DNA of 54,300 bases from Lama guanicoe (lineage: Eukaryota), in NCBI GenBank assembly GCA_013239625.1, contig MU053513.1:3460927-3515226 (forward strand). The letters run 5' to 3'. The translations under genes and the position numbers were made by a program. Below are positions 1 to 54,300 of this stretch, one piece after another. The first letter of the stretch is position 1, and each line of letters starts with the position of its first letter. The notes beneath the pieces are model-generated. The model was not told where the DNA came from, did not search any database, and saw nothing but the letters and a program-made list of their open reading frames with translations.

Positions 1-63
1 CCGTGAGTCTGTTTCTGTCTTTTATATAAGTTCATTTATCTTTTCTTTCTTTTTTTTTTTTTT

Positions 64-403
64 TAGATTCCACATGTGAGTGATATCATATGGTATTTTT
101 CTTTCTCTTTCTGGCTTACTTCACTTAGAATGACATTCTCCAGGGCCATCTATTTTGCTGCAAATGGCAGTTTTTATCATTTTTTATGGCTGAGTATAAA
201 TATGCCACATTTGCATGGAATATCTTCTTCCATCCTCTCACTCTCAGTCTATGTGTATCTTTCTCCCTGAAATGGGTCTCTTATCTGCAGCATATTGTAG
301 GTTCTTGTTTCATTATCCAGTCTGCCACTTTATGTCTTTTGATTGGAGCATTTAGTCCATTGACATTTACAGTAATTATTGATAGATGTGTGTTTATTGC
401 CAT
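64..403 (-). pseudogene. L1 ORF2 remnant (endonuclease N-terminus fused to extreme C-terminus)
   Basis: Manual translation from the ATG at 403: MAINTHLSIITVNVNGLNAPIKRHKVADWIMKQEPTICCR*ETHFREKDTHRLRVRGWKKIFHAN, then YSAIKND and, after a frameshift, LPFAAK*MALENVILSEVSQKEKEKYHMISLTCGI*. Contains stops and frameshifts. Confidence 0.9.
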
Positions 404-803
404 TTTAAACTTAATTTTGCAGTTGATTTGGTATATCCTCTTTGTTCTTTTCTTTTTCTTTTTGTGGTTTGATAATTTTTCTTCATATTATCTTGGTTTC
501 TTTGTAGTTTTTGTGTCTCTACTGTAAACTTTTGGATTGTGGTTACCTGTTTTGTACATGTCTTAACCCATTACTATATCTGTTTGTTTTAAACTGATAG
601 TAATATAAGCTCAAACCCATCCTACCAAGAACAAAAACAAAAACAGAAACAAAAAAATTATATTTTCTTGTTCCCCTCTCATGTCCTTAATGATTTAGAT
701 GTCTTCTTTTACAACTTCATGTTTATTCTATTTGTAATTCAGGGTAGTTATCACCTTTCCCATTATGGTTTTCTCCTTTCTGTAAATCCTGCTTCTTTTC
801 TAT

Positions 804-1650
804 TTAGAGTAGACCTTTCAATATTTCTTTTAGCATCAGTTTAGTGTTGCTAAATTCTCTAAGTTTTTGCTTCTCTGTGAAGTTCTTTCTCTCTCTTCTT
901 CTAAATGATAGCCTTGCTGGATTAAAGTATCCTAGATTGCAGCTTTTTCTCATTCAGGACTTTGAATATATCTTGCCACTCCCTTCTGTCCTGCAGTGTT
1001 TTGTGTACAGAAATCAGCTGAAAGCCTTATGGGGGTTCTCTTGTGACTATTTTTCTCTTGGTTCCTTTAGAATCATTTCTTTATCCTTTACCCTATGTAT
1101 TGGTGTGGGTCTGTTTGAGTTCTTCTTGTTCGGGACCCTCTGTGCTTCCTGTACTTGGATATCTGATTCCTTCTTTAGGTTTGGGAAGTTTTCAGTCATG
1201 ATTTCTTCAAATACCTTTTCAATACCCTTTGCTCTTTCTTCTCCTTCGGGACATTTCTATTATGTGTAGGTTGGCACATTTTATATTATCCCATAGATCC
1301 CTTATATTGTTTTCTCTCAGCTGTTCTGATTGGGTGACTTCTGTTGTCCCGTCTTCTAAGTCACTTATTTGTTCCTCTGCATTATCTAGCCTGCTTTTTA
1401 CAGCCTTTAGCTCAGCTCTTATCTCAGCAAATGAGTTTTCCAGTTTTAATTGGCTCCTCTTTACAGTTTCAATTTCCTTTTTGACATATTCTCTGTCTCT
1501 AAACACAATCTTTTTTAGTTCCTTCAGTACTTTGATCACTCCTTTTTTGAAATCATGATCTAGTAGACTATCAAGGTCTATTTCATTGATTGTTTTTTCA
1601 GGGGATTTCTTTTGTTCTTTTAATTAGGAGTGGTTCCTCTGCTTCTTCAT
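804..1650 (-). pseudogene. L1 ORF1 (disrupted)
   Basis: Starts MKKQRNHS* at 1650, includes the coiled-coil ORF 1219..1539 (SRLDNAEEQISDLED...IRDLWDNIK) and ends LKEILKGLL* at 804. Has stops, frameshifts and several small deletions. Confidence 0.88.
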
Positions 1651-1764
1651 TTTACTTATATCTCTCTGGCACTATGGATTATGGAGTTTCAGTTATCTAC
1701 TGTGATCCTGAAGAGGTTTGTTTGTTTGTTTATCTATCTAAAGCTGATGTGGAAATAAAACTAA

Positions 1765-1975
1765 AAAAAATTTAAAAGAAGAAAAAATATTTGAAAACTG
1801 TAATCAATAACAAGAATAAAATGAAGAGAAATAAAAATCAAGTTGAGACAATTTTTTAAAAATTTTAAAGAAGAAAAAGATTTGAAAACAGAATATAACC
1901 AATAACAGAAGAACAAAACAAAGAAATAAAAATCAAATTGAGACCAATTTAAAAAAATCAATAAAAATTTTAAAA
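1765..1975. repeat. Two degenerate ~90-95 bp A-rich tandem units in the distal L1 5'UTR
   Basis: The motif aaaagaagaaaaa.atttgaaaac...caataaca...agaaataaaaatcaa.ttgagac occurs twice. Confidence 0.7.
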
Positions 1976-2139
1976 GGGATAAAAAATTAAAAAATTAAAA
2001 AAAGGAAAAGAAAGGAAGAAACAGGTGGACGTGTTCCCGTAGAGACTGTGCTCTTGATAATTTTGTTGAGAGGTCCTTTTTAAGTATGGGTGGTTGCCTA
2101 GTCTTCCTTTCATGCCTTTTGTCTGTTATCCCTTTGGCT

Positions 2140-3200
2140 AGGGGTGTGGCCAGCGTTGTGGTGGGCAGAGCCTGCGTTGACTATTGAGCAGGGCCTCCTT
2201 TTTGTTCTGTGATGTCGCCACTCCTGCCCTCGCCCTTCTGTGCAAACTCCGCTGGCTGGTTCCAGAGGCCCTCAGGTCGCGCCCCTGGTCTGTGCAGCTC
2301 CCAGCGCTGGTAGGCGGGCAGGCTGCGCCCCTCCCAGTGCCGCATTCCGCGCGGCGCTCGTGCACGGTGGGCGGGCGGGTCGCGGCCACTCTGGACTCCT
2401 GTACTCCGGAGCCGCGCTCATACCTGGTAGGTGGCGGGTCACACCCCCTGCCAACCCATGTCCCAGTGCCTCGCTTGTGCGTGGTAGGTGGCGGGTCACT
2501 TCCCCATTCAGTGCCTCTCCCCACACCGCCGTGGAGGGTGCGTGCGTCGTATGCGGGCTCTGAGAAAACGGCTGCCGCAGCCCTCAGCCCTGCTGTGTGC
2601 CGGAACTCTGCTCCTTGTGGGTTTGTCTGAGAGGCGAGTTCACAGAGCCACCGGGGCAGAACATTCCCCTCTGCCTGGGGCTGTCAACAAATCTCAGTCC
2701 TGCCTGTGAGGTAGAGGAGCCCTTAGGTGCGTATTCAGGTTTCCACCCCGCCTCCGCCTGGAGCAAAGAATATGGTGGCTGTGGCTGCGCCCCGCCTCTC
2801 TTCTCCCAGGAGTGCGCCAGTAATGGCGCTGGGGGTCTGTGGAGACAAAGGCCACGGTCCCCTCCCCCAAGGGCACACCAGCAGTGTTGCTTTTTTTTTT
2901 TTTCCCTTGTATTTTATGGGGGACCCAGGTGGTTCTGCTCTGTATACCTTCCCAGCCACGGCACACAGCACACTGCAGTCCCCCGAGATTGCCTCTTTAC
3001 AGCCGGCCTTTGTCCTCCGCCCAGCTTGGGGAGCTTGTCCCGTCCCACCCCTGCTGGTTCGTGTCTAGGGCTGGGGGTTGCGGGGACCCTTTGTGTCCAC
3101 TTATCTTAGTTCTGTCCGTCAAGGGCTGTTCTGTACATGTCCGAGCCTGGGGGGTTCCCCCTCCATCCCGCTCACCTCTCTGTGGGAGATGGGGAGACCC
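2140..3200 (-). promoter_or_regulatory. CpG-island-like L1 5'UTR internal promoter with short degenerate monomers
   Basis: High GC with many CpGs (e.g. cgcattccgcgcggcgctcg). The motif ggt(a/g)gg(c/t)gg(g)c recurs about every 50-60 bp between 2305 and 2500. Confidence 0.65.
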
Positions 3201-3437
3201 AGTGATTGAGCACTGCTCCTCCTTTGCCGCTCCCTCCCTGTAGGACTAGTCCCACACTATTTTCCTTTTTCTTCTTTCTTTTTTCCTTTTCTCCTACCAG
3301 ACTTGTGGTGGATTTTGTCTTTTGAAGAAGGTGATGTTCTGTCAAAGTTCAGCAGGTGTTCTGATTGGCTGTGTGGGTCCCTGGATGTCACTCTTGGTGT
3401 ATTCGTGGGACAGGGTGAGCTATGAGCTCCTTCTACT

Positions 3438-3448
3438 CCGCCATCTTG
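3438..3448 (-). promoter_or_regulatory. YY1-type motif at the L1 5' end
   Basis: CAAGATGGCGG on the minus strand, about 12 nt from the element start. Confidence 0.7.
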
Positions 3449-4983
3449 GCCCTTCCTCTCTAGATTTGTTTTTACTCTGCCTTCCCCAAATCCTATCTAT
3501 TGAGAAAACTATTTTCATCTTCAAAAGTATTCCTAGGTCTTAACCCACTATATATGACTCTTGACAGGAAGTTTAATTACTAGGAAAGGTATCTCCTGGA
3601 TGCATTGGGTCCATGAAAAAAGGGTATCTATTTAGAATGCATGATGAAGAGGAATATATTAGAGTAGGGAAGTGAGTGAAAGAGATTCTTTTAAAAGTTG
3701 TGCTTAGGGACCTAGATTTTATTCTTATTCTCTGACTTAAATTTATGTATTCTGGCCAAATCCAGCTGATTATTTAAGGCAATTCCCTTCATTCTAATTT
3801 GGCTTCAGTAGTCATCTCAATGTAACATTTTGCTGATTACAAGCAACTCTTTTTCCTGGTACTAATGGTCATAATGCAGAGTCCATTTCATTTCCTCACT
3901 GAAACCATTGACTTCAGGAAATTAAACTGTGGATTTTAATTCTTTGGTTTAGAATAGGCATTTGAATCCCAAAGATCCGAGTTTTTAATCAATATTACTG
4001 GTATCAATGAGAACATTTATAATATGATGTACCATTTTAGCTCAAATGGTAGATTTTGCATGTTGATATTTTTATATTTTAAATGCAGAAATTTGGCAAC
4101 ATAGATGATTTTTTTTTCTTGGAAACCCAAAAGTGCTATATAAAAACATGTATTATGGTCCAGTATACCTGCATTATTGGTTAGGTAGAAGAATAAGGCA
4201 TTTGGTAAATAAAATATTTGGGCTAATTGAAGATTATTATGTATGCATTATAGATTAATAGCTGACTTGGCAAAGATTATAATACAATAAAATACCTACA
4301 GCACTAAAACTGCAAAATGATCAGAGCTTTGTAACAGTGGTCAGAATAATCACTGTGAGCATTTGCTATCATTGTGCCATAGATGTAGAGAGGTGCTAAT
4401 TAAAGAGCTCTAGTTATGTTGGATTCCAGAGAGCCACCTTAGTACTGTTCACATTTATGATCCTGCTATGTGTGGAATTTAAAAAGTGGTAAAGAGAATT
4501 ATGGAGAGAAATAATGGTACGCTGTATTTTTTCTTTGCCATTTTACTAATGTATTACAGAGCTGGAGTAAAATTCTTTTAATTAATTGTTTAAACTCATT
4601 TGGCTTATAACCGTTAGGAAATCATAGCCAGTGAATAGAGAAATATATACAAATTCTGCATTATTGGGGACTTTTATAATTCTACTTACTTAAAATGCAC
4701 ATAGGGAAAATGTATTTAGAGACTGCTTAAAGTGTATAAAAATATGTATTTAATGGCTACTAAAAACTAGTTTTTAACAGATTCTCCTTGTAGAGAATGT
4801 CTTTGGAGCTTTATGATCATGAGTTTTTAATGTTAAATTAATTGCACGTTGAAGACAAAAAAGCAAAACATTAATAAATGAACTATGTTGCAACTAATAT
4901 AATCTGTGATCAAAGAATATATTGAGAAGATTTATAAAAAACTAGATGTGATTACATAAACTAATACCCTAAATAAACAGGAG

Positions 4984-6180
4984 CTAACACTTATTATACA
5001 TTTAGTGTGTGTCAGACACATTTTTAAGTGTTTTATACTAATTAACTTATTGAATTCAATTACTTAATGAATATTTATTGTGTGTTTACTTGGTGATGGT
5101 ATTAGTTTAGGCTCTGTAGAGGATATACTGGACAATAAACAGAAAAACCCTCTGCCCTCAGGGAATTTATATTCTAGTGGGAGAAGACACACAATAATCA
5201 AAATTAATAAATAAAGCATAGTATGTTTTATGGTGGTAGGTTTTATGGTGAAAAATAAAGGTGTAAAGGAAGAAAGGGTATGTGAGTGAATATGGAGATT
5301 CTTTAATTTCAAAATGGTTAGTCAGGGAAGCCCTCATTAAGACTGTGACATTTGAGCAAAGACCTGAAATAGTTGCTAAAGACATCTGGACTTCTGGAAG
5401 AAGAGAGGCCCAGAAAGAGGGAACATGTGTAAAGGCCCTGAGGTGGAAGCAGCGTCACACATTCATTTTGGTACTACAGAGAAGCCCATGTGGCAGGAAC
5501 CCATGGAATGAGGAGGAAAGAAACAGGAGAAGGTAAGGTCAAAGTGATAATCAAGGACCTGATATGTAAACCTGGGCTTTTATTCTGAAGAAGATGCAAA
5601 GTCAATGTAGGGTTTGAGCAGTGAAGCGACACAACCTGACTTAACATTCTAACAGGATTCCTTTAACTGCTGTGCTGAGAATAGACTATGAGGGGGGCAA
5701 GGATAGAAGAGGAGATCAATTAGGAAGCTGTCAGAATAGTCTAAGCAGAGATTATGGTTCTTGGAGCAGGGTTGTGGGGAGTGTAGTGGTTGGATTCTGT
5801 TTGTGTCTGGAAAATAAAGCCAATAGAATGTGGTGTCTGAGAGGAAGAGAGGAATTGATTATGACCCAAGGCTTTTGCCCTGAACATTGGAAAGAGGAAA
5901 AGTACAGTGGAGATGTGGATCCTGTGGGAAGAGTAGGTTTGGAAGGGGAAGATCAGAAATTCAATTTTGAACATTTTGAACTTGTTTAGTAGTAGAGATA
6001 CTCTACGTGGTAGTAGAGATAACCCATAGAGACATCTCTGTGATGTAGTTACCATTATTGTCCCTCTTGTGCAGATGAACTATCAGCACAGAAAGGTTAA
6101 CTTCTCTTTACTCACTCAGGAAGTAACAAATAAGATTCAAACCCAGGCACCACACCACAGCTCCTGATTTTAAACACTGA
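4984..6180 (-). mobile_element. MIR SINE split by an L2 insertion (MIR pieces ~4984-5060 and ~6040-6180)
   Basis: Left piece: ctaacacttat...tgtgtcagacac...aagtgtttta. Right piece: ccattattgtccctcttgtgcagatgaac...aaggttaact...gattcaaacccaggc. Confidence 0.6.
5063..5985 (-). mobile_element. LINE-2 (L2a-like) 3' fragment
   Basis: aatatttattg...ctgccctcagggaatttatattctagtggg...gtcagggaagccctc...gacatttgagcaaagacctgaa...ttttgaacattttgaa. Confidence 0.85.
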
Positions 6181-9132
6181 GGGGTTTATATCTAAGAAGT
6201 TTAGAAATGAGTGTTGTCATAGTGAGTTTTGTAGAATTATAACATGGAAAATCCTACTAACCATCAAATCTAGCTCATCTGCTTAGGCTAAAATTGCTCT
6301 TTCAATGCGACCATTTATAAAAATTTAAGCGGTTTGCACTATGTTCATGCCCATCTCTATCTCTTTGTCTGTTTCTTTTCCTCTTCACCTTTATCCCAGG
6401 GATGTACCTGTCTTGCTGGAGTGGGAAAGAGTTAGCCATGTTACATAGTTCTATATAGCGGTGGAAACAGTTCTTATTTTGATTACTACAGATTTCTGGC
6501 ACTGTTTGTATTTATGCTTCCAAGTCTCAAGCTCTCCAGTATCTTAGGTTCAAAGAAGCTCTTGTGGTTCCTGATTACTTCCTGAATGTTGGTTAATCCA
6601 GTATCCGGGTTTCCTAGGAGTCCACAGCTAGTGGTATTGTTCAGTGTTCCTGTATCTTTACAGTTCCATTTGGCTCAATGTACTTACAATTCTTTAACCT
6701 ACCACATGGCAGCTGTTTAGGTGTCCTTTTGTCAGTTAGTCTTGCCATACAAGCCCAGCCCAGATGACTTGTGTTGCATCGTGCAGTATGTAACACAGCA
6801 AAACAGATGATGACAATTTTAATATACACCCTCTGTATTAGGTAGGATCACATTAATGTGGACTCCCCTATATAGTTCATCTTTATAACTTCATTATGGA
6901 GTTAAAACATTTAGTTTTTAAAGAATTACTTATGATCTGAGCGAAGTTTCCTGCTAGCTCAGGATAGAAAATGTTTTATATCTTGGGCATGACATCCCCT
7001 GGAAATAGTATTTGTAAATGACTGACTGACATACCATTAACTATTCAGCAATACAGGCACCAAATCAATACAAATGTAGTGCACGGTCAATAATATGATT
7101 CATTTGTCACTTGGCGGTTAGTCCCATCAGAATAGGTACAGTATTATAAAACGCTACAGTTTTTCCTTCCTATATTGTGTGGTTGTTACTGCATGATTAA
7201 ACCAAAGGGGTAAAAGTCTGAACTCATTATACTTCATACTTACAGATAATAATACCTGTGGCTGGAAGCACTTAGTGAAACAATGTAATTTGTTGAGGGG
7301 ATTTAATCTCATGGTGCATTGAAACAATGAATAAATTGGACTTAAGAAGTTGATTAACTATTACTATGGATGTAATATGTGGAGGTTGTAGAAATAAGTA
7401 GTTTTAGGAAAAGAAAATGATTTTTGGATTTTCTACTTGTGTAAACTTTAATAAGCATTTTAATGTGTTATAAGTTTTCTCTGAAAAATAGGAGCGATAG
7501 CACCCCTCTTCCCTGGACTGTGCTTCTCAGAGCACCCTCTCCCTAAGGCTTCTTCATTCTTCGTTGTCTTTGTTTATGACCCTGAAGGAATGTGTAGAGC
7601 TACCATTCACTTACAGACCCAGCAGGCTCTTTTGTGTTTGATGCCTGTTAGTCCTCAAGCATGCTGCATATAACTATTCATACATGCATAATCAATTTTT
7701 CAGGTGTATCTTTCACTATTTAATAATTTTTACATATTACTTAGGTTCCCGCAGCATAGGCTTACTGCTTCTGCTAATGACTGGACCTAGGAGAAGACAG
7801 AGCCCCATTTAGAAGGGATGTATTTTGTAAGGTGGAAATAACATTGGGCTGATCTTGAAGGGTGCAGGTGTTGGATTATGGGGTGCTTGTAGGAGTGAGG
7901 CTGCAATAGAGGTGGGTCACTGGAGGTTACTTACTCCCCAGTTTTGCCTACGAGCCAGATCTGTTCCTGCTCTTATATTATTAAGCAGTTTGCTTTGTCA
8001 GCACTGCTGGGTTGTCGTTTAGTATCAGGAATATTTATCATTTTAAATGTTCATCAAGGCTTATCTGTTATTTAAAACTGCATAAATTTCAGGTGACACA
8101 GAAGAAGAAAAGGCCTCAAGTTTAGTGACAGATAATAATTTACTATTAGGGTGTTCTTGCTTAAGTCAGGTAGACCAAAGCCAAGTGGTGCTATTTAGAT
8201 CATTTACTAAACAATATGATGGCGTATTTTCTGTCCAGGCTTCCCTGAGATTAGATTGATGCAACATTGTCTACCTGGAACAGTTTTTGAAAATGCAACT
8301 CAAAAAGTAAGAAAGGCCTGCTAAACCACAGGGAGAGCATCGGCTTTGTCCTCTAGTTGCACAGTTTACTCCTAGGTGCAATTTGCGGTGTTGGCTTTGA
8401 TGTGTTCTCCTTTCTTGGTGTGTTGTCTTTTTCCAGGTGCTACCTCGTGAAGCTTATTCAGCTGAGACTGAAATGAGTTGAGACCTTGGCAGACAGTCTT
8501 TAGCCATATTTGCTGATGCATTGGGTGCACCAGTGCACGGGGTGCATAATTATCTTTGCTGTAAATATTATACTGAGGTAGAAGATGCAAGTCTTATATT
8601 TGAACCTCAACATGGCAAAAACACTCTACATATTTCTCAAAGCAGCAAAAATACTCTCACAACAGGGAGAGGAAAGAAACATTATTTCTGGCTTGATTAC
8701 TTGACTTTTACTCCATTTCATTTAATTCCTGTGCTAATTTACGTGATATTTATTAGAGCAGCTTCTATTTGTTTTATAAAAGAAACCAGCCTCTTTTAGT
8801 GGCAGCAGGGCCTGTTCGGGGTGGAGTCACTCCTCTTATGTGTAATCACTGTCAACTTTAGGAGTCAGAATCAGACTCAGCAACATTTAAGCGCATTCAT
8901 TTAACGTTACCTGTGATGGGAACACTCTAAAGAACATTTTCACTTATCCATGCTTTGACAAACATTAAATTGTATTGAAATAATCAATTCATGTGGTTAA
9001 AAAATCCAATAATACAGAAGAATTTATAATAAAAGCCACACTGTCTTAGAGACACAGCAGTAACTAATAGAAGAATCAAAATGGAAACTGTTAAAAGTTG
9101 GTCACCCCTGGGGGTAGGGAAGGGAGTGGCTG

Positions 9133-9187
<55 letters not shown>
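9133..9187. repeat. (TA)n(GA)n microsatellite
   Basis: Read directly from the sequence. Confidence 0.95.
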
Positions 9188-9188
<1 letters not shown>

Positions 9189-9309
9189 CATACACACCAC
9201 TATATCTGATTTAATTTTTAAATTTTCTTCTTGGTGTGCTAGATTAGCACTGAATTTATCTGTACCACTCTTCATGGTCCCATTTCCCTTTATCTACATG
9301 TAATTATAT

Positions 9310-9464
9310 CAGTAGGTCTGCCCTCTGTGTCCACAGGTTCCAGTCCGTGGATGTGGAGGGCACACTGTACTACACCACTGTCCACAAGTGACTTGAGTAT
9401 CCATAGATGCTGGTATCCTCGGGGGTCCTGGAACCAAACCCAATGGATACTGAGGACAACTGTA
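9310..9464 (-). mobile_element. Tigger-derived MITE (MER2-like, short)
   Basis: Reverse complement reads CAGTTGTCCTCAGTATCC...GGTTCCAGGACCCCCGAGGATACC...GGATACTCAAGTC, with imperfect terminal inverted repeats and TA at the right end. Confidence 0.75.
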
Positions 9465-9619
9465 GTCTGTTTCCCTACAGATGACATTTGGTACTTGAAA
9501 ACTCCGTTAAATCTTCATTTCTTATTCCATTAACCATGGACAGTAATCTTCACTATCCACTTTGTAAGATGAACACATTATAACTCTGGTTCTTTCTTTC
9601 AGTGTTTCTCATCTTCTGC

Positions 9620-11520
9620 TTCCCAATATTCCAAGTCAGTAAACAACATTTCCATTAATCTTGCCAGATAAATATTATTTACTGCAGAGCCACATATAGT
9701 GTATGGGTATTGCACTTCTCTGTAAGGCTAATATTAGGACTTTTCTGTCACTCAGTGGAGAATGTTCCTCACTTCAAATCGCAATGGATTATCTGTTTAA
9801 ACATTCTTTATCATATCCTTACCTTTTTCAGAGTTCTCAATCCATTCAGTCCCCTCACCTTCTTTTCCTCCTGGGACACTGCATCCCCGGGTCCTCTGTA
9901 CTGGCTCTTCTCTGGGGCCTTTCCAGAGCTGTCTTGAGACTTCCTTTCACTCTCTCCTGAACAGCCCTCTCTGTTTCTTGGGTCTTAAGCTTTCTTTCTG
10001 GCTTAACATTCTCAAGTTAACTTCATAAGGAAGGATGCACAGGAGGAAAAATGAATGACATCTTGCAAACCAGAAATGTCTTTATTCAAGTTTCATGCTT
10101 CACTGGCCCATTCATTTAGCTGAAAATAAAATCCTTGGTTGAAAATTATTTGCTTTCAGAACTTTGAGGACGTTGCTTCACTGTTTTTTAGCACTTAATG
10201 TTGTTGATGAAAACAATCTGTCAGACTAATTTTATTTGTTGATTATCTGTTTTTTTTCTTTCTGGAATTTTGAAGGATCTTTGTCCTTTGTGTTTCAATC
10301 AAACAATTTATATATGTATATCTTTTTAGCTCTAAGATATTTTCTTATATTATTTCTTTGATAATCTTGTCCCCTCTATGTACCCTCTCCCCTTTTTCTC
10401 CAAAATTCATTAGTGGATATTGAGTATTATGGACTTATTCCTCCTGTTTCTTTATTCCGTATTTTGTTTCTTTGTCCTATTCTATGTCCTGGGAGATTTC
10501 CCTGGTTTTATCTTCTAATATTTCTCTTGAATTATATTTTCTATCTAAGAGCATTTTCTTGTTTCCTTTTTTCTTAAAATTGTATCTTCCTCTTATTTAC
10601 GTTTTCAGGAATCTCTGAGAAAAATATTTTGAGGTTTTAAAAAGTTCTCTTAAATCCCCTGAATATCATTTCTTCTTATGCGGTCGTTTTCCCCTGCTAC
10701 TTCATCTGTATCTTTCTTCTTTAATATTACAGGCTTTACTCAAATGTCTGGTGACTTTGGTGGCCTGTTTATATGGAAGAATGAAACTGACTCGGGGCTC
10801 TGCGTATCTGAGGTGTTTTCCTGACTGGCAATCTCTGCTTTTTTGGTTTGTGGCTGGGGCACCAGCCATTAAGCTTGGGGATCCCTAATGGCCAGGCAAA
10901 GGAAGGCTTTAATCAGCACACTAACACTTAAACTCGCTGCCTTGCTTTTTCTTAGTGTGATCAGAGAGGACAGCTCAGGTTTTGTGTGCTGGGTTAGCTG
11001 GCTGTCTTACTTCCAGGGTTGTGGGGAGGGGCTTGTATGACTGTTGACTCTTCTATAAGCCAGGAATCAGTAAATGTTTTCTGTAAAGGCATGGTAGTAA
11101 TATGTAGGACCTCTTGGCCACATGCAATAAAATAAATAAAATAATAAATAAATAAAATGTAAAAAACATTCTTAGCTAACTGATTATATAAAAGCAGGTG
11201 GTGGGCTGTAGTTTGTCAACTCTTACAAAACAGACCTGCAGTTAATCCGTTTTCAGCCCTGTGTTTCACTCTCAACTTCTGAGTCTTAAGCTATCTGGGA
11301 CTAGGATTTTTAAAAGCAGCTTGAGCTCCCCTGCATCCCCCACCTGCCACCCTTCCTGAGCTTCAGCCTTTATTCCTTTGTTTTCTGGGCTGTTTCTTTC
11401 TCCTGTTGATTTCTCAGTCAGTAGTCTTTCGTCTCCTTTCTGTCTTCCAAGAATCTGTTGAAAATTCACGTCTACTTATGATTTCTTTCCCATTCATTCT
11501 TTTTGTTATTGTGGGTAGTA
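9620..11520 (-). mobile_element. Ancient L1/HAL1-like ORF1 and 5' region fragments, interrupted by MER58
   Basis: gaaatgtctttattc...ggttgaaaattatttgctttcagaactttgagg...ttgcttcactg resembles antisense old L1/HAL1 ORF1. Boundaries approximate. Confidence 0.55.
11061..11224. mobile_element. hAT-Charlie MITE (MER58-like), internally deleted
   Basis: caggaatcagtaaatgttttctgtaaaggc...aaaatgtaaaaaacattcttagct...gggctgtagtttgtcaactc. Confidence 0.75.
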
Positions 11521-11529
11521 GTCCTCTCA

Positions 11530-11940
11530 TCACTTCCAATTTCCCAGTACCCATCACATCTTTCAATTGCCAACACCTGCAGCTCTTAGCGTGAGGGTTC
11601 TGTTTGGCTTTAGGAGCTTGCTCTGCCTGCCTGCCCCCTCCCACCAGCCCTCAACCAATGGCTAACAGGTGAGTAAACACACAAGCTTCCTTGCTCCCCG
11701 GTTGGGATCTCTCCAAGGTGCATGTTCTCCACGGGCTCCAGGGCTACTGAGCGGGATTGAAACCCAGGTGCTAATAGTATCTTGTTTGATGATGAACCCT
11801 TTTATTGGCTCTCCCTTGTTGCGTGACTCGTGACTCACGTTCTCTCTCTGCTACAAAAGTTTCCTGGGATTCCTGCTCACATTCCTTGCTTGTATTCAGA
11901 TCATTCTCAAGAGTGCTTCTGAGGAAACAAAACGGAGATG
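11530..11940 (+). mobile_element. ERVL solo LTR (LTR16-like)
   Basis: cagccctcaaccaatggctaacagg...gggattgaaacccagg...tttattggct...ttcctgggat...ctcaagagtgcttctgaggaaac. Confidence 0.75.
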
Positions 11941-12074
11941 TGAGTTAGTCTTTTTTTCCTTTATTATATTTTTAATGAAATCTCAGAAGGAGCAGATAAT
12001 TTTGATTACTTCTTTTATTATATTGAACCTGAATCTGATTAATCAATATTATATATGCATTATTTGTGGATGAT

Positions 12075-12990
12075 AGAATCATGAATCAGACTTGAATTCT
12101 AACCTGCAAGGAGCTTGTGTGCTACGGAGCAGACAGTCCACACAGTAGAATGTTTGAAGTATTGTTAAGAGAGTTTGAGACGTATGCGTCATGAAGCCTA
12201 GCAGGCATGAGAAGATCTATTTGCAGGTGGGTGATCAGGGATGACTTCAGAAGGGGTGTGAGATTTCAGCTGGGTAAAGGGGAAATCAATTTGAAAACAG
12301 AATGATGAGGCTAGACATTCATAGGGGAGAAAACGGGATGAACTCAAACCCTCTTCAAGGGGCGTAAGAAGAGGAATGGTTGGCTCAGGAGAAGCCTTCT
12401 GTTCCTGAGAGAGGACAGAATGCTGTAAACAAGCACAAGCACTTATAAAAACACAGGTGTATGTTGTGTATAAATGTATGTATATGTGTATGTGAGAGAA
12501 AAATTCTTCAATTCAAATGGCAGGAAGATGTTCATGTGAATATTGACGGAGATTGCTGACAAATGATTTATATAATCAGGAGTTTGGATCTGATGTGGGA
12601 AACACAGGGGACCCATCAGATTCCTCTGAGAAGAGAAATTAAAAACATCTTTAAGGGAGAATGCGGTGACTGAGAATGGTTCATTTTTGTGAGGGATCAA
12701 TTGAATGGAGATGAGCGAGAAGCTATTACAGGTGAGAGGTGATTTTTTTCGGTCTGGGTCATTGTGAGAGGCTGTGGCATTAGGAATCTAAGCGCTAACT
12801 TGAGAAATCTGGAGGAAAAAACTGAATTGCCAAAGGAGGAAAAAGCAGAGAGGAGTATGGAGAATGGAAAAGCAAGGAAAAATTCTCAGAAACAGATCAA
12901 GCTCTTGGGAATCTCTCAAAGTAGGAAATATACTAGAGAGAGTAAACAAGAGAGAGCCCTGTATTTGGACCTACTAGAATTAAGAAGGAG
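12075..12990 (-). mobile_element. Degenerate L2 fragments
   Basis: aacctgcaaggagcttg...gatcagggatgacttcagaagg...gaagctattacaggtgagaggtgat. Highly diverged. Confidence 0.45.
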
Positions 12991-15429
12991 AGCTAGATGG
13001 CTATTTGGCAAAAACTCCGCTTCATCTCCTGTTTATCCTGTCACTACTTCTGATCATTTGTGTCCTTCAGAAGAGTTGGTGAGAAACTGTATATTGAAGG
13101 TTAAGCTTTAAGTTTATTTTGGAAAAAAAAAAGTTTTTTGGGGTACCAGTTCCCTAAAGAGGTTTCAATGGGAATAATTAAAAAAATAGAAGTAATACAG
13201 TCTTCATTGATAATAAAGTCTTGAGCTTTAGTGAAAGACTCTTGGAGCTTTCAAACTGTACATTAGAGTTTCTATTTAAACTGATTTTCTGCTGTAGTCA
13301 CAACAGTTATTTTGCCGATTTCCATGTGAAGGCTTCCTGTATGGAGAAAAAGTACAAAACAGAATTTACTGCTTTCCCACAATGTCAATTTCTTAGGCAC
13401 CAATCCATAAATTAGCATTATTAGTGGGGAAGGACACCCTGCGTCCAGGTACATAGACTATAACTATATGCTGAAAAGACTGTGCTCATTACTGCAACTA
13501 TGAGGTAGCTGTAGCTACACATTAATAAGTTATGAGCTACTATTTCAGAGAAATTGCTCTACCAATAATGAGTAGCCTATGTTCTGTTTTTCTTCTCCCT
13601 CGGATATCTGTATGGAATAAAATTAATTCAGAAAACAACAATCTCAGAGAAGTGGGAAAGCTTAAGTTATCTCATAACTGGTCTTTGCTCCCCTTCCCCA
13701 ACCTAACTGAACAGCATTTAGAATTATTTTAGCATATTAGTTGCTCTTTCAGACCTTAAATCTTAAGCATTTGTTTTATTTCACACGTCCCTTCAAGGTC
13801 ACCTCCCACTGTCTTTTCTGTTAGCAACTGGTATAAGTGATACCACACTATTTCAGTTTTCTGCCTTTTTACTCGTTTGTCATTTACTCTGAAGGTTCCT
13901 CCCCCTGCCCCTCCCCTGGTTGTTTTTTTTTTTGCCATCCAACAACATGAAAGCTGGCTACTCTATAGGAATTCTGCATTCTTCTTAGGATTTTTGGAAT
14001 ACACAATTCTTCAGAAACCCCCAGGTACCCTAAGAAAATCTTTCTTCAAATCTCACCTATTCTTTTTAACAAATATATCATTGCTTATCTACTGTAACAT
14101 AATTAGAATATTGCTGCTTGGTTACTGTCAGATATTTCTGCTTAGCAAATTACAAGGAAGATTCTAATGCCGGGACAGGACGTACATCCGCTGGGGAACT
14201 TCTGGGGTTACTACATATGAGGTAGAGCTGTGCTTAAGAAGGTAGCACATTTTTCTTTCCACATTTTGCTTTGGAAAAAAGTGCAGCATCCTGAAGAAAC
14301 CAGGGATACCTGAATACCTGTAGAAGTTGTATGACTCTGTCTAAATTTATCTACTTCCAAGATCATATAATCGTTAAGCTTAGGTGTCTAAAAGAGACCA
14401 TGGAAACTGAGTATCCACCTTTGCATCCACTCAGCATTCCCATCCAGTACTTGACCAGTGAAAGCTGTTTGATATTTGTTACTTTCCGAAGATGTAAGGA
14501 CCATTTCTTAAAGTCTGTGCTAAAATCTGTTATTGACTGTAGTCAAAGAAATGCACTGTCCAGCTTTTTGGATTAAATAATTTCTGCTGTATTCTGCATT
14601 GTATCAAACTAACTTCATAACAGTTTATACCTCATTTGTACATATATACTTGTTTCAGTTATTTAAAAAACCAGTTATATTTTCACAAAGGTTTTAATAA
14701 AAGTTTGTCAAAGATGATACAAATATTTACTTTTCAGCCAGATGATTTATTTTCATGCCAGTATTGGAACTTTGGGATAGGACTATTCTGCATGACTGTA
14801 TAAAATTACAGTAAGAAAGACAACACATATTCTGCTTTAACTGTAGCTGGAATTGACCTTTTTAATAGACTCAGTTTCAGACCTTTGAAAAATAAAGGCA
14901 TTTTTTGTCACTAATTTGATTCTATCAAAATGATTTCTGCATTTCATAGAAGAACTTTTGTTGTTACAAGTAGACTGAAGTGACTTATGTGTACTTGGAT
15001 CATAATATAACAGTGCTGGGGTAAGTTTCTGCCCCTTTTAACTTTATATGAGCTAGTGCTTTAATTATCAGGCACTAAGTCTCAGTAACTTGTGGTGCTG
15101 TGGCATTCTGTTTTCTCCCAGATCTCACAGGCCTCAAACACTGATTTCAGAAGTACCTCATTACTGCATAATGTTTCTGGTTCATTGTCACCAACAGGTA
15201 GCTGGCAGTGGAATGTATGCTATTTAAAGACAGCGATGTTTTTCTTTCTCTTTTTTACATTTGAATAATGCATTCGTGTGAAAAATAGCACTTTCAATAT
15301 GAAGTTTTGGAAGCCAAATTGAATTGCAGGAAACTTCAGAAGTTTGCGTCTCAAATACTACTTACTACTTATAAAGCTCTATCCATGTCAGGTAGGGGGA
15401 GCGTCTCACATGTAAATGGTAGCTCTCCA

Positions 15430-15616
15430 GTGTCAGGCACTTTGGATAAACTGTATTCCTTAATTCTCATAATTTTTCCTGGAAGTAGGAATGATTACCC
15501 TCATTTTTCAGAGAAGGAAATTGAGAGTCAAAGAAGTGAAGTGATTTGCAAAATTAGTAAGTGCAGAGCTAGGACTTGAACCTGGGTCTGACACCGAAGA
15601 CTATCTACCTTTCCAC
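15430..15616 (-). mobile_element. MIR SINE
   Basis: tgtcaggcact...cctcatttttcagagaaggaaattgag...gcagagctaggacttgaacctgggtctgac. Confidence 0.85.
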
Positions 15617-17041
15617 TCGACTGCCTGGAGTGAAGGAGAAGGAAGTATGTGTAGGGAAGTGGAAACGGATGTGACCATCTGGAAGGGTAGTTCTGCCAAG
15701 TGCTAATATGAAAAGTGCTGGACTGGGTTACAACAAACATCAACATAAAGTTGAATCCCTTTACTGAATGATCCTACTCTCCTAGAACATTCTGTTACAC
15801 ATTTTAATTCTGAGTTTTGTTCCTGTACATGAGGGTATGGCATTGGCCATAATTACTGCTGCTGTAACTTTGTACATTAATGACAATTTTGTAAGGCTAG
15901 GTGAATTTTCCTATTTAGCAAAGAGCTTGATTGTTCTCTCTAGACTTCCCTTAATCTCCTGCTGAGATCTTGTTAAACATTTTGAGGATGAACTAATCAA
16001 TGTTTTGCATCTTTTCAATAATGTGAATGCTTTTTTTCCAGCATAATTTAATGTGAGATTATTCAGATGGAAATAGATGGAAAGACTCCCTCACCAGTCG
16101 TGGGCTCTGAAAATGGGCCGACTCAGTGACGCTGATGGTGGCAACCTCATTAAGGTTTAACCTGAGGTGGAAACTTCAGGTAAACGTTTGTGAATGGGTA
16201 ACAATTTATAAATACTTTTTGATCATTTATCCTTTCATTCTCCAGGTCACTTGCAGATACTGACATTCCTGCTGGGGGCATGATAAGAGGAAGGTGGTCC
16301 ATTCACAAAATCCTTGTAGCTAAACTGATAAGCTTTCGATAGTGCTAATTGATGCCTTTAACTGATGCTTGAAAATCAAATTTGCTCTTCCCCTCTCCTC
16401 ATGGATCACTTCAGCATAAAATCAGAATGCTCAATTTGAAACTAATTCTCCCAAAGGGAGAAACAGCTCTACTTTTCCTGTGGAAGCCATCAGTACTGCT
16501 TCTTTGGGTTTATTGTCAGGTTACGGTGCTTTTCATGTCATTACTGGGTCAAGATCATTCATTGGCATCTTACAATTTGTAACAAAAAACCAGAGTGTAT
16601 TTGGACAATATTCTGATATATGAGGCGAAATTATGTTTTCATGACTTTGATGGCAAGACTCTTTTAATATAATTTCACACCATTTAAATATGTAGAGTCA
16701 CGGGAAATAAACCAGTCTTTTTTTCTATATGCTACAGGGTACAGATTTAAAGTTCTAGCAGCATAATTCAGATTCTTGCCTTATGTTCTCCATTACTAAT
16801 CTGAATGTTTTCTAGTCAAACTTTTTGAAGACAGTTCTTATGATTTGGTTTGAAGCAGAGTTGAACATCGTAAACTGTTTGTGTGATCTTCAGACACCTT
16901 TATGAAAACTGAAACAGTCAAATGCCACCATATATAATGTAATGGAGCAGTTGTGCTATTTTCAGTTATTCTGTGGTTTAGGATGATGAGTTCACATAAA
17001 TATAACCATTTCCCTTACATTTGATACCAAGACTGTGGTGC

Positions 17042-17098
17042 TGGCTTGTCTTACAGAGGAGACTTTAAAATTCCTTCAGAATAAAAGCATATTCTAAA
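17042..17098. repeat. (CA)n(TA)n microsatellite
   Basis: Read directly from the sequence. Confidence 0.9.
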
Positions 17099-17102
17099 TT
17101 AT

Positions 17103-17133
<31 letters not shown>

Positions 17134-17621
17134 AATATAAATATATACAGATATATGTAGTTTATCTTATGGTATTGGTTCTGTTATTCTTAACTAATCC
17201 TTTTTGGCCATTATTTAAAATATTATAGAAAAATATTTTTTTTCAAATAGTATTAAAGATAGTATCTGAACTGGGGTGATAAGGTATAAAATTTCAAGAT
17301 TTTGGATTTCAGAGTAGATACAACAGATAAACCACTTCTTTTACAGAAGGGTTTCTGAATAAGGCCCCTTCTTGTTCTGGTGTGCCATTAAAGTTACAAA
17401 TGAGTATTTTAAAAAGACTGATTTACACTTATCATCTTATCCTTTTGTTCAGTGTTAGTGAGTTGATAAGACAGTTGGTCCTAAACTGTTAACCTCAGCA
17501 ATTGCTTAACTCTGTTTTTGTGGGAGATGTAAAACTATCCCTGAGATTTTACTGTGAAACTCTACTTACATCCAGAATCCTTTATTTTCCTACCAAAGCA
17601 AGGATTCTTTTCTTTGCACAC

Positions 17622-18305
17622 TTTTTTCTTCCAGTTTTATTGAGATAAAATTGATATGCAGTGCTATATAAATTTAAGGTGTACAGCATAATGATTTGAC
17701 TTACATACATCATGAAGTGATGACCATAGTAAGTTTAGTGAACATTCGTCATCTCATATAGATACAAAATAAAAGGAAAAGAAAAATAAATTTTTCCCTG
17801 TGATGAGAACTCTTAGGATTTACTCTCTTAACTTTCATACATAACAGATAGCAGTGTTACATTATTATTGACTATTTTCCCATGCTGTACATTTCATCCC
17901 CATAACTCATTTATTTTGTATCTTGAAGTTTGTGCCTCTTAATCTCCCTCATCTATTTTACTCATACCTGTATTCCTGCCCCTCTCGCAGTTACCTGTTT
18001 GTTCTCTGCATCTATGACTCTGTTTCTGTTTTTTTTATATTTGTTCATTTTTTGTTTTTGTTTTAGATTCCACATGAGTGAAATCATATGGTATTTGTCT
18101 TTCTCTGACTTATTTTGCTTAGCATAACACTTCTAGGTCCATCCATGTTGTCACAAATGGCAAGATTTCATTCTTTTTTATGGCTGTGTAATGTTCCATT
18201 GTGTGTATACGGGTGTGTGTGACTGTAGGTATGTATGCCATCTCTTTACTCTTCCATCAGTGGGCACTTAAGTTACTTCTGCATCTTGGCTATTGTGAAT
18301 AATAC
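17622..18305 (-). mobile_element. 5'-truncated L1 3' end (artiodactyl/L1MA-type)
   Basis: ccagttttattgagataaaattg...gtgtacagcataatgatttgacttacatac...tagattccacatgagtgaaatcatatggtatttgtc...cttggctattgtgaataat. Confidence 0.9.
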
Positions 18306-19384
18306 AGTTTACTTACTTTTATATAATATTCTTGTTTAAAATTATACTGTATTAAACTGAACTGTACTATCTTAATGATATTAAGATATGTGTAATCTAC
18401 GTTTAAAATTCCCCAGAATCTAATTATTATCTATCAAAGAGAGAAAAATAAATAAAAATTTCAGTAATTGAAAGGAACTCTAGATACTCTCAAAACAGAC
18501 AAAAGTTTTGAAATATAATATACAAATATATCTTGAAAAACTTCACAGTATTCTCCTGTGAACTATTTCCTGAGTTGTTTCACATAGTGAAGCTTACTAT
18601 GATGTTATGATGGCTAGAACAAAGCATAATAGTAAAAAAAAAAAATCATGGCTAAGAATAGTGATGTCATTGATCTGATAAAGAAACTGTGGCAGAATAC
18701 AGATCCTGAGTTGGCTGAAGGTAAAGATTAAGGGAAATTTTCATAAGAAATAGAAAGACAACAGATACATTATTATCTTAGCAATTACTTTTAAATTCTG
18801 TCTCATAAAAATAAATAAAATATGCAAAAGTCATGATATAATTTTTGGAATTATTTCTAAAAAGTGAAAAATGTTTAGGAATTGAAATTTTCTATAGACG
18901 AGTAGTGATAGGGGTAAGGCAAAGGAGAAAGGAAATATGAATAATAAAAATAGTTATATTAGACTCTAATATTTCCCATCTACAATGAGGATGTTTATCA
19001 AAATTTTACTGAAAAATCCTAAAATTGTGTTTGTTATAATGAAAAGTATTACATTAATGTGGAAGTAACCTGTATATCCAAATAAAATTTTCTCATTTCC
19101 TGTATTCCAATGCAAATCAGATTATAGCCATCACTTCATGGTAAATTACAGCAATAATAAGCGAAACATTTTAAATAACCATAGTATGACAGTAAGTGAC
19201 AACCTCAAACATTTTTGTTCACCAATTTGTTGAGAATGTCAAATCTTATTCTGTATACAGTAGAGACAGGATCATCAAGAAACTGGAGGGATTTTGTGAT
19301 ATAAAATAAATTTTAAAGCATTTGATTTTGTTTTTAATTTTATTCAGCCAAGATCATAAGATTCTTCCAATGCTTCATAAATGA

Positions 19385-19610
19385 TAAATTCATTAAATAT
19401 TTACTGATCATTTATAACATTGGAATATTGAGCCCTACAGCATTGGATGTTATAGGTGCTGGAGATAGATAGTGAAAAATACCAAGGTCACTATCCTCAA
19501 AGTATTTACATTCCCTGGGAGACGAAAGATAATAAAAAGAAACAACAAACGCATGTAAAGAATACCAATTTGCATTAAATACTACAGAGAAAAATATTAA
19601 GCAGGGTAAG
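19385..19610 (-). mobile_element. L2 3' fragment
   Basis: ttcattaaatatttactga...aggtgctggagatagatagtgaa...tcctcaaagtatttacattcc. Confidence 0.65.
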
Positions 19611-20311
19611 AGTAATTTTTTTAGTTTGAATAAATTACCCTAGCATAGCTTCATTGTAATAAAATATTTCTATTCTTGTCCTTCCTATTGTCAAGAAATT
19701 TACTAATAATAAACTCTGAGAGTATAGTGAGACTCCATGTCTAATTACACATAATTGATTTCTCCACTTTTTCACATTTTACAAAGAGCAGATTATGATT
19801 CTAGTAAATTTGGATCATGCACAGAAAAGATTTCAGATAGAAGTGGTCCATGGAAATAGCCACTGACATCTTGTATGCGGCCAGAAGCCACAACCAAAGA
19901 GCTAGCAGAGTGTTGATTAGCCCATGGGTAGGTGTATGGGAGTCTTGGAGCAAAATGGTTTTAATCAGAGCTGATTTTTAACCCTATTAGAATTTTTACA
20001 GTAGGCATTGCTAAATAGGATTGAGTACTTAATTTATTATCAACTTGGTTTAGGTTTTGGTTACTGAAAGCATACATCTGAAATGTAACTCAATTAGGAA
20101 CGTGAGTAAGATTTGTCAATGTAGTAGGTGATTTATAGTGAGCACAAATACTTTTTGAGGGACTAGGCTGTTTTGAGAAACTGAGCAGAAACTGAGGCTA
20201 CTTCCATCCCTGGGTGCATTTGCTCAGTCTTGGGGCACAGGAAGGTAGAGGACCAACATAGGCAAAACTTTGTTGGACAAATAAAAACATGCCAAAAATG
20301 TAAAAGCTTTT

Positions 20312-21290
20312 GTAAAACAGTCTTTTTCAAGATTTAATTCACATATCATATCATTACCCATTGGAAGTATCCAATTCAATTTTTTTTTTTTAGTATATTC
20401 GCAAGACGGTGCAACCATCATCAAAAACCAACATTAGGATATTTTGTCCCCCATTAAAGAAACTCCAATCCCATTAGCAGTCACTCCTCATTCTTCCAAA
20501 ATCCTCAAATCCTAGGCAACTGCTTATTTACTTTCTATCTCTATGGATTTGCCTATTCTGGACGTTTTATAAATATTTGTTATGGCTAAATAAAATTCCG
20601 TTGTCTGGAAATATGCCACCTTTTATTTATCCATTCAATAATTGATGCACATTTGTGTGGTTTCCACTCTTTGGCTATTATGAATAATGTTTCTATAAAC
20701 ACATGTGTACAAGTTTTTCTGTGGACATGTATTTTCAGTTTTCTTGGGAATATACCTAGGAGTAGAATTGCTGAGTCAAGAGAGTAACTCAGGATTCACC
20801 TTCTTGAGAAACTGTCAAACTGTTTTCCAAAACGGCTGTACCATTTTGTATTCCTGTAGGCAAATTGTGAGGGTTCCAATTTTTCCATATTCTCACCAAC
20901 ACTGTCTTTTTTGTTATAGCAGTCCCAGTGGATGTGAGGTGGTATCTCATTGTGGTTTTGATTTGCATTTCCCTGGTGATTAATGATGTTGAACCACTTT
21001 CAATGTGCTCATTGGCCATATGCCTATTTTCTTTGGAGAAATCTCTCTTTACATCTTTGTCCATTTTTAAATTGGGCTATTTGTCTTTTCATCATAAAGT
21101 TATCGAATTTTTTATATATTCTAGATACAGGTCCTTTATCAGATGTATAATTTGCAAATATTTTCTCCCATTCTGTGGGTTGTCTCTTTACTTTCTTGGT
21201 TGTATCATTTGCAGCACAAAAAGTTTTAAAGTTTTTATGAAATCCAGTTTATCTAGTTTTTCTTTTTTCACTTGTTCTTTTGATGTCAAG
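20312..21290 (-). mobile_element. L1MB-type 3' fragment including ORF2 C-terminal sequence
   Basis: 3'UTR motifs (cccattagcagtcactcc, ctatggatttgcctattctggac). ORF 20789..21064 reads ...STSLITREMQIKTTMRYHLT, which is L1 ORF2. Confidence 0.9.
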
Positions 21291-21624
21291 TAATAAACAT
21301 CTGAATGTGTAGTCGATAGGCATCTGCTTTGTGCCGGGCACCATACAAAGTGCTAAGGATGAGTAAGTGAGTCTGGGGATTGTTAACTTCTCTGAAGTTA
21401 CATCATAAATCATATGAATAATTTAATTATATTTGAGAGGAGGTTTTATGGTAAAGGGCTAAATGTTCATAGAACTACTGTGATTTTAAGGGGCTTGATC
21501 AAGCCACTCAGAAGTAAGGATGGGAATGCAATGAGGCATTTTTAGGAGGGCTAGGAAAATTTCCTTCCCCTTCACTTAAAGAGGCTTTGTTTTGTCTTTG
21601 TTGTTGTTGCTGTTTGTTTCTTCG

Positions 21625-21824
21625 TTTTTTTTTTTTTTCTGGAATAAGTGAGGTTTTATTGAGGACATAGAGAGTTACTGCAAAGGAGATCAGTTCGACC
21701 TGAAAGTAGTTTCATTTATATGAATATTGTTGGAATAACTTTCCAGATTTAAGATGGAGTCTCTCCTGTCTGGGATGCCACGTCAGCAAACTGAAATTTC
21801 CTGACTTTCATGTCCCTGTAAATG
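21625..21824 (-). mobile_element. Polyadenylated LTR-like (U3-R) retrocopy
   Basis: Minus strand: TGAAAGTCAGG...GACAGGAGAGACTCCATCTT...TATAAAT...AATAAA, then 16 nt, then A14. Confidence 0.55.
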
Positions 21825-23769
21825 TTCTTTTGTTTGTTTGTTTGTTTTTAATGAGAACTTCTCTGAGATTGTGTGGAGGTGAGGTTTAACACTGGTCCTG
21901 GATGTGCCACTCAATCATTTAGGTGTCATGCACTTTACATAAATTAGTTCATTTAATTTTCATAAGATCCCAGTCCAATTCCCACCAACTCCTCCAATTC
22001 CTCACTCCCTAGAATATTTCCTCAACATCCCCCTGCTGTTTCAGTATATTCATATTCTGCCCATCACTTAACACCCTATCTCAGTTCTGCTTTCTTTTTC
22101 CCAACCGTTCATCATGATTTCCTATTACACTTGTTTGAGCCAATTACTACTGATTAAGAACTCTTTATTTACTACAATTTCTAATACTCTGAACAGTTCA
22201 GTTTGACACTTTAAGAACACTTATTTTTTCATGGGTTTTTGCTTGTCAGACTTTTCTTATCAATAGCTAATAGGCTTCTTGTGAGCAAATCAATGTTTGC
22301 ACATCTACCACGGTGCCTGAAATGTGGCAGATGGTTGATTAGCCCTTAGTGTTTATACACTGACTCCCTGATACCTTTGGGAATCTTGAGTCTCTGTCAT
22401 TGAGATTATGTGAATTTTGTTTCATAATAATCTATTTTGTGTTTTGTTGGTTTGGGTAGGGGGTGGCATGGAATGTGTGGCTGAGATCACTGAACTTTCC
22501 TTCCCTTTGCAGGAATTTGATTCCACATGAATGTGTTTTTCTCAGATCAGACAGTGTTGGTTTTATGACAGTGACTCAGTATTAAGGTCTCAGGGCCTAC
22601 ATCAAAATTTGTGTTACATTTTATCAAGTGATAAAAATTTTAGATAGTATGTTTCTAAAACCTCTCAGGTGTAAACTCTACAGTGGTCTTGCTATTGCGT
22701 GAACATTTTACTCAACTATCTTGCTGTTACTTCTAAAGAAGTAATAAAGATGAAAAATGTGAAGGAAACAGAAATTAGACTGGAAGGATATTTATTGTGC
22801 CAATTGTATATACATCTGTACCATAGCCTTTTTCAAATTGTCATCATTAGACTGGCTTTTTTTGGAGGGCAGGGACTATGCTTTATTTTGCTTCTGAACC
22901 TAGCACAATGCATGGCTCATAGATTCTCAATAAATGGCTGCTGAATTTACGTTTTTGGAGTGGGCTAATATATAATGAAGCTTTAATAATTTGGACTGAA
23001 AAAGTAGATTCTTAATGTTTGGCTCACTGACCAAAATTTATATATTAATAGATTCATTAATGACAATTAACACTCATATCATTTTTAATACTTGAAAAAA
23101 TGCTTTTCACTTCTACTGAATTCTTGAGCAAGTGGATGAGATCCAGTCTAACTGACCAGGACACTGGCACACACGATTTACATAATGTGTATGGGCTTGA
23201 TCACAGAGCTGGAAATTATGACTGGAGTGTGGCTTGGATTTCAGTCATTGTAGAAACATTTAAGCCTTCTTTTTCTTTCCTTGTCTTAAAAATTTATTTT
23301 CCTAGAGATGATATTCTGCCTCTGTCTCTTCGGTCTCTTCTTCACACTCAGATGAAACTTGTAGAATGTGAAAATTGCCCTGACAGAACACCAGAGAACT
23401 TTCTAGATATGAGATTCAGGAACTGGTGCTACATCACGGGGTAACACGAGAGGTAAAGCTATTGATTAGATAGAAAGTATGTGGAGTTAAACGATAGGTC
23501 ACCGTTTCCCACTCCTCGCGTCCCTGTACTCCTTCCACTTTAAGGAAAAACAGAAAAGCTTTTTCCTTAATTACACTTGCTCTTATCAAAGAAATAAATG
23601 TGTCACTTAACAAACACCTACGTGCTCCCTGTAGCATTCATATTCTGTCAACTCCGTGTTCCTCAGGATGACACTTTCCCCCCTTGCTTGGCATACTAAC
23701 ATGGCTTTTGGAAGAATTTATGGAAAACTCTATTTATATAAGATCATAGTTAGCAACAAGCTTGGTAAA

Positions 23770-24400
23770 TAAATCTAGGTCAAAGCCTGCCTCCACCTGT
23801 TAGTAGCTGAGGCAAAAATCACTGGTTTGCTCCTTTGGCCTCCATCTATCTCCTCTGCTCTCTAGCAGTCTCCCAGTGGCCACGTGACGCAATTCTGGTC
23901 AATGATAAATAAGCAAAAGCCTGCCGGGTGGGGCCCCTGCGGATGTGAGGGTGTTCAGCTAGCAGGACCCTTCTGTCTTTTCCCGCTTCTCTGTCTCTCT
24001 GCTTTCTGCCTGGAGTCCTGTGATGCTGGAAAGTGCAGGAGCTACCATGTAACTTAGAGGCACTAAGCACACAATGCACGGTGTTGCGGAAGGAGAAAGG
24101 GCCTTCCTGCCCTTGTCCTCGTAGCAGCTACAACACACCTGAGTTGCCTACCTCCAGCCTTCTTGTTTTTTTGTTGTTTGTTTTTAACAACAACCATTTC
24201 TCGCTTAAGCCACTGGGGCTGGTTATTCTGTTACAGTTGAACACATTTCTAACTCTGTGTCCTCAGTTTCCTCATTTATAACTTGGTGTTATTAAAGCCA
24301 CCTACTTCATAGGGTTGATGTGGGGATGAAGTGGGATGATGTGAGAGGAACAGCCAAGTGCCTGGCTCAGAGGAAACACTAAATGAGGGTTGGCTAACAT
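23770..24400 (+). mobile_element. MIR (~23770-23815 and ~24253-24400) interrupted by a MaLR LTR
   Basis: ggtcaaagcctgcctccacctgttagtagctg...[LTR]...ctctgtgtcctcagtttcctcatttataa...acctacttcatagggttgatgtgggga. Confidence 0.75.
23820..24253 (+). mobile_element. MaLR solo LTR (MLT1H/I/J-like)
   Basis: ggccacgtgacgcaattctggtcaatga...tgcctacctccagccttcttg...ttaagccactg...ttctgttacagttgaacacatttctaact. Confidence 0.8.
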
Positions 24401-24534
24401 CATATTCCAACTTGAACATTTTCTTCATTATATTTAGTGTTAAAAATTTACGTCGTAACATGGATCATATGCTACTCAGTGCAACTATAACATGATCTCT
24501 CTCTCTCATTCCCCAAGATTCTTTTTGGCATATT

Positions 24535-25062
24535 AAAGGACAGTTTTGTTGAGTTTTATTGGCTTCAGTGAACTGTATGTATTTAAAATGATCAGTCTGG
24601 TAACTTTTGACATACGTAGTACCTGTGGAACCGATATAAGACACAGAAGTAGAAGAGAATAGAGCGTAATTAATTCTGCCTGGAGGAAGAGGGCTCAGAA
24701 AAACATTCAGACCATCACGGTAATGAAAATATCCGTCGCCCGCAATGACTTCTTCATGTCCCTTTGTCCTCCCTCCGGTCCATCACTTCCCACCCTCCTC
24801 TCCCCACAGACCACCACCTATTTTCAGTTTTTAGAGCTTCATATGAATGGGACCAGACAGTGTGTCTTCTTTTTTTTGAGGCGGAATGAGTCTAGCTTCT
24901 TTCACTCAACATAATGATTTAGAGATTCATCCATGTTTTTGCATGTTTGACCACATTTCTTTTTATTGTTGAAATAGTATTTTTTTATGGTATACATATA
25001 CAAACATTTGTTTTCACCTATTGATGAGGAATTTTGAGTATTTTCAATTATTTTAAATTAAC
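24535..25062 (-). mobile_element. Old L1 3' fragment carrying a ~70-bp internal insertion
   Basis: cagttttgttgag...ttttgacatacgta...ttttagagcttcatatgaatggga...ttctttcactcaacataatgatttagagattcatccatg. Confidence 0.8.
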
Positions 25063-25369
25063 ACATTAGGTATCTCTCTCCTAGAATATTTTGTTCTAAG
25101 CCTAAAGGAGCATTTCTCATAGTATGTTAATCTAAGTTGTTTTCATACGTCCTCCATTAGACTATGTGCTTACCCATCAAAATAGAGGAACTGAGTCTTA
25201 TTCATCCTTGCTCTCCCAGCCCCTAGCATAGTCTTGTAGCTTCAAACTGGTATTCCAAGTAAACGGCCCTCTTAGGTGAAGCCAAATCTTTTCTCTTCTT
25301 CCTTTACTGTCTCCATCATCACCACTTACTGGTTCATTCAAGTCAGAAACTTAAGACATGTTTGCTGCT

Positions 25370-26085
25370 TTTTGAAAATCTAATTTGTTTAGACACAATT
25401 CATAAACAATAAACCTCACACATTCTAAGTGTACAGATCAACGACTTTGAAAAATGTTTAGACCTGTATAACCACCAAGCCAACTAAGATACAGAACTTT
25501 TTAATCTCCCTCAAAAATTTACTCATGTACCTTGACAGTTTCAGACTGTCAGTCTTTTGCAACCCTCTATCCCAGGCAACTACTAATCTGATTTCAATGT
25601 AAAGTGGTTTGTCTTATTTAAACTTTCATAATAATTAAATTATTCAATATGTACAGTTGGTTTCCAGTTTGTTTCAGTTGGTATAATATCCGTGAGGTTC
25701 AACCATGTTTCATTGATCTATTTTTTTAATTGGGGGTATTAGTCAATTTACATTTAGTGTAATCATTGAAATATTTGAATTTAAGTGTACTGTTTACTTT
25801 TTTAATCTATTTTGTCCTTTCTGTTTTTTCCTCTGTTACTCATTTGTTGACTTCTTTTGGGTTGACTGAATATTTTTGTGTTTGTGTGTGTTTCATTTTA
25901 TTTCCTCTATTGGCTTCTAAGCTATATCTTTTATTATGATTATTTTTCAGTGGTTGCTCTAGGGCTTAAAGATATCTATCCTTAACATAGTATAGCCTAT
26001 TTTAAAGTGATATTCTACCTTTTTATGTTCCTACTTTTCACACATTCCACTTCTCATTTCACAAATATAATAATGTTAATTAGTA
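25370..26085 (-). mobile_element. Old L1 (L1MD/ME-like) fragments
   Basis: 3'UTR motifs (aagtgtacagatcaacga, cccaggcaactactaatctgatttc) joined at ~25720 to sequence resembling the ORF2 start and inter-ORF region (tttagtcaatttacatttagtgtaatcattga). Confidence 0.65.
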
Positions 26086-26109
26086 GTATTCCATATACAC
26101 CCTTTCCCA

Positions 26110-26500
26110 AATTCACCTTTTCATTTAAAAATCACTCAATGACTTTGCATTTTTTCTGATACTGAATTTAAACTCCTAACATGGCTTATCAAATTCATTA
26201 TATTTTGGGTGTTGGCCACATCCCTAACTTAATCTAATACTGCTTCAATTCCAGGAATACTGATTTTCTTACAGTTCTTCAAACATATCTGGCTGGTCCA
26301 AACCTCTGTGTCTTATTGAAAAACTGTTCCTACTGTCTGGAATACCCATCCTCTTTTGCTATTTAATTTTTTTTTTCTGGAGCATTATATGTAAATCTTT
26401 TTCTGACTCCTCTCCTTCCAGGCAGAATTAATTATTCTCTACTTTGTTCTGCGTCTGTCCCTTATATATACTTGCAGCAGGTGCTTCTTGCACCACTTTA
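26110..26500 (+). mobile_element. L2 fragment (continues ~27000-27320 after an LTR)
   Basis: tttaaaaatcactcaatgact...aaactcctaacatggctta...ccaggcagaattaattattctct; the 3' terminus aggtagtcaataatatttattaaactgaattaaattgaat is near 27300. Confidence 0.6.
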
Positions 26501-26504
26501 AATT

Positions 26505-27000
26505 CACTTGGCCTCACCTCTTATTCCAGCCACAATTGCACCAATCATTTCTTTGAAGATGCTGTCCATCTTCATGTAGACACAACTTGACAGTGCCCTG
26601 CCTCAGTTTACCTCTCACTTCCCCACTCCACCCTCTATAGATTCTTTACTTGATGGTGAAGTAGCATGGAATATCCCTGGGATTTTGCTCAGCACTCAGC
26701 ATGTGTCACACAAGAAATGATGGGGAGTTAAAGCCCTGGGGGGAAACCCTCAACCCATGAAGAGCAGAGTAATGGGTAAATGCTCCCCACTTCCTTTCCC
26801 TGGGAAGTTATTAGGGTGTCCTATAAGGCTGAGGATCCAACCATCTGTATGGGTGACCAGTCAGTTCAATAACAAATCTTTTTTTTTTCTTTTTTTTACT
26901 CTCCTTCCTTCCCTGCTTTGATCCCTCTTCCCTAAGTCTTGTTCTTTGACTCATACTCCTTTGTCTTAGGCTCTGTATTCTGGAGAACCCAGGCTGAGAA
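26505..27000 (+). mobile_element. ERVL solo LTR (LTR16-like)
   Basis: ggggagttaaagccctggggggaaaccctcaacccatga...tttgtcttaggctctgtattctggagaacccaggctgaga. Confidence 0.75.
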
Positions 27001-29394
27001 AATACAATTATTATTACCCATATAACACTGTATTTAAATGTCTGTTACTTCCCAGACCAGTTAGTTGTCAGACATCTTAAAGCCATAATACCTTTTATCA
27101 AACCACAAAATATACAACTGGTAAAAGTAGGGCAATTCTGATTGAAATGAAAGTGAGGCCAGAGGTTTTGTAAAACAAAAAACAATATGCTAATTAAACT
27201 ATGAACTTCATAAGAGTTAGAAAATATGTCTTATTAATCTTTGACTCCTAAAAACGTGGAATAGTGGCTGACTCCCAGCAGGTAGTCAATAATATTTATT
27301 AAACTGAATTAAATTGAATTGAGGGAAACTAAAGTCTAGAAAATACAAATATTTTCACCTAGGATATAGTGATTATGGATAAAAAGAAGTAAAACAGAAA
27401 TGAGAAATATTGTTCTGATAATATGTTTTCTGGAAATGTGAGGTTTATTAGAAAAGGCAGTAAAACTTTTGTAAGCTCAAGTTTTTCTATTCTTGGCTTA
27501 TTAATTTTCAAATGATTGCACTGGCTTCTATATGCCATCAGTAATAGATTGAAATTAAATTTTTCAAATTCCCCCACATTCTTGAAATTGTTTAATAACA
27601 AAGGTGAAAGAGTTGGAAAAGTTATCACTTAAAATTATTTTATAGCTATAAATATGGAATGGGTGAGATAGAAAGCTAAAGATAACATCTAGAAAGTAAA
27701 TATGTCACTACAAAATCACAGAGCCACAAATGGTAAACTCTTCTATGTGCTGTGCTGATGATCAATATTGAAGTGTGTCATCATTTCTTAAACATGACAG
27801 AAACTCCAGAGGGATAGATTTCTTGAATTAGTTACTGTGAGCAAGATTCTCTGAGCATTCAGAGGTGAGGGGAAAGCCCAAGTGAAAAAAAATGGCCTGG
27901 AAATCTATGCTTTTAAAATTAGCAGGGTGTATTTTTGTATGATTAAGGTAATTTGTTTATCACTTCGTCCATCAATCTACCCACTGGCTCACCCACCCAT
28001 TATAATGGTGCTGAGTTTGGCATGTAGAAAGCCTGCGTGAGTCTGTTTTTAATACTCATCAATCAATTTTTTAAATCATGTTTCTTTAAACAAGAATTTA
28101 AAGTTTTATGGATAGCAAGTTAGTGACTGATTTCCATTTTCTTTATTGTAAAAATTGGGCTTATTTATGAGAGTTGTGAGGAAAATATAGTTTTAAAATA
28201 CATCCATCCAGTCATTCAACATATATGTCAATAACACATACTTAGGTTTCAGTGGTTATATATACTATATATATTATATATAATACAGTGTATAGATTTT
28301 GGAGAATGAAGGGACACTAAGAAACATTATAAGATAGGCTGGTGGGGCACAGTTACTGACTAGAGAGACACAGACATGTAAAAAGGTTGAGTGACTTGCC
28401 CAAGATCACAGCTCTTGTAACTTATTCTTCAGAATATATAAGGTATTTTTAGGCATAATTTTGGTTTGCATTAATCATCTCTCTAAGCATTACTGAATGG
28501 TTATGAAGATAGCCAATGGCAAAAAGTAGTTGCACAAATGAGAAACCACTAAAAAGGGTAACTCTTTGGAAGAGGGTTAGAGATAGATTGGGAGGGAGTA
28601 GGGGAACAATTTTAGGATCATTTTAGTTCATCAGAAAACTTTTCAAACTTGGGTTTTTCCCCTATTGAGTTGCATATGGTTTAACGAGTTGAAAAAGAAA
28701 CTAATGTTTATGGAGAATCTAATATGTGCCAGGCACTTTAATATATACTAACTCATTTAATATTCACAACTACTCTGTGATATATTGTATTGTTAGGTCT
28801 GTGTGGCTGTTTTGGTGTGGTGTCACAGTGTGTGTGTCCTTCCTTAGGGATCATCATTGACCAGAGTCTGACACACAGCTCTCGTGTTCAGTAATTGGGC
28901 TATGACGTGGTCACCCAGAGGTTAAACAGGCCCAGGCAAGTTGATTGCCTCTAGCCAAACTGACAAGAGTCTGATTATAAACCAGAACATCAATTTACAA
29001 GGCTCTATGAGGGAATTAACCGCCAAGTAGGCTGGATATTCATGTCAGCTTGTCAGAACATTTTACTCCCTGTGGGAAAGAATACTTGGGAAACAAAATG
29101 AAGGACAGGAGGATGTCAAGGAAATACAAAATTAGAAGAAAGTGAATTGGATGCTTTTGGTAAGGAGAGTGTCATGCAGTTAGTTACTGGGGCCCAGTGT
29201 GCCTTCTCCACAGGAATACACTTTCCTGGCTTAGGGATTTGAATATTATTTTTAGCCAGTCAGGTCCCTCTGTCAATATGTCTAAGATCACAGCCACTTG
29301 TGGACTCAGCTGCAGTAAGAGAGAGTAGATTTGGAGAGTCAGAGATTGTTCAAAACAAATCTTCTAGATGCTAGGAGGAGGAACAGATAGAGCA

Positions 29395-29427
29395 GGGTTC
29401 AATCCCCAGTACCTCCATTTAAAAAAA
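29395..29427 (+). mobile_element. 3' fragment of a camelid tRNA-derived SINE (Vic-1-like)
   Basis: gggttcaatccccagtacctccatttaaaaaaa (B-box plus SINE tail). Only 33 bp remain. Confidence 0.7.
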
Positions 29428-29487
29428 GTTGAGGAAATATACTAGAAAGTGGAATATTAACATAGGGTAGTCCGTACTGGATTGGGG

Positions 29488-30880
29488 GTGTCTCAAGGTT
29501 AATGTGTCCAAAGTCTAGCCCTTCACTTCTTGAAACACATCCCTCCTCCAGATGTGAAGACTTTGGGTATTAGATCCCTTCTTTCATCTGTCCCTCCCTC
29601 CCTCCGTTCTTCCTTCTCTCTCTCTTCTCTCCTTCCTTTCTTCCCTGCTTTCTTCCCTCCGCTCTCAGTTCCTGATGTCAGAAAATCCAGTAAGTGTTAC
29701 CTCCAAAATACACAGTGGATCTTTGCCCTTTCCTCCTCCTCTGCAGTCACCACAGTCCAGGTGTGGACTACCTCCTTCACTCACTAGCCCCCCTCCCCTA
29801 CAAAGCAGTCTGCTTCCAAAGAGTGCTCTTTTGCTTTATTGAGGTAAAATTCATGTAATGTAAAATTACTCATTTTAATCATTTAAAAGGTGTACAATTG
29901 AGTGGCTTTCAGTACATTCACAATGTTTTGCAACCATTGCAACTCTGATTCTAGGACATTTTCACAAAGAAACCCTCATCTGTTAAGCAGCCGCTTCCCG
30001 TGCTTCGCCCCCAGCCCCTGGAAACACTGATCTACTTTCTATCTTCATGAATTTGCCTATTCCGCACGTTTCATATTAACGTTACAACACATTTGTGGTC
30101 TCTTGTGTCTGACTTCTTTCATGAGAAGTAATGTTTTCGAGGTTCATCCGTGATGGAGCATGTGTCAGGACCGCATTCCTTTTTATGGCTGAATATTATT
30201 TTACTGTATGGCTGACATTTTGTTCATCTGTTCATTGGTTGATAGACATTTGGGTGGTTTTCACTTTTTGGCCTTTATGAATAATGCTTCTGTGAACATT
30301 TGTATAACATGTTTTTGTTTTAACACCTGTTTTCAACTCACTAGAGTAATCTTTTAAAAATGAAAATCATGTGTTTCCCCCATTTAAAAGCCTTCAATGG
30401 CTTTTCATTACAATTATATTATAATCCAAATTCATTCGTTTGGCCTGCAAGGATTTGCATAATCTGCTTTTCCTTTCTCATTGAAACGTCTTTCCTCTTC
30501 CCTCAATATATTCCAACCACAGTTGCCTCTGTTTAACTTCCTCCAACCTCCCAAGCCTTTTTAGAGTATTCATGCCTGAAATGCTCCTCCCAGAGCTTCA
30601 CATGGCGAGTTCATTTTCATCCTTCAAATCTCCATGGTTAATGTGACCTTCCCTAAGAGGCTTTCCCTGACTAAACTCCGTTATTCCTGTTTCCTTCCTG
30701 ATAATTGTCTCACTTTGTAATACATAGTTGTTTCTATTGTCTGTCTCCCTCACAAGAACATAAGTTCCTTAAGGCCATGAATTAAGGTACACTCTTCATC
30801 ATTACTTATCTGCACTTGTGCTTAGCACAAGACATTGAAGTGGTACTCCTTAAGTGTTTATTGAGTAAATGAATAAATGA
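29488..30880 (+). mobile_element. L2 3' fragment interrupted by an L1
   Basis: tgtctcaaggttaatgtgtccaaa...acctccaaaatac...[L1]...agagtaatctttt...tttaaaagccttcaatggctt...aagtgtttattgagtaaatgaataaatga. Confidence 0.8.
29830..30340 (-). mobile_element. L1MB-type 3' fragment
   Basis: ttgctttattgaggtaaaattcatg...tgtacaattgagtggctttcagtacattcacaatg...cccagcccctggaaacactgatctactttct. Confidence 0.9.
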
Positions 30881-31324
30881 GAAGGATCATGGGTGTTGGA
30901 GGTGAGACAGAGTAATTTCAATTTTTAGTGAGAGAGGTATACTAGCAAAGAGTGCAAGATGGTGGGGAATCTTCAGTTATGCTAATATTAGAAAGTCTAG
31001 GCGGGTGCGTGGCCAACAGGGCAGGTCAGTCATGTGTTCAAAATGGGAATTAGGTCAAAGAGTCAGAGCAAAACCCCTACATGTAAAGTCAGAGTTAAGG
31101 AAAGAAGAGCATGGTTAATTTGATGTCAGTTCTAGAGCAGTTGACTAAATTTCCTTGAATATCACCTTTCTAAAATCAGGATTGCTTCTAGAAGCCAGGC
31201 AGCGACTGAGGTTACAGCCACAGCTTTTGAGAGAGGAGGGGTGCAAAAGCTGAGAAACTAGGCAGGGCTTGACAAGCCCAGAATTGTGCTGTAGAAACAC
31301 TAACAGACTTAGGCTCTTCAGATC

Positions 31325-31490
31325 AATCAGCCTCCTTTCTGCATTTTTAATTACCACTTGACATGAATAGATTGTGGTCAAATCACATCATGTTCCCTTG
31401 CCTCAGTTTCTTCATCTACAAAGTAAGAGTTCTGGGCTGAATACAACCATCAAGATCCTATCCAGCTCTGACAGTCCATGATCCTCTATG
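31325..31490 (+). mobile_element. MIR/MIR3 fragment
   Basis: tgcctcagtttcttcatctacaaagtaag...aagatcctatccagctctgacagtccatgatcct. Confidence 0.7.
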
Positions 31491-32329
31491 CCATAGTTTC
31501 CAAGTTTCAAATGATTTTTTATGGAACACAATTGATGTTGACTCTTTCTTGATGATTTCATTGGTAAACAATCTCCACAGACATAAGAAGTGTTAAGTGT
31601 GTCTGTGCATCCTTGTGGTTCCTTTCAAACAGAGTGGCCCTTCTTGTCTTGGCTACCTGACTTGGGAAAATAGCATGTTTTGGGACCCATAGCCCTTAAA
31701 CTACTGACTAAAGATATAACCTCAAAAAATAAAGAATTTGTATACTACAGCAAAATTGACTAAATCATTGTTTAATATAGTGGTTGCTTAATAGGGAACA
31801 CAAACATTGGAAAAAACATTAAATTTTAGAAAGTTAACATACAAAGTTGTTTTTTTTTCACCAAAATTATTAGATCAATCCATTCTTCAAGGATTTCATT
31901 TTGATTCTTGTCTGAACACAAAATTAAACTAGTACAATTGAAGGTTACTTGTACCTAAATTATAAGATTAGACTAAATCTTTCTTATTCTTCACTATGCA
32001 ATGAAATATAATAAAAATACGAGTCAGTCTGTACAAACCAGAGATGTGTTAACAAGATTCTGAGGTCAGAGTTAGACTTTTTCCATGACTGATTAGGTAG
32101 CATTGTAATGAGACAGGGCTAGTCTTAGATTACAATCGGAAGTTTGAAACAGACTTAGAAGTTTTGAACAAAGTTTTATGAAGTAGGGAAATGGTTAACT
32201 GGAGCAATATGAAATATCAGCTCTGGGCTTCTTAACATGAAACACTGAAAATGTAAAGTTAAAGAAAAATGTGACAATGTTTAAAAATAGATTTAAAAAT
32301 AACTTTTGAAAGAGCTTTGAAGATGGACA

Positions 32330-33297
32330 TACTTACAAGGAGTAAAAATGCAAATCAAGGAGGAGAAATTTAAGGAAAAGAATCATTACATAAACTAATA
32401 AATGTAGATGGAACAATGGAAGTAGACAATCACCGTTTCGCAACCACTGTGGAAACAGTGGATTCAGAGGAATCAGTGGATGTTAAAAGTTTGAAGAGGC
32501 ATGGGATATTTATATATTATCAGAGTATCTCCCCAGAGGTTACTTACTCATTTCAAGGTGAGAAATGGTAACTGTACCGTAGGGAAGCTTGACTAACACC
32601 ACTTAATTGAATGATAAAATTAACACCACCGTTGATGAGATAAACTGCGATTTGATTCTTGACATGATACACTAAGGCAGTCATAACATTGTTTATGTAG
32701 TATTCCTGTTCAAAGTGCATGAGTTGAATCTAATCATGTGGAGACATCAGATAGGCTCAAGGAGACATTCTCCAAAATAACTCCTCTGGTACTTTTGAAA
32801 AATATTCATGTAATAAAAAAGTGTGAAGAGCTATTTCCGATGAAGGAGACTAACAAGTCATGCCAGCAATATGTGCTTTGTGGTCTTTGATCTGGATCAG
32901 AGAAAAAAAATCCATAAAGGACATTATTGAGACAGTTGGAGAAAAAGAAATGTAGACTGCATATTATGTAAAAGTGTTTTGTAAATGTTATCTTCCTGGA
33001 TTTGATAAATGTGCTGTGGCCACCTAAGAGAATGTCCTTGTTTTTAGGAAATGAAGACTGAAGTACTTAAGGATAAAAGGGCATGATTCTGCACATAACT
33101 CTCAAGTGGCTCAGGAAAAATGTTTTGTGGTGTGTGTATGTGTGTGTGTGAGTGTGTGTGTGTGTGTGTGGAAAGAGATCAAATGCAGCAATGTGGTAAC
33201 AATTGGTGAATTTGGTTGAAAGGTATATAGCTGTTCTTCTGGTCTTCCAGCTCTTTGTAAGTTTGAAATTATTTCAACATAAAAAGTTAAAAAAAAG
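32330..33297 (+). mobile_element. L1MC-type 3'UTR fragment
   Basis: ataaaggacattattgagacagttgga...gagaatgtccttgtttttaggaaat...taagtttgaaattatttcaacataaaaagttaaaaaaaa; contains a (TG)n tract at 33130-33170. Confidence 0.85.
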
Positions 33298-33519
33298 ATT
33301 ATTAATTGTCTACCTGAGGAAAGGTGTTCTTTTCCGCTTGAGTCACTGTCATTGAATAGAAACCATCTGACGGTGCCAAGGTGAAACTGTGGCCTCTAGG
33401 AGACAGAGCCGCTGGCAGACTTGGTAGATGAACTTGCAGGATTATTTATTGGTATAATACATAAACAAGGCTGAGTTTCTTATAAGTCTCCCTGAAGATT
33501 GTTACCTTACGTGGATAAA

Positions 33520-33897
33520 TCATTTCATTTTGTAAACATTAACAGGGCTCCTGTTATGTGTCAAAATCTTTGCTAGGCACTGGGGCCCAGTGATGACTGA
33601 ATCTCTTGTTCTCAGGTTATTGATAATGGGGGGGGCAGTGATAAAAACTTAATATGAGACAGTAAAAATAGACGTGGAGAAGCAGACACAATAATTAAGA
33701 TGATGTCGAGGAGGAGGGGTTGGCTTGGTGGAGGGGAGTGACAGTGAGACCCAGCAGTTTTCCACGTGGTGTGGGTAGAGGGAGGGAGCAGTAGAGATTC
33801 CTGGCAAAGGGACCAGTAAGGACAGAGGAAGGAGATGCAAGAAAACTTGGGCTGTTTGTGGGACTCTCATGCAATTTCACATTGTTGGAGTGTAATA
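33520..33897 (-). mobile_element. L2 3' fragment
   Basis: aaacattaacagggctcctgttatgtgtc...tgctaggcactgggg...gagattcctggcaaagggaccag. Confidence 0.6.
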
Positions 33898-34394
33898 TAG
33901 CTTTTTGATTTTCAATTTATAATAATAAATTAAGTTTTAGTTTAGCTATGAATATTTATGACACTAAAATAGTATACAAATTAACACTATAAGAACTTAC
34001 AATACAAATTGTTCCTTTCATAAGCTGTTCTTATTTTGTACGACATGGCATCTTATTATAACTTAGGATTCCTCTTTTGACCTTTGTACCTTTTGCAGCT
34101 TTTGTCAAATTTGAATATATTTTCTCTTTTTTAAGGAAAGAAATTCCCGTAATTCCCAGTGGTCACATCTTTGTATGCTTAGTAGTTGGTGGATCTCAGT
34201 TTGAGAATGAAAATGCCTTCAGTTACACATTACAACTGTAAAAGAGATATTTTGTTTTCAATTGGCGAAAGTGTTTTGGACGATCAAAATGAAAACAAAG
34301 GACAATCATCAAACAATAAAAAATACTGCAGTCTTTGAAACAAAAGCTTAATATTCTTCATGTGCCAGCTTCACACAAATTTGTAAGAAATATA

Positions 34395-35065
34395 TTTAGA
34401 CACCACAAGTAGATGGGCAAAGAACCTGATAAATAATTTATAAGAGGTGAAATAAAGATGACTAATAAGCATGTAAGATGTTCACCTTCAGTAATAATTT
34501 AAAAATTAATTCATAATGATAGTCCATTTTTTGACCTATAAAATTAGTAGATGTTTTTAAAAATTATAATCTGTGTTGATGAGAATTTTTAATAGTAGAG
34601 AATGATTGCAAGCAATATCCAACAGTGTGGAAATAGTTAAATAAAATATGCATTGATGTTGTGTGACATTACCTGGACATTCAAATGATGTTTTTGAAAA
34701 ATTTTAAATAACAAATCCTTATGCTATCATATTAAATGTAAGAAGCAGTGAACAAAAAGTATGATTTCATCTTATCAAACTATACAAAGAAGACTTTGAT
34801 AAGTATGTTCTATAATAATGGAAGATGTTATCAGTAGGAAAAACTGGGTGAGGAGGAGACAGGCCCTTGCAGTACTATTTTTGCAACTTTTCTGTAAGTC
34901 TAAAATTATTTCAAAACAAAAAGTTAAAAAACATATAGAAAAAGGACTGATAGGAAAAACAACAAAATCTTACTAGTAATTTCTAAATGGTAGGAAATTA
35001 AGCAGCTTTTCCCTTTCATTTAAAAAGTACTTTTCTGTAACAAAACAATTTTTTACAGCAAGTTA
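34395..35065 (+). mobile_element. Old L1 (L1ME-like) 3' fragments
   Basis: agatgggcaaagaacctga...aagatgttcaccttcagtaata...tttttgcaacttttctgtaagtctaaaattatttcaaaac. Confidence 0.7.
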
Positions 35066-38000
35066 TGTGTTAAATAATCATTACACGTACACAACCCCTC
35101 TCCCTAAAATTAGAACAACAGTAGAGCTAAACTCAAAAAAATTATGGCATCTACCACAATCAGTTTACTAGTCATTGTGGCAGCTAAACATAAAAACAGA
35201 AAAGTGAATGCTGAGAAAGGGTGCATATGCGTGGAGGATAATAGAGACGTAAACTGGTTAGGGCTGCACTTTACAGGTGGATGAGAAGTGTGAGAGTAGA
35301 TGGTAAAAATAACGGAGGTAGATTTAGGAGACTGTGGCACTGAGGATTTTATTTTAGTAGTAAAGAAGAGAACAAAGTCTTCTCAAAAGAGAGTAGATAC
35401 CTGCAGTATTTTATGTTAGAAGAGAATGAGGCTAATTCTCTGGGTGTCTAGGGAGCATAAATCATAGTAGGTTATGGGAGTATTCCCCACAGGTTGGTTT
35501 TTAATAAGTTAAAATCATTTGCTTTAGATAACCACCTTCATACTTATTTTTATCACGGACCCCTTTCTAAGCAACTCAACTTTGCGATGGTTCAGGTCTT
35601 CTGAAGAAACAGCCTCTAATCTTAATGAGTGACCAAGGTAATCACCTACTTGAATTAAGTCCCTCTTGATCTAGACCTTCGGGTAAAACATTATTTGCTC
35701 CATATTAAATAAGGACATATAGAAAAATGAGTACACACAATGGTGTCACTAGGAGCTGCACCTGAAAACCTGTGGCATACTGGGCATTGTGGTCCTCAGT
35801 CTTTTCTCTCTCAAGGCCTCTGAGATGTATCACACCCTCCCTTCTATGCCCGGGGGCTCCCTATAGCAGTGATTCTGGGGGAGGTATGGTGAGCAGGGGC
35901 CATGGGGTTTGTAACAGTGCATCCCCATCACACTCAAGTCAATTCTGAAACTGCTCCCTTTCTCCTCCCTTGTCCCTTCTACCTTAAGAGTTATTGCTAG
36001 AACCAGGCTCCCTGACATTTATTTTAAAAGATTATTATTTTCAGCCTCCTTTCTTATGTCTCATTGGGAAGCCAGAGCTTGCTCCTTAGAGAAGCAACAT
36101 GGTATCAGAAGTCATTCCTTGGAGAGAGACCATGAGGCTACACTTTAAATTTTGACCCTAATTCCTACTATTTCTGTCTCTATAATTAGGTTTTAAGCCC
36201 CTGGCAGGGAAAAGACCAGGTTTTATTCCACCCTGTCCTTTTTTTTTCAAAAAAAATTTTTAACCTTCTTCAGGATTAGCTTTTAACATTCAAAAAGGTA
36301 GTTACTTAGTAAATGTTTATTAAAAATGAATACTCTTCCTTAAGGGCAACTTTTATTCCTTCATGAAGGCACATCTATTCTCTGCTATGAAAAGAAAAAA
36401 AAGGAAAATGTTGCATAAGTACAAATTAAAATGGAAGATATAGAGTGTGTAGCTGAAAGCTAAGCAGCGGCTTTGATCTTTGGCTGAGAATTTTAAAACG
36501 ATTAAAAGGGTTATTAAAAATAAGATCTGAAGGTCTAATGAGACTTAAAAAAGGGCCCAGGACTTTGTCTAAGTCTGCATAGGCTCCAGAAGGCTGCAAG
36601 GGCCTTGTAGTGCGTGGGCCATCACTGACGGGGACCCTGGCTCCCGTGGATGGGTTACGGGGGGTCCTGTGTCCAGAGCCTCTGCCTTCTGTGTGTGGAC
36701 TGCAAGTGTTCCTCAAGAATGAAAACTAGGGAATGTCAGATTTCAGGACGTTTTTCTGTTACGCAGCTATACAGTGTCATTAACATTCTCATGCCTGGGG
36801 AAGATGAGCTTTTTAGGCCTGTTTGCTTCTCTGTGAAGGAGAGTAAAAATAATCACCTCATAGACCCAAGAAAGGATTAAACTGGCACGGTGCTGGTGAC
36901 GTAGTATGCATATGTTGAATAAACAGTAGTTTTTATTTTATTCGCAAATTGAAATTTAGAAGTGTGTTACAAATGGTTAAGTGGGTTTGAGGTAGAATGA
37001 CTAGAGCCGTATTACAGCTGAGCTTCGTTGTAGTTTAGACTGGCTTATGTGAGCGGAGGTCAGGACATTGCTATCGTGGCTAACAGCTCTTAAAGGGAAA
37101 ACAGTTTCTCAAAACCATGTGACTGGCATCCTCCTGGAGTTTTGGAACTATGATGCCCTTGTAGGTTGAGTGTTACCCAGCTCTTTTCCCTGTTACTCAT
37201 TTAACATTTATCTCTCTTTTCTGCATAATGGCTATTAGGTAACCCAGAAGAGACATCCCAGCTTCCACCATCAGAAAGAAACCATTTCTTTCACATAATA
37301 TCCACTTTTTCTAACTTGCATTAATTGATCCTTCCGTTGGCCTTCATTTAAGGCCAAGTAGCTTTGCAGGCCTTTGACTTATAAATGCCAAAGAGAAAGT
37401 CATTCATTAATTTAAAGTCAGACTCCTTGGATTTGAGTCATAACTCACTTTATAAGGATGCTTTAAAATTTTCAACCAATTTTTTTTTGCAATTTTTACA
37501 TGTGCAATAAATTAAAAGCTATGATGGTTAAAAATCTGTCACAAAAATTGTAGAAAATAACATAGATCTTGGCAAAAACTTGTCCATTCATAGGACCAGA
37601 TTTGTATACTTGCCAGGGTAGAACATAGATGCTGTGGCACCACCAGTGCCACCACTATCAATAGAAAATATTCAGTAAACATGAAATTACCTGTGAAGTT
37701 GTGCTAGGTGTCATAATATGAGAGTCACATCGAGAATAGGGACCAGGAATTACTAATAGACAATTGACAGATGGACCAAATACAAACAATAAGCAATTAT
37801 CTATATGTAGGCACTGTGGTTTTCATTATATATAAGTAAGTTACACATTAAATTTTGGCATGTGGAAAAGGTTAATTATGTGACTGAAGCAGAGATTAGA
37901 AATACAGTTTAGGACTTTCACGTCTTGTCAGATTGATGCATAATCATAATAGTGTGACTATGGTCTGTTGAGTTTGTCAGGGCATAAAGCATTTCCGTTT

Positions 38001-39016
38001 TGATGGCCGCCAGGAGAGGACATCGGGCCAGTGGCAGGGAGAATGATTGTGGTTATTCTTTGGAATGTATTCTTCCCGGATGACCTGGACTCTGGCTGAG
38101 CCTGGTGCTAGTACATGAGGCAAGATAATGCCTAGTGCATTAGTTTCAGAATGTGCCATTGGCTGCTGTGACTGTGGGAGGGGTCTGGGAGAGGAACCTA
38201 GTATTTTTATACATGAAACTCCAGGGCAACGCATGGCTTCGGGAACAACTAAGAGGCATGCCAGTGCTAGAGAGATAATCAAGATGAGACCTTAAAGATA
38301 AAGATTGGTCAAGATTTATTTGGGTAAAGATTTAGCACCAAAAATTGCTTCAGAGATGAATAATAAATTTAATCTGTAACTGTTGTAAATTTCGTTTCCA
38401 AGTGCTACTGTGTTACCAACAAAGCCAGTAGACATTTAAAGAGAATTTTCAAGCTGGTAGTTTACCCAGACTTTCTACTTTAGCTTAAATGGGAGTGCCT
38501 CACATCACTCCTTATTCATTTCTGCAATTGAAAGGAAGTATTTATAGTATGTCTTACAGCCACTGAGGATTTATTTGTATTAACGTCATAATTTTGCAAA
38601 ATGCCAATAAATGCTATGCCTTATATTCACTTCTCTGTTGGGCAGTTGCCTGAAAGAAAATGTTTCATTGTAAAATTTGAAGAAATATGTCATAACTAGT
38701 ATTTCCAGAAGCCAAGAAACTGTTTCTACATTTATTTCTATATATATATCTATATCAATATCTATATCTATCTTATTGTCCAATGGTCACACTCTCAAAC
38801 ATACTGATGTTATATAAAAATAGAAATTGACATGTTTAGATGGAGTTAATAAGATTAAAAGTCATACAAAAATTAAACATGCTCCCATTCTTAAAAAAAA
38901 AGACTGCAATAAATGATGGTAAAAGCAATAATACTTTTCTTACACTGTAAGATAAACATTATCTTGATCAAGACCCATCTGTTCATTCTTTGATTTTCTA
39001 GTCTACTTCTGTGGTC

Positions 39017-39122
39017 AGCCTCACTCCTGGAGCACATAAAACAACACTGGAATATTACAAAGAAGACTGGCATAGCCCCTGTGCAAAGATGACTCACAAA
39101 TTTGTAAAGTTGCCATATTTTT
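39017..39122 (+). pseudogene. Diverged full-length U6 snRNA retropseudogene
   Basis: Colinear with U6 (AGCACATA...TGGAA...ACAaAGAAGAcTgGCATaGCCCCTGtGCAAaGATGAC...CAAATTtGTaAAG..CCATATTTTT). About 28 differences in 107 nt by hand alignment; the ACAGAGA box is mutated. Confidence 0.9.
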
Positions 39123-39325
39123 GCATAGTTAATTACTTCTTCCTTTGGGTTCTGATGGCACAGTATATACACATTAGCTGTCATCTTGCTGTATTATAAT
39201 TATTTGTTTACTTCTCTGTCCTTCAACTGAATTGCTAAAAAAAGAAATTATTCTTTGTATCCATAATGGATAGCACATTGTCTGGCTTCTGAAAAGCACC
39301 CAGAAAATGTTTAATGAATGAATAA
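39123..39325 (+). mobile_element. L2 3' terminal fragment
   Basis: gcatagttaattacttcttcctttgggttc...attatttgtttacttctctgtc...tctttgtatcc...tagcacattgtctggc...aaatgtttaatgaatgaat. Confidence 0.7.
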
Positions 39326-40109
39326 AAGCTTTATACTCTATGAGTAGGAAACATGCAGCAAGTCTTTGTGTTTATCCTGCTAACCCAGAAATTGATTCTG
39401 AAACAGTTAATCCTTTCTTCCTTTCTCACCTTGTCTTCCTGATGACAGAATTGCTATTTTAGTGTGATGCCCACATGGCCACCTCCTGTTGATAACTAGT
39501 GGGCACAACTCAGTTCCCTCAGTTCCATGATGGACAGATGGACAAGCCTGCTGTTGTTCTTGGCCATAAGACTGTTCCTGCCTATTCTCTCATGTGCATC
39601 AAACATGCCTTTCTTTGCCTCTTTTTTTTTTTCCCCAGGACTGTACATATTTGCTCCTAATGCAGTCTGGGTGTATTTGCAATATTAAAGGCTGTAAGCA
39701 GGCTTTGGAAGACAGATAAGCACAATTATTTTGAGAGATGCATGGTATTGAACACAAAAGAAAAGCACTTGATGGAAAAAAGGCTGTAAAATATTGCTAT
39801 TATTCAGCTGAAGAGGTGTCTGTGCTCTTTCTCTTCTACCATAGTGGGATTGAAATAAGGCTGTGATATGTTTCTGGAAAAAGATCCAGATAAATTGTTC
39901 AACTAGATGAATGCACAGAGTTATAATTCATTCAGATTTTATGTATAATCACATACATAAATAGTAGTTGCTTCAAATTAGCCATATAAACTAGAGTTTC
40001 ATGGCTAAGATGTTGGCATGTTGCTTAATTTTCTAAACCATATACAACATTTAAAAACATTTTAACATAGGTATTTTCTTTACTAGAAAAATGAAAATGA
40101 GGAAAGAAA

Positions 40110-40338
40110 TAGATATTTATTTAGTTTCTATCGTGGGTCAGGCATTTTTATGCCTTTTTCTATATTTTTCAAATAATCCTCAGAACTACAGTGTGAAATA
40201 AATTTCATTGTGATTATTTTATAAAAGAGAACACTTGGGATGAAAGGTAATAAGTAATTTGCTCATGGTCACAGAACTAGGAAGTGACAAAACTGATTCC
40301 AAGCCAAGTCTTCCCAACTCCTGAGTTTATTCTCTACT
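40110..40338 (-). mobile_element. MIR SINE
   Basis: tatttatttag...tcaggcatttt...taagtaatttgctcatggtcacagaactaggaagtgac. Confidence 0.75.
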
Positions 40339-40396
40339 GACTCTATTGGATTAGCCAGCATATAGTCAGTTTTCAAGGAATTTGGAGTTTTATTAT

Positions 40397-40732
40397 AAAT
40401 AGTCATTTTTTTTCTTTTTTTTACATATAAACATGGCTCTCTTACCTTTATTTTTCACTTTATTTTTTTATATATTTTTTTTACATTTTTTATTGATTCA
40501 TAATCATTTTACAGTGTTGTGTCAAATTCCAGTGTTCAGCACAATTTTTCAGTCGTTCATGGACATATACACACTCATTGTCACATTTTTTTCTCTGTGA
40601 TTTATCATAACATTTTGTGTATATTTCCCTGTGCTGTACAGTGTAATCTTGTTTATCTATTCTACAATTTTGAAATCCCAGTCTATCCCTTCCCACCCTC
40701 TACCCCCCCCCCCCCCAAATAGTCATGTTTTT
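40397..40732 (-). mobile_element. Young 5'-truncated camelid-type L1 3' end with TSD and short 3' transduction
   Basis: ttattgattcataatcattttacagtgttgtgtcaaattccagtg...gaaatcccagtctatcccttcccaccctc. TSD aaatagtcat at 40397-40406 and 40717-40726; TTTT/AA endonuclease site at ~40729-40734. Confidence 0.92.
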
Positions 40733-43219
40733 AAGTATTTTCCATAATTGTGAATGGTGTCTTGGATGCCAGCTAAGAATATTTCTGCTACGTGAGTTGG
40801 GGTACTTGCCCCCTTTTCCAGATGAGTAAGTAAGTTGATTGAAAATGATAGATAACCTAGTGCAGGGAGTGTGATCTCTGAATTTTTAGAATGACCAGGC
40901 TGGAAGCAGAGGGTTCAGTGTTTCAGAAACATCCTTCAGGGATGACTGGTCCACCTTAGATGTCAAGATTTGCCTTGGCTGATCTATTCGCCTAAAGGAC
41001 CCATGCCTAGGCTAGCATGATGGGGTCTGACCACAGCTCTCGGTTTTATTCTTGCTTATTCATGGAGCACCAGTGATCTTGACTGATAAAGGAGGTGGAG
41101 GGGAGAATCAGTTCAGCCTTCTGGGGGTCTCTTAGCAAGCATCAGTTTGTGGCTAGATTTTTTTCTGAGGCCCGCTGAGAATGTTCTTGCGTCTATCCAG
41201 ACCCTCGGAGCACCCTTGAACCGACTGCGCTTTTCTGTGGAGCAGGGGCAGTGCAGATCCTCAACTCCTCTGGCTGTCTGAGCACCACCACCACTCCCTC
41301 CCCTACTTTGACATGGTAGCAGAGTACACACTAAAGACATCCTGTGTGTTTGCTTCTTCCCTCATCCTACCCTCCGCTGTGAGCTAGGCTCACCTTATCA
41401 GGGTGAAAGGACAGGTTACAGGACCAACTGCTGGTACCTTGTAACTAAGGAACATAGTTGCTAAATGGGCTTAACTCTATGCAGTAACAGAACTGCCAGT
41501 TGTCATCCTGGTTTCCTTGGGTAATGCAGACAGTGCCAGAGGCGATTTCTAACTGTTAGATGGTTCCCCCACCTCCCCGAAAAAGCAGTTTTCAGTTAAA
41601 GTATGCCTAAAAATGAGATTTAATCAAGATAGAGCTATCAATTGGCTAGGTAAAATTTGGCAAGGTAAAATTTGGCAACTTTCATTCCAAATGAGTTACA
41701 AAGGTGGTTGTAGCATTTGGAAACTGTCTTTTAGAGAGAGGCTTTGGAAAAATGATAATTCTATAATGTAGGCATCATTTCCATGGTGAGGAAGTGGTCA
41801 TTATGTTAAAATAGATGTTTATTTCTCTCTCATCTCTTTTTCATATTCCTTTAAATAATGTGTGTTTTCCTATAATTTAAATTTAGTGATTAAAGTATAA
41901 TTAATTAATACTTTGTCATTAATGAGAGAAAGGTCACCTTTAAAAAGTTGATTGAATAGTATGTTATTTCAGGACTGCAGTCGAGCCCAGTTCCTATTAA
42001 TGAAGACTATTTCCCTTTTTCCCTAGGACAGTGGAATTAAAATAATCAGTTTTGTCTGTTTCTAGTCATGGCATATTCTAGGCTTCAGTAAATAAACCCA
42101 ACTGAAAAATAACAGACTAACCAGCCCTGTCTATCACTTGGCTTGAAGCTGTCATTTTTTGTTTCAACGTTATATTCATGAGCATTAATATGAAAACTCT
42201 CTGTCAAAGCTTTGGTTCTTGTGTTTTGATTGCTTTAGAATGGAAATTGAAATACTGAATTTCAGAAATGACTTAGGAGGGGAGTGGAGAGAGCCCTGGT
42301 TGAGGAGTTGGGTGCTGGTTCTGGTCTTGGTCTGCTACCATGTATATGCCTGGACAAATCACTTTCAATTTCTTAGCATGTTCCCTTTCCTTTTAGAACC
42401 AAGATGGTTAGACTAGGTTGGTAGGGCAAATAGGTGCCTCCTTGTGTGCCAGCTCTGATCGACTGGTACTGCCTGCCTCGAGGGCTGTACTGGGGATGAG
42501 GGTGGGTCTCTTCCAGCTGCCAGGCAGCCTGGGAGCAAGAGAGCTACTTAGTCGCCATACCTGAACGCAACAACTTCTTAGGTCATTTTCTGCTTTTAGT
42601 ATGATTTTCATGATTTATTTTTAATTTTCAACCTCAAGAAATGTTCTCTCTATACTTGAAGATATTTTGAAAATTTAAGAGCAGGGAGACCATAGTCTTT
42701 GAGATCATCTAGTGAAAACTAGGCTGATGTGTATAAAAGTGCCTTGTAAAATGTAGAGCACTATTTTAGTTATTTGAGAACAACATGGCTAATTAATGAT
42801 AACCTTTCCCAACCTTTTTTTGGGGGGCCCCTTCCTCCCCAGTTTTCATGAAATTCTTTTTGCAGAAATTATGCAGCTTTTAAAAAGTTAATTTCTTAGA
42901 AGTTATTCTACTGACATTAAATTAAGAAAATTAAGTGTTAAGTTGTGTAGTGTAGGCAGTAAACACTGTAGATATTCTGAGAACTAGAGGGCTAGAGTCA
43001 TCAGGGAATATTAAAAGAAGAGGTAGAACTTGCTCAAGACCTAAAGTGGGCTGAAGTTAGATAAAAGGGCATTTTTAGGTATGGGACAGAATTTAGATAA
43101 AGCATGGAATAAAACATCAGCACAATTTGGGACCATAAACAGGAAGTATAAACTGTTAGGTTCCAATAAAGAAAAACCTGGGTTGCTAATAATAATATTA
43201 ACATTGATAACAGTTAACA

Positions 43220-43520
43220 TTTATTTATTTTTCCACCAGTATTTTTTGAGTGTTTCCAATGTATCGGACCCTGTTCTAGATAGGGGATACAGCTTTTAGC
43301 AAAATGGACAAATAATTGATCTTAAAGAGCTTACATCCTAGTGGGAGAAAGCAGATAATAAAGCAATAAGTGAAACACATAGTAATTTAGAGAGTAATAA
43401 GTACAAAGGAGAAAAATAAACCAGAGGAAGGGACAATGGAATGAATGGTAGGGGTGGGCTGCAGTTTTGGATAGCGGCCAAGGAAGTGCTCAACAGGAGG
43501 GTGATGACTGAGTTATGACC
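43220..43520 (-). mobile_element. L2 3' fragment
   Basis: cagtattttttgagtg...ctgttctagataggggatacagc...cttaaagagcttacatcctagtggg. Confidence 0.8.
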
Positions 43521-43534
43521 CGAGTACCGCTCTG

Positions 43535-43725
43535 CAAAGTGACTTACAGATATGAAATCATTTAAATTTCATAGCAACTTTATGAGAGCAGGTACTATTA
43601 GCATCCTCATTTTACAGATGAGGACCTGAAACCGACAACTGAAGTCATCTAGAGTGCACAGCAGTCAACTGTAAGAGCTGGGACTTCAATCCAGGAAGTC
43701 TAATTCTAGAGCTGATCCTTTGCAC
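43535..43725 (-). mobile_element. MIR SINE
   Basis: aggtactattagcatcctcattttacagatgagga...agagctgggacttcaatccagg. Confidence 0.85.
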
Positions 43726-43822
43726 CTACAAGTCTGGAAGGCAAAAGTCCTCGCCAAGGCTGTCAGAGGGCAGAGAACTGATAGAATTTTGGAGCTGGAG
43801 GGAAGTGACTTACTGTCTAATA

Positions 43823-44160
43823 CAGTGGTTTTCAAAGGGGGTCAGAGTCACCTGGAGAGCTGGTTAGAACCTAGATTTTTGGACCCTGCCCCGCATTTTT
43901 GATCCAGTAAGTCTGGGGTGAGGCCTGGGCACTTGCATTCTAACAAGCGTGCAGCTGGTGCCGGTGTTGATGGTTTGGGAATCATCGGTTAGTCCGGTGG
44001 TTCTCAAACTTGGCTGTACGTTAGCTTCTTCTGGGGAGCTTTTACGACCTACCCGTGCCTTCATGCAGGAGATAATGAGAGCCTGCATTTAACTGGTCTG
44101 GGCTGAGACTCTGATTGTATTAAGGACTACAGTGCGCACAGAGGATTAAATACCCCAGCC
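43823..44160. mobile_element. Two adjacent MER5-family hAT MITEs nested in a MIR fragment (~43775-44215)
   Basis: cagtggttttcaaa...gagtcacctggagagctggttagaa...cagtaagtctggggtgaggcctg...ttgcattctaacaag, then cggtggttctcaaacttggctgtacgttag. Confidence 0.8.
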
Positions 44161-44499
44161 TAGGTTATCCTTCATTTTATGGATGAAGAAACTGAAGTCT
44201 GAAGAAATAACTTCCCTTCTTGTTCTGGCTCCTGGTGTTCTGTCCATTGTTTCTTACTCTCCCACTTGGCTCCTGATTGTAAAAGGTCAGGGGATGTGTT
44301 AATCTGTTGACACACAGTGAAAGTTTAATAAATCTCTACTGTTAAGTGACTCATGTAGCAGGGAGTAGGCAACCACTGAAAGGTTTTGACCAGCGAAGTG
44401 ACACAGTGAAAGTAGTATTTTAAGAGGACTCATTATTAGAAAGGGGTAGGATAAAGAGATTAGAGATGTGAAGATCTTTCTGTTGCGATGTTCCCGTAG

Positions 44500-44660
44500 A
44501 ACCTTGCTACTGAAAATGTGATACAGGCCAGCGGCAGCAGCATCACCCGGAGCCTTGTTAGAGATGCAACTCTCAGGCCCTTGAGTGACCTACTGAGTTA
44601 GAATCTACATTTCACAAGATCCCCAGTGATTTGTATGTGCATGGAAGTTTAAGAACACTG
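44500..44660. mobile_element. MER5A1-like hAT MITE
   Basis: ttgctactgaaaatgtg...cagcagcatcacccggagccttgttagagatgca...ctactgagttagaatctacatttcacaagatcccc...gaagtttaagaacactg. Confidence 0.85.
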
Positions 44661-44751
44661 CTTAGAACATCATATGACCACCATCTGGGCATGTAGGGTA
44701 GCCCTAGCGGGGGTCGAGGAGCAGCAGCAAATTTAAGTGGCTGAGCAGGTC

Positions 44752-45050
44752 AGCCTTTCCTGAAGCCTGTTCCTGGGGACACCAGTTCTCTGGGGTCTTT
44801 TTTCTCCCCGACTCTGGGATCTTAATAGTATTTGATGGTCAAAAAGGTTTGGCAAATACGAGGTTAAACAAAACTAAACAGGTTTCTTCATGGCTAGACT
44901 TCTTTAATCTTTTAATATGCTCATGCACTTTCTGAATCTCCAAGACAAAAACTGTATTGTGTAGCTGCTTCTATATTTATTGATCCTGGCAGTGAGTCTG
45001 GGGGGGCATCTTCACATGTTACTAGTTTGTGGAGCACATCTTGGTAAAGG
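44752..45050. mobile_element. hAT-Charlie element (Charlie4-like)
   Basis: tggtcaaaaaggtttggcaaatacgaggttaaacaaaactaaacaggtttctt...ttttaatatgctcatgcact..tgaatctccaag; imperfect terminal inverted repeats. Confidence 0.7.
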
Positions 45051-46844
45051 TTCCAGACTTAGAAGACATTCTAGGCCCTGGTCATCTCACACTTCCTAAA
45101 TTTAATGTCTGTTACTTATCTGTCCAAGTGCCCAACCTTTCTATCACTGGTCCAGGTATGTGACTTGACTTGTGACTCACTTTCATTGGCTGAACCCTAT
45201 TTGGACAGAGTCAGGATAGGTCTGTGGGTTCTGTCAGTGCTGGTCTGGGAAAAGCATTCACGAGCTAGTTGCTGGTTATGGTGTCTGATGGAAATGGGGA
45301 GAAGATACTTGAAAATGTTAGGGTCACTGGTAATTTCCCAAAGTTTAATTTGTGGTATGAGTAAAATCAGGAGATGTGGCTGAGAGCGATTACTGGGTCA
45401 ACAAAGAAGAAACATGGAAGCTTGACAATTATGGGGCACAAAGTCTGCCAGAAAATTTATAGTCAAAAAGAAAAGGAAGCAAATGAACAGATACATTTGG
45501 GAACTAGGGTTGTTTAAAGGCAGTACCAAATGGCTTTTCTGTAGATGATTTCTTCTGATGCCCTTTTTGAAAATTCATGGCCCCTTTTAACTCTGACAGG
45601 TTGATTATCCCACATTCTATAACTAAGAACACATTTGATTTTATACTCTCCAATAAAATACCGATGTTTTGGACAGCACTCTGTTTTACCTTCATGTATC
45701 CTTGACCTGAAGTTTCACTTTTTATTTTTTCAATGGCAGAATACTTTCTACTCTTAGCCCTAAGGGGAAGGAAGATACTTTCTCAATGATATCCTTACTT
45801 TGGGCAGTAAGTTACATCATTTTTCATTTTTTTCTTCTCTGTTAATAAACCGGTGGAAAGTATTTTTGATTTGGACCCATCCATTCAAATGCTCAAAGGC
45901 TTTATTTTTTACTCACTTTCCCTGACATTTTAAAAATGTCATTTCTTGAAAAATCAGGAAAGTACTGTTATTTCTATTTATGACAGCAGTATAACTTTTC
46001 TTAGGAATTTTTCTCTTGAAAAATTTGATGTTGCTTTAATGGGTAAACATGGATATGTAAATGTTTCAAATCTGATTCAATTCCATTTCTCTTTGTTGAA
46101 CCCTTAGTTGACAGAATTTCTTGCACTTCCAGGAGAAATTTTGAAGAGAAGGGAAAAAAATTTTTACAAATCAAGCAGCATATATTGAATTAAGTAGTCT
46201 TTGATCTCGTAAACTTCTAGAGGAGCTTAGTATCGTTCCAATCCCCTTTTCTGGGTCTCTAAAATCTGTAGTTCTCAGAACACTAACGCTCGAATAATGA
46301 CCCAGAGATCTTAAAAGCTACTAAGCCATCCCAGAGAAATTCAGTTTTTCTTATTTTACTAGACTTACTAAGGCAGAAAAGTAGACTGATTCATTACAGA
46401 ATACACAGGGGTTGGCAGGCCCTAGAAGGAGGACCAAGGCGCTTGATGTGCCTGTTGTCAGGCTAACAATGGTGGGAGATGCAGTTTACTAGAAACGCCC
46501 CGACTCTTCAGCCGAGTGAGACGCGGGAGATTGTGGTAGCTGAGTGACTACCTCTGAACAGGCACAGAGGACTGGGTGGGTGCCATGGGAGCACCAGCTG
46601 CTGGATTTTGGACAGCATGGGTAACTTGTGCCAACCACACACCCTTACAGTCACAGGCAAGAGATAACAGAGGCAGCAATTGTCCCACATGCCGAAGGTA
46701 TCTTACTAAAGAGCCCTACTTAACATACATGCTGAAGGCTGCCAGCATTTATTCTATAAATATTTTCAACAAGGATTAGAATTGGCAATTCAAATTAAGC
46801 CTTGGGTTACTAGACAATAACATCACCTAAATACATGTGCGACA

Positions 46845-47485
46845 TCCATCCAATAATGTGTTTGTCAAATACCAGCTTCTGGGCTGGGTGCTGGAATACC
46901 AAGGTGAAATAAGATAAACGTTGTCACTGCCGTCATATTGCTTGCTGACCGCGGTGGGTGCATATAAGTAAACAAGATAATATACCGTAGTATATTATGT
47001 GCTATGATAGAAGAAATACAGTGAACCATGGTAACGTACAGAAGCTGGGTACTTGACTTTTACTGAAGGATTCAGATAAGAAGAGGCATCTACATGAAGA
47101 GTTAACAGGCACTGGACTGATCAAGAGGAGCTGGGACCAGAAAGGGCATTCTGGCTAAGGGGACAAGTCATATACGGAAGTCTGGAGAAAGATCATAAAG
47201 AATGTTCTGTTTGGAGCATACAGATCTTGGGAAGAAGTGGTTAGAAATGAGGCTAGACGTGTAAACAGAGCCTAGACATGTGGGATTTTTCTAAACATTT
47301 GGCTTTAGATGGAAGGGAGAACCGCTGAAAAGTTTTCCAGCAGAAAACTGAGTAGGTATGCATTTTAAGATAATTCTGGCAGCATTCTGGAGAACGAGTT
47401 GGAGGGAGATAATAGTGGAGACAACAAGACCACTGGGGACACTGTTGCAGAAGTTTACATAAGGGAAGATGGTAGCCTGTATTGG
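46845..47485 (-). mobile_element. L2 3' fragment
   Basis: catccatccaataatgtgtttg...gggtgctggaataccaaggtgaaataaga...tgcattttaagataattctggcagc. Confidence 0.8.
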
Positions 47486-47989
47486 CATTCTTAATGGCTG
47501 GTATTTTTGTATCTGGCACACTAGATTTAAAGTTAGTTACTTTAATGGTGTTTGCATCATTCTTTAACTCAATGTTCCATTTTATAATTCTTTAAGAAAC
47601 TGTTCTTTCTGTCTCTCTGGTATCATTTGTAAGTTATCGTGTTCTTGTTCCTGAATATTCTCTTGCCAGTGTCTTTCCTGCTGTTGACATGTAAGTCTTT
47701 TCCACCTTTTGCCATTGTGGTTCCTTTTTCAAATTTGAGTATGCAGAATTAATGTTGAGAGAGAGGTAGTTATGATTCTAGTGAATAGATCTTGGTTGTT
47801 ACAACTATGGAGAACCTGAGGGTTCCTGGAAAGGACTAGTAGAAGAAAATTCGGTGGTTCTTGCCATTGGAAGGAAAGAAAGTAGTTTAAGGACAAACAG
47901 TGTTCTTAGAGGAGAGGAGACAACGCTTGCTGTACAGCAATCAATACAGTAGGATTAGAAAAGACCAACATGCATCAACCCCAAAGTGC

Positions 47990-48480
47990 AAAAAGTAATT
48001 AAGGGCACAAAAGGCACGTAATACATGTCAAGTTCAAAAGAGAAGCTGCAAAATTACACAGTGAAGTTCAGAGTTTAAAAATGACAGAAAGAGCAAAGGT
48101 GGAAAATGACAAAAACATTTCCTGTAAGATTGACTAAAAGGGCTGCAAGAATATAGCGATCGTACGCGGGACACGAAAGGCCAGTGAGCAGCCCGGAGAG
48201 GTGTCTAATGGAGAGCCAGGGTGGGCCATTGATTGAGGGGGCCTCGCAGACATTGAAAAAGTAAAATTAAATGAATTCTTTGCCCCAGTGCTCTCAAAAA
48301 GCACAGTCTTGCTAAAAAGAGAAACTGATTTAAAATGAAAGAAGTAAAATTGTCCCTTGGAAATGTTACCAATCAATGGGTGGTAAAGAAATTTGAATTC
48401 TCCTGTAAATCTAGGTATGCTTTTTTCCAGGATTAGTGGTATCCAAGGCCAGTGATTCATTCTTAGGTTTAGAAACCCTT
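47990..48480 (+). mobile_element. Possible ancient CR1/L3 ORF2 fragment
   Basis: aaagtaaaattaaatgaattctttgccccagtgctc translates KVKLNEFFAPVL, resembling the CR1 KAEVLNxFFASVF motif. Very degenerate. Confidence 0.4.
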
Positions 48481-48902
48481 TTGAAAAAGTATTATGTTAC
48501 CTCTGTGTGTTTTGTTCCCAAGTCACCCAACGCAGGCCATTTTTAATGCTTCCTTGGCTTTCTGTCTGGTGTCAGAGTGTGACAGACGTCTTCCCTTCTC
48601 AGGGAAAGCCAGGGAGAACATCAGGGGACACGCAGAAGTCCCAGCAAGAAGGGCTTCCCAACCTAGTCAGCTTTTTGTTTTTTGAAGGAAATATGCTTAT
48701 TGCTGTGTAGAGATTTGGAGGAAGGGGTACTGCTCACTCTGGAAATCCTTTGCCTTAATTGGTTTGGGCTCTTATAACAAAACAAAACAAGAACAAAAAA
48801 AGCCTCCTTGAAGAACAAACTATTTCTCACAATTCTGGCGGCTGGGAAGTTCGAGATTTGCCAGCAGACTGTTTCCTGACTTGTAGATAGCTGCCTTCTA
48901 AC

Positions 48903-48939
<37 letters not shown>

Positions 48940-50312
48940 AAAACAGACACACACCCAACATGTGGGCTCCACTCTTAACATAATTACCTGTCAAAGTCTC
49001 CATCTCCAAATATCCTCACACTGGGGATTAGACTTTTCACGTGAATTTTGAAGGATACAAACATACAGTCCATAGCGTCTTAAGAGATACAAATTTTCCA
49101 AAAAGACAGGAGTTGTTTTTTCTTAATTGCACGATAAAGGCAGGATCAGAAGAATGGGTATGCCTGATGTAAAAATAGAGGGATTTCCTATTACCCTCTC
49201 AGACAGAAGGTGCTCAAATATACTGGCTTCCACTTAGAGAACGGTTCTCATGATCATCTGCTAACGAATCTGCAGGGGTTCGAGGGGAGCCAGATGAAAG
49301 GGCAATGAGTGCCTTATCATCTTTCTACTTTCAAAAGCTGCTCCCTCTGCTTTCCCTCAACGTTGATGACTCGTGCTTTGAAGAAGCGAACAGGAGACAG
49401 ACTTCAGGTCATCGACCAATGGAAGAAGTACAATTTAAGTCACTGAAAGAAATGCTAATCCTTGTTTTTATCTTCTGTCTTGAAGGCTGCTCAGAATAAG
49501 ACAGCCATCTTCAATTTCTGAAAGTGGAACACTGCATATGCAGTTTAATTCCAGGTTGTTGGGGGGCACGTTCTAAGACATAAACATCGGACTAGAGAGT
49601 GGAGAGAGGACCAGACTGGAGAGAGTGTCTTTCGTACATTCTTGTGCTACATACAGTTGGTCCTCCAGTGCTGCCAGTGAATGCCTGTGTGATGACGAGG
49701 TGGTGGGAGGAATCTGGCGGGTATCCTAACACTGGGGAAGGACGTTTGGGTCAAGGTGAGCAGTTAAGCTCAATACAGGAATCTCAGGAAACATGACTGG
49801 ACTAAAACCAGTTTTATTTGGGTTTTTCTCATTCTACATAGTGGACATTGCTGGTTGTGGAGGCTATTGAAAGGAAAAGCAGAGAGGCACTTTTCCTCCA
49901 GAAGATATGAGGCCTGGAGAGAAAAAAGAGAGCTGGATCTGAAATACAGCGAGTTATCATCTATTCTGAACTGATTCTTAACTTTAAAGTATACTACATT
50001 ATGCTTTGTAGTCCTCTATGGGTTTTTAAAGTGTTTTCGCAAATGTTAGCTCTTTGACCACCTTAAGAGGCAAGTCAGGCAGACATCCATGTTTCAGGAG
50101 AAGAAATGAAACATGGGGAAGTTGTATTTTTTTCCAGCTTTATAGAGTTAGGAGTGACAGAGGATCCTTGATGCTGATACATCAGTGTTGTCTGCACTCC
50201 AGTGCTTATGTAGTTCCAGAGATCACACAATTTCTCTGTTCTTAGACTTTTCATTGTTTTGGGGGAATTTTAAAGTAGCCCATCTGTGAATGGTATTCAA
50301 AAGAATGACTAT
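48214..50312 (+). repeat. Tandem duplication, copy 1 (2099 bp)
   Basis: agccagggtgggcc...aagaatgactat is repeated head-to-tail; ORFs recur at an offset of 2103. Confidence 0.97.
48751..49077 (-). mobile_element. MaLR LTR (MLT1A-like) with internal (TG)n(AG)n, in copy 1
   Basis: atttctcacaattctggcggctgggaagttcgagat...taattacctgtcaaag...catctccaaata...tgaattttgaaggatacaaacatacagtccatagc. Confidence 0.85.
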
Positions 50313-51005
50313 AGCCAGGGTGGGCCATTGATTGAGGGGGCCTCGCAGACATTGATTGAAAAAGTAAAATTAAATGAATTCTTTGCCCCAGTGCTCTCGA
50401 AAAGCACAGTCTTGCTAAAAAGAGAAACTGATTTAAAATGAAAGAAGTAAAATTGTCCCTTGGAAATGTTACCAATCAATGGGTGGTAAAGAAATTTGAA
50501 TTCTCCTGTAAATCTAGGTATGCTTTTTTCCAGGATTAGTGGTATCCAAGGCCAGTGATTCATTCTTAGGTTTAGAAACCCTTTTGAAAAAGTATTATGT
50601 TACCTCTGTGTGTTTTGTTCCCAAGTCACCCAACGCAGGCCATTTTTAATGCTTCCTTGGCTTTCTGTCTGGTGTCAGAGTGTGACAGACGTCTTCCCTT
50701 CTCAGGGAAAGCCAGGGAGAACATCAGGGGACACGCAGAAGTCCCAGCAAGAAGGGCTTCCCAACCTAGTCAGCTTTTTGTTTTTTGAAGGAAATATGCT
50801 TATTGCTGTGTAGAGATTTGGAGGAAGGGGTACTGCTCACTCTGGAAATCCTTTGCCTTAATTGGTTTGGGCTCTTATAACAAAACAAAACAAGAACAAA
50901 AAAAGCCTCCTTGAAGAACAAACTATTTCTCACAATTCTGGCGGCTGGGAAGTTCGAGATTTGCCAGCAGACTGTTTCCTGACTTGTAGATAGCTGCCTT
51001 CTAAC

Positions 51006-51042
<37 letters not shown>

Positions 51043-52415
51043 AAAACAGACACACATCCAACATGTGGGCTCCACTCTTAACATAATTACCTGTCAAAGT
51101 CTCCATCTCCAAATATCCTCACACTGGGGATTAGACTTTTCACGTGAATTTTGAAGGATACAAACATACAGTCCATAGCGTCTTAAGAGATACAAATTTT
51201 CCAAAAAGACAGGAGTTGTTTTTTCTTAATTGCATGATAAAGGCAGGATCAGAAGAATGGGTATGCCTGATGTAAAAATAGAGGGATTTCCTATTACCCT
51301 CTCAGACAGAAGGTGCTCAAATATACTGGCTTCTACTTAGAAAATGGTTCTCATAATCATCTGCTAATGAATCTGCAGGGGTTAGAGGGGAGCCAAATGA
51401 AAGGGCAATGAGTGCCTTTCCATCTTTCTACTTTCAAAAGCTGCTCCCTCTGCTTTCCCTCAACGTTGATGACTCGTGCTTTGAAGAAGCGAACAGGAGA
51501 CAGACTTCAGGTCACCGACAAATGAAAGAAGTACAATTTAAGTCACTGAAAGAAATGTTAATCCTTGTTTTTATCTTCTGTCTTGAAGGCTGCTCAGAAT
51601 AAGACAGCCATCTTCAATTTCTGAAAGTGGAACACTGCATATGCAGTTTAATTCCAGGTTGTTGGGGGGCACGTTCTAAGACATAAACATCGGACTAGAG
51701 AGTGGAGAGAGGACCAGACTGGAGAGAGTGTCTTTCGTACATTCTTGTGCTACATACAGTTGGTCCTCCAGTGCTGCCAGTGAATGCCTGTGTGATGACG
51801 AGGTGGTGGGAGGAATCTGGCGGGTATCCTAACACTGGGGAAGGACGTTTGGGTCAAGGTGAGCAGTTAAGCTCAATACAGGAATCTCAGGAAACATGAC
51901 TGGACTAAAACCAGTTTTATTTGGGTTTTTCTCATTCTACATAGTGGACATTGCTGGTTGTGGAGGCTATTGAAAGGAAAAGCAGAGAGGCACTTTTCCT
52001 CCAGAAGATATGAGGCCTGGAGAGAAAAAAGAGAGCTGGATCTGAAATACAGCAAGTTATCATCTATTCTGAACTGATTCTTAACTTTAAAGTATACTAC
52101 ATTATGCTTTGTAGTCCTCTATGGGTTTTTAAAGTGTTTTCGCAAATGTTAGCTCTTTGACCACCTTAAGAGGCAAGTCAGGCAGACATCCATGTTTCAG
52201 GAGAAGAAATGAAACATGGGGAAGTTGTATTTTTTTCCAGCTTTATAGAGTTAGGAGTGACAGAGGATCCTTGATGCTGATACATCAGTGTTGTCTGCAC
52301 TCCAGTGCTTATGTAGTTCCAGAGATCACACAATTTCTCTGTTCTTAGACTTTTCATTGTTTTGGGGGAATTTTAAAGTAGCCCATCTGTGAATGGTATT
52401 CAAAAGAATGACTAT
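50313..52415 (+). repeat. Tandem duplication, copy 2 (2103 bp)
   Basis: About 99% identical to copy 1: 17 substitutions and one 4-bp TTGA indel by hand comparison. Confidence 0.97.
50854..51180 (-). mobile_element. MaLR LTR (MLT1A-like), duplicated in copy 2
   Basis: Same sequence as 48751..49077. Confidence 0.85.
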
Positions 52416-54167
52416 GTGGTCACCTTCCCCCAAATTCGATACAAGATTTCAGAGTATGGCCACCATCTTCTCTGAAATTTGGGTGCTACCTCTGCTGTTT
52501 TTTTTTTTTCAATCTTTTCCTCTTTTATGTCCTTGTGTAAGGCTGAGCAGTTTATTGCTGTACATATATCATATTTTGAGTTTATGATGGCTTTTCTGTT
52601 AATGGGTTGGCTATTATTGTGTTTCAACCCTTGTGACCCTGTGTCAGGACAACTTGGCTCTGGGATATATTGCTGAGTTGTAATTTAAAATCCGTTGGCC
52701 CTTCTCCCTGACAAGCAAACCTGAACCTATCACACTGTTGTCTTAAATAGGACGGAGGTGGGATTTCTTTTTCAGTGAACGATGGATATCTGAAAAACAG
52801 AGTATGCTTAAAATAGCTCTCCCCCACTCTGTCTCTTCTCTGCTGTCTTGAGATTGCTCACAATATGTTAAAGCATGATGTAAAGTGAAAAAACGATCTT
52901 CCCCCACGTTTCTGTGGTGCTATTTTAACTTATACCTCTCAGCTACTTCATTTTTTGAGTCTTTTTGACCCAAATTATTTTATCCTAAGCAGCCTTCTTG
53001 TAGCTTAACATTGCCATTTGAAATTCTCAGTATTTTCTTTCTCCTTCTCTCCACCCTGCCTCCTTCCTTCCTTTTCTCACTCTCCGTTTATACTATTTTT
53101 TATCCATTCATCTGCCCATTGATCAATTCACGCATTCATCCATCCATCTCTCTCTTACTAATAGGAAGCCCATGTTTAGCATGCATGGTAGCCAAAGCAG
53201 TCACAATTTCAGAATTTGAAGTCTGAAAGTATTCTTAAATTGAGCACAGTTAAGTGAATTTGGAGTTGATCTGCTCACTTCAGTTTTGACAGTGTTTTAT
53301 CATAATATTATTATCTTTTGAGTATGATTATATAACCAAGCATCACAATTTATGGGACTTTATGTGGTATCAGAAAGTAAGAAGTCTTTACTTAAGAGAT
53401 TGAAAATTAAAGTCAGTTCGTGGTATAGATAAAATTGGCTTTCTGTGTCTATCCAGGTATGTTTCAGTAACAGACCTTTATGATTTCAGTGACTGTGCCA
53501 TTTCAGTATCCATCCAGTCTCAGGATGGAGCCAGCCCTGCTGGCATCATGAGCCTCAGTTTTGACACTCTCGTCGACTGCCCCAAGGTGATCTCACAGTC
53601 TAGTCCCTGAAGGAGAATGACAGGTGGCTAGGAAATTTTCTTTTAGCAATTCAACTTGACTTCCTACGAGAAAACTCTTAACCTCCGCATTTTCATCTTA
53701 CAAAAGGCATCACAAGGAATTTAGGTAACTCAGAGCTGAGTGGCTGGAGAGTTATTACATGATAAGGATATACTATTTAGGAGATGATGGTCAGAGACAT
53801 GTAAATGAAAGGAAGAAAGCATCGCTCAGTCTCTCTTTTTGTGTAGAATACTGCATGTTTTTCAATATATCATAGGTTTTTCTATGTTTTACTATTGAGA
53901 CTTTTGCGTGTGTGTTGGGGGAAGGGTACAAATAATAATGTAGTGAATCCAGAATTTCTTACTTTGAGCCAAGGAATGTATGTTATGTGGGTGGTCTCAC
54001 ACTTAGTGCTAAATTTATCTTTATTGTCTTTGTTGAAATGTTATGAGAAAAGAAAAAAAATTACAGATATGTATATCCAGAGCTACAACCCCAAAGGCCT
54101 GTTTGTGGGCTCAAATTTTTAAAAAAATGCTTGTAATGAAATAATTTTTACAAATCTTTAAAATACC

Positions 54168-54300
54168 TTAAACAGCTTTATTGAGGTACACTTTACATTT
54201 AATTTAATTCTCTTTAAAGCATATAATTCAGTGGTTTTTAGCATATGTACAGGGTTGTGAGACCATCACTATAATCTTAATTTTAGAACATTTTTTTTTT
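54168..54300 (-). mobile_element. L1MB-type 3' end, continuing beyond the window
   Basis: aacagctttattgaggtaca...tataattcagtggtttttagcatatgtacagggttgtg. Confidence 0.8.

Follow-up and report, generated by a model that had tools for sequence, protein, structure and literature searches.

Two adjacent, near-identical copies of a 2.1-kb unit in the Lama guanicoe assembly GCA_013239625.1 (contig MU053513.1) differ mostly within a single 225-bp patch, where copy 1 tends to carry G or C and copy 2 tends to carry A or T. The patch lies in a stretch of 54,300 nucleotides that was analyzed as a whole (the window), and its clustered, GC-skewed divergence is confirmed as a genuine pattern in the assembled sequence. 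The explanation that we prefer, tentatively and at a little short of an even chance, invokes GC-biased gene conversion (gBGC) at a recombination hotspot on the lineage of copy 1, and in copy 2 a tract derived from a haplotype that had long been separate.

The duplicated unit and its divergent patch

The window is AT-rich, mammalian-type DNA containing 0 N, and its comparison with itself by BLAST returned a single near-identical pair, with 99.0% identity, 17 mismatches and one gap (Table 1). Divergence between the copies is 5.8% inside the patch and 0.21% elsewhere (4/1874; 95% interval, 0.06 to 0.55%), which amounts to a 27-fold rate ratio; at the age of the flanks, ~0.6 differences would be expected in the patch. 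At least 13 of the 17 substitutions fell within 225 bp in 0 of 200,000 random placements. No indels are present inside the patch, and transitions make up 14 of the 17 substitutions when both copies are compared. The skew toward G/C in copy 1 over copy 2 is 13:3 overall (two-sided binomial P = 0.021) and a modest 10:2 inside the patch (P = 0.039). An earlier, sequence-only reading of this DNA had listed the 13 patch positions, and the alignment of the copies bears them all out as genuine differences at an offset of 2103, along with the total of 17 substitutions. Its other counts hold as well: the split of sites (G/C in copy 1 at 13 of 17, in copy 2 at 3, and A/T at 1), a divergence of about 6% in 225 bp against four substitutions in the rest of the unit, and a microsatellite of the same length in both copies. 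Several of the copy-1 states had been described as CpGs, and five were counted from their contexts. What that reading had missed are the 4-bp indel past the junction and the arrangement of the patch as two sub-clusters.

Table 1 Features of the tandem pair and its left border, in window positions
Feature	Position	Strand	Details
CpG-rich stretch	48000..48213		7 CpGs, observed/expected 0.77, a level found in ~1% of upstream windows; abuts the left breakpoint exactly
Copy 1, tandem duplication	48214..50312	+	2099 bp; apparently non-coding; self-BLAST
Span of four flank substitutions	48296..49951		48296, 48954, 49132, 49951; CpG transitions 3/4
(TG)n(AG)n microsatellite	48903..48939	+	Equal length in both copies, no alignment gap there
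Divergent patch, copy-1 GC-rich version	49231..49455		13 substitutions, G/C at 10, 7 CpGs
Sub-cluster A	49231..49317		9 substitutions: a run of 7 sites at which copy 1 has G/C, followed by the adjacent pair 49316-49317
Identical 94 bases inside the patch	49318..49411		Gap test P = 0.024
Sub-cluster B	49412..49455		4 substitutions; copy 1 has G/C at 3
Junction	50312..50313		Blunt, 0 bp microhomology either side, no N gap; known from the assembly alone
4-bp slippage-type indel	50351..50354	+	Extra in copy 2, 38 bp past the junction
Copy 2, tandem duplication	50313..52415	+	2103 bp; known from the assembled sequence alone
Divergent patch, copy-2 AT-rich version	51334..51558		G/C at 2/13 sites, 4 CpGs

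The substitutions outside the patch are of a different kind. CpG transitions account for three of the four flank changes and for only 2 of the 13 in the patch (Fisher P = 0.053), so that the flanks resemble a pair of ordinary alleles. The final 361 bp up to the breakpoint are identical between the copies, and the 600 end bases (300 bp per end) hold 2 differences, where a duplication of the same age as the patch should show ~35 (P = 6e-13). Since crossovers with single-copy alleles would refresh the outer ends and spare those beside the junction, it is the ends that should date the duplication. It looks young: the clock used in PMC7331169 (7e-9 per generation, 5 years) puts it at no more than ~0.8 My.

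The CpG-rich stretch at the left breakpoint may represent a regulatory element or the footprint of a second hotspot; nothing like it borders the right breakpoint (1 CpG). Further short CpG-rich stretches occur in this CpG-depleted DNA at 23301-23700, 24526-24925, 29876-30275, 36850-37100, 43801-44200 and 46301-47125, so the CpG content of the patch is unusual (~1% of windows) and not unique. An old LTR-like remnant, which we take to be MLT1-like, ends at 48950-49080, ~150 bp left of the patch. An imperfect hairpin within 49285-49330 (around 49292-49322), with three variant sites in or beside its arms, is nominally more stable in copy 1 (-7.4 kcal/mol) than in copy 2 (-4.9 kcal/mol) and was given no weight in the interpretation. 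The Rfam scan of the window gave no match within copy 1. A protein search with the 81-residue open frame over the patch gave no candidate homologue, and a 24-base motif common to both copies had 0 matches in metagenome contigs, both results being uninformative on the outgroup allele.

Elsewhere in the window, a minus-strand frame at 1219-1623 lies beside a stretch of 60% GC (region 1219-3450); presumably the frame resembles LINE-1 ORF1, and the GC-rich stretch would then be the 5' end of the element. A 95-bp A-rich unit occurs twice at 1766-1950, the two units being 82% alike. The Rfam scan found a full-length, diverged U6 snRNA match at 39018-39122 (59 bits), probably a retrocopy. At 23352-23440, 89 bp between AG and GT look exon-like by eye, with no host gene identified.

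Occurrence of the copy-1 patch and direction of change

Sequencing runs were searched with positions 48950-50312, that is, copy 1 with its patch, as a query of 131 words. The 24 runs comprised 19 holders in eight studies, four near-empty runs and one that was not indexed. Run X1 (share 1.00), the possible source, was set aside, leaving 18 holders to be counted, while X20-X23 (0.00; 2-68 million letters) and X24, the run not indexed, carry no information. The shares of the query words were 0.95-0.97 in seven of these holders, intermediate in two (0.93 in X9 and 0.92 in X10) and 0.82-0.90 in the other nine. The seven high-share runs carry the organism labels A, B, C and D and come from studies P1 and P2, one of which contributed four of them and the other, to which the possible source belongs, three. 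A sample lacking the 13 patch alleles would be expected to give a share of 0.86 (0.80-0.91), and a share of at least 0.945 would then have a probability of 0.0004, random sampling of words being assumed; loss of sub-cluster B alone would give 0.946. The high shares exceed that expectation, and the copy-1 patch, or at least its sub-cluster A, is therefore a genuine shared allele; it is not an error, nor did it originate once the duplication was in place. The low shares agree with the 0.81 that copy-2 alleles should give, but ordinary divergence of 0.3-0.7% gives 0.91-0.80, and contig building collapses variants (Logan preprint). Because either fits equally well, we did not count the low shares as evidence for copy 2.

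The direction of change was addressed through the substitution spectrum, using a context model in which CpG mutability is 11.2-fold and that of GC bases 1.5-fold (bioRxiv 10.1101/015560). The transition/transversion splits of the model are our approximations. Log-likelihoods were -77.7 for gBGC on the copy-1 lineage with B = 5, -79.9 for all changes on copy 2, -81.0 for a symmetric process and -85.7 for all changes on copy 1 without gBGC; the fit deteriorates at high B (-83.6 for B = 100). Read as AT-to-GC changes on copy 1, the 10 skewed sites comprise eight transitions and two transversions, near the 86:22 of the model. Read as decay of copy 2, they include CpG transitions at 2 of 10 where 62% are expected (P = 0.009, with CpG mutability at 11-fold). 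If CpG mutability is lowered to 5-fold, the margin drops to 0.6 units and the CpG test to P = 0.157, and at 1-fold the corresponding values are 1.0 unit and P = 0.93. Thus the modeled spectrum mildly favors AT-to-GC fixation on the copy-1 lineage, by ~2 log-likelihood units and at the price of one extra parameter. This is a lean and not a result, and it falls short of proof of the direction.

The rates involved say more about age. To produce the patch within the age of the flanks, gBGC would need a strength of B ~119 (47-438), compared with ~36 if 2.5 My were available and 15 if 6 My were, while estimates for human hotspots reach ~15-18 (PMC4510005); it is the version in which patch and flanks share one age, and that version only, that falls outside the known strengths. 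For a burst on copy 2, one lineage would have to mutate at a 38- to 52-fold rate. Most probably, therefore, the patch has been separate for longer than its flanks. The sequence-only reading had offered gBGC at a hotspot and, separately, conversion from a diverged or introgressed haplotype. The spectrum mildly supports the former, which is too weak on its own within the flank age and so needs the longer separate history that the latter would supply.

Proposed explanation and its rivals

In the scenario that we prefer, a young, blunt 2.1-kb tandem duplication would have set two allele-grade haplotypes side by side. The copy-1 lineage would have fixed ~10 AT-to-GC changes at the center of a recombination hotspot through gBGC, and its GC-rich version would now be common. 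Copy 2 would have received, from a haplotype of another lineage without those fixations, a tract bounded between 225 and 818 bp, which falls within the 100-1000 bp reported for non-crossover tracts (PMC4404656). This length suits the diverged or introgressed donor that had been put forward, whereas a search within the window found no such donor. Hybridization is documented among South American camelids (PMC7331169), but the flanks diverge by less than the 0.7% that Lama and Vicugna should show (P = 0.003), which is too close for a whole inter-genus haplotype; a donor of that kind could have supplied a short tract only. Several points count against this scenario. By parsimony, the sharing of the copy-1 patch under four labels is just as good support for copy 1 being ancestral, the likelihood margin is small, the skew over the whole patch stays below 80%, and the B of ~36 required even over 2.5 My of isolation remains above the human values. 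We also consider, as improbable, a hotspot-centered form of the duplication, in which one meiotic break fell at the patch, both resected ends were over-extended by ~1 kb, and the ends were joined bluntly. Copy 2 would on this view either have frozen the center as it was before gBGC or have taken ~12 strand-symmetric changes at once.

The same sharing leads to the chief rival, which we judge rather unlikely: copy 1 is ancestral and copy 2 was hit by a local burst of mostly GC-to-AT changes, arising for example from error-prone processing at the center of a meiotic break, possibly in the repair that made the duplication. Copy-1 alleles found under four organism labels agree with it, and so does the derived appearance of copy 2 at the flank CpG sites 49132 and 49951. 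At human hotspots, mutations peak within ~100 bp of the center without strand asymmetry, and resection covers 1-2 kb on each side (PMC7615360), a pattern matched by the 225-bp width of the patch, its mixed strands and the distances of 1129 and 969 bp that separate its center from the breakpoints. This centering has P = 0.085, however, and was spotted post hoc. The burst also demands the raised rate on one lineage given above, and leaves CpG transitions too scarce if the CpGs were methylated. The 2.1-kb junction has 0 bp of microhomology on both sides, whereas microhomology (median 15 bp) is reported in 94% of hotspot duplications below 2 kb (PMC7615360). A local template switch was rejected, with no source within 1 kb, where the longest exact direct or inverted match is at most 10 bp, equal to the background maximum. 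Changes written into copy 2 might instead have come by ectopic conversion from a ~6%-diverged paralog located elsewhere, the skew then reflecting the history of the paralog or chance. The tract size fits this as well, the skew stands at P ~0.04, and 5.8% corresponds to ~20 My on the PMC7331169 clock, too deep for ordinary alleles; yet the window contains no such paralog and, among the three main models, the symmetric one has the poorest fit, and we hold this route to be quite unlikely.

The pattern may also be an artefact of the assembly, the sequence in which copy 2 and the junction are observed. Homologous chromosomes may have been placed head to tail, in which case the patch is real and purely allelic, or the copy-2 patch may be a consensus error. 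As an explanation of the patch an artefact of either kind is unlikely, and its head-to-tail form overlaps our preferred scenario. Taken separately, a false duplication is a distinct though doubtful possibility, and a wrong copy-2 patch sequence is highly improbable. The blunt junction and the heterozygosity-level differences along the unit point to an artefact, and false heterotype duplications are common among assembly errors (PMC9516828). Such duplications typically show gaps, according to the same source, and here no N stands between the copies, although a gap may have been closed or removed. The predominance of transitions and the lack of any indel in the patch or the microsatellite are unlike read errors. 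An old duplication homogenized by inter-copy conversion everywhere except at the patch, another proposal of the sequence-only reading, would account for the many runs holding the copy-1 patch and, if contig building collapses variants, for the spread of shares between 0.82 and 0.97. Its ends should, as we infer, be the hardest part to homogenize, and they are the part that is nearly free of differences; we consider it very unlikely and no longer entertain it as the origin of the pattern. Deamination of single-stranded DNA in copy 2 by an APOBEC-type enzyme (kataegis) fares worst and is barely credible. Kataegis of this type is characterized by strand-coordinated mutations of C and by enrichment of the TpC context. 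Eight of the 13 changes are indeed C>T or G>A, and all four G>A lie in TpC context on the minus strand. The four C>T, none of them in TpC, are interleaved with the four G>A on one strand, the overall TpC count (4/8) does not differ from the 0.40 background (P = 0.40), and 5 of the 13 changes are of other types. With neither strand coordination nor TpC enrichment found, the deamination suggested earlier was rejected in its enzymatic form.

Significance and comparison with known systems

Clustered divergence with gBGC is a known process and a known kind of feature. In the likely case, the present locus is another clustered GC-skewed patch in non-coding mammalian DNA and a candidate hotspot marker in camelids. 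It also carries a warning, since adjacent near-identical copies may be two haplotypes and not a clean internal control; the duplicate had been proposed as such a control, and it is a weaker one than proposed because the copies differ at the allele level along their length. If the duplication is real, break-centered and polarized, gBGC or break-center mutagenesis could be measured against its own ancestral copy, and under the hotspot-centered reading, if true, the pair would preserve on a single chromosome the states of a hotspot before and after. A literature search found nothing on the present locus or on gBGC in camelids, and no camelid hotspot map.

The closest likeness is to biased clustered substitutions and gBGC tracts (PMC9413910, PMC4510005), which share with the patch its density, its strong GC-versus-AT skew and its location in non-coding DNA. 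The rule of Dreszer et al. asks for at least 5 substitutions within 300 bp, at least 80% of them weak-to-strong (PMC9413910). The patch has 13 in 225 bp, and 170 placements of a 300-bp window reach the 80% share if copy 1 is derived, the patch as a whole standing at 10/13 (77%). Biased clustered substitutions are polarized between species, whereas our contrast is between two adjacent, unpolarized copies, and the patch resembles that class as a candidate member. As a gBGC tract it would imply a strength beyond that estimated in humans, except if the patch exceeds its flanks in age. Human-lineage HAQERs and their CpG beacons (PMC12687773) are likewise short, fast-diverged and non-coding, with a gain of CpGs on the GC-rich version. 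By definition they belong to the human lineage, and the beacon threshold of 17 CpG gains per kb exceeds the 13 per kb seen here (7 versus 4 CpGs).

Other parallels concern how the two copies came to lie together. False heterotype duplications, as described in PMC9516828, similarly consist of adjacent near-identical copies that differ at the allele level, with the distinction that no assembly gap separates the present ones. The patch has the length of a non-crossover tract; the tracts reported in PMC4404656 mostly span one marker, in contrast to the 13 here, for which the hypothetical donor would be ~6% diverged. End joining at hotspots can give tandem duplications (PMC13532658). Hotspot mutagenesis, finally, shows a central strand-symmetric zone of ~200 bp like that of the patch, together with an enrichment of insertions at hotspots (PMC7615360); the events known from that source are pooled and rare, whereas here 13 changes lie on one molecule.
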